Shown here piece by piece: positions 1 through 64,000 of a stretch of DNA of 64,000 nucleotides (position 1 is its first letter; every line of letters begins with the position of its first letter). The stretch covers positions 6,782-70,781 of the forward strand of contig JALGUJ010000010.1 of assembly GCA_029820945.1 (NCBI GenBank), in the 5' to 3' direction. The notes below the pieces were generated by a model that was not told the DNA's origin, ran no database searches, and saw only the letters and a list, made by a program, of their open reading frames with translations. The DNA is from Candidatus Zipacnadia bacterium. GTDB lineage: Bacteria > Armatimonadota > Zipacnadia > Zipacnadales > UBA5352. The position numbers and the translations under genes are program-made.

Positions 1-1
1 G

Positions 2-1951
2 GCCGCGATCGACAGGATCCACGCCGCCGGGCTGCACGCGGGCGTGCACGTCTTCGGCCCGACGATCTCCCCCAACGATCCCTACGTGACGCCGCTGCCC
101 AGCGACGAGCTGGCCTTCGTGGAGCTGCCGCCGCTGGCGGAGGCGGTGGACGCGGAGGCGACGACCATCACGCTGGGCGAGCAGCCCGGCAACTGGCCGC
201 CGGAGCAGTGGCGGAGCCGGGCCTTCCCCGGCCAGACGATCCGCATCGGCGATGAGCTGATCGACTACGCGGCGGAGGCGGTCGGGCCGCCCTTCCGCTT
301 CACCGGATGCACGCGCGGCGCGCACGGCACGGTCGCCGCGGAGCATCCGGCGCAGGCCGAAGTCAAGGGGATGCTCAGGCAGTGGCACTTCTTCCTCGTG
401 CAGCCCGATACGGATCTGGCCGAGGAGATCACAACCAACTTCGCGGCCCGCGTCAACGAGCTCGGCCTCGACATGGTCTACTTCGACGCCAGCGAGGGAG
501 CCGGGCCGCCCTACCACGATCAGTGGTACTACCTCAACCGGATGCACCTGGGGTACTACTCGAAGTTCGACCATGACGTGCTCTACCAGACCTCCACCGG
601 AACCGGCCGGAACATGCTGTGGCACATCGTGCCGCGCAGCGCATCGGCGGACGGCCACGGGGACATCAAGGGCTACCTCGACGGGCGCTGGCCGGGGATC
701 CTCAACCAGGCCGCGAACTGGACGCGCTCGGACATCGGCTGGTACTACATGTTCAAGGACGTCCGCCCCGATCAGATCGAGTACGTGCGAGCGAAGGCCC
801 TCGGCCTGGGCGCATCGATCTCCATCGAGGCATCGCGGCAGTCGCTGGAGTCGCTGCCCCTGGCGCGGAAGACCTTCGAGATGCTCGCGCGCTACGAGCG
901 GGCGCGGCTGGCGGGCTTCCCGCCCCCCGAGCTCGCTGAACGGATGCTCGAGCCCGGCACCGACTTCCGGCTGTTTGAGGGGGATGAGGGCTTCCGGCTC
1001 CACCGGGCGGTCTACGAGGAGCCGCGGCGAGTGGATGTGCTCGACGGCGAGGCCAACGTCTGGCAGATCGTCAACGACCGCGACCGGCCGTGCGATCTCG
1101 GCGTCGAGATCGTCCGCGGCACGGAGACGGTCGCCGCGCGCGCCTACGGTGACCCGGGCGCGCTCACGATCGAGAGCTTCGATGATCCGCAGGCGTGGCT
1201 GCCGAGCGAGGCGAACGACTACGAGAAGCACGTGCTCGGGGCGCGGAAGGAGATGACCGAGACCGGGCCGGTGATGGCCGGCGTCACCCAGGCCATGGAC
1301 GCTGCGGAGCAGGCGCGCATCGGCGAGGGCGCCCTGGCCTGGTCGGCGGGCAATGAGGCCGCCATGAACGGCTGGAGCGGCATCGGGCGCCGGCTCGACC
1401 CGCCTCTGGACCTGAGCGCATACTCGGGCATCGGCATCTGGATCCACGGCGACGGGATGCACGAGATCGTGCGCGTGCAGCTCCGGGACGTCGAGGGCCA
1501 TTACGCCGAGAAGCTGGTCACCATCGACCACAGGGGCTGGAGCCTGCACACATTCGCGCTGCAGGGGAGTGGGTTCGACGCGTCGCAGGTCGGGTACCTG
1601 GTCTTCTGCCTGAACCGCATCCCGCGAGGGGCCTCGGTGCGGGTTGTGCTCGATGACATGCGGGCCATCCCCGAGACCTCGGGCGCGATGAACCTGCTCA
1701 ATCCCGCGCTGGTGCTCAACGGCAGGCGTATTGAGCTGCCCCTGACCCTGGAGCCGGGGCAGGCCGTGACCTGCGACGGCCCCGACGGCGCGGTCTTCTG
1801 GCCGCCGGGGATGGAGCCGGGCGAGCCGCTGGACCTGGACGTTGCTGCCCTGCGCCTGCAGCCCGGCGAGAACACGGTGGTGCTCGAGTCCGAGGGCGAC
1901 TTCCCCGGCGACGTGCACGTGATCCTCCACCGCATGTGGCCGGTGGAGTGA
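2..1951 (+). CDS. hypothetical protein, 5'-truncated by the window edge; possibly glycan-active with a C-terminal beta-sandwich/CBM-like part
   Basis: The frame is open from position 2 (no stop before the listed GTG at 44) to TGA 1949-1951. Amino-acid composition is ordinary, unlike the Arg/Ala/Pro-rich overlapping frames. No family recognised by eye. Confidence 0.6.
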   Translation, partial: AAIDRIHAAGLHAGVHVFGPTISPNDPYVTPLPSDELAFVELPPLAEAVDAEATTITLGEQPGNWPPEQWRSRAFPGQTIRIGDELIDYAAEAVGPPFRFTGCTRGAHGTVAAEHPAQAEVKGMLRQWHFFLVQPDTDLAEEITTNFAARVNELGLDMVYFDASEGAGPPYHDQWYYLNRMHLGYYSKFDHDVLYQTSTGTGRNMLWHIVPRSASADGHGDIKGYLDGRWPGILNQAANWTRSDIGWYYMFKDVRPDQIEYVRAKALGLGASISIEASRQSLESLPLARKTFEMLARYERARLAGFPPPELAERMLEPGTDFRLFEGDEGFRLHRAVYEEPRRVDVLDGEANVWQIVNDRDRPCDLGVEIVRGTETVAARAYGDPGALTIESFDDPQAWLPSEANDYEKHVLGARKEMTETGPVMAGVTQAMDAAEQARIGEGALAWSAGNEAAMNGWSGIGRRLDPPLDLSAYSGIGIWIHGDGMHEIVRVQLRDVEGHYAEKLVTIDHRGWSLHTFALQGSGFDASQVGYLVFCLNRIPRGASVRVVLDDMRAIPETSGAMNLLNPALVLNGRRIELPLTLEPGQAVTCDGPDGAVFWPPGMEPGEPLDLDVAALRLQPGENTVVLESEGDFPGDVHVILHRMWPVE

Positions 1952-2030
1952 GTCTGGAGTCTCGAGTTGCGAGTTTTGAGTTTCGAGTTTCGAGTTGTTA
2001 GTTGCGAGTTGCGAGTTTGGAGTTCCGAGG
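1950..2030 (+). repeat. 11 in-phase heptanucleotide units (G/U)AGU-N3 plus a partial 12th
   Basis: Read directly: GAGTCTG GAGTCTC GAGTTGC GAGTTTT GAGTTTC GAGTTTC GAGTTGT TAGTTGC GAGTTGC GAGTTTG GAGTTCC GAGG. Local GC is far below the window average. The array lies between the stop of the upstream gene and the SD of the downstream gene. Confidence 0.95.
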
Positions 2031-2063
2031 CGCGCGTCGCGGCGGACCAAGGAGGGCGTTCGC

Positions 2064-2822
2064 ATGAAGCAGTCACTCGTCTGGTGGTCGTTCGTCAACA
2101 GCAGCACCTACTCCCCGGCGGAGATCATGTCCGCGGCCAAGGAGATCGGCTACGACGCCATGGAGATGATGGAGCCCGACCAGATCCCCATGGTCAAGGA
2201 CCACGGGCTGGAGGTCTCCCTGCTCATCGGGCATCAGTCGCTGGGCGATGGGATGAACGATCCCGACAACCACGATCGCATCGCGGATGAGCTGGCGGAG
2301 AGCATTCAGGTCGCGGCGGATAACGACGTGCCGGTGTTGTGCTGCTTCTCAGGCAACCGGCGATTCGGGCTCTCGGAGATCAAGGGCGCGGAGTACTGCG
2401 CGGAGATCCTGGCGCGCATGGCCCCGCAGGCCGAGCAGGCCGGCGTGACGCTGTGCATGGAGCTGCTCAACTCGAAGGTCGATCACCAGGGCTACCAGTG
2501 CGATAGCACGCCCTGGGGCGTGCACGTCTGCCGCATGGTCAACTCGCCGGCGGTCAAGCTCCTGTACGACGTGTACCACATGCAGATCATGGAGGGCGAC
2601 GTGATCCGCACGGTCACGGAGAACATCGAGTGGATCGGGCACTTCCACACCGGCGGCAACCCGGGGCGCAATGACCTCGACGACCAGCAGGAGATCTACT
2701 ACCCGGCGCTCGCCCGCGCCATCGCCGACAGCGGCTATGAGGGCTACGTCGCGCACGAGTTCCGGCCCAAGGGGGACACGATCGAGGCCGCGCAGGCGGC
2801 CTTCGAGATCTTCGACGTCTGA
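2064..2822 (+). CDS. xylose-isomerase-like TIM-barrel protein (hydroxypyruvate isomerase / sugar phosphate isomerase-epimerase family)
   Basis: ATG 2064 is preceded by GGAGG at 2050-2054. Motifs WIGHFHTGGNPGR and YEGYVAHEF are typical of Hyi-like TIM-barrel isomerases. Confidence 0.8.
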   Translation: MKQSLVWWSFVNSSTYSPAEIMSAAKEIGYDAMEMMEPDQIPMVKDHGLEVSLLIGHQSLGDGMNDPDNHDRIADELAESIQVAADNDVPVLCCFSGNRRFGLSEIKGAEYCAEILARMAPQAEQAGVTLCMELLNSKVDHQGYQCDSTPWGVHVCRMVNSPAVKLLYDVYHMQIMEGDVIRTVTENIEWIGHFHTGGNPGRNDLDDQQEIYYPALARAIADSGYEGYVAHEFRPKGDTIEAAQAAFEIFDV

Positions 2823-2857
2823 GGGCGGAAGCCATGAGGCGAGGGGAGGTGGCACGC

Positions 2858-4738
2858 ATGCGCAGGTGGGCGGGAGTATTGTGCCTGATGTTGGTGGTGG
2901 CGCCGTGCGCATCGTGCGCCGCGCAGGACGCGACGGTGACGGTAGACACGTCGGTCCGCCACCAGACGATCCTCGGCTGGGGGAAGAGCACGCCGTGGGC
3001 CCCGGCGCCGGCGCTGGTGCGCGAGATCGTGCTGGAGCGGGCGGTGAACGACCTGGGTCTGACACGCCTGCGCCTGGAGCCCCCCAGCGGCAATCGCACG
3101 ACGCACCGCAACTGGGAGTGGGTCAACGACAACGAGGATCCGCGCGAGATCAACTGGGAGGGCTTCAGCACCCAGGCACTGGACGCCCGGGTGAGCGAGT
3201 GGGTGGTGCCCTTCAAGGAAGCGGTCGAGGCTCGGGGGGAGCCTTTCACTCTCTACGTCAGCCCGTCGTTCTTCGATGGCGGCTCCAGCGGCACCGTGCC
3301 GCCCTGGCTGCTGAACGATCCCGAGGAGTACGCCGAGTGGGCGACGGCGATTCTGCTGCGCCTCCGCGACAGGCATGGCGTGACCGCGGACTGCTACTGC
3401 ATCTGCAACGAGGCAGGGAATAACAACGCCTTCAGGCCGCAGACCGTCGGGGAGATGATTCGGGCGCTGGGGCCACGGATGCGGGAGTTGGGCCTGCCCA
3501 CCATGATCCAGTTCCCCGAGAGCATCAACGTCGCGGTGGCCATGCGCTACATCGAGGCGCTCCAGGATCAGGCGGACATCTGGGAGTGGGTGGGGCTCAT
3601 CAGCTACCATCTCTACGGCCCCAAGGATCGCCTGGCCGAGCTGCGCGAGTTCGCCTTCGCCCGCGGCCTGCCCACCGCACAGACCGAGTTCATGCGCTTG
3701 ACCATCGACGACCTCTATCGGGACCTGACCGTGGGCGGCTGCTCATACTGGGAGATCTACGGGCTGGGCGGCCCCGACTACGCGACCATCGAGGGCGGCA
3801 TCAGCTCCGACAGCTTCCGCGGCGGCAACCACTACTGGCGTTTCCGGCAGGTGCTGCACTACGTCCGGCCCGGCGCGGTGCGCGTCGAGGCCACCTCCAG
3901 CGACCCGACGCTGCGCGTGCTGGCCTTCGAGGACGACGGCGCCGTGACAGTGGTGTTGATCAACACCACGCAGCCCCACGAGGACCGCGCGGTGACCCTC
4001 GCGGGGCTGCCGCCCGGCATCTACGGCGTCTGCCGCACCGTGGGCGCAGGCCCGTACGACGAGGGCGGCCTGATTGACGTGCGCGCGGATGGCAGGGCGT
4101 CGCTCGATGTGGTCGCCGACAGCGTCTACACGCTGTACCCCCATCCCGGCGCGAACCAGCCGCCGACGGTCACCGCCTGGCGGGCGCGGCCGGCTTTCCT
4201 GCACACACCCGATGACAGCGTGAGGCTGTCGGTGGCCGCGACCGACGCGGACCTGGATGACCTGCGCTGCGCCTGGCGCGTGGTGACGCAGCCGCAGGGC
4301 GCGCAGGTGAGCATCGCCGATGCCATGGCGCCCTCGACACAGGCCTCGGGCCTCTCGGTGCCGGGCGAGTATCTGTTCGCCGTCGAGGTCAGCGACGGCG
4401 AGCACGCCGTCGAGCGGCGCCTGATGGTGCCCGTGTTCGCCGAGAACCAGCCGCCGGTGCCCGTGGATGTGCACAACCGCATCCCGGTGATGGTCAGCGT
4501 GCGTGAGGGCCGGACTGAACTCCGGGGCGGGGGGCGCGACGTCGAGGGGGATACGCTGACCATCCGCTGGAGCATCGCCAGCCAGCCGCCGGGTGCGAAC
4601 GCGCTGCTGGAGACGCCCGGCGAGCAGAAGTGCCAGGTGACGGGCCTGACCGTCCCCGGCGACTACGTCTTCCGCTTCGAGCTGAGCGACCCGACGCACA
4701 CAGTCGCCGAGGAGCTGACGGTGCCGGTGACGCGGTAG
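2858..4738 (+). CDS. secreted GH30-like glycoside hydrolase with two C-terminal Ig/PKD-like repeats
   Basis: Signal peptide [24 protein letters not shown]-terminal motif QTILGWG. Catalytic-region motifs CNEAGNN and AQTEF are GH30/GH5-clan like. The C-terminus has two about 95-aa repeats (..[12 protein letters not shown].. / ..DTLTIRWSI..). ATG 2834 is an alternative start. Confidence 0.7.
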
Positions 4739-4937
4739 GCCCGCGAGAGGATCTGCGGCCGTGTCGGGCGACCGGGAACTCCCAGGCGCCCGGCTACCGT
4801 TTACACTCACGCGGAACCCATGCGGCGGTGCCGCCATGAGACGGGCGAGGGCACTCTGCTCGAGGTCCCGACGGCGACGGGTCTGCGTGCGTCGCCTGCA
4901 CCGCCACGCCCTCTCGGGACGGGAGGTCACCGGTCTC

Positions 4938-5573
4938 ATGACCCGCCAAGGATTCACGCTCATCGAGCTGCTCGTGGTCATCGCTATCATCGCCATCCTG
5001 GCCGCGATTCTCTTCCCCGTGTTCGCGGGAGCGCGGGAGAAGGCCCGGCAGACGACCTGCCAGAGCAACCTCAGGCAGTGGAGCATGGCCATGCGGATGT
5101 ACTATCAGGACTACGACGAGCGCGTCTGCCCGGCGCGACTTGACGACAACCTGTACGGGACAGCCGGCATCTGCTGGGACTACCTGGTCATGTCCTACGT
5201 GAACAACGACCAGATTCTGATCTGCCCCAGCGACGGCGAGCCGAAGCAGGCCATCAACTGCTACAGCCACGAGAAGAGCTATGGCGTGAACTACGAGGTG
5301 CACCCACTTCAGGGCTACGGCGGCTATGGCTCGCCGCATCCGAGGGCGTGGCCGCCGCGTCGGATGTCCTCCTTCCTGGAGCCCGCCGAGGTGATCTCGA
5401 TCGTTGACCTCGACTACCCCTCCGCCGGTGTGGACTACACCAGTATCGGCGAGCGGGTGGCATGGCGGCACAATGAGCTGGGCAACGTGGCCTTCCTCGA
5501 CGGCCACGTCAAGGCCATGCGCGAGAACGCCACCCTGGCGCCAAACGATCTCTGGATCCCCGACGTGCTGTAG
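4938..5573 (+). CDS. prepilin-type N-terminal cleavage/methylation domain protein, H-X9-DG family (pseudopilin-like)
   Basis: N-terminus is [30 protein letters not shown]-terminal motif is [16 protein letters not shown] (H, nine residues, then DG). The track ORF start at 4761 is probably too far upstream. Confidence 0.9.
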
Positions 5574-5585
5574 GAGCACCACTGG

Positions 5586-5610
5586 GGCCCGCAGACGGCC
5601 TCCGGGCCGG
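5586..5610. repeat. GC-rich imperfect palindrome (left flank of the HNH cassette); may also terminate the pseudopilin gene
   Basis: GGCCCG-CAGACGGCCTC-CGGGCC. Its reverse complement shares CCGGAGGCCG and CTGCGGGCC with the palindrome at 6720-6750. Confidence 0.7.
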
Positions 5611-5639
5611 TTGACACCGTGATGCGGCTCTGCTAAGAT
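5611..5639 (+). promoter_or_regulatory. sigma70-like promoter TTGACA-17nt-TAAGAT
   Basis: TTGACA at 5611-5616, an exactly 17-nt spacer, then TAAGAT at 5634-5639. It sits in an AT-enriched patch of an otherwise GC-rich intergenic region. Confidence 0.6.
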
Positions 5640-5645
5640 AACCAC

Positions 5646-5858
5646 GGTCCACGCGCGGCCATGGGCTGGCGGGCGCGGGTGGCACGTCGTATGCAGTCGT
5701 CGTGGAGCCATCAGCATGCCTGTTCCCTATCTGAGCACGAAAAAGCGGGCCGGTGAGGACGCCGCTCCGGGTTTCCGGATACGGCCCCGCGCTCCACAGG
5801 TACCGGTGCTGTGCTGATACCGATCTCAAGGCCCGCTGCCACCCGCAGCGGGCCTTTG
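5646..5858 (+). ncRNA. candidate structured small RNA or leader (class unknown), about 210 nt
   Basis: Bounded by the promoter at 5611-5639 and a stem-loop at 5828-5856 (AAGGCCCGCTG / CAGCGGGCCTT) followed by TTT. Internal hairpins include AGCGG..CCGCT and CCGG-GTTT-CCGG. There is no credible ORF. It ends 45 nt before the HNH start codon. Confidence 0.45.
5828..5858 (+). terminator. intrinsic-terminator-like hairpin
   Basis: An 11-bp stem (AAGGCCCGCTG ... CAGCGGGCCTT) with a 7-nt loop, followed by TTTG. Confidence 0.6.
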
Positions 5859-5902
5859 CATTCGCTACACAGCCGGGGTGGCGCAAGGGCTGACACCACA
5901 CC

Positions 5903-6433
5903 ATGAATGGCCAGGTGCTCGTCCTCAACCGAAACTACGAGCCGCTGTCGGTGTGCGGATGGCAGCGCGCAGTCTGCATGGTGTACGTGGGGAAGGCCGT
6001 GGTGGTAGAGGAGGACTCGCGCGTGCTGCACTCCCCCAGCGTGGAGATGCACGTGCCGACCGTCATCAAGCTCTCGTATCAGGTGAAGCGGCCGATGCCG
6101 AAGCTGAAGCTGTCGCGCCAGAACCTGCTGGCGCGGGACCGGTACACCTGTCAGTACTGCGGCCGCCGCAGCAAGAACCTGACCATCGACCACGTCATCC
6201 CGCGCGAGCGTGGCGGCACGTCAAGCTGGGAGAACCTCGTGGCGTGCTGCACCGACTGCAACAACAGGAAGGGCAATCGCACGCCGCGCGAGGCAGGGCT
6301 GCGCCTGATCCGCCGGCCGCGCCGACCCAAGTTCATCCCGTACCTCAGCTATGCGACCTTCACCGCGGCGGTCAAGAACCCCGCCTGGCGTTACTACCTC
6401 GAGCCCTTCGCCCCGCACCTGATCGGGTCCTAG
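5903..6433 (+). CDS. small HNH endonuclease with a PLMP-like N-terminal domain (IshB-like architecture)
   Basis: The C-terminal half has CQYCG..., IDHVIPRERGG, WENLVACCTDCNNRKGNRTP (CxxC...DH...N...CxxC-N, an HNH zinc-finger core). The N-terminus VLVLNRNYEPLSVCGWQRAVCMVYVGKAVVV follows the pattern of the IscB PLMP domain (V.V....G.PLMP....RA..LL..GKA.VV). Confidence 0.85.
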   Translation: MNGQVLVLNRNYEPLSVCGWQRAVCMVYVGKAVVVEEDSRVLHSPSVEMHVPTVIKLSYQVKRPMPKLKLSRQNLLARDRYTCQYCGRRSKNLTIDHVIPRERGGTSSWENLVACCTDCNNRKGNRTPREAGLRLIRRPRRPKFIPYLSYATFTAAVKNPAWRYYLEPFAPHLIGS

Positions 6434-6496
6434 CGCTTGGCTGCAGGATTGAGCGTGGGTTGCGGGGCACGGCAACGGCGCCTCACCCCCCGGCCC

Positions 6497-6541
6497 CCTC
6501 TCCGTGGAAACCGCACACGACGCGGTTTCAGGCGGGAGAGG
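6497..6541 (+). repeat. long two-tier hairpin in a non-coding gap
   Basis: CCTCTCC-GTG-GAAACCGC-ACACGAC-GCGGTTTC-AGGCG-GGAGAGG. It is preceded by CCTCACCCCCC, and a related element occurs at 44618-44644. Confidence 0.7.
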
Positions 6542-6719
6542 AGGAGAACACAACCGCTGGCGCTCATGCCGGACCGCTGCGGATTGCGTAGCACTCAGCG
6601 CTTGGCCCCTCCCACAGGCCCCGCGCGAAGCGCACGGTCAGTGCGAGCGCGGGGGAGGTCACTCGAGGCCACGCCAATGTCTGCAAGCAAGCAGTAGCGG
6701 CGCGAGCCGAGCGATTGCA

Positions 6720-6750
6720 CCGGAGGCCGGGCCTGCGGGCCCGGCCTCCG
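6720..6750. terminator. perfect 13-bp GC palindrome (right flank of the HNH cassette), terminator-like
   Basis: CGGAGGCCGGGCC-TGCG-GGCCCGGCCTCCG. It lies about 290 nt after the HNH stop and about 180 nt before the next gene. There is no clear T-tract. Confidence 0.6.
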
Positions 6751-6931
6751 CGCTTGTGTGATCGCGGGCATATCAGCGGCTGAGCCGCGGCGCGCGTGGG
6801 CAGCGTCTCTGGGGCGAGCCCCGCCGCGTCCGGGTCCCGCAGGCGGCGTCGCGCGGCAGGTCTCGCCGGCCTCACGTCGAACACCCAGGTGGCACACTCA
6901 GGCCCGCTCTCCAGAACTCGGAGGCAAACCA

Positions 6932-7960
6932 ATGGCCCTCTTCGACGACATCGAGGCCGTCCTGCAGCACAGGGCGCCGGAGCGCCTGCCCGTGTTCTGC
7001 CTGTCGCAGGAGTTCGATGCCAGGTACGCCGGCCTCACCTACCGCGAGTACATCAGCTCACCCGAGACGATCGTCGAGGTCCAGCTCGAGGTCATGGACC
7101 AGTTCGAGTGGGACTGGGCCTGGCTGCACCTGGACGACACGCTGGAGTTCGAGGCCCTGGGGGTCGGCGTGGCGGAGGGCGGCGAGAACGTGGTGCCGTG
7201 CACGGCCGACTACCGGGACTTCGACCGCGAGACGCTGCGCTCCCTGGAGGTGCCGGACCCGCGCTCGGCGAGGATGCCGCTGCTGCTGGACGCGGCGGCG
7301 GGCCTGCGCTCGCAGGTCGGTGACAGCAGGTGCATCACCGGCCGCGTAGCCGCGCCCTTCTCCGCGGTCACGCTCATCTTCGGGATGGAGCAGTCCTTGC
7401 TGATGATGCTCGATGACCCGGAGCTGTTCGCCGAGGCACTGGAGTTCGCCGAGGAGCAAGCGATCAGTTGGGGCGTGGCGCAGATCGAGGCCGGGTGCCA
7501 CGCCATCTGGCTGGGCGACTGCAACGCGTCGCTGCACCTCATCTCGCCCGAGCACTACCGCCGGTGGGCCCTGGAGCCGTGCCGGCGCGTCACCGAGGCC
7601 TTCCAGGAGGCCGGGGGGATGGTCATCCTGCACAACTCCGAGGATACCCTCGAGGGGCTCAAGCTCCAGGCCGAGACGGGCCCGGACGTGCTGTCCATGG
7701 GGCCGGGCCTGGACATCGCCCTGGCGATCGAGGAGTTCCGCGGGAAGCAGCCGCTGATGGGGAACGTCGATCCGATCGCGATGCTCACCGAGGGCTCGGC
7801 GTCCGAGGTCGCGGCCGAGACGGGGCGCCAGGTTCGGCTGATGGCCGGCGGCGGCTGCATCCTCAACTCCGGGGAGTGCGTGCCGCGTGAGGCCAAAGGC
7901 GCCAACCTGCACGCCATGGCCGACACTGCGCGGCAGATCTGGGAGCTCGTCGGTCCGTAG
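6932..7960 (+). CDS. uroporphyrinogen-decarboxylase (URO-D) family protein, MtaA/CmuA-like methyltransferase fold
   Basis: ATG 6932 follows GGAGG at 6920-6924. Length is about 342 aa. The overall pattern (PVFCLSQEF..., WLGDCNASL.., ILHNSEDT.., PLMGNVDP, ILNSGECVP) is typical of URO-D-like proteins. The track ORF start at 6758 is upstream of a better SD/ATG. Confidence 0.7.
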   Translation: MALFDDIEAVLQHRAPERLPVFCLSQEFDARYAGLTYREYISSPETIVEVQLEVMDQFEWDWAWLHLDDTLEFEALGVGVAEGGENVVPCTADYRDFDRETLRSLEVPDPRSARMPLLLDAAAGLRSQVGDSRCITGRVAAPFSAVTLIFGMEQSLLMMLDDPELFAEALEFAEEQAISWGVAQIEAGCHAIWLGDCNASLHLISPEHYRRWALEPCRRVTEAFQEAGGMVILHNSEDTLEGLKLQAETGPDVLSMGPGLDIALAIEEFRGKQPLMGNVDPIAMLTEGSASEVAAETGRQVRLMAGGGCILNSGECVPREAKGANLHAMADTARQIWELVGP

Positions 7961-7986
7961 CAGAGCAGATGACGAGGGGAGAATCG

Positions 7987-9033
7987 ATGCCCGATACCAT
8001 GAAGGCCGCCGTGCTCCACGCCGTGCACGACATGCGCGTCGAGGACGTGCCCATCCCGGAGGTCAGCGAGGAGCGGGACGTGCTCGTGCGTGTGCGTTCG
8101 GTCGGAATCTGCGGGTCGGACGTGCACTTCTTCGAGCGCGGGGCCATCGGCAACATCAGGCTGCAGCAGCCGACCATCATGGGCCACGAGGCGGCGGGCG
8201 AGGTCGTCGAGGTGCTGGACGACGCCTGCGGCCTGCGGCCCGGCGACCGAGTGGCCATCGAGCCCGGCTACACCTGCCGCCGGTGCGAGTTCTGCAGGTC
8301 TGGCCGCTACAACATGTGCCCGGATGTGGTCTTCCTCGCGGCGCCGCCCGTGGACGGCGCGTTCTGCGAGTACCTGGCGTGGCCCTCCGACTTCATCTTC
8401 AGGCTCCCGGACGAGATGTCGCTGGATGAGGGAGCGATGATCGAGCCGCTGGCGGTCGGCCTGTGGGCGGCGCGGCGGGCGGGCGCGAAGACCGGCGACT
8501 CGGTCGCGGTGCTCGGCGCAGGGCCCATCGGCCTGGCCACGCTGCAGTCGGCCGTCGCTGAGGGCGCCACGCGCGCCATCGTCACCGACCTGGTGCCCAT
8601 GCGGCTGGAGATGGCGGAGAGGCTGGGCGCGACCGACCTCATAGACGCCTCCAAGGTGGACGCCGAGGAGGCGATCATGGAGCTGACGGCCGGACGCGGC
8701 GTGGATGTGGCCTTCGAGTGCGCGGGCGCGATCCCGGCGCTGCAGATGGCCATGCGCGTGGTCAAGAACGGCGGCGTGGTGCAACTCGTCGGCATGCCGG
8801 CGGAGCAGCACCCGCAGATCCCCCTGTACGAGATCATCAACCGCGAGCTGGACGTGCGCGGGCTGTTCCGCTACGCCAACTGCTACCCGCCGGCGATCTC
8901 CCTGGTCGCGACCGGCCGCGTGAACGTCGAATCGATGGTCACCCATCACTTCGACCTCGAGGAGGCTCCCGAGGCCATGAGCTTCGTGCACGATCGGAAG
9001 GACGCCGTCATCAAGGCCGTCGTGCATCCGTGA
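7987..9033 (+). CDS. zinc-dependent medium-chain alcohol/polyol dehydrogenase (sorbitol/L-iditol dehydrogenase-like)
   Basis: Motifs GICGSDVH, GHEAAGEV, CRRCEFCRSGRYNMC (structural zinc) and GAGPIGL (Rossmann fold). SD AGGGGAG lies before ATG 7987. Confidence 0.85.
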   Translation: MPDTMKAAVLHAVHDMRVEDVPIPEVSEERDVLVRVRSVGICGSDVHFFERGAIGNIRLQQPTIMGHEAAGEVVEVLDDACGLRPGDRVAIEPGYTCRRCEFCRSGRYNMCPDVVFLAAPPVDGAFCEYLAWPSDFIFRLPDEMSLDEGAMIEPLAVGLWAARRAGAKTGDSVAVLGAGPIGLATLQSAVAEGATRAIVTDLVPMRLEMAERLGATDLIDASKVDAEEAIMELTAGRGVDVAFECAGAIPALQMAMRVVKNGGVVQLVGMPAEQHPQIPLYEIINRELDVRGLFRYANCYPPAISLVATGRVNVESMVTHHFDLEEAPEAMSFVHDRKDAVIKAVVHP

Positions 9034-9150
9034 GGGGCCACGTCGAGACCGCGGGGCGAGCGCGACGCGCGACCTTTCGGCCCGCATCCGTGAACCATCC
9101 GGCCCACAGCGTGTAACTTGCAGCGCGCAGCTTGCCTGAGGTGCACCACA

Positions 9151-9441
9151 ATGGATTGGGACGCGCTCGGCCGCTTCCTGCCGCCACTGGCGATGCTCGT
9201 CGTCCTGACGGTCGTCTTCTGGCTGGTGGTGATCCGGCCCGCGAAGAAGAGTCAGCAGGAGCACATGAACCTGATCAGCAGCATCACGCCCGGAGACCGG
9301 ATCGTGACCGTCGGGGGGATCTACGGCATCGTGCGCAAGGTCCGCGAGGACACCTTCGAACTGGAGGTGGCCGACGGGATGGTCCTGACCTTCGACCGGC
9401 GGGCCGCGCGTAAGATGCAGGGCGAAGGGGACGACGGCTGA
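9151..9441 (+). CDS. yajC: preprotein translocase subunit YajC
   Basis: Single TM segment followed by RPAKKSQQEH..L..GD.IVT.GGIYG.V. Typical YajC size (96 aa from ATG 9151). Confidence 0.85.
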   Translation: MDWDALGRFLPPLAMLVVLTVVFWLVVIRPAKKSQQEHMNLISSITPGDRIVTVGGIYGIVRKVREDTFELEVADGMVLTFDRRAARKMQGEGDDG

Positions 9442-9458
9442 AGAGGGGGCATCACGCC

Positions 9459-10025
9459 ATGGCTACGGGGGTCCTGATAGCCGCACTCGCCACGCTGGGC
9501 GCGCTCATCGTGGCGCTGGGCGTGGCCGTGTGGCTGCTCTGGCGCGAGCAGCAGAGAATGCGCTTCGAGTCCGGCACCGCCCGCGCGGTGGCGGAGGCAC
9601 TACGCGACGGACGGGACGAGGACGCCATCGGCGAGCTGCTGGGCTACCTCGAGGCCGTACACAAGCACGTGGAGCGGCTGGCCGCCCATGCGCGGGAGAT
9701 CGACGAGGCCATGGAACGCTTCCGCGGTCGGGCTCGGAGCCACCTGCAGCGCATCGGCGTGGTGCGCTTCGATGCCAGCGAGTCCGTCAGCGGCAGGCTG
9801 TCCTGCGCCCTGTGTGTGCTTGACGGCCGCGGCGACGGCTTCCTGGTCACCACCCTCTATGACCTGGAACGCTCGCGCACCTTCGTCCGCGGCGTGCGCG
9901 GGGGGCGCACCGAGCGCGAGCTGCTCCAGCCTGAGCGCGAGGCGCTGGAGGCCGCGACCTCCGCCGTTCCCGCGGCGGACACGAGCGCACCTGAGGACCG
10001 AGGTGACGCCGCAGAGGATGCATGA
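9459..10025 (+). CDS. DUF4446 family membrane-anchored protein
   Basis: N-terminal TM segment, then RIGVVRFDA...SGRLSCALCVLD..GDGFLVTTLY, as in DUF4446. The stop overlaps the xerD start. Confidence 0.7.
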   Translation: MATGVLIAALATLGALIVALGVAVWLLWREQQRMRFESGTARAVAEALRDGRDEDAIGELLGYLEAVHKHVERLAAHAREIDEAMERFRGRARSHLQRIGVVRFDASESVSGRLSCALCVLDGRGDGFLVTTLYDLERSRTFVRGVRGGRTERELLQPEREALEAATSAVPAADTSAPEDRGDAAEDA

Positions 10026-10908
10026 GACGATCTCCGCCTTCGCCGCCTACCTCGCAGTCGATCGCGGGCTGGCGGACAACACGGTGGCAGCGTACAGCCG
10101 GGATGTGCGCGACTACGGCGAGTTCCTGCGCGGGCGGGGCGTGAGGGGCTACGCCGACGCCGCGCGGCAGGACGTTATCGACTTCATCAGCCACCTGCAG
10201 CGCGACCGCGGCCTCACACGCAGCACCATCGCCCGCAAGCTCTCCTCGGTGCGCGGCCTCTACCGCTTCCTGCTCATCGACGGGCGCAGCGAGGCCGACC
10301 CCGCCGCCGACGTGGACTCGCCCAAGCGCGCGCGGCGCCTGCCCGGGGTCCTGACGGTCCAGGAGTGCAGGCGACTGCTCGAGACGCCCGACCGCTCGGA
10401 GCCCCAGGGTCTGCGCGACGCCGCCATGATCGCGCTTCTCTACGCCTGTGGCCTGCGCGTCTCGGAGCTGGTGAGTCTGCGCATGCACGAGCTGCACCAG
10501 GATGAGGGCCTGGTGCGCACGGTGGGCAAGGGGTCGAAGGAGCGCATCGTTCCGGTGGCCCCACTGGCGCTGCACCTGGTGGGGCGCTATCTCGAGGAGG
10601 CCCGCCCCGACCTGCAGCGCTACCCGGGCGAGGACGCGATCTTCCTGACCCGGCTGGGGCGGCCGTTCTCGCGCGGCGGATTCTGGGCCAGGCTGAAGCA
10701 GTACGTGCGGCTGGCCGGGCTGCCCGAGGACACCTCCCCGCACACGCTGCGGCACTCCTTCGCCACGCACCTGCTCTCGGGCGGCGCCGACCTGCGCGCC
10801 ATTCAGGAGATGCTGGGCCACGCGAGCCTGTCCACCACCGAGGTCTACACGCACGTCTCCGCCGAGGACCTGCGGCGCATCTACGACAACAGCCACCCGC
10901 GGGCCTGA
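10018..10908 (+). CDS. xerD: site-specific tyrosine recombinase XerD (XerC/XerD family)
   Basis: N-terminus F..YL.V.RGL..NTV.AY.RD. C-terminal catalytic motifs are HTLRHSFATHLL, LGHASLSTTEVYTHV and GKGSKERIVP. Start ATG 10018 overlaps the preceding gene. Confidence 0.8.
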   Translation: MHETISAFAAYLAVDRGLADNTVAAYSRDVRDYGEFLRGRGVRGYADAARQDVIDFISHLQRDRGLTRSTIARKLSSVRGLYRFLLIDGRSEADPAADVDSPKRARRLPGVLTVQECRRLLETPDRSEPQGLRDAAMIALLYACGLRVSELVSLRMHELHQDEGLVRTVGKGSKERIVPVAPLALHLVGRYLEEARPDLQRYPGEDAIFLTRLGRPFSRGGFWARLKQYVRLAGLPEDTSPHTLRHSFATHLLSGGADLRAIQEMLGHASLSTTEVYTHVSAEDLRRIYDNSHPRA

Positions 10909-10953
10909 CCCCCGGCAGGTCTCCGCGCCTTCGGGCGGGAAAGGCCTTCCCCC

Positions 10954-13179
10954 ATGTCGAACGAGCAGCGAACCACAGACGAGCAGGAGTGCCTTGAGGG
11001 CTGCGTGGAGCGCATCGTGTTCCACGCGCGCGACGACGGCTGGGCCGTCATGCACCTGCGCTGCGGCAGCCGGAAGGTGACGGCGGTCGGCAACGTGACG
11101 GAGCCGACGCCGGGCGAGAATCTGCGCCTGTTCGGCCGCTGGGTCGTGGATTCGCGCTACGGGCGGCAGTTCCGCTTCGACTCCTACCAGCTCGTCCGCC
11201 CCTCCTCCACCGAGGCGCTGGTCAGCTACCTGTCTTCGGGCAAGGTGGAGGGGATCGGGAAGGGCCTGGCGCGGCGGCTGGTCGAGCACTTCGGCGAGGA
11301 CACTCTGGAGGTGCTCGACGAGCACCCCGAGCGCGTGCGCGAGGTCGAGGGCATCGGCGAGAAGCGCGCCGAGGCCATCGTGAGGGCCTGGCGGCGGCAG
11401 TCGCGCATGCGCGAGGTGATGCTCTTCCTGCACGAGCACGGCATGGGCGGCGCGCTGGGCGCGAGGGTCGCGCAGGCATTCGGCGATCGAACGATCGAGG
11501 TGGTCGAGCGCGACCCGTACGTGCTGGCCCGGCGCATCCGCGGCGTGGGCTTCGCCACCGCCGACCGCATAGCCCGCTCCGTGGGCATCGACGTGCGCGA
11601 CCCCTCGCGCCTGCAGGCGGGGCTCGTCTACGCCCTGCACCAGGCCACGGGGGAGGGCCATCTCTTCCTGCCCGCCGAGAGCCTGCTGGCGGACGGCCAG
11701 CACCTGCTGCAGGTCGAGCCGGAGCTGCTGGAGCGCGCGTTGGGACAGCTCGAACAGGCGGACGAGGTCGCGGCGGAGGAGACGCCTCTCGGCCGGGCGG
11801 TCTACCTGCCGCACCTGCTGACGGCGGAGCGCGAGGTGGCCGGGCGCATGCTGGCGCTGGCCTCACAGCAGGCGCCGGGGGCGCCGAGGCCGGATCAGAC
11901 CCGCCGGTGGCTGACCTCGCACGGCGAGATGGGGGGCGTGGTGCTGTCCGAGCAGCAGACGCGGGCGGTCTGCGGTGCGCTCGCCAACTCCGTCACCGTG
12001 ATCACGGGAGGTCCTGGCACCGGGAAGACGACGATAGTGCGCGTGCTCGTCAGGGCCTGCAGGGCGCTCGGGAGAGACGTGGCGCTGGCCGCGCCGACCG
12101 GCCGCGCCGCCAAGCGCATGTCCGAGCTGTCCGGGGCCGACGCATCGACGATCCACCGCCTGCTGGCCTACGACCCCTTCAAGGGCCGCTTCACGCACGA
12201 CGAGGACCGGCCGCTGGAGCTGGACACGCTGGTGATCGACGAGTCGAGCATGATCGATCTGCCTCTGGCGCGGGACCTGCTGCGCGCGCTCCCCGACGGC
12301 GCGCAGATCGCCTTCATCGGCGACGCCAACCAGCTCCCCAGCGTCGGGCCGGGCAACTTCTTTCGCGACCTCGTCTCCTCCGAGGCTGTGCCCGTCTTCA
12401 CACTCACCGAGATCTACCGGCAGGCCGCCCGGTCGCTCATCGTCGAGAACGCGCACCGGCTCATTCACGGCGAGAAGCCGACGCTGGTGCCGTGGAAGAA
12501 GCGCAGCGGTGAGGACTGTCTGTTCGTGCATTCGCGCGACCCGAACGTGGCCGCGGACCTGGTGATCCGGGCGGTCACGCGCGAGCTGCCACGGCTCAGC
12601 TTCGGCTCCGAGGACGTACAGGTCATCACTCCCATGCATCGTGGGCCGCTGGGCGTGCGGGAGCTCAACCGGCGGCTGCAGGAGAGCCTCAACCCGGAGC
12701 GACCGCAGAGGGCCGAGGTGCGCTACGGCGACATGGTCCTGCGCGAGGGTGACCGGGTGCTTCAGGTGGCCAACAACTACGACAAGGGGGTATTCAACGG
12801 AGAGATCGGTCGCGTCGCGCGCGTGGATGCCTCGGGCCGGTCGGTCATCGTCTCCTTCGAGGAGCAGGAGGTCGGCTACGAGCAGTCGGACCTCGATCAG
12901 CTCCAGCTCGCCTACGCCATGACGATCCACAAGTCGCAGGGCAGCGAGTACCCCTGCGCGGTCATCGTCATGCACTCCACGCACTACATCATGCTGCGCC
13001 GGAACCTGCTCTACACGGCGCTGACGCGCGCCGAGAAGCTGGCGGTCATCATCGGCAACTCCGCGGGCGTGATGCGCGCGGCCCAGAACATCGAGGAGCA
13101 GCGGCGCTTCACGCGCCTGGCCGAGCGCCTCCGCGGCGAGGCCCCCGCCGGCGGCGAGGGCCTCACGCTTGACCTCTGA
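10954..13179 (+). CDS. recD2: RecD2-type SF1B ATP-dependent DNA helicase (RecD-like)
   Basis: 741 aa. N-terminal OB/HhH region (GIGKGLA..., GIGEKRAEAI). Walker A ITGGPGTGKTT, then VIDESSM, and C-terminal AMTIHKSQGSEYP..ALTRA. Confidence 0.9.
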   Translation: MSNEQRTTDEQECLEGCVERIVFHARDDGWAVMHLRCGSRKVTAVGNVTEPTPGENLRLFGRWVVDSRYGRQFRFDSYQLVRPSSTEALVSYLSSGKVEGIGKGLARRLVEHFGEDTLEVLDEHPERVREVEGIGEKRAEAIVRAWRRQSRMREVMLFLHEHGMGGALGARVAQAFGDRTIEVVERDPYVLARRIRGVGFATADRIARSVGIDVRDPSRLQAGLVYALHQATGEGHLFLPAESLLADGQHLLQVEPELLERALGQLEQADEVAAEETPLGRAVYLPHLLTAEREVAGRMLALASQQAPGAPRPDQTRRWLTSHGEMGGVVLSEQQTRAVCGALANSVTVITGGPGTGKTTIVRVLVRACRALGRDVALAAPTGRAAKRMSELSGADASTIHRLLAYDPFKGRFTHDEDRPLELDTLVIDESSMIDLPLARDLLRALPDGAQIAFIGDANQLPSVGPGNFFRDLVSSEAVPVFTLTEIYRQAARSLIVENAHRLIHGEKPTLVPWKKRSGEDCLFVHSRDPNVAADLVIRAVTRELPRLSFGSEDVQVITPMHRGPLGVRELNRRLQESLNPERPQRAEVRYGDMVLREGDRVLQVANNYDKGVFNGEIGRVARVDASGRSVIVSFEEQEVGYEQSDLDQLQLAYAMTIHKSQGSEYPCAVIVMHSTHYIMLRRNLLYTALTRAEKLAVIIGNSAGVMRAAQNIEEQRRFTRLAERLRGEAPAGGEGLTLDL

Positions 13180-13338
13180 CGCTGCGCCGCCCGTGGGCGG
13201 GATGAGGTCCCACCCCGGGCTCGGCCGTTCACGTCGCGCCACGATGTGCGTAATGCATGGCTCGGGCGGAGGCCCGGCGCCGCCGGGGCGCGAAGTACGC
13301 CCCAACGGGGACAGACTCCCACAGGACAGTGAGACACC

Positions 13339-15288
13339 ATGACGGACGCGGGCGAGCCCGGGCACAGGCTGACGAGAGCGACCGTAGAGCCGCCGACGGC
13401 CATGGCCGGCGTGCGGGACACGTGGACCGTGAGCTTCGCCGGGCTGGAGGTGCCGGAGGGTGGCGTCGTGCGCCTGCGCATCGCCGGAGGGCGCGATAAC
13501 CACAGCGACTGGACCCCGCCGCAGGCGGACGATCCAGACGCGGACGAATACGTGACCGCGAGCTGCTCGGGCGAGGCGGATCTCCAGGTGAGCGTCCCGC
13601 CCTTCGAGGAGGTGCGCGCCACCGCCGTGGACATGGTCGTGGAGGGGGCGCCGCTATGCGCGGGCGACACAATCGCCGTCACGCTCGGCGACAGGTCCGG
13701 CGACGGCGATGGCTCCACGCCGCAGACCTTCTCGCAGTCGGGCAAGCGCTTCGACGTGTTCGTGGCCGGGCCGCCCGCGCAGGACGAGGAGCGGCAGTTC
13801 GCGCGGGCCGAAGGAGCGCCGACTATCGACGTCACCGGCGGCCCCATGGACCGGCTGCGGGTGCTTGGCCCGCCGACGGTGCCGGCCGGTAAGAAGTTCG
13901 CCATCGTGATCAAGGCCGAGGACGTGCACGGGAACGTGGCCTCGCTCTACCAGGGCGAGTTGAACGTGGAGATCACCGACGAGGTGGTCAGCGGCCCCGA
14001 TGAGGCCGAGTTCGGCGGCCCCGGCGGCGGGGTGATCATGGTCGAGGGCTTCAAGGCCCTCAGCCGTGGACTGGTGCGCATCATCGCCATCGACCGCGTC
14101 AGCGAGATCAAGTACGTGAGCAACCCGATCCTGGTGACGCGCTACGACCAGTCACAGCTCTACTTCGGCGTGATCCACGGACACACGAGCTGCTCCGACG
14201 GCACCGGCTCGGTCGAGGACTACTACGCGTGCATGCGCGACGACAACCGCCTGGACTTCGGCGCGGTCGGCGACCATGACCACGACTGGGAGACGACCGA
14301 CGATGACTGGGCCGAGATCCAGCGCGTGACCGCCGAGAGCAACGAGGACGGCGAGTTCGTGACGCTACTCGGCTACGAGTGGGCCAAGTGGCGCCGCGAC
14401 GGGGCGGGCGACCGCAACGTCTACTACGATGCCGACGACCAGCCGATGTACCGCTCGGGCGACGAGCACTACCCCACGCCGCCGCATCTGTTCGATGCGC
14501 TGGGCGACCACCGGGCCATAGTCATCCCGCACCACTCCGCGAGCACCGGCAACTTCTGCGACTGGTCCGACCACGATCCGGGGAAGGAGCGCCTGGTCGA
14601 GATCTACTCGGTCTGGGGCAGCTCCGAACGCTCTGTCCACGACGGCAACCCGTTCCCGATGCGGCCCAGCGGCCTGCCTCCATGCGGGTTCGCCGACGTG
14701 CCGATGGACAGCGGCGAGCGACCCGAGGGCTTCGTGCAGCGCGCGCTGGCGATGGACCGCCGGCTCGGCTTCGTGGGCGGTGGCGACGACCACCTGGGGC
14801 ACCCCGGCGATCCCATCGCCACAGGCGCCGAGCCCTTCCGCTACCGCGACGGGCTGATGGGCGTCTGGGCGCAGGAGCTGACGCGTGAGGCGATCTTCCA
14901 GGCCATGTACGACCGGCACACCTACGCGACCACCGGCACGCGCATGATCGTGCTCTTCCAGGTCGCGGGCGCGTTCATGGGCGACGAGATCGAGGCCTCC
15001 GCGAGCCCTGAGCTAGCCGACGCGCGCACCATCGAGGGCTTCATCGCAGGCGAGGCCAAGCTCGCGCAGGTCGAGGTCGTGCGCAACAACGAGGTCGTGC
15101 ACAGCTTCCGCCCGGAGAGCTCGGAGACCACCTTCGAGTGGACGGACGAGGAGCCGCTGGAGGGCCTGGCCCTCACCCCGTGTGACGAGGGCGAGCCGGA
15201 GTTCGTGTTCTACTACCTGCGCGTGCTGCAGTCCGACGGCGAGATGGCCTGGGCCAGCCCGGTCTGGCTGCTGCTGCCGCAGGACTGA
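13339..15288 (+). CDS. DUF3604 / PHP-like metal-dependent hydrolase with an N-terminal beta-sandwich region
   Basis: Motifs GVIHGHTSCSDG, GDHDHDW, IPHHSAS and GGGDDHLGHPG resemble PHP/DUF3604 metal-binding motifs. Paralog at 23662-25602. Confidence 0.65.
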   Translation: MTDAGEPGHRLTRATVEPPTAMAGVRDTWTVSFAGLEVPEGGVVRLRIAGGRDNHSDWTPPQADDPDADEYVTASCSGEADLQVSVPPFEEVRATAVDMVVEGAPLCAGDTIAVTLGDRSGDGDGSTPQTFSQSGKRFDVFVAGPPAQDEERQFARAEGAPTIDVTGGPMDRLRVLGPPTVPAGKKFAIVIKAEDVHGNVASLYQGELNVEITDEVVSGPDEAEFGGPGGGVIMVEGFKALSRGLVRIIAIDRVSEIKYVSNPILVTRYDQSQLYFGVIHGHTSCSDGTGSVEDYYACMRDDNRLDFGAVGDHDHDWETTDDDWAEIQRVTAESNEDGEFVTLLGYEWAKWRRDGAGDRNVYYDADDQPMYRSGDEHYPTPPHLFDALGDHRAIVIPHHSASTGNFCDWSDHDPGKERLVEIYSVWGSSERSVHDGNPFPMRPSGLPPCGFADVPMDSGERPEGFVQRALAMDRRLGFVGGGDDHLGHPGDPIATGAEPFRYRDGLMGVWAQELTREAIFQAMYDRHTYATTGTRMIVLFQVAGAFMGDEIEASASPELADARTIEGFIAGEAKLAQVEVVRNNEVVHSFRPESSETTFEWTDEEPLEGLALTPCDEGEPEFVFYYLRVLQSDGEMAWASPVWLLLPQD

Positions 15289-15326
15289 GCGCTGGTCGCC
15301 AGCGGCGTGCTCCGCTCGTCCCGCGC

Positions 15327-16055
15327 TCAGCTCTCTGACAAGCTCCCCGGGACCCGCAGCCCGTGCGCGCGCAGCAGGTCCTCATCGCTCAGGATCTTCC
15401 GCACCGGCCCGGTCGCGTGGATACGGCCCTCGTCGAGGATCGCGACCTGGTCGCAGAGCTGCAGCACCATCTCGAGATCGTGGCTGGCGATGATTCTCGA
15501 CTGCGGGAGGGCCGACAGCAGCCCAATGATCGCCTCCCGGCCCTCCGGGTCGAGCGCCATGACCGGCTCGTCGATCACCAGCAGCTCGGGCTCCATGGCG
15601 AGCACCGTGGCCAGCGCCACCCGGCGCATCTGCCCCGCCGAGAGGTGGTGCGGCGGGCGTTCGGCCAGGTGAGCGGCGCCCGCGGCCTCCAGCACCGCCA
15701 TCGCCCGCGCCCGCGCCTCCTCGGACGACAGCCCCAGGTTCAGCGGCCCGAAGCAGACGTCCTCAAGCGCGGTGGGCATGAAGAGCTGGTCCGCCGGGTC
15801 CTCGAAGACCAGCCCGACCGTCGCGCGCAGATCGTCGGCCGGCCAGTCCTCGACGGGGGTACCCCTCACGCGCACCGTACCCGAGCCGTGCAGGATGCCG
15901 TTGAGGTGCAGCAGCAGCGTGGACTTGCCCGCGCCATTCGGGCCGATCAGCCCCAGCGATCGCCCCTCCTCCAGCGTCAACGACACGCCCCTCAGTGCCT
16001 GCGTGCCGTCGGGCCAGGCGAAGTGCAGATCGTCGATCTCCAGCAGCGCCGTCAT
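15327..16055 (-). CDS. cbiO: ECF-transporter ATPase component (CbiO/EcfA type)
   Basis: Starts MTALLEIDDLHF. Walker A GPNGAGKST, signature LSAGQMRRV, Walker B LLVIDEP. The ATG overlaps the upstream gene's stop (ATGA). The rest of the 471-aa track ORF is an artefactual extension. Confidence 0.9.
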   Translation of the reverse strand: MTALLEIDDLHFAWPDGTQALRGVSLTLEEGRSLGLIGPNGAGKSTLLLHLNGILHGSGTVRVRGTPVEDWPADDLRATVGLVFEDPADQLFMPTALEDVCFGPLNLGLSSEEARARAMAVLEAAGAAHLAERPPHHLSAGQMRRVALATVLAMEPELLVIDEPVMALDPEGREAIIGLLSALPQSRIIASHDLEMVLQLCDQVAILDEGRIHATGPVRKILSDEDLLRAHGLRVPGSLSES

Positions 16056-16822
16056 GCCATGCCCACCCAGAGGAGGGCCGCCGAGAGCGCGATGAGCAGC
16101 GCGCCGACGGCCAGGTGGGTCGCCGGCACCGCTCCCTGCGAGAGGGTCGGCATGCGCCCGCGGTAGCCGCGCGCCACCATGGCCAGCCCGATGTGCTCGG
16201 CGCGCTCCACGGTGCGGACCATCAGGGTCGCGATCATGCTGGCGCCGACGCCGACATTCCGGCGGAGGCCCCGCACGTGACCGCGGGAGCGCCGTGCGGT
16301 GATCATGCGTGCCGCCTCCTCGCCCAACACCTGCAGGTAGGTCACGGCGAAGCCGGTGAGGGCGGTGAGCGTGCGGGGCACGTGAAGACTCTGGGCGGCG
16401 CGCAGGAGGTCCGCCGACGTCGTGGCGCCGGTCAGCAGCGTGGCGGCCAGGAGGGCCAGCAGGCACTTGCCGCCCGCGGAGACGTAGACCGTCGCCGCCG
16501 CGCGCGACAGCACGAGGGCACCAAGATGCATCGCGTCGGTCTCGCCTGCCGGCGCCACGAAGCCCACCGCCACCGCGCCCAGCACCAGGAACGGCGCCAG
16601 CACCGCGGTGCGCCGGGCGATCCAGCCGGGGGGCAGCCGCGAGAGCGCCGCGATGGCCGCAAGGATGGCCGCGTGACAGAGCAGCAGCCACGTGCGTGCG
16701 AGCGGCACGGCGAGAACCGTCGCCGCGATGGTGACCGCGCACACGAGCTTCACCCGCGCATCAAGCCGGTGCACCGGCGAGTCCAGGTGAGCCCACCTGT
16801 CGAGCAGGTCGTGTGCGAGCAT
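16052..16822 (-). CDS. cbiQ: ECF-transporter transmembrane T component (CbiQ/EcfT type)
   Basis: Starts MLAHDLLDRW..SPVHRLDARVKL. Multi-TM protein with a C-terminal ARGYRG motif typical of CbiQ/EcfT. Translationally coupled to cbiO. Confidence 0.85.
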   Translation of the reverse strand: MLAHDLLDRWAHLDSPVHRLDARVKLVCAVTIAATVLAVPLARTWLLLCHAAILAAIAALSRLPPGWIARRTAVLAPFLVLGAVAVGFVAPAGETDAMHLGALVLSRAAATVYVSAGGKCLLALLAATLLTGATTSADLLRAAQSLHVPRTLTALTGFAVTYLQVLGEEAARMITARRSRGHVRGLRRNVGVGASMIATLMVRTVERAEHIGLAMVARGYRGRMPTLSQGAVPATHLAVGALLIALSAALLWVGMA

Positions 16823-16994
16823 GACTGTTGGCGGACACGGCAGGCTGGTACCATGCAAGGCCCCCGCACGGCCCGGCGGATGCAACATCCCCCCCCGCCG
16901 GGCATCCGCGCGGAGGCCCTGCACAACGGCGATCGTCCGCGTGAGGCACGGACCGTCGGGTTTAGCTTCCTCCCGGACGAGCAGATGCAATGGC

Positions 16995-17603
16995 CTACGC
17001 GGCCGTCCGCGGCTCTCCCCGCCACCTCCTCTCCACCGCAGCAACCACGGACGGCACGGCGATGAGCTGCAGGATCAGGCCGGGAACCGCAGTCAAGGTC
17101 GCGGCCAGCACGTAGGGCATCGGCTGGCGCATGGACTCGGGGATCGCCGCCGACAGGTCGGGCGGCAGCAGGCTCACCGCCAGCAGCACCACTACTCCCA
17201 TGACCACGCGCCCACCAAGCAGCGTCAGGATCGTGGCCGGGACCACGTGCAGCCTCAGCCGTCGGTGCAGCAGGCTGGCGACCGCGCCCATCGTCGCCAG
17301 CTCCGCGACCATCAGCGGGAGCACCGGCATCACCGGCGGCATCCCCGTCAGCGCCGAGGACAGCAGGGGCGTGAGCAGACCCACCGCGGCGGCGATCGGC
17401 GGCGAGACCAGCATCCCGCACACCAGCACGGGCAGGTACATGGGCAGCAGCACGGCGCCCAGCTTCCCGCCACCGAACGCGTGGAAGGCGATCGGGAAGA
17501 CGATCCCCAGCGCGATGAAAAGCCCGCCCAGGCTCAGCTCCCTGGCCCAGGCGACCTCCTCGGCGACGGTGTGCGACCGCTTCTCGGCCGTCTGTGCACC
17601 CAT
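16995..17603 (-). CDS. ECF-transporter substrate-capture (S) component, substrate unknown; not CbiM/NikM-like
   Basis: About 200 aa, 5-6 TM segments, motif HAFGGGKLGAVLLPMYLPVLVCGMLVSP as in generic ECF S components. The N-terminus is [11 protein letters not shown], with no MHIPDG-type metal-binding N-terminus. Its start overlaps the pseudopilin stop by 1 nt. Confidence 0.7.
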   Translation of the reverse strand: MGAQTAEKRSHTVAEEVAWARELSLGGLFIALGIVFPIAFHAFGGGKLGAVLLPMYLPVLVCGMLVSPPIAAAVGLLTPLLSSALTGMPPVMPVLPLMVAELATMGAVASLLHRRLRLHVVPATILTLLGGRVVMGVVVLLAVSLLPPDLSAAIPESMRQPMPYVLAATLTAVPGLILQLIAVPSVVAAVERRWRGEPRTAA

Positions 17604-18277
17604 CAGACCTCATGCTCCGTGTCCCAGTAATCGCGCCAGACGTCCTCGGGAACGGGAGCGGCGTCCGCGGGGATCACGGTCCCGTTCTCTTCCCTCTCGG
17701 TGTTCGAGTGGTACTGCTCGGGCTTGAGCCACTTGACGTGCGCGTCGCCGAACAGCACGTTCGAGCCGTCGTTGTGGATGCGGCAGACCGCCCAGGCGTG
17801 CAGCGAGCCGCCGCGATGCACAGCCCTGTCGCCGTTCGGCGGCCCGGAGACGCAGCGGTCCCACTCGACCGTGAGGATCTTGTGGCTCGGGCTCTGGATC
17901 TGGGCCCGCGACCGCATCTGGAAGCCCGCCACGGCGCTCCCCGTCGAGGTCTCGCTGTCCATCAGCCCGCCGTTGTAGCCGTGACCGTAGAACCACGGGA
18001 GCTCCCGCCGGCTCGGGCACTTGAACAGCTCGCGGTTCTTCATGTACGGGTCCAGCTTCGTCTTCCACTCAAAGGTGGGCGGGTACATCTCGTCATAGTC
18101 TGACGTGTACATCTCGAAGGCCATCCCCTGCTGCTTCATGTTGCTCAGGCAGGTGATCGCGCGCGCCTTCTCGCGGGCCCGCGCGAAGACCGGGAACAGG
18201 ATCGCCGCCAGTATGGCGATGATCGCGATGACCACGAGAAGCTCGATGAGCGTGAAGCCACGCGGTGACATCAGCAT
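17603..18277 (-). CDS. prepilin-type N-terminal cleavage/methylation domain protein, H-X9-DG-like family (pseudopilin-like)
   Basis: N-terminus [32 protein letters not shown]-terminal motif [17 protein letters not shown]. Start is 18277 or 18271. Confidence 0.85.
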
Positions 18278-18285
18278 GCCCCCAT

Positions 18286-18312
18286 GTACTACGATTGGCA
18301 AAATCGTGCTAC
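18286..18312. promoter_or_regulatory. AT-rich imperfect palindrome, candidate operator or intercistronic hairpin
   Basis: GTAct-ACGATT-GGCAA-AATCGT-gcTAC. It lies between the nikR stop (18335) and the pseudopilin start (18277). Confidence 0.4.
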
Positions 18313-18334
18313 CCACGGGCAACAAAAGAGCGCA

Positions 18335-18796
18335 CTACTGCTGAACGGCCGTGCGGGTCAACTGCCCGTGCTTGACGCCGCGTGCGCTGATCATGCGATC
18401 GGCCAGGCGGCGGACCTGCTCGGCGGCCCCCCGCGCCACGATGACCTCGATGCAGTTATGGTGGTCCAGGTGTACGTGAGTGTTACAGATGACCGTAGGC
18501 TCGGCATCGTGCTGCAGCGCCGTGAGCTTCGCAACAACTCCAGGCACGTGGTGGTCGTAGACCAGCGTGATGGTGCCGACCACCTCACCGTCGGGGGCCT
18601 CCCACTGGCGGTTCACGAGGAAGGCCCGGGCCATGTCCCGCACGGCCTCGGAGCGGTTGGCGTACCCCGCCTCCTCTATCGCCTGATCGAGCTGCTGGAG
18701 CAGCTCGCGGTTCATTGAGACGCCGAATCGCTCGAGCGGCACAGCCAACACTCCCGTAGCACATTCCGGCGAAGCGTAACACACCGACCCGCCCAC
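18335..18796 (-). CDS. nikR: nickel-responsive transcriptional regulator NikR (ribbon-helix-helix plus C-terminal metal-binding domain)
   Basis: RHH region RFGVSMNRELLQQLDQAIEEAGYANRSEAVRDMARAFL. The C-terminal domain has histidine/cysteine metal ligands (VYDHH...HVHLDHHNCIEV). The true start may lie downstream of 18796, for example at a GTG. Confidence 0.85.
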   Translation of the reverse strand: MGGSVCYASPECATGVLAVPLERFGVSMNRELLQQLDQAIEEAGYANRSEAVRDMARAFLVNRQWEAPDGEVVGTITLVYDHHVPGVVAKLTALQHDAEPTVICNTHVHLDHHNCIEVIVARGAAEQVRRLADRMISARGVKHGQLTRTAVQQ

Positions 18797-18814
18797 GTCA
18801 AGTCACGGGTCGGC

Positions 18815-20305
18815 TCAGCCGCCGCCCGTGACTCGCCGGATGAGACGCCGCACCGCGTCTCGCTCGGCGGAAGGCAGCGACCACCAGACGAGTCCCCAGC
18901 CAAGCGCCATGACCGCCACGAGCCCGGCGATGCCCGCGCCGGTCCGGCCCGTGAGCACCGCTGCCGAGAAGGCTCCCAGAGCCAGCAGCCCCAGTATCCA
19001 GCCCGCACCGACGTGCAGGCGCAGCGCGGTCCGCGCCTCGGCGAACAGCACCAGGGTCATCAGCGTACCTGCGGCGAACTGCGCCAGGGCGGCGCCGAGA
19101 GCGCCGTGCGTAGGCACCAGGAGCAGATCGAGGCCGAGGATGAGCCCGACCAGCAGCGCGTTATTGACCAGCGCCAGCCGCGAGCGCCCGGCGAACATGA
19201 CCACGTGGTTGAGCAGGTAGAACATGCTCGCGGGCAGGATGTCGGCGGCCATCACGCGGATGGCCGGCACCGCCGGCGCGAAGTCCCTTCCGAACAGCCC
19301 GGACAGGGGCTCGGCGAGTGCGATCAGAGCGGCCGCGAGCGGCACGCCGGCCGCCACGATCAGCAGCGCCATCACCGCCGTGAGCCGTCCCAGCTCCGCG
19401 GAGTCCTCGCGCTGCAGCCTCGCGACCACGGGGTCCAGCGCCCAGGTGACGGAACGCACCAGCAGCACGCCGATGAACGACACCCGGAGCGCGGCCGCAA
19501 ACAGGCCCGTCTCCCCCGCTCCGGCCAGAATCCCCGTGAGGAGCAGTCCCAGGGAGCTGGAGGTGGAGATCACGAGCGTGGCGCCGGCGGCGGGCAGGCC
19601 GAAGGCCGCCAGCTCGCGCCTTCGGACGGCGGAGATACCGGCGTCGCGGCGTGGTGGCACCAGCCCCCGCACGAGGAGGACGGCGATGATCACCGCCACA
19701 CCAAGCCCCACAAGCCGCGCCACCACCGCCGACGCAACCGAGAGGCCGAGCACACCGAAGAGCACCACCAGCCCGAGCTGCAGGGAGGGGAGCACGATCT
19801 GCTGGGGGATCGCGCGCAGCTCCTGGCGGTCGAAGGCCTGTGCGGCCGAGACCAGCACGGTCAGCAGCACCCACAGCGGAACCGTGAGGGCGAAGAGGCG
19901 GATGATCGCGACCAGCTCGGCCCGTTCGAAGGCCCGGTTCGCCAGTGGTACCGCGGCGAGCGACAGCAGCGCCGCCGCGATCAGGCCCGACACCAGCGCC
20001 ACGCGCAGCGACCAGCCGAGCACTCCCGCGACGCCGGCGCGGTCCTGCTTCGCTCGGAGCGCCGGGATGGTGCGCACGATGGCGGCGTCCAGGCCCAGCA
20101 TGCCGGCGACCATCAGGTAGCGGGAGAGCGGGAAGCCGACGGAGTAGAGGCCGAGGCCATCGCGTCCGAAGAGCCGCCCAAGGGCCACGACCTGCGCGAA
20201 GGCCAGGCCCGCGGCCACGAGCTGGGCCGCCCCCGAGATGCCCGCGCCCCTGAGCACCGTGCCCAGGGGACCATGGGCGCCATCACCGGTTGGTTCGTCG
20301 CTCAC
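18815..20305 (-). CDS. MOP-superfamily oligosaccharide/polysaccharide flippase (Wzx-like)
   Basis: About 496 aa, very hydrophobic, with about 12-14 predicted TM segments. Composition and length are typical of Wzx/MurJ-like polysaccharide biosynthesis proteins. GTG start. Confidence 0.7.
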   Translation of the reverse strand: MSDEPTGDGAHGPLGTVLRGAGISGAAQLVAAGLAFAQVVALGRLFGRDGLGLYSVGFPLSRYLMVAGMLGLDAAIVRTIPALRAKQDRAGVAGVLGWSLRVALVSGLIAAALLSLAAVPLANRAFERAELVAIIRLFALTVPLWVLLTVLVSAAQAFDRQELRAIPQQIVLPSLQLGLVVLFGVLGLSVASAVVARLVGLGVAVIIAVLLVRGLVPPRRDAGISAVRRRELAAFGLPAAGATLVISTSSSLGLLLTGILAGAGETGLFAAALRVSFIGVLLVRSVTWALDPVVARLQREDSAELGRLTAVMALLIVAAGVPLAAALIALAEPLSGLFGRDFAPAVPAIRVMAADILPASMFYLLNHVVMFAGRSRLALVNNALLVGLILGLDLLLVPTHGALGAALAQFAAGTLMTLVLFAEARTALRLHVGAGWILGLLALGAFSAAVLTGRTGAGIAGLVAVMALGWGLVWWSLPSAERDAVRRLIRRVTGGG

Positions 20306-20385
20306 GGGGCCGCCACCGCCGGCCTGTGCTTGAGTGCGCGCACGCGGCCTTCCACGCGGCGGGGCCCGGCTCCTGCGCGGACGCG

Positions 20386-21729
20386 TCAGGCCATCGGAGT
20401 GCCTTCGAGGTGCTCAGGGAGGTCCTCGCCGAGGAGCGAGAGGGCGGTGGGAGCGCCGTCCTCGACGCAGGGGGTGCCCTCGGCCAACGTGCGGCCCCGG
20501 ATCAGCCAGAAGGCGTCGCCGTAGGTGTGCATGCCCGTGATGGGGCTGGAGGTGAACAGCTCGTCGCCGGCCAGGCTGCTCTTGAGGTCGTAGCCGTCAC
20601 GCGGGATGGCCAGCAGATCGGGCGCGTTGTCGAGGGCGGCGCCGTGGAACAGCTCCTCGCGCGGCCGCACAGCCTGCAGCACCGGCTCGCCGGTGTCCGG
20701 ATCGGCCAGCTCCATCAGCGAGGTCGCTATCTCCTCGCGCAGTGCCTCGTAGTGCTCGCCGGGCTCCACGCAGCCCTGCGGCTCGCGCCCACGCAGGTTG
20801 AGGCGTATCCGGCCCGGCGTCATCGAGAACACACTGGTGTCCTCGTCGATGTCGCCGATCTTCGCCTCCTCCGTGGCGGGGATGGCGAGATAGCCGTGCG
20901 CGCGCAGCCAGGCGTCGATGTTGACCTCGTGAACGGTCCGCGTGAAGCCGTGGTCGGAGAGCAGCAGCAGCTCGGCATCGTCGCCGGCGGCCCGCATGAT
21001 CTCGCCGACGGCCGCGTCCACCCCGCGGTAGTACTGCACGAAGCGCGGCGCGTAGTCGGGATCACCGTCCGCCCACTTCGCCCACACGAAGTGGTTGGTG
21101 CGGTCGGTGCCCATGATGTGCACCATGGCGTAGGTCCACTGCTCCGACGCGAGTAGCTCCGTGGCGGCGGCGACGCGGGCGCGAAGCGTCGCGTCCAGGT
21201 CCTCGAGCAGCGCATCGAGCGACTGCCGGGCCTGCCAGGGGTCGATGTCGATCCGGTAGCCCAGCGCCTGGAGGCGCTCGGCCAGCTCGGGTGGATGCGT
21301 GGCGCCGTCGAGCCTCGGGGCGAGAAAGCCACTGACGAGCACGCCGTTGACCTCAGGGGGCGGCGCCGTCACGGGGACGTTGATGATGACCACCCGACGC
21401 CCGCGTTCGCCCAGGATGCGCCAGAGCTGCGGCGACCGCACATACTGGCTGCCCGTGATGTACTGCCGGTAGGAGCCCGGCTCGAGGTCGGCGAAGCCGA
21501 AGACGCCGTGCGTGCCCGGGTTCACGCCGGTCACGAACGAGGTCCAGGCCGTGCAGGAGACCGTCGGGTAGGTGGAGCGTGCGGGGCGCAGATCGCCGGA
21601 TGCGGCGACGGCCGCCAGGTTGGGCATCTCGCCGCCATCGATGAGCTCGGTCAGGAGCGAGTGCGGCACACCGTCGAGGCCCATGACAAGCAGCCTGCGC
21701 CCGGGCCCGCGCCGGAAGAGCCGAAGCAT
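20386..21729 (-). CDS. alkaline-phosphatase-superfamily protein (type I phosphodiesterase / nucleotide pyrophosphatase family)
   Basis: Motifs VMGLDGV, YPTVSCTAWTSFVTGVNPGTHG (Thr nucleophile region) and LLLSDHGF are typical of the NPP/AP family. Confidence 0.75.
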   Translation of the reverse strand: MLRLFRRGPGRRLLVMGLDGVPHSLLTELIDGGEMPNLAAVAASGDLRPARSTYPTVSCTAWTSFVTGVNPGTHGVFGFADLEPGSYRQYITGSQYVRSPQLWRILGERGRRVVIINVPVTAPPPEVNGVLVSGFLAPRLDGATHPPELAERLQALGYRIDIDPWQARQSLDALLEDLDATLRARVAAATELLASEQWTYAMVHIMGTDRTNHFVWAKWADGDPDYAPRFVQYYRGVDAAVGEIMRAAGDDAELLLLSDHGFTRTVHEVNIDAWLRAHGYLAIPATEEAKIGDIDEDTSVFSMTPGRIRLNLRGREPQGCVEPGEHYEALREEIATSLMELADPDTGEPVLQAVRPREELFHGAALDNAPDLLAIPRDGYDLKSSLAGDELFTSSPITGMHTYGDAFWLIRGRTLAEGTPCVEDGAPTALSLLGEDLPEHLEGTPMA

Positions 21730-21731
21730 CC

Positions 21732-22289
21732 CTACTCCATCGCCTCCGTCACGGCCTCCGCGGCGGGCAGGTAACCGAGCTCGCGCAGCGCGCCCATGAC
21801 CGCCTCAACGCACTCCTCCACGCTGCTCTCGGCGGTGCGTACGTGCACCTCGGGGGCGTCCGGCGGCTCGTAGGGCTGATGCATGCCCGCGATGTCGCTG
21901 ACCTCGCCGCGCGCGGCGCGGGCATAGAGGCCCTTGGGGTCGCGCTGCTGGCAGACCTCAAGCGGGGTGTCCACGTAGACCTCCACGAACTTCTCGCACC
22001 AGCTCCGGGCGCGGTCGCGGTAGGCCCGCCGCGACGACACCGCGGCGATCACGACGTTCGCGCCGTAGCCCGCCAGCTTGTTGGCGAACCACGCCAGCCG
22101 CTTGGTGTTCTCGTCCCGCGCCTCCTCGCTGTAGCCGAGGTTCGGGCTGAGGTTGCTGCGCACCTCGTCGGCGTCGAGATTCTCGACCGGCAGCCCCATT
22201 GCCTCAAGCTCTCTCTGAACCGCGGCGGCAAGAGTGGACTTGCCCGACGCGGGAATGCCCGTGAACCAGATGACGATTCCGTGCTCCAT
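21732..22289 (-). CDS. cysC: adenylylsulfate (APS) kinase
   Basis: Motifs WFTGIPASGKSTLA (P-loop), LD.D.VR..L...LGYS...R.EN and KGLY..A..GE. Size 185 aa. Confidence 0.9.
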   Translation of the reverse strand: MEHGIVIWFTGIPASGKSTLAAAVQRELEAMGLPVENLDADEVRSNLSPNLGYSEEARDENTKRLAWFANKLAGYGANVVIAAVSSRRAYRDRARSWCEKFVEVYVDTPLEVCQQRDPKGLYARAARGEVSDIAGMHQPYEPPDAPEVHVRTAESSVEECVEAVMGALRELGYLPAAEAVTEAME

Positions 22290-22320
22290 GCCGCTCTCCT
22301 CCTGTGCCGTCGCTGCGTGG

Positions 22321-23475
22321 CTATGACACGAACGGGTCGTCGAACTGGCGGATGACCTCGAAGACCTCGGGGCGCATGATCTCGGGCCGCGGCGGCGTGC
22401 CCTCCCGGATCATGGCGCGAATCTCGGTGCCCGAGAAGGACAGGCAGGTGTCGCCCTCGTGCGGGCAGGTGCGGTTGGACGCGACACGGCCGCACGTGCA
22501 GCAATACCAGAAGTCACCCCGAATGGTAATCGGCTGAATCTCCAGCTCATCGGCCATCGACTCGAACTTCTCGATGGCCTCCTCCTCGCCGTAGTAGTCG
22601 CCCACCCCGGCGTGATCGCGGCCGATGATGATGTGCGTGCAGCCGTAGTTCTTGCGCATGATCCCGTGCAGGATCGCTTCCTTGGGTCCGGCGTAGCGCA
22701 TCTCGGTGGGGAGTATGCTGAGGAAGACGCGATCGGGGTTGAAGTAGCCCGCGATCAGCGCCTCATAGGCCGCCAGGATCACCTCATCGCGGTAGTCGCC
22801 GGGCTTCTTCTTGCCGATGATCGGCTGGATCAGTAGCCCGTCCACCAGGCCGATCACGGTCTTCTGCAGGTCCTCGTGGCCCGCGTGCGGCACGTTCCGC
22901 GTCTGGAAGGCGCAGACGGTGCGCCAGCCGCGCTCCTCGAACACCTCACGGGTCTCGGCGGGGACGAGGTTCACGTCCGCGAACGGCCCCCGGTCGTCGT
23001 CGATCAGCTCCACGGTGCCGCCGACGGCGTAGTCCCCGCGCGCATGGTAGCCGGCGACGCCCGGGTGCTCTGCGTCGTCCGTCCCGAAGACCGACTCGGC
23101 CGCTGCCGCCTTGTCCCAGGCGAAGACGTCCTGCACGCTCAGCAGCGCCACGGGGCGATCGGGCGCGGACTGAGCGACGATGACGACCTCTGCGCCCTCC
23201 TCGATCGTCGAGGCGTCCCGGACGGTCAGGAGGATCGGGATCGTGAAGACCGTGCCGTCCGGCAGGCGCTCGTCTTGGACGATGGAGCGAAGCTGGTCGC
23301 GGGTTACGAAGCCCTCCAGGGGGCTGAAGACCCCGCGCGCGAGGTTGCGGGCCTCATCCGCGATCTCGTCCGCGACGACGAGCCTCGGCAACTCGGCGGC
23401 CCTCGCAAGGGCCGCTTCGCGCGCCTCGCCGGTGAGCACCCGGTTCACCAGCGTGCCACCGTGTGCGTCGATCAT
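22321..23475 (-). CDS. sat: sulfate adenylyltransferase (ATP sulfurylase)
   Basis: Motifs FQTRNVPHAGHE, GRDHAGVG and MRYAGPKEAILHGIMRKNYGCTH. SD AGGAGG lies 7 nt upstream of the ATG. Confidence 0.9.
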   Translation of the reverse strand: MIDAHGGTLVNRVLTGEAREAALARAAELPRLVVADEIADEARNLARGVFSPLEGFVTRDQLRSIVQDERLPDGTVFTIPILLTVRDASTIEEGAEVVIVAQSAPDRPVALLSVQDVFAWDKAAAAESVFGTDDAEHPGVAGYHARGDYAVGGTVELIDDDRGPFADVNLVPAETREVFEERGWRTVCAFQTRNVPHAGHEDLQKTVIGLVDGLLIQPIIGKKKPGDYRDEVILAAYEALIAGYFNPDRVFLSILPTEMRYAGPKEAILHGIMRKNYGCTHIIIGRDHAGVGDYYGEEEAIEKFESMADELEIQPITIRGDFWYCCTCGRVASNRTCPHEGDTCLSFSGTEIRAMIREGTPPRPEIMRPEVFEVIRQFDDPFVS

Positions 23476-23523
23476 CAGCGCGTCCTCCTGCTCAGCGGCG
23501 GTGCTCGACCGCTCGGGAGAATG

Positions 23524-23569
23524 TTATAAGAGTGTCCACCGGCGCCATCTTACACTATTATAGGAGTGT
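23524..23569. promoter_or_regulatory. divergent promoter region with a 12-nt direct repeat and ACACT/AGTGT inverted repeats
   Basis: TTATAAGAGTGT (23524-23535) and TTATAGGAGTGT (23558-23569) are 34 bp apart. On the minus strand the region reads TTGACG-18nt-TAAGAT and contains a perfect TATAAT. It is strongly AT-enriched. Confidence 0.5.
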
Positions 23570-23661
23570 GCGTCAAGCAGAAACGGGGAGGCCATCGCCA
23601 GCTCTCGGCGAATCTGACGCCGCACGTGAGACGCCACCCCGGTCCAGGGAAGCGGATAGCC

Positions 23662-25602
23662 ATGGGAGAAGTCACCATCCTCGCCGACATGGCGGGCCGA
23701 CACACCGCGAAGGACGTCTACAACCTCTGGACGCAGAGTCGGGAGAGCTCCGTGCTCTTCGGCTGGCAGACCGCCGCCGGCCGGCACCGGAGCTTCTGCC
23801 TGGATGACGGCGGCAACCTCCACCCCGTCGCGGTGCCCTGGGAGCCCGAGCAGGCAGACCGGCAATGGTCGGTCGCAGAGTGCGGCGGCACGGTCGTGCA
23901 GGCGGAGCACGGGCTGGGCATCGGCGGCCGGCCGACGAGCTTCGGGGTGCGCGTCCGACTCGGCGACGAGGTGGCGGAGCTGGGCGTGGACGCGGCCTCG
24001 CTGCTCTTCCCCGTCGTCTGCTTCGATGACCGGGGCGAGCCGATGGTCGCGATGGTGAAGACTGAGGACGTCGAGAACCCCGACGGCGTCATCGATCAGC
24101 ACAACTACGTCGTCGTGGCGCGCCGCGATGGCGGTGCGTGGCTGCTTGAGGAGGTCGCCGACCTGAAGTACGGGCTCCTGCCCAAGGGGGGCGTCTGGGG
24201 GTATCCCGGCAGGCGCCGCAGACCGTTCCTGGTGCCCGACAGCCGTGGCGGCGTCTGGGTACTGTGGGAGCGCAAGGAGCCGCACGACCAGAGCACGCGC
24301 ATCAGCGCCGGCGCGCTGCTGGGGCGGAGATTCCTTGGCGGCGAGTGGCTGGAGCCGGTGCGGATCATCGAGGAGCCCTATGTGGACTACGCCCCCGACC
24401 CGGCGGGCGTCGTGGCGGGCGAGATCGTGGTGGCCGCGCAGCGGGGAGTGCCCTTCACGCAGCCCGGCCGCGGCGAGGTGGTGCTGCTGAAGGCGGCGGT
24501 GGATGATTGCCCGGTCCAGCCGGAAGATACCGGCTGGGAGGGCTGGGAGACGGTGGACCTCGCGGCGCGCCGGTACTTCGCGCCCGAGGACCGCACGCTG
24601 GCCCTGGACGATGGGCGCTACGAGCTGCTCTTCGGCGACCCACACACGCACACCGGGCTCTCCGAGGACGCCGAAGGCGACCTGGTCGAGCTGATAGCCT
24701 ACGCGCGCGACAAGGCAAAGCTGGACTTCGTCGCCATCACCGACAACGACTGCATCTACGGCGGACGGCTCTCCGACGCGGGCTGGAAGCAGACCATGGA
24801 GCAGGGGCGGGCCTGGGCCGAGGACGGCCGCTTCATCGTCATCCCGGCCTACGAGTGGACGCAGGCCAAGTGGGGGCCGGTCACACCCCAGCACCGATCG
24901 ATCCTGTTCGAGTCCTACGACCAGCCGCTGCTCCGCTGGGCGGACGCGGGCATCGGCCAGGCGCACGACCCCTTCGAGGCCCTGCTCTCGTGGATCGAGA
25001 CCACCAACGGGATCATGAATACGCAGCACGCCCGCTTCCTGTTGTCCGACAGCGACCGCGAGGCGAACATGGAGGTCGTCTGCGGCTGGGGCGACTACAT
25101 CAACCGCTCCGAGTGCTTCCACGAGCATCTCGACCGCGGCTTCCACGTGGGCTTCGTCGGCACATCCGACGGGCACCGGCGCACGCCGGGCCTCGGCGGC
25201 GGGCTTACCGGCCTGTGGGTGCGCGAGTTCACGCTCGCGGGCATCATCGACGCCTTCCGGGAGCGCCGCTGCTACGCGACGGCCGGAGCGCGCATCGGCC
25301 TCAAGCTCTGGCTCAACGACAGCTTCATGGGGCGCACGACGCCCGAGGCCGAGAGCTACCACGCGCGCATCGCAGTGCAGGCGCCGCGCGAGGTCGAGAC
25401 GGTGGAGATCATCGGCGACGGGGAGGTCGTCGCGACGCTGCGCGACCTGCCCGCGAGCTTCGACGAGACAGTCGAGGGCCTGCCGCCGTGCCGCTGGTAC
25501 TACGCCAAGGTCACCATGCCCGGCGGCTTCCCGGAATACCCGTCGAACATCGCCCCCGCCGAGGGCCCATGGGCGTGGAGCTCACCGGTGTTCGTCGGGT
25601 AG
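23662..25602 (+). CDS. DUF3604 / PHP-like metal-dependent hydrolase (paralog of 13339-15288)
   Basis: Motifs LLFGDPHTHTGLSEDA, FVAITDND, and GTSDGHRRTPG. Same domain order as the paralog. ATG 23662 was chosen over the track start at 23566. Confidence 0.65.
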   Translation: MGEVTILADMAGRHTAKDVYNLWTQSRESSVLFGWQTAAGRHRSFCLDDGGNLHPVAVPWEPEQADRQWSVAECGGTVVQAEHGLGIGGRPTSFGVRVRLGDEVAELGVDAASLLFPVVCFDDRGEPMVAMVKTEDVENPDGVIDQHNYVVVARRDGGAWLLEEVADLKYGLLPKGGVWGYPGRRRRPFLVPDSRGGVWVLWERKEPHDQSTRISAGALLGRRFLGGEWLEPVRIIEEPYVDYAPDPAGVVAGEIVVAAQRGVPFTQPGRGEVVLLKAAVDDCPVQPEDTGWEGWETVDLAARRYFAPEDRTLALDDGRYELLFGDPHTHTGLSEDAEGDLVELIAYARDKAKLDFVAITDNDCIYGGRLSDAGWKQTMEQGRAWAEDGRFIVIPAYEWTQAKWGPVTPQHRSILFESYDQPLLRWADAGIGQAHDPFEALLSWIETTNGIMNTQHARFLLSDSDREANMEVVCGWGDYINRSECFHEHLDRGFHVGFVGTSDGHRRTPGLGGGLTGLWVREFTLAGIIDAFRERRCYATAGARIGLKLWLNDSFMGRTTPEAESYHARIAVQAPREVETVEIIGDGEVVATLRDLPASFDETVEGLPPCRWYYAKVTMPGGFPEYPSNIAPAEGPWAWSSPVFVG

Positions 25603-25782
25603 CGCCGGCGGCCGGTACGGCCGCCCGGCAACGGTGGGCCGGACGCGAGAGCGGACTCGGCGCTCCAGACGGCACGGCAAGCGGCGAGGGCGAGAGGTGA
25701 ACCGTTACGCGAGTGCAGCTCCGCGCGCGGGCGCGGGGCGGCGAGGTTGCACCACGGTGCGGCCTGCTGTTCTGGCCCCCCC

Positions 25783-26529
25783 TCACGGGTAGTAGGCGCC
25801 GGAGTAGCCGTTGGCCTGGAGGTAGCGGATGACGGCCTCCGCGCGGTCGTTGTTGCCCGGGTGGCTCATGAAGAGAATCTCGAAGTCGTTGGGGTCCCGC
25901 CCCTGCAGCTCGCGGAAGGTCTCCAGCACCGCCAGCGACGCGGTTGGGTCGTAGCCCGCCTCGGCGGCCCAGCGGCAGCCCAGCTCGTCGGCCATGTGCT
26001 CGTTCTCGCGCGTGTAGTGCTGGAGGCTCAGCCCCGTGATGATCGCGGCGATGTCCTTGGTGGTGTCGCCGCCCAGCGCCCACTCGATCAAGAGCTGAGC
26101 GCCGATGGCGCGCTCGAGGCGCCTGATGGCGTGCTTTTGGCGCACGTGCGTGATCTCGTGGCCCAGCACCCACGCGACCTGGTGCTCGTCATGGTCGAGG
26201 GTCTCGATAAGCCCCTGGTAGAAGTAGATCGGCCCGCCCGGGAGCGCGAAGGCGTTGTTGACGTCCTCGCGCACGAGGGTGAAGTTGTACGGGTAGTCCG
26301 GCGGGCTGGCCGCGGCGGCCACGCGGTTGCCGATGCCTTGCAGCCACCGGGCCTCGGGGCTGTCGCGGTCCACGTTGTGCTCGGCATCAAACTCCGCGGC
26401 CGCGTCGCGGCCGATCTCGATCTCCTGCTGGGTGCTGATCAGGAAGGTCGTGCCGCCGCAGCCCGCGAGCAGCAGCCCGAGCGCCGCCAGCAGCACCAGC
26501 AGACCCAGCAGTCGCGCCGTTGTCGCCAT
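25783..26529 (-). CDS. M48-family zinc metallopeptidase, lipoprotein
   Basis: Lipobox LLLAGC. HExxH motif GHEITHV, then NEHMADELG. The start MATTARLLG at 26529 has SD GGAGGAG upstream. Confidence 0.85.
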   Translation of the reverse strand: MATTARLLGLLVLLAALGLLLAGCGGTTFLISTQQEIEIGRDAAAEFDAEHNVDRDSPEARWLQGIGNRVAAAASPPDYPYNFTLVREDVNNAFALPGGPIYFYQGLIETLDHDEHQVAWVLGHEITHVRQKHAIRRLERAIGAQLLIEWALGGDTTKDIAAIITGLSLQHYTRENEHMADELGCRWAAEAGYDPTASLAVLETFRELQGRDPNDFEILFMSHPGNNDRAEAVIRYLQANGYSGAYYP

Positions 26530-26549
26530 GATCGCTCTCCTCCACAGTT

Positions 26550-26574
26550 GACAGGTTGGGAGACCTGTCCTCCA
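26550..26574. repeat. REP-like hairpin GACAGGT-N6-ACCTGTC(CTCC); two further CCTGTCC boxes at 26595-26601 and 26638-26644
   Basis: Read directly. Same family as the hairpins at 29945-29967 and 30017-30039. Confidence 0.7.
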
Positions 26575-26677
26575 GGATCCCCTTCTGCGGCCGACCTGTC
26601 CTACGTGTGCCGCCCAAGGCGATTTCGACGGGGGGCGGCCTGTCCCCTGCCGGAGCCGCCCGCCGCCCCGGCACCGC

Positions 26678-27610
26678 TCAATCGCCGAGCAGATGCGCGC
26701 GCACGAACTCGGAGGCGCGCTGCATGGCCGCGTCAATCTCCGCGCGGTCTGCCCCACGCAGCCCGTGGCCGGCGCCCTCGAAGGTGATCAGCGTCAGCGG
26801 CACCCCGACCTGATCCATACGCTCCTGCAGAATCAGCGCCTGGGAGTACGGCACGGTGCGGTCGGCGGTTCCGTGCATGGCGAAGACCGGCGGGTCATCG
26901 GGTGAGAGGTGCGTGACCGGCGAGGCCTCCGCGAAGGCCTCGGGATCCTCCTCCAGCGTCGTCGCCATGAAGGCCAGCAACGCCCGCTCGTTGTGCATCT
27001 CGTCGTCGGCGGTGAGGTCGGTCGGCGGGTTCTTGGCGACCACGCAGCGGAAGAAGTTGGCGGGCCGCTCGCCCTGCGCGTTGGTGTCCTCTGGCCCCGG
27101 CTCCAGGAAGCCCATCATCAGCGCCAGGTGCCCGCCGGCCGAGCCGCCCCACACCGCCATGGTGTCGGGGTCCACGTTGTACTCCGCGGCATGCTCGCGG
27201 ATCCAGCGCACCCCGGCGAGGCAGTCCTCGACCGCCGCCGGGTAGCTCGCGACACCGGAGAGGCGGTAGTTGAGCGAGAAGATGGCGATGCCGTCGGCCA
27301 GCAGCCTCTCGCCCCGCACCGCCCCCAGGGCCCCCGCCTTGTCGCCGCTGCGCCAGCCGCCGCCGTGGATGTAGACCAGAGCCGGGTGCACCTCGTCGTC
27401 GGCGGGCAGGTAGGCATCGAGCAGCAGCGGGGAGCCGTCCACCTCACCATACTGGATGTCGGTCACGACCCACGCGCCGGCCTGGTAGGTCACGCTCAGG
27501 CCCGGCGTGGCCGTCTGCGCCTGCCCGCCCGCGGGCTGGGCGAGGCAGCCGGTCACGGCGATGAGCACGGCGGTCGCGACGACGAGAATCGGTCGAAGCC
27601 AGCGAGCCAT
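26678..27610 (-). CDS. secreted alpha/beta-hydrolase (carboxylesterase, BD-FAE/Abhydrolase_3-like), lipoprotein
   Basis: Signal/lipobox AVTGC. Oxyanion motif HGGGW, nucleophile elbow GGSAGG, and C-terminal HGTAD..V. Confidence 0.8.
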   Translation of the reverse strand: MARWLRPILVVATAVLIAVTGCLAQPAGGQAQTATPGLSVTYQAGAWVVTDIQYGEVDGSPLLLDAYLPADDEVHPALVYIHGGGWRSGDKAGALGAVRGERLLADGIAIFSLNYRLSGVASYPAAVEDCLAGVRWIREHAAEYNVDPDTMAVWGGSAGGHLALMMGFLEPGPEDTNAQGERPANFFRCVVAKNPPTDLTADDEMHNERALLAFMATTLEEDPEAFAEASPVTHLSPDDPPVFAMHGTADRTVPYSQALILQERMDQVGVPLTLITFEGAGHGLRGADRAEIDAAMQRASEFVRAHLLGD

Positions 27611-27789
27611 GTGAGCTCCCTCCGGCACGAACGTGATGATCGCGTCGGGCCAGGGATGTCGGGCGGCAGGATGCCGCCTTCCCCCTGCCGCAAACGCCGG
27701 GGATGATCGATTTGCTCACATCCCACGTGGCGCTGCGAGGTCGCGCGCCCCAGCCGAGCCGCGGAAGGCCTCTCAGCACCAGCGCCGGA

Positions 27790-29871
27790 TCAGCCGGCTT
27801 CTCCGCCGGCCTCCACCACGGCGGGCGTGCGCCGCGCGCCCCACGGCTCCATGAGCGTCAGACCCTTCGCCTCGAGCGCCCGGTAGACATCCGGGAGGTC
27901 GAACTGCTCCAGCGCGCCCGGCACGATGACCGACAGCGGCCAGTCGTACAGCTCGCTCTCGGCGATCTCCGCCCAGGACGTGAGCGGGTGGATCAGGGTG
28001 ACGCGGGTGACCGACTCGTGCAGAAGCGCCGCGAGCGCCCCGGGGATCGCCCCGTAGCCGCGCGCCACCAGGTGCACGTCGTCGTAGCCGAAGCTCGCCA
28101 TCCAGTCGAGCGTCCTGAGGACATCGTGCACGCGCCAGGCGACGTAGCTCTCGCCGAACATCGTGGCGTGGGCCGCGTAGAAGTAGTCGCTGCCGTAGTA
28201 GCCGTCGAAGCTGTCGGGCTTGACGGTGTCCGGCGTGGACTCGCCGATCCCGCGGTAGTCGCAGGCGAAGAACGCCGGGGCCGCTTCAAGCTCGCGCACG
28301 AACTCGTCCTCGCGCATCTCCGCGTCGGAGGACAGGTGCGGCAGGTAGAGGACCGCGCTCCCGTCGAGGCCGGCCGCCGCGGCCGTCAGCGGCTGCGCGA
28401 CACGCCGCTCGTCCTCGAGCTTCGTGACGATGGCCTGTGCGCCGAACTCTGGCTCGGTCTCCAGCACGAACTGCGAGGCCTGCGGGCGGGCGTACCCTCG
28501 TTGGGTCCACGTCCGCAGCACCCGGAAGTCCGGCGGGCCATCGCGCTCGGGCAGGTCCAGCACCGCCTCGACGCGCGCAATCAGCTCATCGCCCGATGGG
28601 TCGCCGCGCCGCGTGGCAAGCTCCCGGCTGCGCTCGGCGGTCAGTTGCCAGACCCACCTCGGCTCCATCTCCGCGATCTGCCCCGACTCGGTGCACCACA
28701 GCTCCTCGTCGGTGAGCTCCTGGAACTGCTCGTCGCTGGCGCGCGGCGCCAGGCCCGCGGCGGCGCAGAAGTGCCGGGCCATCGCGTCGCGCATCGCAGG
28801 CGGGTAGCCGTGGCCGCCGGGCCCGGCGTAGTACGCCAGCCGCTCGGCAGCGCCGAGCAGCCCGTAGATGTGCTCGATCCGCTCGTAGCTCTCCTGCGCG
28901 CCGCGCTGGTCGAAGAAGTCCTCCTCGGCGGTGAGCAGGATCAGCGCGCCGGGGGCGTTGCACAGCAGCAGGTCATGCTGGCCGACGCCGAGGGCGTGCG
29001 CGTTGGGGACCATCTGCTCGGAGTCCGCGGCAAGCTCATTCTCGATGTCGCGCCTCCACGAGGTCACGTAGCACGACGGTCCGGAGATCGTCAGGCGGCG
29101 CTCCAGCGCGGTCAGCAGCGTGCTCATCGTCCCGCCGCCGGAGCAGCCGGTGACGCCGATGCGGGTGGGGTCCACGTCATCGCGCGTGAGGAGGTAGTCA
29201 ACGGCGCGGATGCCGTCCCAGGCGCGCCACGAGCCGAAGAACTCGCCGACCAGGAGCTGCGGGTTGCCCATGTAATTGTGCTGGAGCGTCCCCCAGCGGA
29301 CCTTCTGCCCGTCCTCGTCATCACCGCCGGGGTACTGCAGGCGCTCGCCCTGGCCGATGGGGTCCCAGGCGATCGCGATGAAGCCGTTTCGCGCCAGGAG
29401 CTGCCCGACCGCCTGGTTGTAGTTGGCGCCCTTGCCCTCCTTGGAGTGCCCGGAGGGGATGATCGCGCCGGGCGCGGGGAGGTCGGCCTCATGCGGAACG
29501 TAGACGTTGGCGGTGACGGGGAAGTCGGGGCGGCTGTCGAAGATGATCTTCTCGATCGTGAGGTCATCGAGCTCGATCGTGCCGACCGTGCGGACGTTGA
29601 GGTCGCAGCGCTCGGGCATCTCGCCGAACATGGCAGGCAGCTTGCCGCGCAGCTCCTCGACATAGGCGCGCGCTTCGGCCTCGGTGCCGAGGCCCATGAT
29701 ACGCGCCTCGTTGGCGGCATCGAGGGCGCGGATGCGCGCGACGACATACTCCTGCATCATCCGGGGGAAGCGGTTGAGCGGCTCCATGGTTCGCGTCTCC
29801 TCCTGTGCGTGAACCGTCAGCGTGGCCGTCAGCCACACCAGCAGCATGATCGCGCGAGAGTGTCCGGACAT
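27790..29871 (-). CDS. secreted two-domain alpha/beta-hydrolase, N-terminal acetyl-xylan-esterase (AXE1/CE7-like) domain
   Basis: Signal peptide MSGHSRAIMLLVWLTATLTVHAQ. Nucleophile elbow GCSGGG. The block LLVGEFFGSWRAWDGIRAVDYL is shared with the downstream paralog. Confidence 0.75.
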   Translation of the reverse strand: MSGHSRAIMLLVWLTATLTVHAQEETRTMEPLNRFPRMMQEYVVARIRALDAANEARIMGLGTEAEARAYVEELRGKLPAMFGEMPERCDLNVRTVGTIELDDLTIEKIIFDSRPDFPVTANVYVPHEADLPAPGAIIPSGHSKEGKGANYNQAVGQLLARNGFIAIAWDPIGQGERLQYPGGDDEDGQKVRWGTLQHNYMGNPQLLVGEFFGSWRAWDGIRAVDYLLTRDDVDPTRIGVTGCSGGGTMSTLLTALERRLTISGPSCYVTSWRRDIENELAADSEQMVPNAHALGVGQHDLLLCNAPGALILLTAEEDFFDQRGAQESYERIEHIYGLLGAAERLAYYAGPGGHGYPPAMRDAMARHFCAAAGLAPRASDEQFQELTDEELWCTESGQIAEMEPRWVWQLTAERSRELATRRGDPSGDELIARVEAVLDLPERDGPPDFRVLRTWTQRGYARPQASQFVLETEPEFGAQAIVTKLEDERRVAQPLTAAAAGLDGSAVLYLPHLSSDAEMREDEFVRELEAAPAFFACDYRGIGESTPDTVKPDSFDGYYGSDYFYAAHATMFGESYVAWRVHDVLRTLDWMASFGYDDVHLVARGYGAIPGALAALLHESVTRVTLIHPLTSWAEIAESELYDWPLSVIVPGALEQFDLPDVYRALEAKGLTLMEPWGARRTPAVVEAGGEAG

Positions 29872-29944
29872 CGCTGCGACTCCGTTTGCCGTTGTCGTCG
29901 TCTTGGAGGGGCTGACTTACGCGTCTGCTTGGTCGTTGCCCTCT

Positions 29945-29967
29945 GTAGGACAGGCCTCCAGCCTGTC
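29945..29967. repeat. REP-like hairpin GTAGGACAGGC-CTCCA-GCCTGTC
   Basis: Read directly. It forms an inverted pair with 30017-30039. Confidence 0.8.
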
Positions 29968-30016
29968 TGGCGTTCGTCGGTCGTGCGCGCCGCGTAATGG
30001 CATCCTCAACGGCATT

Positions 30017-30039
30017 GACAGGCCGGAAGCCTGTCCTAC
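30017..30039. repeat. REP-like hairpin GACAGGC-CGGAA-GCCTGTCCTAC (inverted copy)
   Basis: Its reverse complement, GTAGGACAGGCTTCCGGCCTGTC, matches 29945-29967 at 21 of 23 positions. The flanking GTTGCC motif is also shared. Confidence 0.8.
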
Positions 30040-30079
30040 GGTTAACGGCAACCCGCCGTCGGCGGCTGTGGGAGGATGT

Positions 30080-32242
30080 CTATCCCAGCAGCCCTTCATC
30101 CAGCCCGACAGCCGCCATCTTCGCCCCGGCGGTGCTCCTGCGCATGCTCTTGAACTCGGCGCTCCGCGGCTGCACCAGCGCCAGGTCCTTCTCCGCCAGC
30201 GCCCGGTAGACGTCGGGCAGGTCGAAGTGCTCCAGCACGTCGGGGAGCATCGCCGACAGCGGCCAGGTCTGCATCTCGGTCTCCGCCATCTCGCGATACG
30301 AGATCGGGGCGTGGCGGAGCGTCACGCGCACGACACGGTCGTCCAGCAGCGCCGCGAAGGCCGCCGGGATCGAGCCCCAGCCGCGCCCGACCATATGCAC
30401 CTGGTCGTAGCCGTACGCGCCCATGAAGTCGAGGGTGCGCAGGATGTCGTGCACCCGCCAGCCCAGGTAGGGCTCGCCCAGCATCAGCCCGTACGAGGCG
30501 TAGAAATAGTCGTTCCCGTAGATGTGGTGGAATGAGTCGAGGCTGCACGTATTGGGCCGCAGCTCGCCGATGCCGCGGTAGTCGCAGGCGAAGAACGCCT
30601 CGCTCCTGTGGCCCAGCTCCTTGCACAGCGCGTCCTCGCGCATGTCCTCATCCGAGGACTGGTGGGGGATCCACAGCGTGGCCGGGCCATCGCCGGGGAG
30701 CGGACGCGACGCGCGCGGGCTCTCCTCGAGCTTATAGACCAGCGCCTGCGCGCCGCAGTCGGGATCGGTCTCCAGCAGGTAGAGCGCGGCGGCCGACTTC
30801 GACCACTCCCGGCCCGACAGCGGGCGCAGGATCCGGTAGTGCGGCGGCTCATCCGGGCGCCTCCGCAGGTTCAGCAGCTTGGTCACGGCCTTCGTGAGGT
30901 CATCGCCCGAGACCTCGCCGCGCCTCTCGGCCAGCTCCTCGGACCTCGCGCGCGTGAAGTCGAAGACCGTCGCGGGGTCAAGCTCATCGACCTGCCCCGA
31001 CTCGGTGCACCACAGCGTCTTCTCGTCGTCGATGGTCAGGTCCGGCTCGCCGGACGTATCGAGGCCGGTGTACCTGCCAAAGAACGCGTACATCGCCTCG
31101 CGGTTCTCCTGATGGTAGCCGTGCGGGCGCGGGCCGATGAAGAGCTGCAGGTCATCCTCGGCGCCGAAGAGCCCCCAGAAGTGCTTGAGGCGTTCGTATG
31201 TGTCCTCCAGGCCACGCGCGTCGAAGTAGTCGTGCTCCTGCCCCAGCAGGATCAGCGGCTTGGGGGCATGGAGCATCAGCAGGTCGCCCATCTCCATGCC
31301 GAACTCCAGCGCATGCGGAGGCTGCTGCTCGGAGTCGGCGGGAAGCTCGTTCTCGACGTTGCAGCGCCAGGTGGTGATGTAGCAGCTCGGGGCGGCCATC
31401 GCGAAGGGCGTCTCGCCCAGCCACGCGCCGGTGGCGGCGAGCAGCATCGTGGTCATCGTCCCGCCGCCGGAGTTGCCCGTCAGGCCGATCTGGTCCGGAT
31501 CGACCTCCGGGCGGTCCCGCAGATACTCCAGCGCCTGCACGCCGTCCCAGGCGCGCCAGGAGCCGAAGAACTCGCCGACCAGGATCTGCTGGCGGCCCAT
31601 CCAGTTGTGCTCCCGGGTGCAGACGCCGACCACCGAGCCGCCCTCACCATCGGGGTACTGCATGCGCTCGCCCTGGCTGAAGGGGTCGAAGATGAAGACG
31701 ACGTAGCCCTTGCGCGCGAGGCCCTGGGAGAAGGACTGATAGGCCTCGCAGGCCTTGCCGTTCGCGGAATGCCCGCAGACGCCCAGCACCGCCGGCGCGG
31801 GCCCGTCGAGATCATGGGGCAGGTAGAGATTCCCGGTGACCGGCAGGTTGGGGCGGCTCTCGAAGATCACCTTCTCGATCGTGTAGGCATCGCGTTCGAC
31901 GGTGCCGGTGACGCGTGCTCTGAGCGGGGTCTTCGCGGGCTTGCGTCCGAAGGTCTTGCGCAGGCCTCTGCGGACATGCTCCTGGTACTCCAGCGCGGCC
32001 TTCCTGGACCGCATTCCGAGGATGGTCTCGCGGTTCTCTTCGCTGATAGCCCGTACCCTACGGACCATGAACTCCTGCATCGTCCGACCGAAGCGGTTGA
32101 GCGGTTCCACTGTCACCCGACCTCCGATGGCGGCGGTCATCAGCGCATCGAGGGTGGGTTCGGCAACAGGTGGTCGGGGACCTTTCAGGCCTTCCGGCGC
32201 GGAGTCCAGGCGCCTCGCCTGGACATGAGGCATCGGGTGCAC
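30080..32242 (-). CDS. two-domain alpha/beta-hydrolase, AXE1-like (tandem paralog of 27790-29871; no obvious signal peptide)
   Basis: Colinear similarity to the neighbour along the whole length (EPLNRF, GNSGGG, LLVGEFFGSWRAWDGVQALEYL, FFACDYRGIGE). The start is uncertain: 32242 or ATG 32140. Confidence 0.75.
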   Translation of the reverse strand: MHPMPHVQARRLDSAPEGLKGPRPPVAEPTLDALMTAAIGGRVTVEPLNRFGRTMQEFMVRRVRAISEENRETILGMRSRKAALEYQEHVRRGLRKTFGRKPAKTPLRARVTGTVERDAYTIEKVIFESRPNLPVTGNLYLPHDLDGPAPAVLGVCGHSANGKACEAYQSFSQGLARKGYVVFIFDPFSQGERMQYPDGEGGSVVGVCTREHNWMGRQQILVGEFFGSWRAWDGVQALEYLRDRPEVDPDQIGLTGNSGGGTMTTMLLAATGAWLGETPFAMAAPSCYITTWRCNVENELPADSEQQPPHALEFGMEMGDLLMLHAPKPLILLGQEHDYFDARGLEDTYERLKHFWGLFGAEDDLQLFIGPRPHGYHQENREAMYAFFGRYTGLDTSGEPDLTIDDEKTLWCTESGQVDELDPATVFDFTRARSEELAERRGEVSGDDLTKAVTKLLNLRRRPDEPPHYRILRPLSGREWSKSAAALYLLETDPDCGAQALVYKLEESPRASRPLPGDGPATLWIPHQSSDEDMREDALCKELGHRSEAFFACDYRGIGELRPNTCSLDSFHHIYGNDYFYASYGLMLGEPYLGWRVHDILRTLDFMGAYGYDQVHMVGRGWGSIPAAFAALLDDRVVRVTLRHAPISYREMAETEMQTWPLSAMLPDVLEHFDLPDVYRALAEKDLALVQPRSAEFKSMRRSTAGAKMAAVGLDEGLLG

Positions 32243-32276
32243 CGAGACCGGGGCCTTCTCAGCGGCGGTGCCGGCC

Positions 32277-33284
32277 TCAGCCCACGACCTGGCGCAACAC
32301 CCGCAGGAAGTTACCGCCCAGGACCCTCAGGACCACCTCGTCGTCGAAGCCGCGCTGCACCAGCGCCTCCGTCAGCGTTGGGAGCAGCTCGACGCGCGCG
32401 GGGATCGGCGTCAGCTCCTCCGACATGCCGTCGAAGTCCGCGCCGATGCCGATGTGATCCGGCCCCACCAGGTTCACGACGTGCTCGATGCTGTCCACGA
32501 GGCGCTCCATGCTCGGCGCCTCGCGGTCGATGAAGAAGGGCACGAAGGCCATGCCCATGACGCCGCCCACCCGGGCGAGCGCGCGGATCTGATCGTCGGT
32601 CAGGCCGCGCCAGTGCGGGCACTGGCTGTAGACCGCGCCGTGCGAGAAGATGACGGGCTCCTCGGACAGCTCGAGGACCTCCCAGAAGGCCGCGTCCGAC
32701 GAGTGGGCCAGGTCCACGACCATGCCCAGGCGGTTGCACTCGCGCACCACCTCGCGGCCGAAGTCGGTGAGGCCCGGGCGCTCCCGCGCGGCCTCGCGCT
32801 CGGCCGGCTCGGCGAAGTCGAAGGGGCTCTTCTCGTGCTGCGTGGTGCCCGGCCCTCCGCTGCCGTGCGTGAGGCCGACGACGCGCACCCCCAGCCGGTA
32901 CATGTTGCGCAGCGCCGCAAGCTCGCCGCCGAGAAAGGTGCAGCCCTCGAGCTGGCCGACGAGGGCGTAGCTGCCCTCGGCCTTGGCGCGCTCGATGTCC
33001 GCCACGCGCGTGGCGAAGACGACCTGCTCGGGATGCTCCTCCGCCAGGCGCAGGGCGCCGTCGATCAGCTCCATCGCCTGCTGCAGGTCGCTGTCGCCGA
33101 CCATGAAGAAGCTGCAGGTCAGCCCGCCCTCGATGGCGCGCGGCACGTCCAGGTGGTAGCGCTCATCGCGCCGGGTCATGTCGAGGCTTTCGCCGCGCGA
33201 CTGGCGCAGTATCAGGCTGTCGTTGTGTCCATCGACGATGATGGCACCGTCATGCAGCTCTCGGGCCCGGTCTGAGGTGGTCAT
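32277..33284 (-). CDS. membrane dipeptidase (peptidase family M19, renal-dipeptidase-like)
   Basis: Motifs IIVDGHND, VDLAHSS and GIGADFDG are typical of M19. Confidence 0.85.
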   Translation of the reverse strand: MTTSDRARELHDGAIIVDGHNDSLILRQSRGESLDMTRRDERYHLDVPRAIEGGLTCSFFMVGDSDLQQAMELIDGALRLAEEHPEQVVFATRVADIERAKAEGSYALVGQLEGCTFLGGELAALRNMYRLGVRVVGLTHGSGGPGTTQHEKSPFDFAEPAEREAARERPGLTDFGREVVRECNRLGMVVDLAHSSDAAFWEVLELSEEPVIFSHGAVYSQCPHWRGLTDDQIRALARVGGVMGMAFVPFFIDREAPSMERLVDSIEHVVNLVGPDHIGIGADFDGMSEELTPIPARVELLPTLTEALVQRGFDDEVVLRVLGGNFLRVLRQVVG

Positions 33285-33424
33285 GAGAACTCCCCTTACA
33301 TGTCAGTGAGTGCCAGTCAGCGCAGAAGCAGCAGAAACAAGCGAGACGGCCGCGAGCATAGCGAGCGGTGTGATGTCCCCAGCGCCGCGAGGGCCATCAC
33401 AGGTTCCACCCCGGCCCAGATCCT

Positions 33425-34702
33425 CTACTCCACCGCCCCCTGTTCCGCCTCCTCGCCGCCGCCACCTGCCGTCAGGCCGTCGGTCCGGCCCATGCCGGTG
33501 ATGAACGCGATCAGGCCGAATGCGATGAAGCCCAGTGCCGCGATGGTCAGGCCGATGCGCAGATCCCCGAGGCGCTCGCCCACCTGGCCGATCAGGTTGA
33601 CGTTGACGATCGTCAGCAGCGAGGTGGTCCACATCAAGGCCCCGTAGATGGCCGAGAAGTGCGCGGGCGATGTCTCGCGGATCTCCGCCAGGAGCGCCGG
33701 GTACTCGACCGAGAAGAACAGCGCCGCCAGCGGGTAGGCGAGCGCGATGGCCAGTGGCCCACCCAGCCAGGTGGCGGCGATCAGCAGCGCGGCGCCGATG
33801 GGCCCGGGCAGCGCCAGGAAGACGCGCTGCCCCACGCCCTCGGGCAGCGCGGCGAGGAGCAGCCGCGAGACGGTGTAGGCTGCGGAGTAGAGCCCGAGCA
33901 TCACCCCGGGGCCGATGGGCAGTGCCTCGAAGCGGCTCTCCAGGAACTTGGGCAGCCAGCCGTAGAGCGCGTTGTCCGCGCCGGCGTGCAGCGTGGCGCA
34001 CAGGATAATCAGCAGCGCGGGGCCGGTCAGGATGCTGCGCAGCTCGAAGCGCGGGCGCTCCTCCCGCGCCTCCTCCGCCTCGCCCACGCCCTCGCCGAAG
34101 TTGAGGAGTATCTGCCCGAGCATCAGGATCAGAGCGCCGAGGGCGAACGGGGCGTGGAGCGCGTCGGCGAATTCGAGGGCGCCGGCATCCACGGCCGCGA
34201 TCAGCCACTGGGCGAAGATCGGGAACAGCACTCCGGGCACCGCGACCGAGACCAGGCTGATCGTGACCATGCGCCTGCGCCACTGCGGGTAGACGCAGAT
34301 AAGGAAGGTGGGCAGGGAGACGGCCTGGGCGGCGCCGAAGAAGCCGATGGTAAGCAGGCCCGCCTGGAAGAGGAAGAGCCTGCCTCCCATGACCATCGCG
34401 CACATCAGAAAGCCGCCGCCCGTGCCGACCAGGGAGAGCTGGAGCGTCCTGCGCGGGCCGAGTCGATCCGTCACCGGGCCCATGAGCAACAGGGAGAACA
34501 GCGAGCCGATGGCGCCGGAGCTGAGCAGGAGGCCCAGGTAGCCCTCCGAGATGCCGAAATACTGCTGGGCGCGATGCGCGAACACGGGGAAGGCCACGAA
34601 GGCGTAGACCGCGACCATGCACAGCGACAGCGCGAGTGCTGCCATCGACGCGCGCACGCGTGGTGAGACCGGTTTGTGGGTCACCTCTGGCCGGTCGCTC
34701 AT
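33425..34702 (-). CDS. MFS transporter
   Basis: About 425 aa, about 12 TM segments, with the loop motif GPVTDRLGPRR (the MFS signature between TM2 and TM3). ATG 34702 was chosen. A second overlapping frame (33303-34796) is Arg/Pro-rich and was rejected. Confidence 0.8.
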   Translation of the reverse strand: MSDRPEVTHKPVSPRVRASMAALALSLCMVAVYAFVAFPVFAHRAQQYFGISEGYLGLLLSSGAIGSLFSLLLMGPVTDRLGPRRTLQLSLVGTGGGFLMCAMVMGGRLFLFQAGLLTIGFFGAAQAVSLPTFLICVYPQWRRRMVTISLVSVAVPGVLFPIFAQWLIAAVDAGALEFADALHAPFALGALILMLGQILLNFGEGVGEAEEAREERPRFELRSILTGPALLIILCATLHAGADNALYGWLPKFLESRFEALPIGPGVMLGLYSAAYTVSRLLLAALPEGVGQRVFLALPGPIGAALLIAATWLGGPLAIALAYPLAALFFSVEYPALLAEIRETSPAHFSAIYGALMWTTSLLTIVNVNLIGQVGERLGDLRIGLTIAALGFIAFGLIAFITGMGRTDGLTAGGGGEEAEQGAVE

Positions 34703-34853
34703 GAGGGGGCGGGCGGCATGGAATGATGATACGGCGGGCCGCTCTTCGACGCCGCGCTGGGAGCCACCTGCGCGGGCAGGTCGCGACGGAGGCCACGTGG
34801 AACCGTGCGCAGCAGCGGGAAGCGCACTCATCGCGGATCAGGAGAGCATCGAC

Positions 34854-35882
34854 ATGACGTCATACGAGATCATCAGGCGAGTGTTGGAGCACGACCACCC
34901 GCCGCGTATCGGCTTCACCTACTCGAACTTCGACGGGAAGACGCGCCTGCGCGACACCGTCGGCCTCGGCCCGGCGCCCAAGCCGGGCTTCGACGAGAAC
35001 CGCCGCGAGGACGGCATCGGCGGCGAGCTGTGGGAGGACGAGTGGGGCTGCACCTGGCGGCGGCTGATCGACTGGACCAAGGGCGGGGAGGTCGTCGAGC
35101 CCGCCATCACCTGCCGCGAGGACCTGGAGACCTACGAGCCGCCCGACTACGACAACCCCGCCCGCTACGAGCGCGGGCCGGAGATCCGTGAGACCTACCC
35201 GGACCACTACATGCTGGGCACCATCACCGGCTGCTGCTTCAACCGCGCGCGCTACCTGCCGACCTTCGGGACGTATCTCGAGTGGTGCGCGGGCGACCCG
35301 GAGCTGGTGCGGGACATCAACCAGATGGTCAGCGACGTCGTCATGGCCCAGGTGGACATCTACGCCGACATCGGCTGCGACGGCGTGTTCTTCTGCGAGG
35401 ACTGGGGGACGCAGGACCGGCTGCTGGTGAGCCCGGCGATGTGGGACCGGATGTTCAAGTGGACCTTCGAGCGACTCCTCGACCGCGCTCACGGCCACGG
35501 GATGACCGTGTGGATGCACTCATGCGGTTGCATGACGGACATCATCCCGCCGCTGGTGCAGTTGGGCATGGACCTCTTCCAGTTCGATCAGCCGGAGGTG
35601 CACGGGATTGACACCCTGGCGGAGTTCGCGGATCGCACCACCTTCTGGCTGCCGGTGGACATCCAGAAGATCCTGCCGACCGGCGACGAGGAGCTGATCC
35701 GGGCCAAGGCGCGCGAGATGGTGGCGAAGCTGGGCCAGAACGGCGGCTTCATCGCCAAGGACTACGGCGACAATGCCTCCATCGGCGTGGATCCGCTCTG
35801 GCAGCACTGGGGCTACGAGGAGTTCAAGCAGGTCGGCGTCTTCGACCCCGCCGAGGCGGACCTCGACGCCGAGGAGCTGTGA
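34854..35882 (+). CDS. URO-D family protein (MtaA/CmuA-like fold), second copy
   Basis: About 342 aa. Motifs VFFCEDWGTQ and WMHSCG. General URO-D-like layout. Divergent from the MFS gene. Confidence 0.65.
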   Translation: MTSYEIIRRVLEHDHPPRIGFTYSNFDGKTRLRDTVGLGPAPKPGFDENRREDGIGGELWEDEWGCTWRRLIDWTKGGEVVEPAITCREDLETYEPPDYDNPARYERGPEIRETYPDHYMLGTITGCCFNRARYLPTFGTYLEWCAGDPELVRDINQMVSDVVMAQVDIYADIGCDGVFFCEDWGTQDRLLVSPAMWDRMFKWTFERLLDRAHGHGMTVWMHSCGCMTDIIPPLVQLGMDLFQFDQPEVHGIDTLAEFADRTTFWLPVDIQKILPTGDEELIRAKAREMVAKLGQNGGFIAKDYGDNASIGVDPLWQHWGYEEFKQVGVFDPAEADLDAEEL

Positions 35883-35886
35883 CGGC

Positions 35887-37956
35887 ATGGAACGGATGCT
35901 GGTGATGCTCATGTGCCTGGTGGTCATCCTCGCCGCACGCCGGTCGGGCGCGGCCGCGCCGCGCGCCGTCATCCAGGCGGAGGAGACCATCCACACCTGG
36001 ACCAACGCCGGCAACGGCTCCTCGCCGCTGTGGACCTACGGATCGAGCACACTGGTGCGGCGCGGCGATGACCTGTTCTTCAGCGCCATCGAACTCATCC
36101 CGGACGCCCGGCCGCTCAACAACGTGCGGTGGGCGCTGATGCAGCGCACCGAGGATGGCTGGCGGGTGGTGCAGCGCGACGAGGCGGACCGCACGCGCGA
36201 GAACTCACCCATCGGCGTCATGCGCGACGGCCGCATCTTCATGTCCGTCAACCCCACGCTCGTGCCCGGCGAGCGCGCCGGTCCGGCCGAGCCGCGCATC
36301 CTCGTCTTCCCCGCCGACGACCTCAGCGGCCCCTTCGAGACCCTCATCCCGCCCTGGGACGGGGCGCCCGAGTTCACCGAGCACTCCTACCGAGGCTTCT
36401 GCGTGGACGCCGAGCACGGAGAGTGCCTCATCACCCACCAGGAGGACCACCACGCCCAGCACTGGGCGTTTCTCGGCCGCGATGGCGAGTGGACGACGGG
36501 CAGCCTCGTCTTCCCCGATCCGCCCGAGTACCGGCGCGAGAAGCTGCGCTACCTCTACCCGTGCTTGGCGCTCAGGGATCGGGCCGCCTACGTCTTTGCC
36601 CGCAGCGGCGCCCGCGAGCCCATCGACGAATGGTACGAGTACAAGCAGCAGTTCGGCGGCAAGAACGTATCCCGACGGCGCCTCGCGTTCTCCTGGACGC
36701 CCGATATCACGACGCGGCCGCTGTGCGACTGGATCGAGCTGGTCAACGTCATGGATCACGGGGGCGAGGTGTGGAACTGCGACCTCTACGTGGCCCCCAA
36801 CGGTGACGCGCACATCCTGTGGTTCGAGATCAGCGTTCAGCCCGCGCTCCGCTCCGAGTTCTTCCCGGATGTGCCCATCCGCCGCTACCTGAAGCACGGA
36901 GTCGTGCGCGACGGCGAGCTGGTCTCCGTCAACACGCTCGTCGAGGGCGGCGAGGGCTCCCCCGGCCGCCCGCACTGGGGACGCTTCCACGTGACCGCCG
37001 ACGGCCGCGTCTTCCTGCTCTACACCTGGTGGTGCCCGCCCTCGTCGGAGGACGCCGGGAACCACACCATGCTCCTCGAGGTCCTGCCGGACGGCTCATG
37101 CTCCGAGCCCGTCGAGCTCCCGCTCGTGCGGCCGCTGGGTGACCTCTTCATGCTCGCGAACCCGCGCGGCGGCTCCCCGCCATCGGGCGTCATCGAGGCC
37201 GTAGACACGATGTGGGCCGACGAAGCGCCGGTTCGCTACGTGCGCATCGCCCTGAGCGACGCGGCGCCGCTGGTGCGTATCGAGGGCCAGACGATGCTCC
37301 TGCCCGGCGAGGGCCGCACCGTCCACCTGCGCGCGACGGTCGAGGACCCCCAGGACGATGTCACGGGCGTCACATGGCGACTGCCCGGCGGCGGTACCGC
37401 GCAGGGCGAGGAGCTTAGCTGGACCGCCGAGGAACGCGACACCGTCGAGCTGCAGGCGGTCGCGACCGACGCCGCGGGCAACAGCGGCCTGGCGACCGTC
37501 CTGGTGAGTGTGCCCCCGGCGCAACTCGCGGACGCGCGTGAGCCGGTCATCATCGAGGCCGAGGACTTCGTCGGCCACGGCGGTGGCGAGGCTCAGCGCG
37601 TCAACATCCGCGGGAACCACGCGCGTTGCCTGCGGGGCTGGCGAACGGAGGGCCAGTGGCTGGAGTGGCGCTTCGAGGTCGCGGCCGAGGGCGAGTACCG
37701 CCTGTACGCCCGCTACGCCGCCTCGGCCCCGGGCATGCGGCTGGCGGTCGCCGTTGACGGCGCCTGGCCCGGCGCGGCCTTCGAGGATATCGCCTGCGCT
37801 GCCACGGGGATGGCCGGCGAGTACTGGAGCGACTGGGCGTGGGCGCACCTCGGGCCGCCGATGCGTCTGACCGCCGGCGAGCACGTGCTGCGCCTGACCG
37901 CCATCGCGGGCGACCCGTACCTCGACATGCTGGCCATCGCCCGTATCACGCCCTGA
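35887..37956 (+). CDS. secreted hypothetical protein with a PKD-like domain and a C-terminal CBM6/CBM35-like carbohydrate-binding module
   Basis: Signal peptide MERMLVMLMCLVVILAA. The C-terminal block IIEAEDF...GQWLEWRFEV..EGEYRLYARYA is typical of a CBM6/35 jelly roll. The N-terminal 450 aa match no family I recognise. Confidence 0.6.
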   Translation: MERMLVMLMCLVVILAARRSGAAAPRAVIQAEETIHTWTNAGNGSSPLWTYGSSTLVRRGDDLFFSAIELIPDARPLNNVRWALMQRTEDGWRVVQRDEADRTRENSPIGVMRDGRIFMSVNPTLVPGERAGPAEPRILVFPADDLSGPFETLIPPWDGAPEFTEHSYRGFCVDAEHGECLITHQEDHHAQHWAFLGRDGEWTTGSLVFPDPPEYRREKLRYLYPCLALRDRAAYVFARSGAREPIDEWYEYKQQFGGKNVSRRRLAFSWTPDITTRPLCDWIELVNVMDHGGEVWNCDLYVAPNGDAHILWFEISVQPALRSEFFPDVPIRRYLKHGVVRDGELVSVNTLVEGGEGSPGRPHWGRFHVTADGRVFLLYTWWCPPSSEDAGNHTMLLEVLPDGSCSEPVELPLVRPLGDLFMLANPRGGSPPSGVIEAVDTMWADEAPVRYVRIALSDAAPLVRIEGQTMLLPGEGRTVHLRATVEDPQDDVTGVTWRLPGGGTAQGEELSWTAEERDTVELQAVATDAAGNSGLATVLVSVPPAQLADAREPVIIEAEDFVGHGGGEAQRVNIRGNHARCLRGWRTEGQWLEWRFEVAAEGEYRLYARYAASAPGMRLAVAVDGAWPGAAFEDIACAATGMAGEYWSDWAWAHLGPPMRLTAGEHVLRLTAIAGDPYLDMLAIARITP

Positions 37957-37981
37957 CACCAACCTGAGAGGAGCGCACGCG

Positions 37982-39889
37982 ATGAACCTATTCGACTGGC
38001 TCTGTGATGAGGCGAAAGCAATCTCGGCCGAGGCCATGCTCATCCCCCCGAGCAAGCAGCAGCTCGAATGGTCCGAGGACGAGCGGCGCACGCGCTGGCT
38101 GCAGTGCCTCGGGCTCTGGCCGCTGCCCGAGCGAACTCCGCTTGAGGCCGAGGTGACCGGCACGCTGGAGCGCGACGACTACCTGCTCGAGAAGGTCCAC
38201 TTCCAGTCCGTGCCCGGGGCGCACGTGGCGGGCAACATCTACCGGCCGAAGGAGATCGACGAGCCGCTGCCCGCCGTGCTGTATCTGTGCGGCCATACGC
38301 GGGGCAAGGTTAACCTCACCTACCAGCAGAACCCCCGCTGGTTCGGCGCGCACGGCTACGTGACGCTTGTGGTCGATCCCATTCAGCTCGGCGAGTGCCA
38401 GGGCTTCCACCACGGGACCTACCACATGGGCCGCTGGGACTGGATCAGCCGCGGCTACACGCCCGCGGGCGCCGAGGTGTGGAACGGCATGCGGGCGCTC
38501 GACTACCTCGCCTCGCGCGACGACGTGGACGCCGACCGCATGGGCGTGACGGGCCTCTCGGGCGGCGGCGTCATCTCCTGGGACCTGGCGGCCGCCGACA
38601 CGCGCATCAAGTGCTGCGTCCCGGTCTGCCAGACCGGGGACATGGAGCAGCTCATCTGCGACCGCTGCATCGACGGCCACTGCGACTGCGCCCACTTCGT
38701 CAACTACTACCGCTGGGATACCGCCCATATCGGCGCGCTCATCGCGCCCAGGCCCCTGCTGGTCGCCGCGGGAGCCGACGACGCGCTCTGGCGACCCTAC
38801 GCCTACAAGCACCAGGTCCACCGCATCCGCCGGGTGTACGAGGCCATGGGCGCGGCCGAGATGTGTCGGCTCGTCGAGGACCTGAGCTTCCACGGCTACA
38901 CGCCCACGCTGCGCAGGGCTATCTTCGAGTGGTTCAACCGCCACCTGAAGGGCGATGAGACACCGGTCGAGGACGACGTCACGGACTTCGACGAGCCGGA
39001 GGAGAACCTGCTGGTCTTCGGCGGCGATCTTCCCGAGGATGACACGATGGGGGAGATCGAGAAGCTGCTGATCCCGCCCGCGCGTCCGATCGAGGTCCGT
39101 TCCGAGGAGCAGTGGGCCGCGCACCAGGAGGACGCCGTCAAGCGCCTGCGCGCGGTGAGCTTCCGGCAGATACCCGATCCGGTGCGGCCGAAGGTGCGGT
39201 TCGCGCGCGACGAGGGCGGCAGTGGCGGCGTCATCGGCTATCGCTTCGACCTTGACCCCGGCGACGGCTTCGAGGTCCGCGCGCACCTGGTGGTCCCGAA
39301 GGCGCGCACTATCGGGCTGCCAGCGCTGGTGACCACGATGCGCGAGGCGCGGTCGCCCTACTTCGGCGGCGGGCGGGACCGGCCGGCCGCGGGCGAGGGC
39401 ATCGCCGGCGGCACGGTTGAGGTGCGTGGGACCGCCTCGACCTCCATCGGCGAGGGCCTGACGTGGACGGTCCGCCGCGGCATGGTCATCTGCGGCTTCA
39501 CGGTGCCCGAGCGGCAGATCCTCGATCTGCTCGCGGGCCTGCAGGTGCTGCGCGCGCAGGACGCGGTGGCGGAGACGGCGGTCTTCGGCACCGGCCTGTG
39601 GTGTGTGCAGGCGATCTACGCGGCGATCCTGGATCCGGAGGTGAGCGAGGTCGTGCTGGAGGACCCGCCGGCCTCACACGAGGAGCCCGACACGCCGGAG
39701 ATCATGGGTGTTCTGCGCGTGGGCGACCTGCCGCAGAACCTGGCGCTGGTCTTCCCGCGGCCGATCACCTTCGTGGGGGAGATCCCGGAGGCCTACCGGT
39801 GGACCGCGGACGTGTATGAGCAGTTGGGGATGGGCGACCGCATCCGCGTGATCGACGGGGTGGCTGACTGGCGGCCGGCGGAGGTGTGA
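37982..39889 (+). CDS. alpha/beta-hydrolase, acetyl-xylan-esterase (AXE1)-like, two-domain
   Basis: Nucleophile elbow GLSGGG. Blocks LYLCGH.. and WNGMRALDYLASRDDVD parallel the two esterases at 27790-32242. Confidence 0.7.
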   Translation: MNLFDWLCDEAKAISAEAMLIPPSKQQLEWSEDERRTRWLQCLGLWPLPERTPLEAEVTGTLERDDYLLEKVHFQSVPGAHVAGNIYRPKEIDEPLPAVLYLCGHTRGKVNLTYQQNPRWFGAHGYVTLVVDPIQLGECQGFHHGTYHMGRWDWISRGYTPAGAEVWNGMRALDYLASRDDVDADRMGVTGLSGGGVISWDLAAADTRIKCCVPVCQTGDMEQLICDRCIDGHCDCAHFVNYYRWDTAHIGALIAPRPLLVAAGADDALWRPYAYKHQVHRIRRVYEAMGAAEMCRLVEDLSFHGYTPTLRRAIFEWFNRHLKGDETPVEDDVTDFDEPEENLLVFGGDLPEDDTMGEIEKLLIPPARPIEVRSEEQWAAHQEDAVKRLRAVSFRQIPDPVRPKVRFARDEGGSGGVIGYRFDLDPGDGFEVRAHLVVPKARTIGLPALVTTMREARSPYFGGGRDRPAAGEGIAGGTVEVRGTASTSIGEGLTWTVRRGMVICGFTVPERQILDLLAGLQVLRAQDAVAETAVFGTGLWCVQAIYAAILDPEVSEVVLEDPPASHEEPDTPEIMGVLRVGDLPQNLALVFPRPITFVGEIPEAYRWTADVYEQLGMGDRIRVIDGVADWRPAEV

Positions 39890-40181
39890 GCGAAGAGTCG
39901 GGCGGGGAGGGTCACTTGCCCCTCCTCAGAGCGCATGCATCAGCCACAACGTCCGCTACCGTGGGCGCCGCCCAGAGGAGCCGACGTGGCCTAGGACCCG
40001 GCCTGGCATGAGATGCTGAGACGACCTTGGCGACCGGGATGCTGACGGTGGGGGCTGAGCCGGACCTTCACCGTCAATGCGCATCATGACGCCGATCAGC
40101 TTGCCTACGAGGGAACCACGACCTCGGATGTCACCGGCGCTGAGGCGACCGCGCAGAGCCGGTTGAGAGAAGTGATTGCCC

Positions 40182-43100
40182 ATGCCCTCACGAGTGCGTC
40201 CGGCACTCGTCATCCTCATGCTTCCCAGTCTGGCCTGCCATGCGGACACACCGGTCGCGTACCAGCCGGATATCGTCGGTGTGGGCCGGCTCTTCCTTGT
40301 TGCGCTCGATGTGCCGATCGAGGCCCCAGCGCTGGAGATCGACGTGCCCGATACGGTCGAGCTGCTCGACCGCACACCTCTCCCCACCGACGGGGCGCTC
40401 CGGAAGTATTACTTCCGCAGCCTCCAGCCGGCGGAGCGAACGGAGATCGTCTTCGCGCATCCGCAGGGGGAGGTCACGATCCCGATCGAGATCTGGTCCT
40501 TCGAGGACCTGCGCGAGTTCCGGACGCTCAAGGGAACGCAGCTTCCCCGCCGCTGGCCGCTGGGGGAGGAGCTGCCGGAGCTCAAGCAGGGGCAGACAAT
40601 CACCACCGACGCCGACAGGGAGGCCGCGAGGCAGGGCGATCCGCCGGGCGAGAACTGGCTGGAGCTGTCCGACGAGCAGGTCTGGGACCTGCAGCCGGAC
40701 AGCACCATCCCGCGCTGGCACTACGTGAATCTCCGCGACGGCTGCCCAATCCACGGCAAGGAGATATACAGGGAAGCCGCGTGGTATCCGTGGCTTCATC
40801 CCGATGAATCCGGGGAGAAGAGCAAGCGGCCTGTCATTCCATATCTCTGGAAGCTCAAGTGCCCGATCGGCGGCGAGATCTACCCCACGAATGACTTCGC
40901 GCACGGTGATTTCACCAGCGGTGAGTTCCCCGACGACGGCATCGGTGGTGGCTGTGAGTATCAGGGCAAGCGCTATGGCTTCATCGCTGAGATCTGCCAG
41001 TCATACTGTCATATCCCGCTGGGGCTGGTGCCCGCATGCGCGGCCGGCTACCTCGCCACCGAGGATGTCCGCTACGTGCACAAAGCCCTGGTCGCCATGT
41101 CTCGCATGGCAGTCGAGTACGCGTACCTCGCGACGATGACCCAGCACAGGCATCGGAACACACGGGATCAGGTGGTCCGCCTCGGCCCCGCTCCGTTCAG
41201 CGAAGGACCGTGCCTGTTCCGCAGCGGCTTCACGGTCTACTGCATCTCACAGCCGCACTACCAGAAGCGATGGGCGGAGGCCTATGACCGGATCTTCCCC
41301 GCCATCGAGCAGGATGACAGGATCCTGCCCTTCCTCCGGTCGAAAGGCTTCGACCTGGAGAGCCACGAGGACCTGCGGCGCTTCCTGGAGGAGAACCTGT
41401 TCGCGGTGTGGATGCAGGGCGCGATGGACGGCGCCACAAAGTCCAACGAGCCCGCCAGCCAGATGGCGCTGGCGCGGATGGCGGAATGCCTCAACTATGA
41501 GCGCGGCGACGAGTTCATGGAGTGGCTCTACAACGGTGGCGGCCAGATGCGGCACTTCGTGACGAACACCTTCTTCCGCGACGGCGCTCCGTGGGAGGCG
41601 ACCGGCGGATACAATGGCACGCACGTCCGTGCCATCGCCCCGGTCGTCGAGAGTGTGGCCCACCTGCGCGAGATGCGCCCGGAGGTCTATCCCGAAGCGC
41701 GGTTCCCGGAGATCGCGCACAGCCGGCGGTACCGGAGCATCTTCGACTTCGCGATGAACACCGTCACCATCGACCGGACCTACCCCAAGATCGGCGACGA
41801 TACGGCCGGACGCGGGTACGACGCGTCATTCCCATACTATCACGAGATGCCACGGCGGACGTGGCAGAACGGGGGCGCGGCGGCCTTTGAGCACGCGTAC
41901 GAGCTGTTCGAGGAGCCGAAGTTCGCGTGGGCGCTGGCCAACGCGCCCGGCTGGGAGCCATCGCCGGACTTCCCCTACTCGCGCGAGGAGATCGAGGCGG
42001 CCGCCGCCCGGTGGCCCGATGACTGGAATGACGACAGCGGCCTGGAGGATGGCTACGGTCTGGCGATACTGCGAGGCGGCCGGGGGGACGCCAAGCGCGC
42101 GCTGTGGATGATGTACGGCCAGTACCGCGGGCACCGTCATTCGGACGTGATGCACATGGGCCTGGACGCGCAGCGCAGCGAGATCCTCGGGCAGCTAGGG
42201 TATCCGCGGGGTCGTGACTGGACGTACTGCTGGATCACGCATAACCTGGCGCGGCAGATCCCGTACGTGGCGCTGACGGGTGTGTGCGAGTACATGGCGG
42301 ACGCCGGTCCGGTGCACGTCGCGGAGGTACGCGCGCAGGGGTTCGTCGATCGGGTCAGCGAGGGCGAGGGATACGAGCTTCCGCCCGACGACTGGCAGCG
42401 GCGCACGCTGGCGATTGTGGACGTTTCGGAGACAGAATCGTACTACGTGGACCTCTACCGCATCTCGGGCGGGACGGACCACTGGTGGTCATTCCACTGC
42501 CAGCAGGGCGAGTTCAGCACCGAGGGGCTGGACCTTAAGCGGCAGCAGGGCGGGACACTCGCGGGCGCGGCTCTGGCATACGGCGAGGACCCGTGGGGCT
42601 GGGACGAGTCGCTGTACCGCTCGAAGCAGGCGCTGCGGATGCCGCCGATGTACGGGTTCGCGCACCTCTACAATGTCTCGCGCGACACCGACCCGCAGGG
42701 GGTGTGGAGCGCGGACTGGATGCTGGAGAACTCCGATCGCCTCCACTTCCGCATGACTGTTCCTCAAGCTGATGCAGCCGAGGTGGCGATCTGTGACGGC
42801 AAGTCGCCCACCGGGGGCTCACCGTACGAGATGAAATGGGTGATGATCCACAACGCGGATGACGAGCCGGCGAGGACGCAGGTCGCGAACGTCATGGAGC
42901 TGTACCGCCGCGATCCGCTCATCCGCTCGGTGCGCGCGCTGGAGCTGTCAGGCCAGGATGAGCACGGCTTCGGCGCCTGGGGGCTTGTGGTGGAGCTGCG
43001 CAATGGGCGTACCGACTGGATCTTCGCCGCCGCGGACCCGTCGGCGGTGCATACCGCAGCCGGCGGCTTCGAGTTCGCCGGGCGGTTTGGTCTCTACTCC

Positions 43101-43697
43101 GAGCGAGAGGGCGCGCCACCGCAGCTCGTGCTCGTGGGAGGCACGCGTCTCACCAGGGATGGCTCGGGCATCGTCCGCGAGCAGGGGGAGTACCGGGCCG
43201 AGATCGTGGCCGTGGACCGCGAGGAGCACAGCATCACCATCGCACCCGCGCCGGCCGATCCTCAGGCGCTCGTCGGGCGGTTCGTCCACATCAGCAACCC
43301 GGTTCGCCGGGTGGCATATGAGGTGCTGAGCGCCGAGCCGACGGATGATGGCGCCAGGCTGCACCTGGGCTACGACTCGCGCATCGGGACGGGGAAGGTC
43401 ATCGGGCATGCCGACCACCTTGTCAAGACCGATACGCCGTTCCGGCTGGCCGGATATCGCTACTACCACGGCGCGCGGCTGGTCAATGCCGAGCAGAGCG
43501 CGGAGTACCGCATGATCGATGTGCATGGGAGCTGGGTGGACGTGGACGCGAACGCACATCCGGAGTGCACCGCGCAGACACTGCAGGAGCAGTTCCCGGC
43601 CGACTCGTGGTTCGAGATATTCGACTACGGCGTCGGGGATGCGGTCACCTGCGCGGAAATCGCTCGACTGCCCGGCGATGCCGGGGCGCGGCAGTAG
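40182..43697 (+). CDS. large secreted heparinase II/III-like polysaccharide lyase family protein
   Basis: Signal peptide MPSRVRPALVILMLPSLACHA. The central block YGQYRGHRHSDVMHMGLDAQRSEILGQLGYP resembles the heparinase II/III GH.H.D motif. Alpha-rich middle and beta-rich C-terminus. ATG 40182 is preferred over TTG 40176. Confidence 0.6.
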   Translation: MPSRVRPALVILMLPSLACHADTPVAYQPDIVGVGRLFLVALDVPIEAPALEIDVPDTVELLDRTPLPTDGALRKYYFRSLQPAERTEIVFAHPQGEVTIPIEIWSFEDLREFRTLKGTQLPRRWPLGEELPELKQGQTITTDADREAARQGDPPGENWLELSDEQVWDLQPDSTIPRWHYVNLRDGCPIHGKEIYREAAWYPWLHPDESGEKSKRPVIPYLWKLKCPIGGEIYPTNDFAHGDFTSGEFPDDGIGGGCEYQGKRYGFIAEICQSYCHIPLGLVPACAAGYLATEDVRYVHKALVAMSRMAVEYAYLATMTQHRHRNTRDQVVRLGPAPFSEGPCLFRSGFTVYCISQPHYQKRWAEAYDRIFPAIEQDDRILPFLRSKGFDLESHEDLRRFLEENLFAVWMQGAMDGATKSNEPASQMALARMAECLNYERGDEFMEWLYNGGGQMRHFVTNTFFRDGAPWEATGGYNGTHVRAIAPVVESVAHLREMRPEVYPEARFPEIAHSRRYRSIFDFAMNTVTIDRTYPKIGDDTAGRGYDASFPYYHEMPRRTWQNGGAAAFEHAYELFEEPKFAWALANAPGWEPSPDFPYSREEIEAAAARWPDDWNDDSGLEDGYGLAILRGGRGDAKRALWMMYGQYRGHRHSDVMHMGLDAQRSEILGQLGYPRGRDWTYCWITHNLARQIPYVALTGVCEYMADAGPVHVAEVRAQGFVDRVSEGEGYELPPDDWQRRTLAIVDVSETESYYVDLYRISGGTDHWWSFHCQQGEFSTEGLDLKRQQGGTLAGAALAYGEDPWGWDESLYRSKQALRMPPMYGFAHLYNVSRDTDPQGVWSADWMLENSDRLHFRMTVPQADAAEVAICDGKSPTGGSPYEMKWVMIHNADDEPARTQVANVMELYRRDPLIRSVRALELSGQDEHGFGAWGLVVELRNGRTDWIFAAADPSAVHTAAGGFEFAGRFGLYSEREGAPPQLVLVGGTRLTRDGSGIVREQGEYRAEIVAVDREEHSITIAPAPADPQALVGRFVHISNPVRRVAYEVLSAEPTDDGARLHLGYDSRIGTGKVIGHADHLVKTDTPFRLAGYRYYHGARLVNAEQSAEYRMIDVHGSWVDVDANAHPECTAQTLQEQFPADSWFEIFDYGVGDAVTCAEIARLPGDAGARQ

Positions 43698-43736
43698 CAG
43701 GCCGCCACGAGTGCTCCGCGAACCGGCAGTTGTGCA

Positions 43737-43766
43737 AACGGGGCGCCCTCTTCCGGGCGCCCCGTT
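43737..43766. terminator. bidirectional terminator hairpin between convergent genes
   Basis: AACGGGGCGCCC-TCTTCC-GGGCGCCCCGTT, with a 12-bp stem. Confidence 0.7.
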
Positions 43767-43788
43767 GACGTGTTCCCACGTGTGTGGC

Positions 43789-44304
43789 CTACTCCTCTTC
43801 CTCCGTGGCCGAGGGCGTGAAGACGCGCGCGCCCATCTCGCGGTCGAGCATCAGCATCTGGCCGGTGCCCTCGACCATCTTCACCTGCTCGGCGATGGTG
43901 GAGGTGTTGTCCTCCTCCTCCACCTGCTCCTTCACGTACCACTGCAGGAACTGTGTCGTGGCGTGGTCCTTCAGCTCGATCGCCAGGTCCACGAGATCGT
44001 TGATGCGGCTGGTCACGTACTGCTCGTGCTCGTAGGCGTGCTCGAAGACGGCTGTGGCCGAGTCCCACTCAGTGGGTGGACCCTCGATCGCCGTCAGCTC
44101 GACGCGGCCGCCGCGCTCGCAGACGTAGTTGAAGAACTTGTCCGCGTGGAACAGCTCCTCCTGCGTCTGGGCCTTCATCCACCGGGCCATGCCGTCCAGC
44201 CCCTGGTCCTCGAGCCACGCGGCCATCGAGTAGTAGATATAGGCCGAGTACAGCTCGGCGTTGATCTGCTCGTTGATGGCCTCGACCATCCTCTCGTCTA
44301 TCAT
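43789..44304 (-). CDS. ftn: ferritin (non-heme, Ftn type)
   Basis: Motifs INAELYSAYIYYSMAAW, QEELFHADKF and YEHEQ..T are ferroxidase-centre residues. SD AGGAGGGG. Confidence 0.9.
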   Translation of the reverse strand: MIDERMVEAINEQINAELYSAYIYYSMAAWLEDQGLDGMARWMKAQTQEELFHADKFFNYVCERGGRVELTAIEGPPTEWDSATAVFEHAYEHEQYVTSRINDLVDLAIELKDHATTQFLQWYVKEQVEEEDNTSTIAEQVKMVEGTGQMLMLDREMGARVFTPSATEEEE

Positions 44305-44345
44305 CGTCCGACCCCTCCTGGCATGGTGTTGGCTGGGTACGAGAA

Positions 44346-44368
44346 GCGGCGCCCGTGACGGGCGCCGC
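44346..44368 (-). terminator. hairpin downstream of tRNA-Leu
   Basis: GCGGCGCCCG-TGA-CGGGCGCCGC, followed on the minus strand by TTCTCG. Confidence 0.55.
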
Positions 44369-44381
44369 GAGGTGAGTCAGA

Positions 44382-44469
44382 TGGTGCCGAAGGCCGGATT
44401 CGAACCGGCACGGGGGAGTACCCCACTGCCTCCTGAGGACAGCGTGTCTACCAATTCCACCACTTCGGC
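44382..44469 (-). tRNA. tRNA-Leu (anticodon CAG), class II with long variable arm, CCA encoded
   Basis: The reverse complement folds manually as a cloverleaf: acceptor GCCGAAG/CTTCGGC, anticodon stem CTGTC/GGCAG, loop CTCAGGA, variable arm TGGGGTACTCCCCCGT, T arm GCCGG-TTCGAAT-CCGGC, 3' end ACCA. Confidence 0.95.
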
Positions 44470-44490
44470 CTGTCCCATTTCGACTGGTCC

Positions 44491-44519
44491 ACTATACCGG
44501 ACGTTCGCGCGCCTGTCAA
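44491..44519 (-). promoter_or_regulatory. near-consensus sigma70 promoter TTGACA-17nt-TATAGT for tRNA-Leu
   Basis: The minus strand reads TTGACA GGCGCGCGAACGTCCGG TATAGT. The -10 element ends 21 nt upstream of the tRNA 5' end. Confidence 0.75.
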
Positions 44520-44837
44520 GATCCGCGGCGGCGGCAGAGGGCATCCAGATTCGTGTGGATGCGCGCACCGAGCGGCGACGTCCCGTGCCTGCGCATCCCG
44601 CTCCTGAGCGGGAGGGACGGGGGGGTGAGGCCAACCCCGTTGCGGCGCCAACGCCTGCAGAGCAACGACCTCCGGATGAGGGCGTCCGTGTGTCATCCAC
44701 AGGAATCTCGATGCTCTCGGGGGCAGCAGAATCGGCGACAGAGCCGAGCGATCGTCCTCGGCTTAGCACGGCCTTTCGGGGGGTGTGTACACGTGTCCCA
44801 CCGCCCCCGCGGGCGGCTCCCACCGGACTCGCGGGGG

Positions 44838-46478
44838 TCAGTCTTCGACCGGTGCGAAGATCTGCACCGGCTGCGTGCGGTTGCGCACCTCGACCTGCCC
44901 AAACGGCCGCATCTGCGCCATGAGCGCCTCGTCGGCGCGCACGGTCTCCCAGTCCGCGATGATCGGGCAAGCGCGCTCCCGGCACTCGCTCTGCAGCCGG
45001 AAGGCCACGTTGACGGGATCGCCGAGGATCTGCGGCTCGGGCGGGCTCTCCCCGACCCACCCCAGCGACACCTCGCCGGTGGTCAGGGTGATGCCGAAGC
45101 CGATCTCTTCCTCCGGCCAGCGCTCGTCGAGGCGCTCCCGCAGCTCGCGGGCGGCGGCGACGGCCCTGGCCGCGTGATGCGGCCGGCCCTCCTCCGGGCG
45201 GAAGAAGACCAGGGCGGCATCGCCGGGGCGCCGGGCCGACGCCCCGCCGAGGGGCTCGACGACGGCGTCCACGATAGCGAAGAACTCACGCATCATCTGC
45301 ATCATCTCGGTCGGGCTGCTTTGCTCCGACCTTGCCGTGTACCCCGCCATGTCGCAGACCAGCACCGTGACCTCGAGCTGCTCGCCCTCCTCGCTGACCC
45401 ATGCGGGCCAGATGCGCGCCAGCGAGGTGAGCGCGGTCTCGCTCTGCAGCGCCGACACCAGCACGCCCGTGCCCAGAATGCCGAGGCCGGCGCCGGTGAG
45501 CGGCAGCATGATCAGCGAGCGGCTGAAGGCCAGCGCGCCGGCGCCGAACCAGGCGGCCGCCAGCAGCGCGGACAGTCCCCACGTCCACCAGTGCCGCCGA
45601 CCCCTGCCCACCAGAGCGATGGCCAGGCAGGCCGGCAGCGCGGCCAGCAGCCCGACGACCAGAGGCGCCTCGCGCACGTAGAGCCCCGAGAGCATCGTCG
45701 CGGCGGCCTGCGCGTGGATCTCGATCCCGCTCATGGGGCCCATCGGCGTGGAGAAGAGGTCCTTGACCTCGTCGGTGACGCCGATGAACACGAAGCGGCC
45801 CCGGATCTTCGGCGGCAGCGAGGGATCGGGAGGCCGTGCGTGCACGTCTTCGAACTTCACCTGCGCGACCGTGCCGGCCGGACCGGCCCAGTTGATCATC
45901 ACGCGAGCCGGCACCGCCCCGACGTCGTCGTGCAGCACGGACCTGGCGATCGCCTGGTAGGCCATCGAGCCATCCGCGTCCTGCTGCGTCGTCTGCACCC
46001 AGCGGACGACGTTGTCGGGGCGAAACAGCAAGGGGGAGGCCACCTCTCGCGCCGCGGACGCGATCGGCTCGGCTGGGGCCAGGAACTCGCATCGCTCGCC
46101 GGCGCGGCCGGCCAACTCGGTGTCGGCGCCGGCCACGATGGTCACGTTGCCCGCCACGGACAACGCCTCGGCGAGCCGGGCGTCAGTCTCGGCGTCGGAC
46201 TCACCAGCGAAGAAGACATCCACGCCGATGCTGCGTGCGCCCCACTCGTCCAGGTGCCGGATGACCGGGACGTACTCCCTGCGCTGGAGCGCGGCCGGGC
46301 CCCAGCGGTCGAGCTTCTGCACCGTGGCAGCCTCGATGGCAATGATGACGAAGTCATCCACCGGCGGGGAGGGATGGGCGAGATTCAGGCGCCAGTCCAC
46401 CGTGCGCAGCTCGAACGCGCGGAGGAATCCCAGGCGGCCGGCGGCCAGCACGCAGAGAATCGCGACGGAGATCCCCAC
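44838..46478 (-). CDS. CHASE2 sensor domain-containing adenylate/guanylate cyclase
   Basis: An N-terminal TM segment and a periplasmic CHASE2-like region (IIAIEAATV..., VFIGVTD..D.F.TP), then 3 TM segments. The C-terminal class III cyclase domain has VLVCDMAGYT and GDPVNVAFRLQ. Confidence 0.85.
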   Translation of the reverse strand: MGISVAILCVLAAGRLGFLRAFELRTVDWRLNLAHPSPPVDDFVIIAIEAATVQKLDRWGPAALQRREYVPVIRHLDEWGARSIGVDVFFAGESDAETDARLAEALSVAGNVTIVAGADTELAGRAGERCEFLAPAEPIASAAREVASPLLFRPDNVVRWVQTTQQDADGSMAYQAIARSVLHDDVGAVPARVMINWAGPAGTVAQVKFEDVHARPPDPSLPPKIRGRFVFIGVTDEVKDLFSTPMGPMSGIEIHAQAAATMLSGLYVREAPLVVGLLAALPACLAIALVGRGRRHWWTWGLSALLAAAWFGAGALAFSRSLIMLPLTGAGLGILGTGVLVSALQSETALTSLARIWPAWVSEEGEQLEVTVLVCDMAGYTARSEQSSPTEMMQMMREFFAIVDAVVEPLGGASARRPGDAALVFFRPEEGRPHHAARAVAAARELRERLDERWPEEEIGFGITLTTGEVSLGWVGESPPEPQILGDPVNVAFRLQSECRERACPIIADWETVRADEALMAQMRPFGQVEVRNRTQPVQIFAPVED

Positions 46479-46539
46479 GGCGATGGCGGGCCGGCTGCTG
46501 AGTCGAGTCGTGGGGGCAGCGATGGCCGGTCAGTCCTCG

Positions 46540-48039
46540 TTAGCGGTTGTCCGAGCGGGTGCGGGGCCAGCGCCGGAAGGGATGCTGCGGCTGCCTCCCC
46601 GGACGCTCCTGGGGCTTCACCTGCGGTTGCGCGGGGGCCGCGGTCGCTGCCTCGGGCCGGGGAGGGCGCAGGTGAGTCTGCGCCCCCGAGCCCTTGAACT
46701 TCACCATCAGCACCCGGTCGCCAAGGGAAAGCAGCTCGAGCGCGTCGCCCGCCTTCTGCTTGAGGCCGCGCGCGATCTCGTCGCGGCCGCGCTCGGTCAC
46801 CACCGCCAGCGCCGGATCGCGGCCGGGCCGGTGCAGCAGCGCAGCGCGCAGCACGCCGTCCATCTCCGCTATGAACCTGCGCAGCTCCGCGACCTGGGCG
46901 CGGGTCGCGTTGCTGATCTCGATCCGCACCAGGCCGCTGTGCTCCTCAAGCAGCGCGTGGATGACGCGCGGGGCCAGGCCCTTGCCCGCGCGCAGCCCCA
47001 GCGAGGCCAGCGCCGCGTTCACGGCCTCCTGCTCGTCCAGCCCCACGCCAGGCACGACCGTCTCTATCGACGTCAGCGGGCTGCTCTCGCCGTCGCGAAC
47101 CAGCTTCACCTCGCCGCGAACGCGGGCGGAGAACAGGTCGTGCCGGCCGTCGAGCTGCTTGACCTGCTGGAGGGTGACGTCGCCGATGACGCAGTAGTCG
47201 GTGTGGGGCGGCCTCCTCCAGTTGACCGTCCCATCGGCGTTGAAGCTGAAGTCTGAGGCATCCGCGTCAGCGATCGACGTGCTGTGCAGTCCGTGGAGCG
47301 CGAGCTGCCGGCCCACCGCCTTGGAGGCCAGGAAGACGCCCTCCTGGGGCATCTGGTGCTCGCGCAGCGCGACGATGATCGATGGGTCGCCGAGATGCCG
47401 CACGATGTCCCGGTGCCGGTTGTACATGACCCATGTGGCCTCGTCGTCGCCGGAGAGGTTGAACTTGTCCACGACGGCCCGCAGGTCGCGCGGGACGCGG
47501 CAGCGCTCGTTCTGCGCCACCCGGTAGTGGTCCTCGCCCGCCTCGACCTCGACGCCGCCCTCGTAGACATAGGTCTCGGAGTTGCCGTCGTCATCGACGG
47601 TGCAGCGGAAGACGGTACCCTTCACGGAGGCAACGGCACTCGGCATGCGCACCTCGAACTTGCTCGAGCCCCCCAGGGCGCGCTCGATGGTGACCCAGAT
47701 GCCCCCCACTATGGTCTGGAAGCTGGTGGTTCCGGAGGCATCCAGCGCCGTGATGAGGATCTGCGAGTTCTCGTCCATGCGCACGTACCCGCCCTCGCCG
47801 ACGGAGAGTTCCGCGCGCGACGAGGCGCCGGTCTTCACCGCATCGTTGGGCGAGAGCACCTCGTTGAGCTTGGCGGGATGGTAGCCGCCGACGCCGTGGC
47901 GCACCTGCACGTCCCCGTACATGGAGCTGAGCACGGCCTGGTTGGTGGCGATCTGGCCCCGCTGCGCCAACGCCACGCTCGCGAGCAGAGCGGCGGCGAT
48001 GATGGCGACAGCCCCGAGACGCGATGCGGCCATGGTCAT
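46540..48039 (-). CDS. FecR-domain protein with a long C-terminal extension, secreted
   Basis: Signal peptide [26 protein letters not shown]. The FecR-like beta-rich region has G.V.V.....Y.PA..N..L...D.VKTG..SRAEL and [12 protein letters not shown] 48039. The rest of the 663-aa track ORF is an upstream extension. Confidence 0.7.
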
Positions 48040-48283
48040 TGCCCTCCCCGGCGTCGGTCTCAACGCTACCGACATCATACCACACTGTCGGGAGGATGCG
48101 GCAACGATTTCGGTGCAACAGACGCGCGCGCACGCGCCGATGTTCGCACACCGCTTCGCTTCAGTTGTGGGGAGTGGGTGGCCGAGCGCGACCGCCTGGA
48201 GCGCCGATTCGACGAGCTGTCCGAGACCCTCGCCGCGGGATAACACACGCGCCTGCACAGCCCTCACAGGCCCGGTAGCGCGT

Positions 48284-48312
48284 TTGCCGGGCCTGCGGCC
48301 ATCATGTATAAT
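48284..48312 (+). promoter_or_regulatory. sigma70-like promoter TTGCCG-17nt-TATAAT upstream of leuC
   Basis: TTGCCG at 48284-48289, a 17-nt spacer, and a perfect TATAAT at 48307-48312, about 83 nt before the ATG. Confidence 0.6.
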
Positions 48313-48394
48313 GCCCCGCACGCCGGGGTGGCGGATGCTGTCCCGCCGCCGGGCGCCGACCATCCCCTGCAGCGACCGACACCGAGGTGACGCA

Positions 48395-49648
48395 ATGACC
48401 ATCACGGAGAAGCTGCTGGCCCGCGCGGCGGGCCGCGATGAGGTCAGAGCCGGCGAGTTCGTGACCTGCAGCCTCGACCTGGTGCTGGCGAATGACATCA
48501 CGGCGCCCATCGCCATCGACGAGTTCCGCAATATGGGCGCCGAGCGGGTCTTCGACCCCGCCAGGATCGCGCTGGTGTGCGATCACGCGACTCCGAACGT
48601 GGACATCAAGGCCGCAACGCAGACCAAGAAGGTCCGCGACTTCGCTCACGAGATGGGTGTGAGCAACTACTGGGAGGCCGACCAGGGCGGGATCGAGCAC
48701 ATCATCCTACCCGACAAGGGCCTGGTGATCCCCGGTGACGTGGTCATCGGCGCGGACTCGCACACCTGCACCTACGGCGCCCTGGGCGCCTTCGCGACCG
48801 GCGTTGGTTCGACCGACGCCGCCGCCGGCATGGCGACCGGCGAGTGCTGGTTCCGCGTGCCGGAGACCGTCGAGGTGATCTACTCCGGCGAGCCGGGGCC
48901 GTGGGTGTCGGGGAAGGACCTGATCCTGCGCCTGATCGGGGAGATCGGCGTGGCCGGCGCGCGCTACCGCGCGCTGGAGTTCAGGGGCGAGGTCATCGAC
49001 GGCCTGCCCATGTCCGGACGCTTCACCATCTGCAACATGGCCATCGAGGCCGGCGCCAAGAACGGGATCATCGCGCCCGACGCGACCACGCTCCAGTGGG
49101 TCGAGGGCCGCTCCAACCGGGAGCCGGTCGCGCTCGCGAGTGACGGCGACGCGGAGTACGCGCGCAGCATCGAAATCGACTGCGCCGGGCTGGAGCCCCA
49201 GGTGGCATTCCCCCACCTTCCGGAGAACACGCGCGGCATCTCCGAGGTCGGCGAGGTGCCGATCGACCAGGCGGTCATCGGCGCGTGCACCAACGGCCGG
49301 CTGGAGGACCTGCGCGAGGCCGCGAAGGTGCTCGAGGGCCGGCACGTGGCCGAGGGCGTGCGCTGCATCGTGATCCCCGGCAGCCACGCCATCCACCTGG
49401 AGGCAACGCGGGAGGGGCTGGTCGAGCTGTTCCTGGAGGCCGGATGCCTGGTCTCGACGCCCACCTGCGGGCCGTGCCTGGGGCTGCACATGGGGGTGCT
49501 GGCCGAGGGAGAGCGGGCCATCGCGACCACGAACCGCAACTTCGTCGGCCGCATGGGCCATCCCGACAGCGAGGTCTACCTCGCGAACCCGGCGGTGGCG
49601 GCCGCGAGCGCGGTGGCCGGCAAGATCGCGGGGCCGGAGGACGTGTGA
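48395..49648 (+). CDS. leuC: 3-isopropylmalate dehydratase large subunit (aconitase-family, short archaeal-type LeuC/HacA)
   Basis: 417 aa. Motifs [30 protein letters not shown] and the Fe-S ligands CTNGR...CGPCLG. It could instead be a homoaconitase- or methylmalate-type paralog. Confidence 0.8.
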
Positions 49649-49753
49649 ACGCCTGTTCTGTGGTGCGCACGCCCTCGTGCGCACACTCTCGAACGGCGTG
49701 CGGGCGAGGCCGCCCGCACTACGGTGGACGATCTGCTTGCACGAGGTGCGGAT

Positions 49754-50251
49754 ATGAAGGCGACCGGGAAGGTCCACAAGTACGGCGACCACATCGACAC
49801 CGACGCGATCATCGCTGCGCGGTACCTGACCACCTCGGACCCCGACGAGCTGGCCGGGCATTGCATGCAGGACATCGACCCTGAGTTCGTGGAGCGCGTC
49901 GAGCCGGGCGACGCCATCGTCGCGGGCGAGAACTTCGGCTGCGGCAGCTCGCGCGAGCACGCGCCGATCGCCATCAAGGCCGCGGGCGTCAGTGCGGTGA
50001 TCGCCGCCAGCTTCGCGCGCATCTTCTACCGCAACGCGCTCAACATCGGCCTGCCGATCATCGAGAGCCCGGAGGCGGCGGCCGCAATCGACGCCGGCGA
50101 CGAGATCACGGTGGACACCGACGCGGGGACGATCATCGATCACACCACGGGCGAGGAGTTCAGCTTCGCGCCGCTGGCCGACGTGGCCGCGGACCTCGTA
50201 GCTGCGGGCGGGCTGGTGCCGATGGTCAGGGAGAAGCTCGGGACGGCATAG
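49754..50251 (+). CDS. leuD: 3-isopropylmalate dehydratase small subunit (LeuD/HacB type)
   Basis: Motifs GDHIDTDAIIAARYL, GENFGCGSSREHAP and FARIFYRNA. Confidence 0.8.
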   Translation: MKATGKVHKYGDHIDTDAIIAARYLTTSDPDELAGHCMQDIDPEFVERVEPGDAIVAGENFGCGSSREHAPIAIKAAGVSAVIAASFARIFYRNALNIGLPIIESPEAAAAIDAGDEITVDTDAGTIIDHTTGEEFSFAPLADVAADLVAAGGLVPMVREKLGTA

Positions 50252-50376
50252 ACTGAACGACCGACGGGCGAGGCGCCCGTCGCACGGAACGGCAGACGGC
50301 AACGACAACGGCACAGGCCTCAGCGGAGTCCGGCCTCTCGGAAACGGCGGGGCAACGACGCGCACACAGACATCTT

Positions 50377-51732
50377 ATGCCAACACCCATCGTCGCCATA
50401 GTCGGGCGGACGAACGTGGGAAAATCCACGCTCTTCAACCGCCTCGTCGGCCACCAGCTCGCGGTGGTCGATGACTTCCCCGGCGTCACGCGCGATCGCC
50501 TGTACGCGGAGGTCGGCATCGGCGGGCGAGCCGCAATCCTGGTGGACACCGGCGGGCTGGTCGGCGCCGAGAGCGATGAGCTGATCACGCAGGTCTCCGA
50601 GCAGGCGGCCGCGGCCCTCCAGGAGGCGGATGCCCTCGTCGTGCTCGTTGACGGCCTCGAAGGCGTTACCCCGGCCGATCACCAGGTGGCGGATGTCGTG
50701 CGCAGGACCGGGAAGCCCATGGTGCTGGCGGTCAACAAGCTCGAGAACACCGCCGACCCGGTGCACGACTTCTGGGAGCTGGCGCTGGGCAGGCCGCTTC
50801 GCGTCTCGGCGCGCACCGGCTACGGCCTGCAGAGCCTGGCGGAGGCCATCTCCGAGGCGCTGCCGGAGCAGGTCGAGCCGGTCGAGCGTCCCGAGGACGA
50901 GATCGCCATCGCGCTCGTGGGCCGCCCGAACGTCGGCAAGTCGGCGATGCTCAATACCATGCTGGGCGAGGAGCGGGTGATCGTCAGCGAAGAGCCGGGC
51001 ACCACGCGCGATGCCGTGGACATCGCGGTGGACTTCGACGGCATACCGCTGCGGCTGATCGACACCGCCGGCTTGCGGCGCAGCTCGCGGACGGCAGAGG
51101 GCACGGAGTACTACTCGAGCCTGCGAACCCTTCGGGCGCTGCATCGCGCGCGCGTGGGGGTGGTGGTCCTCGACGCGGCGGAGGGCATCACCCGCCAGGA
51201 CGAGCGGATCGCCGGGGAGATCGAGAAGGCGGGCCGCGGCATCGTCATCGCCGCGAACAAGTGGGACATCGTCCAGGACATGATGGCGCCGCCCGAGGAC
51301 GCCACCGAGGGCCACAGGCGCCGCGCCGAGCGGACCCACCGCGGCGACTTCGAGCGGATCCTCCGCTACCACCTGCCCTTCCTGGAGTATGCGCCTCTCG
51401 TCTTCACCTCGGCCATCACCGGGGAGGGCCTGCGGGAGCTGCTGGACACCGCGGTGGACGTGGCCGAGCAGTTCGGGCGGCGCATCGGCACCTCCGACGT
51501 GAATAAGGTCGTGCAGGGCGCGATGCTTCGCCATCAGGCCCCGCTTCGCGGGTCGCGGGCCCTTAAGGTATACTATGCGACGCAGGTGGGGACGCGCCCA
51601 CCGACCTTCGTGCTGAAGGTCAACGATCCGGACCTGTGCCACTTCTCGTACGAACGGTACCTCTGCAACCAACTCCGAAAGGCGTTCGGCCTGGAGGGCA
51701 CTCCGGTCCGCGTGAAGCTGGAGCAGCGATGA
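50377..51732 (+). CDS. der: ribosome-biogenesis GTPase Der (EngA), double GTPase domain
   Basis: Two G domains (GRTNVGKST ... DTGG ... NKLE, and GRPNVGKSA ... DTAG ... NKWD) followed by a KH-like C-terminus. Confidence 0.95.
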   Translation: MPTPIVAIVGRTNVGKSTLFNRLVGHQLAVVDDFPGVTRDRLYAEVGIGGRAAILVDTGGLVGAESDELITQVSEQAAAALQEADALVVLVDGLEGVTPADHQVADVVRRTGKPMVLAVNKLENTADPVHDFWELALGRPLRVSARTGYGLQSLAEAISEALPEQVEPVERPEDEIAIALVGRPNVGKSAMLNTMLGEERVIVSEEPGTTRDAVDIAVDFDGIPLRLIDTAGLRRSSRTAEGTEYYSSLRTLRALHRARVGVVVLDAAEGITRQDERIAGEIEKAGRGIVIAANKWDIVQDMMAPPEDATEGHRRRAERTHRGDFERILRYHLPFLEYAPLVFTSAITGEGLRELLDTAVDVAEQFGRRIGTSDVNKVVQGAMLRHQAPLRGSRALKVYYATQVGTRPPTFVLKVNDPDLCHFSYERYLCNQLRKAFGLEGTPVRVKLEQR

Positions 51733-51748
51733 GCCGAGGTGAACGGCC

Positions 51749-52390
51749 GTGACCACAGCGCAGGGCCTGGCACTCGCGGCGGCGTACCTCTTGGGCGCCA
51801 TCCCGGTCGGACTTCTCATCGGCCTGTCCAGGGGCGTTGACGTGCGCACCGTGGGGAGCGGCAACATCGGGGCGACCAACGTCCTGCGGGCGCTGGGGAT
51901 CGGCTTCGGCCTACTGGTCTTCGCTGTGGATGTGCTGAAGGGCGTCGCTGCGGTGCTGCTCTGCCGCTGGGTCGGGCTGGAGGGCTGGCTTCTGGCAATG
52001 GGCGCGTTCTTCGCGGTGCTGGGGCACTCATTCTCGCCCTACCTGGCCTTCAAAGGCGGGAAGGGCGTCGCGACCAGCCTGGGCACGTTTCTGGCACTCG
52101 AGCCCGTGGGGGCGGTTATCGCCTTCGCCGTGTGGTTCGCGATCGTGCTACCGACTCGCTACGTCTCCCTGGGCTCGGTCATCGCCGTGGCCGCGGCCCC
52201 GGTGATCTTCTTCGCGCTCAGGCCCGCCGCCCCGGAGGCGTTGGTGCCGGTGGTCGCGCTGGCTCTGCTGGTCATTGGCCGGCACAACGAGAACATCGAG
52301 CGGCTGCTCAGGGGCGAGGAGAACCGATTCGGACGCAGCCGATCGAGGACGCCACAGCCGGGTGAGGCGACGGACGCGGCGGAGAACTGA
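51749..52390 (+). CDS. plsY: glycerol-3-phosphate acyltransferase PlsY
   Basis: Motifs GSGNIGATNVLR, HSFSPYLAFKGGKGVAT and RHNENIERL. GTG start with SD GAGGTG. Confidence 0.9.
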   Translation: MTTAQGLALAAAYLLGAIPVGLLIGLSRGVDVRTVGSGNIGATNVLRALGIGFGLLVFAVDVLKGVAAVLLCRWVGLEGWLLAMGAFFAVLGHSFSPYLAFKGGKGVATSLGTFLALEPVGAVIAFAVWFAIVLPTRYVSLGSVIAVAAAPVIFFALRPAAPEALVPVVALALLVIGRHNENIERLLRGEENRFGRSRSRTPQPGEATDAAEN

Positions 52391-52646
52391 CACCGGATTG
52401 CGCCCGGCGTTGCCGCCGAGGACGTCTCGGTGCCCGTCGTTCCCCCCGCGGCCGCCTTGACGTGTAGGCCTTTTGCCGCGCCGTTTGGACAGGGGGGGCA
52501 CGCGGGGAACCGGTTAGCGGCTGGCGGCGTGGCGAAGGCCAGGCCTCCCCGACGGATCACGAAGGCCCCGGCGGGCTCGATGACGAACCCCCAGTCATGA
52601 AACTCCCACTCGTCCGCGTGACCCACGACATGAGGGGCATCAGAGA

Positions 52647-53672
52647 ATGAGCGATTGGACCGGCCCCGTCGCCGTCATCGGCGCCGGGGCGTGGGGCACG
52701 ACGCTCTCCCGCATGCTGGCCGAACGTGGCATCCCCGTGCGCCTTTGGGCGGTCAGCCGGGAGCTCGCACTCGAGATCGAGGAGAACCGCGAGAACGTCA
52801 GCTACCTGCCCGGCTTCAAGCTCCCCGACGGAGTACGCATCTCGTCGCAGGGCGAGGCGGTCCTCGACGGGGCCCGTGCCATCATCTGGGTGGTCCCCTC
52901 TCAGTGGCTGCGCGAGGTCGCGCAGGCCCTGGCGCACCTGGTGCCCGCGGACGTGCTGCAGATCTGCGCCACGAAGGGGATCGAGCGCGAGACGGGCATG
53001 CGCATGAGCCAGGTGCTGTCCGAGGAGCTGGGCGGCGGGGACCCGGAGGCGCACCAGGGCACGCTCGTGGCGCTGTCGGGCCCGAACCTGTCGCGGGAGA
53101 TCAACGAAGGGAACCCAGCGCTGAGCGTCGCCGCGTCGGCGAGCGACGAGCGCGCCCGCGAGGCCCAGCGGTTGTTGAGCTCGCCCCTGTTCCGTGTATA
53201 CCGCAATCCCGATATCGTGGGCGTGGAGCTGTGCGGCGCGCTGAAGAACGTGATCGCCATCGCCTCGGGGATGAGCGACGGGCTGGGGTACGGGGCCAAC
53301 GCGCGCGCTGCGCTGATCACTCGGGGTCTCGCCGAGATGCGGCGGTTGGGGGTCGCGCTGGGCGCTCACCCACAGACCTTCGCCGGCATCGCCGGCATGG
53401 GCGACCTCGTGACCACCTGCACCAGCCGGCTGAGCCGGAACTACTCGACGGGCATGAGGCTGGCTCGAGGTGAAAGCCGCGAGCAGATCCAGAGCTCGAT
53501 GCGAGCGGTCGCGGAGGGGATCTGGACGACGCAGGCGGAGGTGGAGCTTGCGGAGGAGATGGGTGTGGAGGTGCCGATCGCGCAGGCCGTGCACTCGGTG
53601 CTGTTCGGGGGGGTGGACGCCGGCGCGGCAGCCATGGCGCTGATGCAGCGCGCGCAGCGGGCGGAGTTCTGA
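52647..53672 (+). CDS. gpsA: NAD(P)H-dependent glycerol-3-phosphate dehydrogenase GpsA
   Basis: Motifs VIGAGAWGT, GALKNVIAIA.G and GDL..TC.S..SRN. Conserved der-plsY-gpsA order. Confidence 0.95.
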   Translation: MSDWTGPVAVIGAGAWGTTLSRMLAERGIPVRLWAVSRELALEIEENRENVSYLPGFKLPDGVRISSQGEAVLDGARAIIWVVPSQWLREVAQALAHLVPADVLQICATKGIERETGMRMSQVLSEELGGGDPEAHQGTLVALSGPNLSREINEGNPALSVAASASDERAREAQRLLSSPLFRVYRNPDIVGVELCGALKNVIAIASGMSDGLGYGANARAALITRGLAEMRRLGVALGAHPQTFAGIAGMGDLVTTCTSRLSRNYSTGMRLARGESREQIQSSMRAVAEGIWTTQAEVELAEEMGVEVPIAQAVHSVLFGGVDAGAAAMALMQRAQRAEF

Positions 53673-53804
53673 GTGGGCCCGCTTCCACCGCCTGCGGTTG
53701 GAGCATGGAATATTAAGAGTCGATGAAGGAATCCGCAGGGGCTTGCTCGCATATGTAGGCTGACGGTGCGCGGCAGTCTCTATCCTTAGTGGGGAGGTGT
53801 CGTG

Positions 53805-54086
53805 ATGGCCGACATGACGAAAACGGACCTCGTGGAGGCGATCGCGGAGGCGGCGGACCTGACCAAGGCGGACGCTGAGAGGGCGCTGGGGGCGTTCCTC
53901 GACACGGTCTCAAAGGCGCTAAGCCGGGGGAAGAGCGTGCAGATCACGGGCTTCGGCACCTTCGAACGCCGCACGAGGGCAGCGCGCAAGGCCCGCAATC
54001 CGCAGACCGGCGAGGAGATCGACCTGCCGGAAACGAGGGTGCCGGCCTTCCGGGCTGGAAAGTCGCTGAAGGATATGGTAAAATAG
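53805..54086 (+). CDS. hup: HU family DNA-binding protein
   Basis: Motifs TKTDLVEAIAE, V.ITGFGTFE.R.R.AR.ARNPQTGE.I..P and F.AGK.LKD. SD GGGGAGG lies 7 nt before ATG 53805. Alternative starts at 53802 and 53814. Confidence 0.9.
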   Translation: MADMTKTDLVEAIAEAADLTKADAERALGAFLDTVSKALSRGKSVQITGFGTFERRTRAARKARNPQTGEEIDLPETRVPAFRAGKSLKDMVK

Positions 54087-54093
54087 CACTGCG

Positions 54094-54115
54094 CAGCCGG
54101 CGTTGGCGCCGGCTG
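54094..54115 (+). terminator. hairpin after hup, immediately before tRNA-Pro
   Basis: CAGCCGGCG-TTGG-CGCCGGCTG. There is no T-tract, so it may be a processing or partial-termination signal. Confidence 0.45.
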
Positions 54116-54124
54116 GCAACCGGT

Positions 54125-54201
54125 CGGGGCGTGGCGCAGTTTGGTAGCGCGTTTGACTGGGGGTCAAAAGGTCGCCGGTTCAAGTCCGGCCGCCCCGACC
54201 A
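54125..54201 (+). tRNA. tRNA-Pro (anticodon GGG), CCA encoded
   Basis: Manual cloverleaf: acceptor CGGGGCG/CGCCCCG, D stem GCGC/GCGC, anticodon stem TTTGA/TCAAA, loop CTGGGGG (U33, GGG, G37), T arm GCCGG-TTCAAGT-CCGGC, 3' end ACCA. Confidence 0.95.
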
Positions 54202-54352
54202 TCACAGGACCTCGTGCCCGGGACCGTGCTCGGCGTGGTCGCGTATGTGATTCGAGCCCGGCGCGGGCGGTCAGTACTTGGATCACAGCGCGCCGCTCCC
54301 TCGCAATCCGAGCTGGGGCGGCCGTTTCCGTACGAACTGGTGGGATTGCCAA

Positions 54353-55615
54353 GTGAATGCGCGCAAGGCGGATGACGATGTGGTCGGGACGACCTTCGAG
54401 CGCTACGAGCGCTACCTCAACCCCGGCATGGCTCAGATCGTCAAGTTCATGGGCTTCGAGACGGTCGAGGTTGGGTCCGAAGGCTGCTACGTACAGACCG
54501 CCGACGGAAAGCGCTACCTCGACTGCCTGGGCGGCCCCGGCGTCTTCAGCATGGGGCACAGCCCGCCGACCATCATCGAGGCCGTGCACAGGCAGCTTGA
54601 GCGCATGCCGCTCTCGAGCCACCTGCTGCTGAACCCGGTGACGGCGGAGCTGGCCGAGCGCATGGCCGAGGTGACGCCGGGCGATCTGCAGTACAGCTTC
54701 TTCTGCAACAGCGGCGCGGAGGCGGTCGAGGGGGCGCTCAAGGCCGCACGCGCGTACACGCGCAGGACAGAGATCGTCTCCACCGTCGGGGGGTTCCACG
54801 GCAAGACCTACGGCGCGTTGTCGGCCTCTGGCCGCGACGTCTACAGGGAGCCCTTCAAGCCTCTGCTGCCAGGGTTCACGCACGTGCCCTACGGGGACGC
54901 CGAGGCCCTGCGCGGGGCGGTGACCTCTGAGACGGCCGCCGTCATCCTCGAGCCGATCCAGGCCGAGGGCGGGGTGAGGGTCCCGCCGAGCGGGTACCTC
55001 ACGGCGGCGCGGGAGGTCTGCGACGAAGCCGGGGCGCTGCTCATCCTCGACGAGGTGCAGACCGGGCTGGCCCGTACGGGCAGGATGTGGGGCTGCGATT
55101 GGGAGGGCGTGGTGCCCGACATCATGACCAGCGGCAAGGCGCTGGGGGGCGGCGTCATGCCCCTGGCGGCATTCACCGCCACGCCCGAGGTCTGGGGGAT
55201 CTTCGAGGAGAACCCCTACGTGCACACCTCGACCTTCGGCGGCAACCCGCTGGCGTGCGCCGCCGCGCTGGCGGCGCTCGACGCCGTCGAGGAGCTGGGG
55301 CTGTGCGAGGCGGCGAACGAGCGCGGCAAGCAGCTCATCGACGGGCTGCGCCACGCGGCGGCTGATGACGGGGAGATGGTCGCCGAGATCCGGGGCCGCG
55401 GGCTGCTGATCGGCGCGGAGTTCACCGACCCGGACATCGCCGGCCTGGTCATCGCGACCCTCTCGGCCCACGACATCCTGGCGGCCTACACGCTGAACAA
55501 CCCGAGCGTCATCCGGTTCGAGCCGCCCTTGATCATCACGGGCGATCAGGTCAACCAGGTGGTGGAGGCCTTCGCCAAGGCGCTGGCAAGCACTGCGGCA
55601 ATGCTCACACAATAG
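54353..55615 (+). CDS. class III pyridoxal-phosphate aminotransferase (putrescine / acetylornithine / GABA aminotransferase family)
   Basis: Motifs FFCNSGAEAVEGALK, LILDEVQTGLARTG, SGKALGGGVMP (PLP lysine) and TSTFGGNPLACAAA. The start is uncertain: GTG 54353 or the track's TTG 54278. Confidence 0.85.
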   Translation: MNARKADDDVVGTTFERYERYLNPGMAQIVKFMGFETVEVGSEGCYVQTADGKRYLDCLGGPGVFSMGHSPPTIIEAVHRQLERMPLSSHLLLNPVTAELAERMAEVTPGDLQYSFFCNSGAEAVEGALKAARAYTRRTEIVSTVGGFHGKTYGALSASGRDVYREPFKPLLPGFTHVPYGDAEALRGAVTSETAAVILEPIQAEGGVRVPPSGYLTAAREVCDEAGALLILDEVQTGLARTGRMWGCDWEGVVPDIMTSGKALGGGVMPLAAFTATPEVWGIFEENPYVHTSTFGGNPLACAAALAALDAVEELGLCEAANERGKQLIDGLRHAAADDGEMVAEIRGRGLLIGAEFTDPDIAGLVIATLSAHDILAAYTLNNPSVIRFEPPLIITGDQVNQVVEAFAKALASTAAMLTQ

Positions 55616-55656
55616 CGCGGCAACCAGGGGGGCATGAGGGGGCGGGAGGAGCGGCG

Positions 55657-56727
55657 ATGACCGATACGAAGCGACTCGCGGCACTGATCGTGGCACTTGG
55701 GCTGCTCGTCGCCGTGATGGCGGGGTGCCGGGGAGCGCCCGGCCCTGCTGAGGAGGCCGGGGTCATCGAGGCGCAGGAAGCGCCGGCCGAGCCGGTGTCC
55801 CAGCGCAAGGTGCTGGTGCTCTGCTATCACGCGATGTCGCCGGACGCCGAGGGCACGTTCGATGTTCCCACCGGTGACTTCGCCGAGCAGCTCAAGACGA
55901 TCCACGAAGGGGGATACGAGAGCGTGCTTCCATCGCAGATCGCCGACTACCTCGAGGGAAGGGCCGACCTGCCCGAGAAGGCGGTCTGCTTCGGCTTCGA
56001 CGACGGCCCCGAGAGCATCCTGACCGAGAGCAAGCCGCTGATGGACCAACACGGCTACACCGGCGCGGCGTTCCTGATCTCGGATTCGGTCGGTGGCACG
56101 GGGCAGCTCGACTGGGACCAGGTGCGCGAGCTGGAGGCCGCCGGCTGGGAGATCGGCTCGCACACCGTCAGCCACGCCAGGCCCACGAAGATCGACCGGG
56201 CCGAGTGCATGGAGGAGTTCCGGGGCTCGAAGGAGACCATCGCGGCGAACATCGACGGCGAGTGCGCGGCGCTGGCGTATCCCTATGGGCTCTACGACGC
56301 GTCCGTGATGGAGTGCGCCCGCGAGGCGGGCTACCGCATTGCATTCACCATCGATCGCGGGCCCGCGGACTGGAGCGACGACCCCATGCGAGTGCCGCGG
56401 CAGATGGTGGTCAACGGCAACTCACTCAGGACCCTCTCGACCTGGCTGGCCCAGGACAAGCTGCATCTGGAGCAGATCGACCCACCCATCGGCGAGCGCG
56501 TGAGCACCACCCCGACCATCACCGCGGCGCTGGCGGACGAGGATGTGACACCGGGGAGCGTCGAGATCAGCTGCGACGGCAATCCCGTCTCCTGCGACGC
56601 CGGCGCGGATGCGCGCACCATCACCTTCTCCCCGGAGCTGCGGGAGGGGGCGAATAACATCAGGCTCACCTACTACGGCAGCCCCCGCCGCGAAGTATCG
56701 TGGTTGGTCGTTGCGGAGCCGAACTGA
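55657..56727 (+). CDS. polysaccharide deacetylase (CE4 / NodB homology domain) lipoprotein with a C-terminal beta-sandwich domain
   Basis: Lipobox VMAGC. Motifs FGFDDGP, GSHTVSH and LAYPYG are the NodB motifs. Confidence 0.85.
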   Translation: MTDTKRLAALIVALGLLVAVMAGCRGAPGPAEEAGVIEAQEAPAEPVSQRKVLVLCYHAMSPDAEGTFDVPTGDFAEQLKTIHEGGYESVLPSQIADYLEGRADLPEKAVCFGFDDGPESILTESKPLMDQHGYTGAAFLISDSVGGTGQLDWDQVRELEAAGWEIGSHTVSHARPTKIDRAECMEEFRGSKETIAANIDGECAALAYPYGLYDASVMECAREAGYRIAFTIDRGPADWSDDPMRVPRQMVVNGNSLRTLSTWLAQDKLHLEQIDPPIGERVSTTPTITAALADEDVTPGSVEISCDGNPVSCDAGADARTITFSPELREGANNIRLTYYGSPRREVSWLVVAEPN

Positions 56728-56731
56728 GACT

Positions 56732-58894
56732 ATGAGACCGGGACGCGACCGCCCGCCAGAGATCGCCGGGCAGCGGCTGCGAACCAGCAGCGTCTCTCCC
56801 GCCGGGCAGCGCCGTCGCGCCCAGGCGCGACAGCGGTCGATGTGCTGCTGCGCGAGCATGCTGGTGTTCTGCGTCCTGATCGTCGTGTTGGCCTTCCGCG
56901 GCTGGATCGGCCGGGCACTGGCCCGCGACCCCGACGGGCACACTCAGGCCGCGAAGGTGCAGTTCCCCATCGAGATCGAGGTCGCTCGCGACGCATTCTG
57001 GCGCTACGACCTCGTCCCCGTGACCGTTCGTGTCGTCGATGCCCGCGGTGAGCCGCGCTCGGATACCCCCCCCAGCGTCGTCGTTACGCACAAGGACGAG
57101 GTCGTTGACACGGTGGGGGCGTACGGCGAGAGCGTGAGGCTTACCTGGGACGAGCAGCAGAAGGCGTGGCGCGGCAACTGGCCCCCGCCGTGGAACCCCG
57201 AGCCGGGGCACTACCGGTTCAGGGCCACGGTCGCCATCGACCCGGCGGCGTGGTCGTGGGAGGAGGCGCGGATCGAGGACGAGGAGGGCGAGATCACGCC
57301 CGCGGGAGAGGCCTATGCCGAGGCGCTGGCCGCCTTCGAGATTCAGGCCCGACCACAGCCGAAGGTCGAGCCCGGAATGTGCGTTGCGACCTGGGAGTTC
57401 GACTTCAAGTCGCGCTTCAAGGGCCCGGACGATAGGACGGGTGACTGGACGAAGCTGTTCGAGTGGGTGGAGTACATCGGCGCGGATACGCTCTGGTTCC
57501 GTGCCGCCGTGACCGCTCCGCCCGATGAGGGCCTCTCCCTGGCGCAGCCCTTCAGGCCCGTTAACCTGGAGGCCGTGCCGCGGTTGGGCGCGGAGGCTCA
57601 CCGCCGCGGGCTGAAGTTCGGCACGTGGGCGACCGCCTACGCGACGTACCCGCACACGGACGAGGGCAAGAACCCCGATTACCGGTACTCGATCGACATC
57701 TCTCGCAGCACCGGTCAGACGAGGGAAACGAACTACGTCTCGCTCTACGACGAGCGGCGGGTGGAGCACCTGGCTGACTTCTTCCGCCAGATGCAGGCGT
57801 GCGAGCACGTGGATATGGTGGGGCTGGACTACATGCGCACCGACCCGGGCTCGGGCGGCTACGAGCTGGTGGAGCGCTTCACCTCCGAGATGCCCGTTAA
57901 GCTTCCCGAGGCCTGGGAGAGCTGGAGCGAGCGCCGGCGCCAGCAGTACGTGGCGCTGAAGGTGGAGGAGGAGTACCAGAGCGACCCGAAGTTCTACGAA
58001 TGCTGGAACTGGTGGCGGGCGCACATGGGCGCCGGGATCGTCCGCCGGATCATCGAGAAGAGCGGCGTCGAGAAGCCGACCTGGATCTTCGTGCTCTCCT
58101 GGTTGCATGGGATGCAGCACGGCCAGGACCCGCTGATGTTCACCGACTCGGGCGTCACCATGCTCGCGCCCATGCTCTACCAGGTGGATGATCGCCTCCA
58201 CTACGACGAGATGGTCAAGCACTGGAACGAGTACGTCCGGGCGGGTCAGGTGAACCTGGCGGTCGGCGACCAGGTGGACTTCCACTGGCACCAGGAGACG
58301 AGGGATCCGCCGGCCCCGGCCGAGCTCTACGACCGCATAGTCACCGCCCACCGGCGGTACATCCAGGACGGCAGCACCCAGGGCGCGTTCTGGCACGACA
58401 TCAACCGGGCGGCCGATCCACACAACCTCGGGCCGTACACCGGCCGCGAGTGGGCGCTGGCCGGCGCGGCGGCCTTCAGCACCGTGCGCGATACCTGGGG
58501 CGTCCTCCCCCTGCGGGCCACGCTCACCGCGCCCGACAGCGCCACCATTGCCAAGGCATTCGGCGTGAAGGTAAAGCTACAGAACCTCACGAACAGGCCC
58601 GTGAGTGGCGTGCGCCTGTCGCTGTGCGATACACAGCACATGGTCGGGCCCTATTTGACCGAGGCCGCGGAGGGCGAGCTCTTCGGTGAGCCGTTCGTGA
58701 AGGTGGGCACCGTCCGGGCCTCGGAGGCGGTCGAGGTGCCGCTGCAGGTGCGCATCACCCAGCCCGACGCGCGGCTGCTAAACGAGACGATGCTGGCCCT
58801 GCGCATCACCTGGGACGAGGGGAACTACGAGCCGCCGGTGCGCAACGACCTGCCGCGCACGATCGTGGTGATGAAGTACATCAGGGGCACCTAG
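56732..58894 (+). CDS. membrane-anchored hypothetical protein, possible glycoside-hydrolase-like TIM barrel plus C-terminal beta-sandwich
   Basis: N-terminal TM segment MLVFCVLIVVLAF. The central region (ADTLWFRAA..., GLKFGTWATAY, VDMVGLDYMR) resembles GH-like (GHL) TIM-barrel families. The start is 56732 or an internal ATG near 56840. Confidence 0.5.
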   Translation: MRPGRDRPPEIAGQRLRTSSVSPAGQRRRAQARQRSMCCCASMLVFCVLIVVLAFRGWIGRALARDPDGHTQAAKVQFPIEIEVARDAFWRYDLVPVTVRVVDARGEPRSDTPPSVVVTHKDEVVDTVGAYGESVRLTWDEQQKAWRGNWPPPWNPEPGHYRFRATVAIDPAAWSWEEARIEDEEGEITPAGEAYAEALAAFEIQARPQPKVEPGMCVATWEFDFKSRFKGPDDRTGDWTKLFEWVEYIGADTLWFRAAVTAPPDEGLSLAQPFRPVNLEAVPRLGAEAHRRGLKFGTWATAYATYPHTDEGKNPDYRYSIDISRSTGQTRETNYVSLYDERRVEHLADFFRQMQACEHVDMVGLDYMRTDPGSGGYELVERFTSEMPVKLPEAWESWSERRRQQYVALKVEEEYQSDPKFYECWNWWRAHMGAGIVRRIIEKSGVEKPTWIFVLSWLHGMQHGQDPLMFTDSGVTMLAPMLYQVDDRLHYDEMVKHWNEYVRAGQVNLAVGDQVDFHWHQETRDPPAPAELYDRIVTAHRRYIQDGSTQGAFWHDINRAADPHNLGPYTGREWALAGAAAFSTVRDTWGVLPLRATLTAPDSATIAKAFGVKVKLQNLTNRPVSGVRLSLCDTQHMVGPYLTEAAEGELFGEPFVKVGTVRASEAVEVPLQVRITQPDARLLNETMLALRITWDEGNYEPPVRNDLPRTIVVMKYIRGT

Positions 58895-58934
58895 TCCCAG
58901 CCAGTGCCGGCCACATAGCCGGGAGACGACAACG

Positions 58935-59753
58935 ATGCGCGTATCGATCATCTCCGACGAGATCTCGTGTGACCCCGTGACGGCGGCCGAGCTGGCCGCG
59001 GAGTGGGGTATCCCCCACCTGGAGCTGCGCAGCTTCTACGCGGCCCGGGCGCCGCGAGGCATGACGGCCGCCGACATCCGGCTCGTCAGCCAGGCCGCGG
59101 CCGCTTTCGGCCTCGACGTGCCGTCGATCTCCCCGGGCCTGTTCAAGATCGGGCTTGAGGACCCGAAGATTGCCGAGCACCGTGGCGAGCTGAGAGTGCA
59201 GTGCCTGGAGATGGCCGAGACGCTCGGCGCCGAGGTGATGGTGGTCTTCCCGCACATGCGGCATGAGGAGGACCCCGACGACGCGTGGCCGGACGTGGTA
59301 GTGGAGGACCTGCGCGAGACCGCCGAGATGGCCGCGAAGTACGGGATCACCGTCGCGCTGGAGACCGAGAAGCCGTGCTACGGCGCCTCGGGCCAGTCGA
59401 TGGCGAAGCTGCTGGACGAGATCGACCGGCCGAATTGCGGCGCGAACTGGGACCCGGCCAACCACTACGCGTACACCGGCGAGGACTTCCGAGGGGGCTA
59501 TGAGGCGCTCGGCGAGCGCATCGTTCACGTACACGTGAAGGACCACGCGGGCGAGGGCGAGGGGAGGCCGCGCGTCGTGGCGCCGGGCGAGGGCGAGGTG
59601 GACTGGCCCGGACAGGTGCGGGCACTCATCGAGGACGGCTACGAAGGTCTGATGGTCATCGAGACGCACTTCACGCCGAAGGTCGCCGCCAGCCGCGCGT
59701 GCTCCCGGGCGCTGCTCGGGATGCTGCGCGACGCGGGCGAGGCCATCGAATGA
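58935..59753 (+). CDS. xylose-isomerase-like TIM-barrel protein (sugar phosphate isomerase/epimerase)
   Basis: Motifs VALETE, ANWDPANH, VHVHVKD and LMVIETHF. Confidence 0.8.
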   Translation: MRVSIISDEISCDPVTAAELAAEWGIPHLELRSFYAARAPRGMTAADIRLVSQAAAAFGLDVPSISPGLFKIGLEDPKIAEHRGELRVQCLEMAETLGAEVMVVFPHMRHEEDPDDAWPDVVVEDLRETAEMAAKYGITVALETEKPCYGASGQSMAKLLDEIDRPNCGANWDPANHYAYTGEDFRGGYEALGERIVHVHVKDHAGEGEGRPRVVAPGEGEVDWPGQVRALIEDGYEGLMVIETHFTPKVAASRACSRALLGMLRDAGEAIE

Positions 59754-60565
59754 ACCTGCGCAGACTGCTCGGGGTGGATGCCCGGAGCGAGACGATCGGG
59801 GAGAAGCCGACGCCGGTCGGGCAGGATGCCTTCAGCGAGGTTGCGCCTTACTACGACGAGCTGATGGCTGCGGTGCCCTACCGGGGGTGGGTGGACTACG
59901 TCGAGGCGATCCTGCGCCGGCTCGGCGCCGCGCCCCGCGACGTGCTGGACCTGTGCTGCGGCACGGGACAGGTCGGGGCCGAGCTGCTGCGCCGCGGCTA
60001 CAACGCCATCGGAGTGGACCTCTCGGAGGGCATGGTGCGAGGCTGCGCGAGGCGGCGTCCGGGACTGCCGGCCGCGGTCATGGACGCCACGAATCTGGGG
60101 TTGCGTGCCGCGAGCCTCGACCTCGCGGTCTCGCTCTATGACAGCCTGAACTACATCGTCGATCCCGCGGGCCTGCGCTCGTGCTTCCAGGGCGTGGCGC
60201 ACGCGCTGCGCCCGGGCGGGCTGCTGATCTTCGACCTCAACACCGCACGGGCCCTGCGCATCGGGCTGTTTACCCAGACCAATGCGGGGACGACCGAGCC
60301 GCTCTTCTACCGCTGGGAGTCGCACTGGGACGAGGAACGCAGGCTCTGTCGCGTGGACATGTACTTCCGGTGGCGAGGCCCGGGCGAGAAGGCGGAGTTC
60401 ACCGAGAGGCACTACGAACGCGCCTACGAGGAGGACGAGGTGCGGGAGATGCTCGCCGGGGCGGGGATGGAGACGCTTCACGTCTACGATGCCTATGCCT
60501 TCCGCCGGCCGGGCAGCTTCAGCAACCGGGTCTACTACGTGGCGCGCAAGCTGAAGGTGGAATGA
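59750..60565 (+). CDS. class I SAM-dependent methyltransferase
   Basis: Motif I VLDLCCGTG, then AIGVDLSEGM and LRPGGLLIFD. The ATG overlaps the preceding stop (ATGA). Confidence 0.85.
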   Translation: MNLRRLLGVDARSETIGEKPTPVGQDAFSEVAPYYDELMAAVPYRGWVDYVEAILRRLGAAPRDVLDLCCGTGQVGAELLRRGYNAIGVDLSEGMVRGCARRRPGLPAAVMDATNLGLRAASLDLAVSLYDSLNYIVDPAGLRSCFQGVAHALRPGGLLIFDLNTARALRIGLFTQTNAGTTEPLFYRWESHWDEERRLCRVDMYFRWRGPGEKAEFTERHYERAYEEDEVREMLAGAGMETLHVYDAYAFRRPGSFSNRVYYVARKLKVE

Positions 60566-60568
60566 GAC

Positions 60569-61021
60569 ATGTCTGCTTCTGCCGCCGTGAGACTCGGCGC
60601 GCCCCTTCTGCTCGGAGCGCTGGTCGCCACATCGGGCTGCGGAGGCAAGGCGTCGATAGCAGGCAGCAGCCCCAAGGCGACCGCCGAGGCCTTCGTCGAG
60701 CAGATGAAGGCCGGCAACTACGACGTGGTTGCCGCGGGCTTCGAGTACGAGACCTACGCGCGGGCCAACAACGAGAACTGGGACAGCATCCCGGCCGGCC
60801 AGCGCGACCTGATCATCTCGAAGCTCCAGGAGAGGAAGGCAGCGGAGTTGCAGGCCCTGTCGGGGATGATGACCGGCGAGGTCACGGTCGGGGAGGCGCG
60901 GGCCGAGGACGACGCGCAGGTCGTGCCGATCACCGTGGGCGCCAGCACGCTCGACCTGCACATGGTCAGCGTTGAGGGCAACTGGCACATCCGGCAGATG
61001 GTCGAGCGCGCGCGGGGGTAG
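60569..61021 (+). CDS. small lipoprotein, NTF2/DUF4878-like
   Basis: Lipobox LVATSGC. About 125-aa mature domain with the pattern A..F...MK.GNYD. Confidence 0.6.
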   Translation: MSASAAVRLGAPLLLGALVATSGCGGKASIAGSSPKATAEAFVEQMKAGNYDVVAAGFEYETYARANNENWDSIPAGQRDLIISKLQERKAAELQALSGMMTGEVTVGEARAEDDAQVVPITVGASTLDLHMVSVEGNWHIRQMVERARG

Positions 61022-61083
61022 TTTCAGGCGCCGGGCGTGCGCCGCATGAGGGCCGAAGGCCGCGGGCATAGGGAGGGTCTTGC

Positions 61084-64000
61084 ATGTCCATCGACGGTCT
61101 GCGCAGGGAGTTCGTTGACCCGGGGAACGAGTTCCGCTTCGCCCCGTTCTGGTTCATCAACCACGAGCTGACCGAGGAGGAGACGCGCTGGCAGGTGCGG
61201 GAGATGTGCCGCCAGGGCGTGGGCGGCTTCATCTACCACCCCCGCCACGGACTCATCACCGAGTACCTGTCCGACGAGTTCCTCGACAACTGCGCCGCCG
61301 CCATCGACGAGGCCCGGAAGCTGGGCATGACGGCCTACCTCTACGACGAGAACAACTGGCCATCCGGCCCGGCCGACGCCATGGTCTTCGAGGGGCACCC
61401 CGAGTACCGCATGTCCGGCGCGCGGGTCTCCGACCGCTTCGACCTGGATCCGCGCGGCCCGGGCGGGCGGGAGCTTGCCATCGACGACGAGCTGATTGCG
61501 GTCATCGGCGTGCCCCTGGAGGGCGGCAGGCCCGCCGGCTTCCCCGAGAGCGCCGTGAACCTCGCCGAGGCCGTGACGGACGGGGTCCTCACCTGGACCC
61601 CCAGCCGCAGCGAGGGCGAGTGGCGCGTCTACGTCATCTCCCGGCGCTGGCTGGTGGGCACCTTCTTCGGGTCCTACCTGGATACGCTCAATGCGGACGC
61701 GGTGCGCCGCTTCATCGAGCTGACGCATGAGAGGTACCGCGAGCGTTTCGAGGAGCACTTCGGCGCCACCGTTCAGGGGATCTTCACCGACGAGCCGAAC
61801 ATGAACTTCAACCCGGACGACTGCGTGCCGTGGACGGCGACGCTGCCGGCAGAGTTCGAGTGGCGCAAGCACTACGACCTGCTCACGGCCCTGCCGGCGA
61901 TGTTCGAGGAGATGGGGCCGGAGACGGCGCGCGTCCGCTGCGACTTCTGGGATGTCGCCACCGACGTCTACGCCAACGCCTACTTCCGCCAGATCTACGA
62001 GTGGTGCGACGCGGTGCGGCTCAACCTGATGGGGCACGTCAACTGCGAGGGCGAGATGGTCAATCACGCCCGCCAGCAGGGCGACTTCTTCCGCGGCGCG
62101 CGGTACATGCACTGGGGCGGTTGCGACTACCTGCGCGAGAACACCTGGCCGATCGGCAACGAGGTCTACAACGTGCTGGCGGCCGGCAAGTTCGCTTCCT
62201 CCGCCGCCCACCTGCTGGGCAAGCGCATCGTGGGCAGCGAGTGCTTCGGCCTGGCCAGCCAGTGGGCGATCGACCTGCGCAACCTCAAGTGGATGAGCGA
62301 CTTCCAGTTCGTGCTCGGCATCAACCAGCTCGAGCCCCACGCCTTCTACTACTCGATCCAGGGCTTCCGCAAGTGGGAGTGCCCGCCCGGCGAGTTCTAC
62401 CAGAGCCCCTTCTGGCCCTGGTACGACACGCTCGCCGACTACGTGGGGCGGGTGTCGGCGGTGCTGCGCGACGGCAGGCACATCGCGGACGCGGCGCACT
62501 TCTACCCCGTCAAGTCTTTCTGGGCCGAGATGGACCCGGGCGACAACGACAGGGCCGAGGAGCTGCGGCGCAGCTTCAACCGGTGCGGGCGGCTGCTCAT
62601 GCAGATCAACGCGGACTTCGACTACGTCTCGGAGGAGATGCTGCAGCGCGCGGACTTCGACGGCGGGGAGATCGCCGTGAAGCCGCCCGACTCCGACGAA
62701 GTCGCCGAGCGCTTCCGGGTGCTGGTCATGCCCGCCTGCACCACCATCTCGCGCGACACCGCCGACGCCCTGCGACGCTTCGTGGACGCGGGCGGGCGGA
62801 TCATCGCCCTGGGCGAGCTGCCGAGTAAGTCAGTCGAGCAGGGCGAGGACGAGCACATCCGGGAGACGTTGGAAGGCATCTTCGGCGAGGAGTACGAGCT
62901 GTCGATGTCGGTCGCGGCGGCCGACGCGCCGGTGGTGGGCGGGGAGCTGGCGCCGGGCTGGCGGGGCGGCGCGCTGATCGGATACCCATTCGAGGGCGAG
63001 GACGAGGAGGTCATCGGCCACTTCGCGCAGGCCTTCGAGGCCGCCGTTGATCCCGATGTCCGGGTGCGCGACCCCGAGGGCCGCCTCATCCCCGACGTGG
63101 TCCACTACCACTACGAGCGGGAGGGCCGGCACTTCTTCCTGCTGCAGAACACCTCGCGCGAGACGCGCTATGAGCTGACCGCCGTCCTGCGCATGGCCGG
63201 GGAGGTGGAGATCTGGAACCCCGAGGACGGCTCCATCGAGCCCGCGATGGTCGCGCGTGGCGAGCCGGGGCATCTGCACGTGCCGCTGGCGGTCGAGCCC
63301 ACCGGCTCGGTGCTGCTGTGCGTGCATCCCGAGGCCCAATGTCCATCCACGCCGGTGATCGCCGCCGACCTGCCGGTGGTGGCCGTCGCGGGCGATCATG
63401 TGATCGGGCTTGCGAGCGAGAGCGGCCGGCACTCGGTCACGGTCGGATCCCATGAGGGCGAGCCGCGCGTCATCGAGGCATCGGTGCCACGAATGCCCTA
63501 CGTGGTCGAGCTGGACGACGAGTGGGAGTTCGCGACCGAGAGCCCCAACGCGCTGCCGCTCTCACAGTGGGACTACGAGATGAGCTCCTGGGTGGCCGAC
63601 ACCGACCGGGACGTAGCCGAGCACATCTACCGGGCGCGTTTCCACTCCGAGATAGTGCCCGACGACGCCCACCTGCTGCTGGACGGCCTCGCCGTGGAGA
63701 AGGTCTGGGAGCGCAGCACGATCGTCGGCTTCGAGCTGCTGGTCAACGGCGACACAGTGGCGCGCAGCGTGGGCGCCCGAGGAGAGACCGGCATAGAGGG
63801 CATGGAGCCCGGCGAGTACCTCGACCACTACATCTACGAGGCGGACATCGACGGGCTGATCATCGAGGGCCCCAACGTCATCGAGGTCCGCACGCGCGGG
63901 CAGCTCTACGAGACGCCGAGTCTCGCACACCCGCTCATCATCGTGGGGCGCTTCGCCGTTGGGAAGAATGACGGAGGGCCCGCGCTGCTGGCCGAGCCCG
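61084..64000 (+). CDS. large glycoside-hydrolase-like protein (GH106 / jelly-roll glycosylhydrolase-like), 3'-truncated by the window edge
   Basis: Not in the supplied ORF track because it has no stop in the window. I translated frame 1 by hand from ATG 61084 through 64000 and found no stop. The product starts MSIDGLRREFVDPGNEFRFAPFWFINHELTEEE..GVGGFIYHPRHGL and continues ..SYLDTLNADAVRRFIELTHERY..GIFTDEPNM..LEPHAFYYS. Ordinary composition. Confidence 0.8.
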   Translation, partial: MSIDGLRREFVDPGNEFRFAPFWFINHELTEEETRWQVREMCRQGVGGFIYHPRHGLITEYLSDEFLDNCAAAIDEARKLGMTAYLYDENNWPSGPADAMVFEGHPEYRMSGARVSDRFDLDPRGPGGRELAIDDELIAVIGVPLEGGRPAGFPESAVNLAEAVTDGVLTWTPSRSEGEWRVYVISRRWLVGTFFGSYLDTLNADAVRRFIELTHERYRERFEEHFGATVQGIFTDEPNMNFNPDDCVPWTATLPAEFEWRKHYDLLTALPAMFEEMGPETARVRCDFWDVATDVYANAYFRQIYEWCDAVRLNLMGHVNCEGEMVNHARQQGDFFRGARYMHWGGCDYLRENTWPIGNEVYNVLAAGKFASSAAHLLGKRIVGSECFGLASQWAIDLRNLKWMSDFQFVLGINQLEPHAFYYSIQGFRKWECPPGEFYQSPFWPWYDTLADYVGRVSAVLRDGRHIADAAHFYPVKSFWAEMDPGDNDRAEELRRSFNRCGRLLMQINADFDYVSEEMLQRADFDGGEIAVKPPDSDEVAERFRVLVMPACTTISRDTADALRRFVDAGGRIIALGELPSKSVEQGEDEHIRETLEGIFGEEYELSMSVAAADAPVVGGELAPGWRGGALIGYPFEGEDEEVIGHFAQAFEAAVDPDVRVRDPEGRLIPDVVHYHYEREGRHFFLLQNTSRETRYELTAVLRMAGEVEIWNPEDGSIEPAMVARGEPGHLHVPLAVEPTGSVLLCVHPEAQCPSTPVIAADLPVVAVAGDHVIGLASESGRHSVTVGSHEGEPRVIEASVPRMPYVVELDDEWEFATESPNALPLSQWDYEMSSWVADTDRDVAEHIYRARFHSEIVPDDAHLLLDGLAVEKVWERSTIVGFELLVNGDTVARSVGARGETGIEGMEPGEYLDHYIYEADIDGLIIEGPNVIEVRTRGQLYETPSLAHPLIIVGRFAVGKNDGGPALLAEP

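Follow-up and report, generated by a model that had tools for sequence, protein, structure and literature searches.

The 176-amino-acid open reading frame noted earlier at positions 5903 to 6433 of the window (the whole 64,000-nucleotide stretch of Candidatus Zipacnadia DNA analyzed here) is present exactly so on the forward strand, starts with ATG, and gave a full-length structural model with a pLDDT of 91.0. It codes for an N-terminal domain of four beta strands and one helix (residues 1 to 60, positions 5903 to 6082), a zinc-finger HNH nuclease domain (residues 83 to 131, positions 6149 to 6295), and a C-terminal tail with two short helices and an invariant W162 (residues 132 to 176, positions 6296 to 6430); profile coverage reaches approximately residue 166 in most members of the family. 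The window contains one copy of this gene.

Upstream of the nuclease gene and on the same strand, a strong sigma-70-type promoter is predicted at positions 5611 to 5639 (TTGACA, a 17-nucleotide spacer, and TAAGAT, with a TG before the -10 hexamer; 10 of 12 matches), which implies a transcription start near position 5646. It is followed by a 70-nucleotide 5' untranslated leader (5646 to 5715) with the Shine-Dalgarno sequence GGAG at 5704 to 5707, and by a small ORF of 33 amino acids (5716 to 5817; MPVPYLSTKKRAGEDAAPGFRIRPRAPQVPVLC; stop TGA at 5815 to 5817), in which the Phe-Arg-Ile codons TTC CGG ATA occupy positions 5773 to 5781. An intrinsic-terminator-like hairpin (5829 to 5862; arms 5829 to 5839 and 5845 to 5855, loop CACCC, weak T tract TTTGCATT) begins 11 nucleotides past the stop of the small ORF and ends about 40 nucleotides ahead of the nuclease start. 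The T tract was too weak for a strict terminator scan, which missed this hairpin; the T tracts of the homologs are better. A scan of positions 5300 to 7100 gave the site at 5611 to 5639 as the only promoter-like one and none other ahead of the HNH start, although the interval from the terminator to the gene might contain a promoter of an unrecognized type. The promoter, the transcription start, and the terminator were predicted from sequence, and the attenuation proposed below is derived from their geometry.

The canonical zinc-finger HNH that the sequence-only reading had placed in the C-terminal half of the protein was recovered by Pfam over residues 83 to 131 (CQYC ... DH ... N ... CxxCN; HNH_5, E = 2.8e-16; HNH, E = 1.6e-15). 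PF01844 and PF14279 score 57.4 and 59.6 bits against gathering cut-offs of 21.4 and 27.5, the beta-beta-alpha-metal residues are present, and the zinc cysteines C83, C86, C116, and C119 together with D96-H97, N111, and N120 are unchanged across phyla. Among solved structures, the closest to this domain are TbaIscB (E = 1.1e-14) and Cas9d-type chains, and the similarity extends beyond the HNH core. The absence of RuvC, also claimed earlier, holds: the NCBIfam guided_IscB model (NF040563) covers residues 57 to 130 only, i.e., the HNH part (71.7 bits; cut-off, 175), and the Pfam model RRXRR/PF14239, which spans PLMP and RuvC-I, has no match in the 176-amino-acid protein. Many relatives are named McrA by JGI, a label that we rejected, as EcoKMcrA (6GHC) aligns to residues 89 to 121 only (E = 0.066). 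A modified-cytosine-reading N terminus of the McrA type was discarded as well, the fold matches in that part being IscB/IsrB and IF3, with no McrA among them. The gene product is most likely a stand-alone two-domain endonuclease with a putatively nucleic acid-binding N terminus, a catalytically intact HNH of the IscB/Cas9d type, for which DNA nicking or cleavage would be the default expectation, and a short, conserved tail.

It had also been suggested that the N terminus follows the PLMP pattern of IscB, and structural comparison backs this. An AlphaFold2 model of residues 1 to 66 (pLDDT, 91.2), compared by Foldseek with 350,542 PDB chains, was closest to IscB or IsrB, which make up nine of the 10 best matches (TM-score of about 0.6 on the query; probability, 0.89 to 1.00); DtIsrB, which has no HNH domain, is among the matches. 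With hhalign, the domain aligned to a PLMP alignment over 36 columns (75% probability, E = 2.4e-5) in a register that includes V-x-V, P-L, and GKA-x-V, while one IscB sequence used by itself gave only a weak alignment (18%). The PLMP motif itself is replaced, reading YEPLSV in the window and YEPLNV in the family consensus, so that P14-L15 is conserved and M-P is lost.

[quoted passage not shown] The N terminus might be a generic nucleic acid-binding alpha/beta fold of the IF3-N type, convergent with PLMP, with kinship to IscB limited to the HNH domain. The loss of the sequence motif is in keeping with this, and the profile searches proposed in the sequence-only reading succeeded for the HNH part only: plain HMM searches (Pfam, NCBIfam, HMMER) did not detect an IscB, IsrB, or PLMP relation of the N terminus, and an N-terminal HMMER profile found a single spurious repeat-protein match among PDB sequences. 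The Foldseek list also includes IF3-N alongside IscB/IsrB, and its E values are modest (0.08 to 0.5), which we attribute to the small size of the domain. However, IscB and IsrB rank consistently above IF3, whose probability does not exceed 0.72, the hhalign columns are in register with PLMP, and the attached HNH is itself nearest to that of IscB/Cas9d, with similarity past the core. We consider convergence quite unlikely; the model supports the adoption of the PLMP fold of IscB/IsrB by residues 1 to 60.

A word-indexed search gave 5,196 hits. The family, whose proteins are 165 to 190 amino acids long, is very large: a search of 1.84 billion representatives at E ≤ 1e-30 yielded at least 1,285 of its clusters (50% identity), and at least 597 species genomes carry it. 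It is single copy and syntenic in Armatimonadota, Chloroflexota, Thermus, and Acidobacteriota, and each of the 80 loci retained lies on a separate contig. In 41 Acidobacteriota loci a ComF-like gene is found about 114 nucleotides upstream of the HNH gene, while in the close clade URO-D/ADH/YajC lie downstream. A validated TnpA probe, used to look for an IS200/IS605 context, hit one of 108 loci, 2.6 kb off and on the opposite strand. Being chromosomal, single copy, and locally syntenic in several phyla, the family behaves like a resident cellular gene and not like an insertion-sequence passenger. Housekeeping genes in single copy and conserved synteny, lacking a conserved flanking RNA, had been named beforehand as the finding that would speak against an RNA-associated role, and this is largely what the family as a whole presents; the PLMP-HNH gene is most likely a housekeeping-type nuclease of "IshB architecture."

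The upstream unit (approximately 5646 to 5860) has a narrower distribution. Its conservation is restricted to relatives whose proteins are 65% or more identical, in all of which the promoter is found at an equal distance, and family members below about 65% lack it. Within this range, the unit and the HNH gene remain together although the genes upstream of them vary among at least six contexts. A metagenome scan for the pattern CGGATA...terminator returned at least 120 loci; among the matches listed, three were real, and all three adjoin an HNH gene. The downstream hairpin element was not found in further copies. The sequence of the terminator hairpin is well conserved among the homologous units, but GCCCRCTG...CAGYGGGC also occurs commonly in contigs that are unrelated, which makes this conservation unremarkable.

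We ascribe the conservation of the unit to the small ORF. In the 12 complete homologous units first analyzed, the ORF has a start codon, preceded in most of them by GGAG, GAGG, or GGGAGG at 5 to 10 nucleotides, and a stop 6 to 13 nucleotides before the terminator stem. The Phe-Arg-Ile motif was found with an open frame in every homolog examined, although open frames come cheaply in GC-rich DNA; four further lineages carry the box, and the ORF reads through it in three of them. Within the box, TTYCGSATA, the only variable bases are positions 3, 6, and 9, i.e., the third positions of the codons, and the flanking Gly and Pro codons also change synonymously at third positions. Between two of the homologous small ORFs (L083 and L216), the differences at codon positions 1, 2, and 3 number 5, 5, and 17. 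Outside the three invariant residues the peptide is mostly unconserved, its length varies from 25 to 36 amino acids, and the distance from motif to stop ranges from 8 to 19 codons.

These data bear on the upstream RNA unit, dedicated to the gene, and the structured flanks from which the sequence-only reading had argued for RNA-associated activity, a proposal that they do not support. As a structured RNA, the unit was rejected: its folding energy is ordinary (z = -0.92 in the window and a mean of -0.7 for the bodies of 13 homologs) and, outside the terminator, indistinguishable from that of shuffled sequence, and the conserved box consists of codons. RNAalifold, run on three to four close sequences, did suggest stems. 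No ωRNA or HEARO match was obtained from Rfam at E ≤ 1 to 5 in the window and six close loci, nor at the gathering score in 16 distant loci; the sole weak match, ar14 (E = 0.84), is merely the terminator.

We weighed a non-coding, ωRNA-like partner transcribed from 5646 to 5860 and bound by the PLMP-like domain, which would make the protein an RNA-associated or RNA-guided HNH nuclease. Like ωRNAs, the unit lies directly upstream of the gene and on its strand, it stays linked to the gene through rearrangements, and its terminal hairpin is well conserved in sequence. The PLMP domain of IsrB and of IscB touches the 3'-terminal hairpins of the ωRNA, just before the ORF, including its Shine-Dalgarno sequence (PMC9581776, PMC9640706). 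However, besides the negative Rfam searches, the shuffled-like folding energy, and the presence of that hairpin in unrelated contigs, the conservation comes down to a 9-nucleotide box of three codons, variable at their third positions, within an ORF that has its own Shine-Dalgarno sequence and stop. Furthermore, the predicted 5' end is a GC-rich hairpin in most homologs, leaving no free guide, there is no transposon end to set one, and the bulk of the family lacks the unit altogether. Such a partner is thus very improbable. By analogy with the PLMP contact to the Shine-Dalgarno-bearing terminal hairpin in IsrB, the domain might instead bind the leader or terminal hairpin of its own transcript, forming a non-mobile, chromosomally fixed RNA-protein module that would be autoregulatory or an RNA-assisted HNH nuclease. 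We regard this as highly unlikely too; if true, the module would mark a stage, either pre-guide or post-guide, through which the OMEGA/Cas9 lineage evolved.

The arrangement seen at the locus, a short ORF with a ribosome-binding site, its stop beside a predicted terminator, and no promoter found before the HNH gene, has the geometry of a leader attenuator. We consider it reasonably probable that the gene codes for a stand-alone PLMP-fold and HNH endonuclease, resident in single copy, that is expressed through a leader-ORF/terminator attenuator. Transcription of the HNH gene would depend on read-through of the terminator of the small ORF. A ribosome completing this ORF would sit over the first terminator arm, so that translation of the leader ORF would set the amount of nuclease mRNA, and the rare ATA codon or the nascent Phe-Arg-Ile peptide might act as a pause or arrest point. 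Such a leader-peptide attenuator could keep a potentially harmful nuclease at low levels.

The same small ORF could code for a functional microprotein, for example one that inhibits the nuclease, acts as its antitoxin, or docks to it, with no role as a regulatory leader. Its gene is complete (promoter, Shine-Dalgarno sequence, ORF, and terminator), in all relatives that share 65% identity or more it accompanies the HNH gene in tight linkage, and Phe-Arg-Ile is invariant. With a promoter and terminator of its own, the peptide would be made in excess over the HNH protein. Antitoxins are typically encoded upstream and more highly expressed, and the position of the ORF agrees with this. Against a microprotein, the three invariant residues stand alone while the remainder and the length drift freely, the peptide matches no Pfam family, and nearly all lineages, phages, and plasmids of the family work without it. 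Tandem repeats of the type III toxin-antitoxin (ToxIN-like) kind were not found in positions 5550 to 6950 either. We find this explanation unlikely.

Alternatively, the unit could be a non-coding cis-regulatory leader, either a riboswitch or a protein-binding attenuator, in which UUYCGSAUA and the terminator act as RNA and the reading frame is incidental. The layout of promoter, leader of about 175 nucleotides, terminator, and gene is compatible with it. ATA accounts for only 3.9% of the Ile codons in the long ORFs of the window, and CGG and ATA are kept far beyond what codon usage predicts; the near invariance of both could equally reflect an RNA-level motif instead of coding. A copy of the 3' arm of the terminator (AGCGGGCC) is found about 80 nucleotides upstream as a possible antiterminator, but it is restricted to the five closest sequences and missing from the other lineages, and we did not retain it. 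Folding of the leader body gives little thermodynamic signal, no Rfam family matched, and the variation of the box exactly at codon third positions, the synonymous changes in the neighboring Gly and Pro codons, and the consistent placement of the Shine-Dalgarno sequence and start codon all speak for a translated frame. A purely RNA-based leader is decidedly improbable.

Reading the conserved upstream element as an RNA unit was thus an over-reading of what is most probably a coding small ORF with a terminator. With attenuation through the leader ORF as the preferred reading, this conserved 33-amino-acid ORF, which carries Phe-Arg-Ile and abuts a terminator, might illustrate how a nuclease gene is kept in check in a clade of Armatimonadota. 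IscB is the ancestor of Cas9. The combination of PLMP and HNH known as IshB has been cited as a stage, early and RNA-compatible, through which the Cas9 lineage may have passed (PMC13284715). Our data show that this architecture is neither rare nor limited to insertion sequences, since it is found in a very large resident single-copy family in several phyla, which points to a cellular role of the nuclease and away from obligatory guidance by RNA.

In the literature, IshB designates proteins of about 180 amino acids with PLMP and HNH and without RuvC (PMC10734217, PMC11610941), and the IshB-like architecture attributed earlier to the window protein agrees with this description in its PLMP fold, IscB-type HNH, size, and absence of RuvC. 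The likeness to the IshB of Altae-Tran 2021, judged from secondary descriptions (PMC10734217, PMC11610941, PMC13284715), covers a length of about 180 amino acids, a PLMP-type N terminus plus HNH, and the lack of RuvC and of a TAM-interacting domain. In contrast to IshB, the window gene is single copy and outside an IS200/IS605 context, its locus has no ωRNA-like partner detected with Rfam, and its family carries YEPL(S/N)V in place of the PLMP motif. With IscB and IsrB (OgeuIscB, 7XHT/7UTN; DtIsrB, 8DMB) it shares the N-terminal fold, and its HNH is nearest to that of IscB/Cas9d; however, the protein lacks RuvC, the bridge helix, and the TAM-interacting domain, and no HEARO or ωRNA was found with Rfam. 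The PLMP domain of IscB packs on RuvC, a partner that the window protein does not have.

The two-domain layout is shared with phage and plasmid "HNH endonucleases" (phrog_16726; residues 4 to 148, E = 5.8e-39), of which 34 phage and 42 plasmid records span at least 80% of the window protein, all with less than 60% identity and some of them longer. The contexts of the phage relatives differ, being near the terminase in Gordonia phage GodonK and among tRNA genes in cyanophage S-CBWM1. Among stand-alone HNH proteins of solved structure, the nearest is the Gme HNH nicking endonuclease of Geobacter metallireducens (4H9D; E = 2.4e-9), which is 42 to 45% identical over 53 to 62 aligned columns (rmsd, 2.0 to 2.9) but, with 112 amino acids, has no N-terminal PLMP-fold domain.

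As for the proposed regulation, in the Escherichia coli pyrBI leader and in tnaC a short translated ORF lies beside a terminator or termination signal, and the position of the ribosome controls read-through; in TnaC, the conserved Trp12 sits away from the stop. The motif and the regulated gene of the window are unrelated to those of pyrBI and tnaC, and the likeness is one of geometry only, namely, a short ORF that ends at a predicted terminator and has a few conserved residues distant from its stop.

The HNH gene lies at 5903-6433 (+ strand), an ORF of 176 aa with an ATG start that the sequence-only reading had described and that we recovered with identical sequence. The protein reads MNGQVLVLNRNYEPLSVCGWQRAVCMVYVGKAVVVEE...CQYCGRR...DHVIPRERGG...CCTDCNNRKGN..., and the C-terminal HNH domain ascribed to it was confirmed by Pfam, which matched residues 83-131 to HNH_5 (E=2.8e-16) and HNH (E=1.6e-15) and the rest of the protein to nothing. 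The claimed lack of a RuvC segment was also upheld: the NCBIfam model of RNA-guided IscB covers residues 57-130 only, with 71.7 bits against a cut-off of 175 bits. Among solved sequences, the nearest are the HNH domains of TbaIscB (E=1.1e-14; the alignment extends ~25 residues beyond the HNH core), Cas9d-type proteins and the stand-alone Geobacter nicking enzyme 4H9D. Across phyla, the zinc cysteines C83, C86, C116 and C119 are all invariant, as are D96-H97, N111, N120 and K123. The protein is predicted to be an active nuclease with an intact active site; DNA nicking or cleavage would be the default for this HNH type.

The N-terminal part had been read as PLMP-like, after the domain at the N-terminus of IscB, and the more sensitive comparisons agree on the fold, although the name-giving motif is YEPL(S/N)V in this family versus GKPLMP. 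Plain HMM searches were silent: Pfam gave no match to RRXRR/PF14239, and an N-terminal HMM (61 columns, built from 33 diverse family members) found no IscB or IsrB among PDB chains at E<=10. In a profile-profile comparison with PLMP domains collected with the OgeuIscB N-terminus (checked to be identical to 7UTN/7XHT residues 1-71; 23 aligned), 36 columns were in register with 75% probability and E=2.4e-5, VLVLN..YEPL...RAV.MVYVGKAVVVE in the family corresponding to VYVIS..GKPLMP..VRILLKEGKARVVE in PLMP. AlphaFold2 models of the whole protein (pLDDT 91.0) and of residues 1-66 alone (91.2) both contain an N-terminal domain of four strands and one helix. With this isolated domain as a Foldseek query against 350,542 PDB chains, nine of the 10 top matches were IscB or IsrB, including TbaIscB, DtIsrB, HfmIscB, OgeuIscB and OrufIscB (TM-score ~0.6 on the query, probability 0.89-1.00), followed by the N-terminal domain of IF3. 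With so small a domain the Foldseek E-values stay modest (0.08-0.5), and the output carries no aligned ranges; DtIsrB has no HNH domain, so its match must fall in its N-terminal part. The published IsrB structure agrees, its PLMP domain being a four-stranded sheet plus helix that resembles IF3-N (PMC9581776). On these models the N-terminal domain very probably has the PLMP fold, a resemblance through convergence being quite unlikely, and a PLMP/IF3-N fold suggests that a structured nucleic acid is recognized.

The family is large. A word-indexed search gave 5,196 matches, the best 120 of which are nearly all 174-203 aa, and the few named ones among these are called "HNH endonuclease" or "McrA". 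The label of 5-methylcytosine-specific restriction endonuclease McrA, given to many relatives by JGI, looks like over-annotation, since the likeness to McrA is confined to the HNH core. Among 1.84 billion cluster representatives, a profile search found 11,726 clusters at E<=1e-10, of which 1,285 reached E<=1e-30, the best 150 being mostly 160-250 aa and covering profile positions 1 to ~166. At least 597 relatives were confirmed in species genomes. Identity follows taxonomy (62-87% in close Armatimonadota-type MAGs, ~50% in Fimbriimonadales, 44-53% in Chloroflexota and Thermus, and 46-55% in Acidobacteriota), a pattern that fits descent within lineages. The 80 loci kept are on 80 different contigs, and the 64-kb window holds one copy. 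A probe for IS200/IS605 TnpA, run over 108 family loci (803 kb) after validation on solved TnpA structures, matched at one only, 2.6 kb off and on the opposite strand. The family behaves as a resident, single-copy gene, and the present member is not mobile. Each lineage keeps its own neighbors. Downstream in the close clade are URO-D, zinc alcohol dehydrogenase, YajC, DUF4446, a XerC/D-type recombinase and RecD2, and in 41 Acidobacteriota loci (L033-L080) the HNH gene is preceded at ~114 nt by a same-strand ComF-like gene with a double zinc ribbon and a phosphoribosyltransferase domain. Downstream in several Dehalococcoidia loci, the DNA polymerase III delta subunit is weakly matched.

The same two-domain layout is found in phages (phrog_16726, E=5.8e-39, residues 4-148). 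At least 80% of the protein is covered by 34 phage and 42 plasmid records, all with less than 60% identity. The copy in Gordonia phage GodonK (L225, 18211-18723) precedes the terminase gene by ~1.8 kb, a placement typical of packaging-associated HNH endonucleases. Two distant members are embedded in arrays of tRNA genes: 24 surround that of a Kofleriaceae MAG (L040:1635-5211; HNH 3992-4528), located between tRNA-His and tRNA-Ala, and five lie just upstream of that of a Chloroflexi MAG (L077:503-1529; HNH 1721-2224). A relative in cyanophage S-CBWM1 (L226) is also among tRNA genes. This link, together with the IF3-N-like fold, may hint at substrate or mobility.

Ahead of the HNH gene, a sigma-70-type promoter (TTGACA, 17 nt, TAAGAT, with TG) is predicted at 5611-5639 (+), the sole promoter-like site in 5300-7100, and a GC-rich hairpin at 5829-5855 (+), followed by TTTGCATT, lies ~40 nt before the HNH start. 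Promoter, hairpin and a predicted transcript of ~160-215 nt are present in every relative retrieved at 65% protein identity or more, about 17 distinct lineages, and stay with the HNH gene despite at least six changes of upstream neighbor; the downstream neighbor differs too. The unit is absent from L006, a homologous locus with 62% identity, and from Fimbriimonadales, Chloroflexota, Thermus and Acidobacteriota. At L089, ~2.5 direct copies of a ~120-nt unit (…gcgtgcaggagctcgcccaacgggcggcgatgcacgcaa…ggtggagag/aaccgcggcacgaagtcgacgcaagcgtagcttgcgttaagccgcgg…) were seen by eye upstream of the promoter (480-740). On the other side of the gene, the spacer to URO-D (6434-6932) is 499 nt here and ~100-190 nt in relatives, with a perfect 13-bp hairpin (6721-6733/6738-6750) and, by eye, a longer imperfect one around 6495-6545; nothing in Rfam matches it, and it recurs nowhere else in the window.

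Within the upstream unit, strong conservation is limited to the box TTYCGSATA. Its Phe-Arg-Ile (F-R-I) frame is open in all 12 box-carrying homologues first analysed, each with a start codon, in most preceded 5-10 nt ahead by GGAG, GAGG or GGGAGG; the ORFs have 27-36 codons and stop 6-13 nt ahead of the terminator stem. In the window (+ strand), the Shine-Dalgarno sequence is at 5704-5707, the ATG at 5716 and the TGA at 5815-5817, encoding MPVPYLSTKKRAGEDAAPGFRIRPRAPQVPVLC. Four further lineages carry the box at 65-70% identity, and the ORF reads through it in three of them, with somewhat different lengths; in L227, read by eye from the printed sequence, it extends into the terminator loop. 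The variable bases of the box are the three codon third positions (TT[C/T] CG[G/C] AT[A/C]), the adjacent Gly codon varies (GGT, GGA, GGC, GGG), as do the Pro codons at +4 and +7 from Phe (CCC, CCG, CCA, CCT), and the moderately diverged L083 and L216 differ at 5/5/17 sites in codon positions 1/2/3. These signatures make it likely that the unit serves as mRNA for a small translated ORF, and very unlikely that it is a non-coding cis-regulatory leader. In the lineage of L222, whose HNH protein has 68% identity, the gene caller predicted a longer upstream ORF of 46 aa (1266-1406, called in L223); it lacks the FRI box, reads ...AVGFLPCQRR... and is possibly a diverged leader ORF.

The dedicated upstream RNA of the sequence-only reading gained no support from this comparison. 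An ωRNA-like partner would accord with where the unit lies, with the conservation of its terminal hairpin and with the fact that PLMP is known to contact the ωRNA terminal hairpin, but the unit has coding signatures with third-position wobble, is missing from most of the family, matches no Rfam family and is weakly structured (z = -0.92 in the window; mean z over 13 homologues -2.1 including the terminator and -0.7 excluding it), and the hairpin sequence is frequent in unrelated contigs, which makes such a partner most improbable. Peptide conservation is limited to F-R-I, often inside G-F-R-I-x-P-x-x-P, and Pfam did not match the peptide; a functional microprotein, partner or inhibitor of the nuclease, is unlikely. 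For the Ile of the motif, 11 of 12 sequences use ATA (5779-5781 in the window). The long ORFs of the window use this codon for only 3.9% of their Ile residues, and its retention points to a slow codon being selected or to an RNA-level constraint.

In the close clade, promoter, small ORF and terminator directly precede the HNH gene, which is probably transcribed by read-through, since the 40 nt between terminator and gene hold no promoter-like site. The small-ORF stop is no more than a ribosome footprint away from the first arm of the terminator; therefore, a ribosome trailing the polymerase to the ORF end would hinder the hairpin and permit read-through, while a lagging one would permit termination. 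Candidates for the sensing element are the invariant FRI, which precedes the stop by ~8-19 residues, and the rare ATA codon. As an outcome, a potentially dangerous nuclease would be expressed conditionally and at a low level. The pyrBI leader uses the same ribosome-position logic for terminator read-through, and the small ORF may work alike. In TnaC, the ribosome arrests at the stop codon, and a similar arrest here could have the same effect as a trailing ribosome.

IshB is the literature name for the PLMP plus HNH architecture (PMC10734217, PMC11610941, PMC13284715), and, judged by the published descriptions, that of the HNH protein is the same. The IshB-like assignment stands for the architecture, but the insertion-sequence context that the name implies is absent from this family, as the single copy and the TnpA probe indicate. 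The HNH protein is a further member of a known, functionally unstudied architecture, not demonstrably RNA-associated, and the conserved leader ORF ahead of its gene is a modest new finding.

Follow-up and report, generated by a model that had tools for sequence, protein, structure and literature searches.

Five co-oriented genes on the minus strand of the window (the whole 64,000-nucleotide stretch of Candidatus Zipacnadia bacterium DNA analysed here) probably encode a NikR-repressed nickel importer, in which a new family of ECF S component would operate with a pilin-anchored extracytoplasmic accessory protein. The genes lie at 15327-18796 in the order nikR, pilin-like, S, T and A, and profile matches were obtained for all of them, in agreement with the original prediction. 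That prediction had also treated the genes as a single string. Their co-orientation fits this description, but their unity does not hold: the S and T genes are not contiguous, being separated by a 172-nt spacer (16823..16994), and nikR and the pilin gene probably belong to two transcription units because each has its own predicted promoter-operator region.

Judged by its sequence, the regulator is a true NikR. The protein scored 181.7 bits against NCBIfam NF003381 (cut-off 105), and its RHH_1 (PF01402, 26.1 bits) and NikR_C (PF08753, 107.8 bits) domains both lay above the curated cut-offs; this was the only NikR_C match in the whole genome. The longest open reading frame extends to 18796, and translation from the likely true start, a GTG at 18742, gives a protein of 135 residues (18335..18742, minus strand), the same length as its orthologues. 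Alignment with Pyrococcus horikoshii NikR (2bj1, E=3e-40) placed H96, H107, H109 and C115 (numbered in the translated frame P0001 from the ORF start at 18796) opposite positions 78, 89, 91 and 97. These His/His/His/Cys residues are presumably the four high-affinity nickel ligands known from published structures.

A predicted 27-bp operator of the form GTARCAC-N13-GTARCAC is conserved before both nikR and the pilin gene at 12 of 12 loci of the same family. In the window, operator 1 (GTGTTAC-N13-GTGCTAC, 18756..18782, minus strand) overlaps the predicted -10 box of the nikR promoter (TACGCT, 18773-18778). The -35 box (TTGACG, 18796..18801, minus strand), likewise predicted only from the DNA letters, is placed 17 nt before TACGCT, and a TTGAC box occupies the same place in all 12 of 12 orthologous nikR upstream regions. 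Operator 2 (GTAGCAC-N13-GTAGTAC, 18286..18312, minus strand) precedes the pilin-ECF operon and is shared by the overlapping pilin and S genes. When the 5.35-Mb genome was scanned with a matrix built from the sites of other genomes, its own being left out, operator 2 was the best site (35.1 bits) and operator 1 the second (31.0 bits), while the next best, an unrelated site, reached 13.2 bits. Most other Armatimonadota loci likewise carry the motif ahead of the first gene of the operon, even where no nikR is nearby. The half-sites and spacing of this Armatimonadota motif equal those of the delta-proteobacterial NikR signal, GTGTTAC-N13/14-GTAACAC (PMC545781). We infer that the protein bound at the predicted operators is NikR.

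The S component (202 residues; 16995..17603, minus strand) matched PF12822 with 34.1 bits (cut-off 30.7) and had no match in an NCBIfam profile search. Its gene is joined to the pilin gene by a shared base, the stop TGA and the start ATG overlapping at 17603 (TGATG), and this ATG is the sole start codon in the S frame before residue 55. An assignment to CbiM/NikM was rejected: there was no PF01891 match, the N-terminus (MGAQTAEK) lacks the Met-His metal ligand, and the AlphaFold2 model (pLDDT 93.9) has six main helices rather than seven. CbiM and NikM chains were absent from the best structural matches of the model, and the closest solved structures were YkoE (5edl), RibU (5kbw), PanT (6zg3), FolT (7nnt), ThiT and BioY, at 12-19% identity and TM-scores of 0.5-0.63. 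The protein has the six-helix fold and PF12822 in common with these vitamin-type components, but it lies outside their curated families, has its own T and A genes, and is preceded by a NikR-type operator instead of a riboswitch or vitamin regulator, neither of which was found (Rfam search). A curated vitamin family was rejected as its identity since no cut-off was reached, in an NCBIfam set without a NiaX model, and no riboswitch was detected; among S relatives the highest folate-family model score was 41.8 bits (cut-off 60). Thus, the originally predicted non-CbiM, vitamin-like character of S was borne out, and on the modelled structure S is a six-helix vitamin-type protein of an undescribed family. 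Invariant positions in its alignment (A2) include H41, L53-P54-M55, S82, T86 and M88-P89-P90. We know of no nickel or cobalt S component of this fold family; to our knowledge, those characterised are all CbiM/NikM proteins with an N-terminal Met-His site.

The T component (256 residues; 16052..16822, minus strand) is CbiQ-like, scoring 82.9 bits against PF02361 and 109.1 bits against TIGR02454, slightly below the cut-off of 111.8. Its stop overlaps the start of the A gene as ATGA (16052-16055), as had been noted together with the TGATG junction. The A component (242 residues; 15327..16055, minus strand) is a CbiO-like ATPase; it matched ABC_tran (PF00005) with 101 bits, and its best NCBIfam matches were ECF ATPase and CbiO models, all under their equivalog cut-offs. 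With the S fold, its own CbiQ-type T and an ECF/CbiO-type ATPase encoded by adjacent genes, the cluster falls within group I of the ECF transporters. The spacer between S and T is peculiar to this genome, in which it is present as a single copy, and is missing from the other loci; most relatives have an S-T distance of 10-40 nt or an FmdE-like gene between S and T. No Rfam match and no FmdE remnant were found in the spacer.

The cluster resembles the NikMNQO/CbiMNQO and NikKMLQO systems (PMC545781; NikM2 structure, PMC3945884) in its group I module, which combines a CbiQ-like T with just one CbiO-like ATPase gene, in a 27-bp NikR signal with the same half-sites (here a predicted site), in having operon-encoded accessory components that are small and extracytoplasmic (here putative), and in its occurrence in a genome with a [NiFe]-hydrogenase. 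Besides the distinct S component, it differs in its accessory, a type IV pilin-like H-X9-DG protein: as predicted, no CbiN, NikN, NikK or NikL gene was present among the ORFs of 15327-18796. The genome encodes both the large and the small [NiFe]-hydrogenase subunits, and CbiM (PF01891), NiCoT and HupE/UreJ were not found in the assembly, which is 90.7% complete.

The pilin-like protein (222 residues; 17603..18271, minus strand) matched N_methyl (PF07963, 34.5 bits), the N-terminal part of DUF1559 (PF07596, 30.5 bits) and H-X9-DG (TIGR04294, 24.3 bits), all above cut-off, with the motif taking the form H-x9-DA-H. Its leader, MSPRG, is followed by FTLIELL; the processing signature G/F...E5 was invariant in an alignment (A1) of 19 orthologues of 59-85% identity, and the genome encodes prepilin peptidase homologues. 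GspG was rejected as an identity, with TIGR01710 reaching 36.9 bits (cut-off 88.85) over the N-terminal helix only. The cleavage/methylation motif, the DUF1559 start and H-x9-D[GA]-H are common to the H-X9-DG/DUF1559 proteins of Planctomycetota, Verrucomicrobiota and Armatimonadota, which are far more numerous in the first two phyla, and a literature search found no functional study or assigned function for the general family. In contrast to that family, the ECF-linked orthogroup has a specific C-terminal extension of about 35 residues (YHS...WR.YWDT), a fixed place before S and a NikR-type operator. Within its own genome the linked pilin scored 410 bits over its full length, versus at most 163 bits for about 50 paralogues, in which the C-terminal part is missing; it is the single distinct orthologue among about 52 pilin-like paralogues. 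The globular domain is rich in invariant His, Cys, Asp and Glu residues. Its model is modest (pLDDT 69), and no solved metal-binding fold matched the globular part.

Gene order was compared across 78 Armatimonadota genomes carrying this S family. These are metagenome-assembled genomes, and the whole explanation rests on their comparative genomics. The adjacency recurs widely: 41 of the 78 genomes, from 11 families, have the orthologous pilin immediately before S, together with T and A. Elsewhere the upstream position is held by another H-X9-DG pilin (9/78), a lipoprotein with a second pilin type (7/78) or a TonB-dependent receptor (9/78). Where the pilin is replaced, the operator motif precedes the TonB-dependent receptor, lipoprotein or DUF4198 gene, and the place of nikR itself with respect to the operon varies, with at least four arrangements observed. 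A DUF4198 protein has been found to bind nickel with a Kd of 18 nM and to neighbour TonB receptors and NikR (IsDUF4198, PMC12537917), and such proteins serve in periplasmic nickel or zinc capture (see also Zcp, PMC12663993). In sister lineages, these proteins and NikR-regulated TonB-dependent receptors share the operon position or neighbourhood of the pilin and are likewise extracytoplasmic and NikR-linked, but the pilin is of a different fold with no sequence similarity to them, and both are absent from the window. Additionally, S has an FmdE-like gene next to it, usually on its downstream side, at 51 of the 78 loci, and fusions of S homologues with an FmdE-like protein also occur. The FmdE core binds zinc or nickel through His/His/Cys/Cys, and metal transporters are its usual neighbours (PMC2954224). 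The recurrent pairing suggests that FmdE-like proteins act as cytoplasmic metal acceptors.

Of the two readings originally offered, a new metal-capture arrangement is clearly favoured over NikR control of a different substrate, because the half-sites are those of published NikR signals, the pilin is replaced by a TonB receptor or DUF4198 protein, and FmdE-like proteins are linked to S. Nickel is the likely substrate, and the pilin is a candidate for both metal binding and contact with S.

The pilin might instead be a separate, co-regulated nickel factor that forms no part of a NikR-controlled ECF nickel importer, for example one that stores or buffers nickel in the periplasm or at the surface, or a pseudopilus subunit aiding its passage across the outer membrane independently of S. 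We regard this as possible but unlikely. Nine genomes carry S-FmdE-T with neither pilin, receptor nor operator, and the pilin is therefore not obligatory. In two lineages (L053 and L079) it is found downstream of the transporter genes and not before S; L053, the only sister lineage with a DUF4198 gene, has the order S-T-DUF4198-pilin. The TonB-dependent receptor that takes its position in sister lineages is an outer-membrane protein without direct contact with S, and the genome under study has one match to such receptors against its many pilin-like genes. However, the pilin orthogroup adjoined S in every case examined, and the two genes are kept across families with a stop-start overlap or very short gaps. 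Furthermore, across orders the pilin is the more conserved of the two proteins (57-62% identity versus 35-47% for S).

Less probable still is that the substrate is an organic micronutrient or metal-organic cofactor (niacin-related, a nickelophore or a tetrapyrrole) and not free nickel, with NikR involved because the cargo is metabolically tied to nickel. The vitamin-type fold of S, with YkoE, RibU, PanT and FolT nearest, would suit such a substrate, as would the context of the nearest S relatives outside the phylum. These are solitary Firmicutes S components of about 40-50% identity, among which no NikR-type site was found; they adjoin tgt, pntAB or a NadN-like nucleotidase, some of these neighbours being NAD-related, and one is labelled a 'niacin transporter' at source, a hint that some members of the S family carry an organic substrate. 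The invariant His, Met, Ser, Thr and Glu residues of S are common to these relatives, and no nickel-specific signature was found in the alignment with them. TonB-dependent receptors usually carry chelates rather than free ions, and the receptor-type operons have a SAM methyltransferase as a conserved member. Haem ECF transporters are also known (PMC7299338). Conversely, a nickel chelate as cargo would agree with a nickel importer rather than oppose it, and the associated DUF4198 and FmdE proteins bind metal ions directly. The NikR-type site is the only conserved control element, in place of any riboswitch or vitamin regulator, and S falls outside every curated vitamin S family tested.

A further reading takes the gene order as inherited synteny that serves no function, with the pilin as a chance paralogue placed between nikR and an ECF transporter to which it is unrelated. 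This is strongly disfavoured and very improbable. So many pilin-like genes will have chance neighbours, and close relatives share wider flanks (sat-cysC upstream, DUF3604 and recD2 downstream), yet pilin and S stay paired even at loci with entirely different flanks (L006-L008), and they do so over 11 families among which S identity falls to 35-47%. The operator always precedes the pilin gene and never S, and the linked pilin, a unique orthologue, carries a C-terminal extension of its own.

For the NikR-repressed importer with a pilin-anchored accessory, we propose the following mechanism. At sufficient nickel, Ni-loaded NikR would bind the 27-bp operators at both places and switch off both units, closing its own promoter through the overlap of operator 1 with the -10 region and the pilin-ECF unit through operator 2 just upstream of the pilin gene. 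The pilin, encoded by the first gene of the second unit and translationally coupled to S, would be anchored through its N-terminal helix, either in the inner membrane or as part of a short pseudopilus, and its globular domain may collect nickel outside the cytoplasm and hand it to S. S would capture nickel or a small nickel complex, and a dedicated group I importer would be completed by T as the CbiQ-like scaffold and by the CbiO-like ATPase as a homodimer. The pilin would thereby fill the role that in other nickel systems falls to CbiN/NikN, NikK/NikL, DUF4198 proteins or TonB-dependent receptors.

The only ECF route for nickel known to us so far runs through CbiM/NikM. An unrelated second S family controlled by NikR would add to the ways in which nickel is known to be acquired, and it would account for the nickel supply of Armatimonadota that have a hydrogenase but none of the known transporters for the metal. 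The exchange of the pilin for other proteins in sister lineages offers a natural experiment on the step that precedes the inner-membrane transporter in diderm bacteria. H-X9-DG/DUF1559 proteins are among the largest paralogous families without known function in Planctomycetota, Verrucomicrobiota and Armatimonadota, and one member would here gain a function that can be tested, along with a specific partner, the first functional context for the family. Tentatively, such proteins may generally be capture modules, anchored in the inner membrane or borne on a pseudopilus, that feed cytoplasmic-membrane transporters and replace soluble binding proteins and TonB receptors in these phyla. The NikR-linked orthogroup, with nickel as its substrate and as its partner a new ECF S family that would also act together with FmdE-like cytoplasmic metal acceptors, would then be the first member to which both could be assigned.

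ORF listing, translation and profile searches bore out the original prediction that nikR, a pilin-like gene and genes for the S, T and A components of an ECF transporter lie co-oriented on the minus strand (15327-18796). Both overlaps ascribed to these genes were read from the DNA: TGATG at 17603, where the pilin stop and the S start share 1 nt, and ATGA at 16052-16055, where the T stop meets the A start. The nikR product, the sole NikR copy in its genome, contains RHH_1 and NikR_C domains, scored 181.7 bits against NCBIfam NF003381 (cut-off 105), and has conserved residues at the four positions aligned to high-affinity nickel ligands in Pyrococcus NikR. Comparison with orthologues set its start at GTG 18742, giving a 135-aa product as in relatives, and that of the pilin-like gene at ATG 18271, with a GGGGG stretch 7 nt upstream. 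The pilin-like protein has the leader MSPRG followed by FTLIELL; its prepilin cleavage/methylation motif, DUF1559 start and C-terminal H-X9-DG motif all scored above their cut-offs. A is a CbiO-like ATPase and T is CbiQ-like (82.9 bits), with a start at ATG 16822, again set by orthologue comparison.

This T start leaves a gap of 172 nt downstream of S (16823-16994). Most relatives have S and T either near-contiguous or with an FmdE-like gene between them. The spacer is absent from all related loci and has no Rfam match; we conclude that it is a genome-specific insertion. It showed no similarity to an FmdE gene from which it might have decayed, and a repeat was rejected, the spacer being single copy in its own genome and not kept in relatives. 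In the surroundings of the locus (18815-20305 and related loci L002-L005), the upstream sat-cysC-phosphodiesterase string, together with DUF3604 and recD2 on the downstream side, is kept in close relatives and not in more distant ones. L002 and L005 lack the Wzx-like flippase gene that adjoins nikR on its upstream side in the window.

Of 401 Armatimonadota genomes sampled, 84 contain the S family, among them every one of the 13 others in the window's family, and loci from 78 of the 84 were fetched and classified according to the gene upstream of S. The pilin-S-T-A adjacency highlighted in the original prediction recurs widely, with an orthologous pilin directly before S in 41 of the 78 genomes, spanning 11 families. 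The same place is held by another H-X9-DG pilin in nine genomes (2 families), by a lipoprotein together with a different pilin in seven (1 family), by a TonB-dependent receptor with Plug and barrel domains in nine (5 families), and by neither pilin nor receptor in nine (3 families). The other three have the pilin downstream of the transporter genes, or too little upstream flank for a judgement. The order S-T-DUF4198-pilin occurs in one lineage, and a TonB or ExbB gene lies near the receptor in two S loci. Furthermore, nikR occupies at least four positions relative to the operon: upstream of the pilin gene, upstream of the receptor gene, after A on the same strand, or convergent after A. Linkage that recurs independently in this way argues strongly for a functional connection.

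Several operons carry further genes. A class I SAM-dependent methyltransferase gene follows A in all operons of the TonB-receptor type (L057:9361-10011, L058:5094-5687), and such a gene lies between S and T in one pilin-type lineage (L006:6800-7570). The operon of family f30 (L048; also L050, L056 and L076) opens with a putative lipoprotein of ~450 aa with no clear Pfam family (L048:5238-6593), preceded by a NikR-type site; the pilin that follows (L048:6598-7281) has 227 aa, no H-X9-DG motif and the end ...GIIVRLSDGR.SP.

That the pilin might be separate from the transporter and simply co-regulated with it is, in our estimation, unlikely but the most serious of the alternatives. It draws on the nine genomes without a pilin and on the two lineages in which the pilin lies downstream. 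The pilin-S pair is kept where the flanks differ completely (L006-L008). A role in extracytoplasmic supply is favoured by the parts that stand in for the pilin elsewhere: a TonB-dependent receptor, a lipoprotein or DUF4198.

The linked pilin is also distinguishable from the other pilins of its genome, which has ~52 pilin-like ORFs with a GFTLIELL motif, 44 of them with H-x9-D[GA]. It is the only one whose match to the orthologue profile is full-length, at 410 bits versus at most 163 bits for the others, and it possesses a C-terminal extension (YHS...WR.YWDT). The named database relatives of its orthogroup are all Armatimonadota, and across orders its identity is 57-62% versus 35-47% for S. In an alignment of the linked orthologues, the processing signature G/F...E5 is invariant, as are C41, C85, E136, D138, C140, H166, D176, H178 and H188 of the globular domain. 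A structural model (pLDDT 69) matched solved structures only in the N-terminal pilin helix (PilA4, PAK pilin), its globular part giving no usable match. Co-folding of pilin and S from their respective alignments scored 0.00, which counts neither for nor against binding. Our literature search turned up no paper that addresses what DUF1559 or H-X9-DG proteins do. A single TonB-dependent-receptor match was found in the genome, an unusual balance against ~52 pilin-like ORFs for a diderm bacterium, and one that makes a different solution for the extracytoplasmic step plausible.

Every one of the 12 distinct loci in the window's family has, upstream of nikR, a 27-bp element of the form GTARCAC-N13-GTARCAC (18756-18782 in the window, where it is read as the reverse complement), overlapping a TACGNT -10 box set 17 nt after a TTGAC box. 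The same 12 loci carry another copy in the interval that separates nikR from the pilin gene (18286-18312 in the window). These promoters are proposed from the comparative alignment; in a consensus scan of 15100-19000, nothing matched the sigma-70 consensus and no terminator was convincing. The half-sites and 13-bp spacing of the window elements equal the NikR signal predicted for delta-proteobacteria, GTGTTAC-N13/14-GTAACAC, in a study that also reported half-sites in more than one orientation (PMC545781). A weight matrix was built from 22 sites of other genomes only and scanned over both strands of the whole 5.35-Mb assembly. In this genome-wide operator search, proposed in the original prediction, the window's two sites scored 35.1 and 31.0 bits and stood far ahead of the best unrelated site at 13.2 bits. 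Judged by sequence, the 27-bp palindrome is thus a conserved, predicted NikR-type operator.

In most other lineages a NikR-type motif precedes the first gene of the operon, even with no nikR nearby, and where the pilin is replaced the motif precedes the receptor, lipoprotein or DUF4198 gene. A site of at least 16 bits was found upstream of S in 45 of the 78 loci, with flanks too short in several others. In family f38, a motif of 23-26 bits lies not upstream of S but inside its coding region, ~355-390 nt into the gene, and is kept in five genomes (L087, L093, L083, L081 and L090); there it might promote or regulate expression of the FmdE-like gene downstream.

The S component (202 aa) had been described as a non-CbiM protein resembling generic vitamin-type S components, and this description held. 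Profile searches against ECF S families gave a sole match above cut-off, to the generic model PF12822 (34.1 bits, cut-off 30.7), with no CbiM or NCBIfam match; its relatives reached no NCBIfam family either, the best being 41.8 bits to a folate-family model (cut-off 60). A sequence search against solved structures returned no match. An AlphaFold model built with 40 homologues (pLDDT 93.9, six main helices) found its best solved matches in the vitamin-type components YkoE, RibU, PanT, HmpT, FolT, ThiT and BioY at TM-scores of 0.5-0.63 and 12-19% identity, with no CbiM/NikM chain among the best matches. Additionally, a permissive-threshold Rfam scan covering the window's own locus plus five related ones placed no riboswitch before any S gene, its sole matches being two tRNAs and one unrelated fluoride riboswitch. 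Thus, S is neither CbiM/NikM nor a member of a known vitamin family. No description of a non-CbiM nickel S component came up in our literature search.

In an alignment of S relatives, H41, L53-P54-M55, P58, S82, T86 and M88-P89-P90 are invariant and E101 and Q179 nearly so. These residues are common to solitary Firmicutes S components (~40-50% identical), which neighbour tgt, pntAB or a NadN-like nucleotidase gene, and one of which carries the source label 'niacin transporter'. The Firmicutes relatives are our main reason for caution about the substrate; no NikR-type motif was found in the Firmicutes loci examined. Some S relatives (among P0090, P0095, P0124 and P0067) are fused to a TM1506/DUF1893 (PF08973) or FmdE (PF02663) domain, an arrangement suggesting that domains in the cytoplasm accept the transported substrate.

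Transport of an organic, non-nickel substrate is improbable, and part of even that small likelihood belongs to a nickel chelate: no control element other than the NikR-type site is conserved, and the associated proteins are binders of metal ions. Proteins of the DUF4198 type capture nickel or zinc in the periplasm (PMC12537917; PMC12663993), and one of them binds nickel with a Kd of 18 nM in a family that adjoins TonB receptor and NikR genes (PMC12537917). A gene for a small FmdE-like protein (~140 aa; FHGHxGP, then PPSC...TGC) adjoins S in 51 of the 78 Armatimonadota loci, directly after it (e.g. L043:7867-8286, L061:6758-7213) or, in one family, before it, and in some database relatives the protein is fused to S. 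The FmdE core domain uses two His and two Cys to bind Zn/Ni, and FmdE genes mostly adjoin genes for metal-ion transporters (PMC2954224). In the window's family the operon no longer contains this gene; FmdE homologues lie elsewhere in the genome, on contigs C106 and C173. The genome also has genes for the large, small and diaphorase-like subunits of a group-3-like [NiFe]-hydrogenase; searches for CbiM, NiCoT, HupE/UreJ and urease were negative in this metagenome-assembled Armatimonadota genome (203 contigs), which at 90.7% completeness does not prove absence. Meaningless synteny is effectively excluded by the wide recurrence of the gene order together with conservation of the NikR-type operator.

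We therefore favour a NikR-repressed nickel importer, and infer the following mechanism. With ample nickel, Ni-NikR would occupy both operators and block the nikR and pilin-S-T-A promoters; when nickel is scarce, the pilin-S-T-A unit would be expressed, with translational coupling fixing the ratio of pilin-like protein to S. Given the invariant G/F...E5 signature and the two prepilin-peptidase homologues of the genome, the pilin-like protein would be processed and then either stay anchored in the inner membrane through its hydrophobic helix or become part of a short pseudopilus. The globular domain of this protein may capture nickel in the periplasm and hand it over to S, which would topple on the T scaffold, powered by the ATPase dimer. 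Ni2+ and a small nickel complex are both candidate substrates, a chelate being a real possibility in view of the vitamin-type S fold and the TonB-dependent receptors of sister lineages. While a NikR-controlled ECF importer is of a known kind, the Armatimonadota system would differ in its new S family and its pilin-like accessory, and the FmdE-like partners of relatives represent a further departure.
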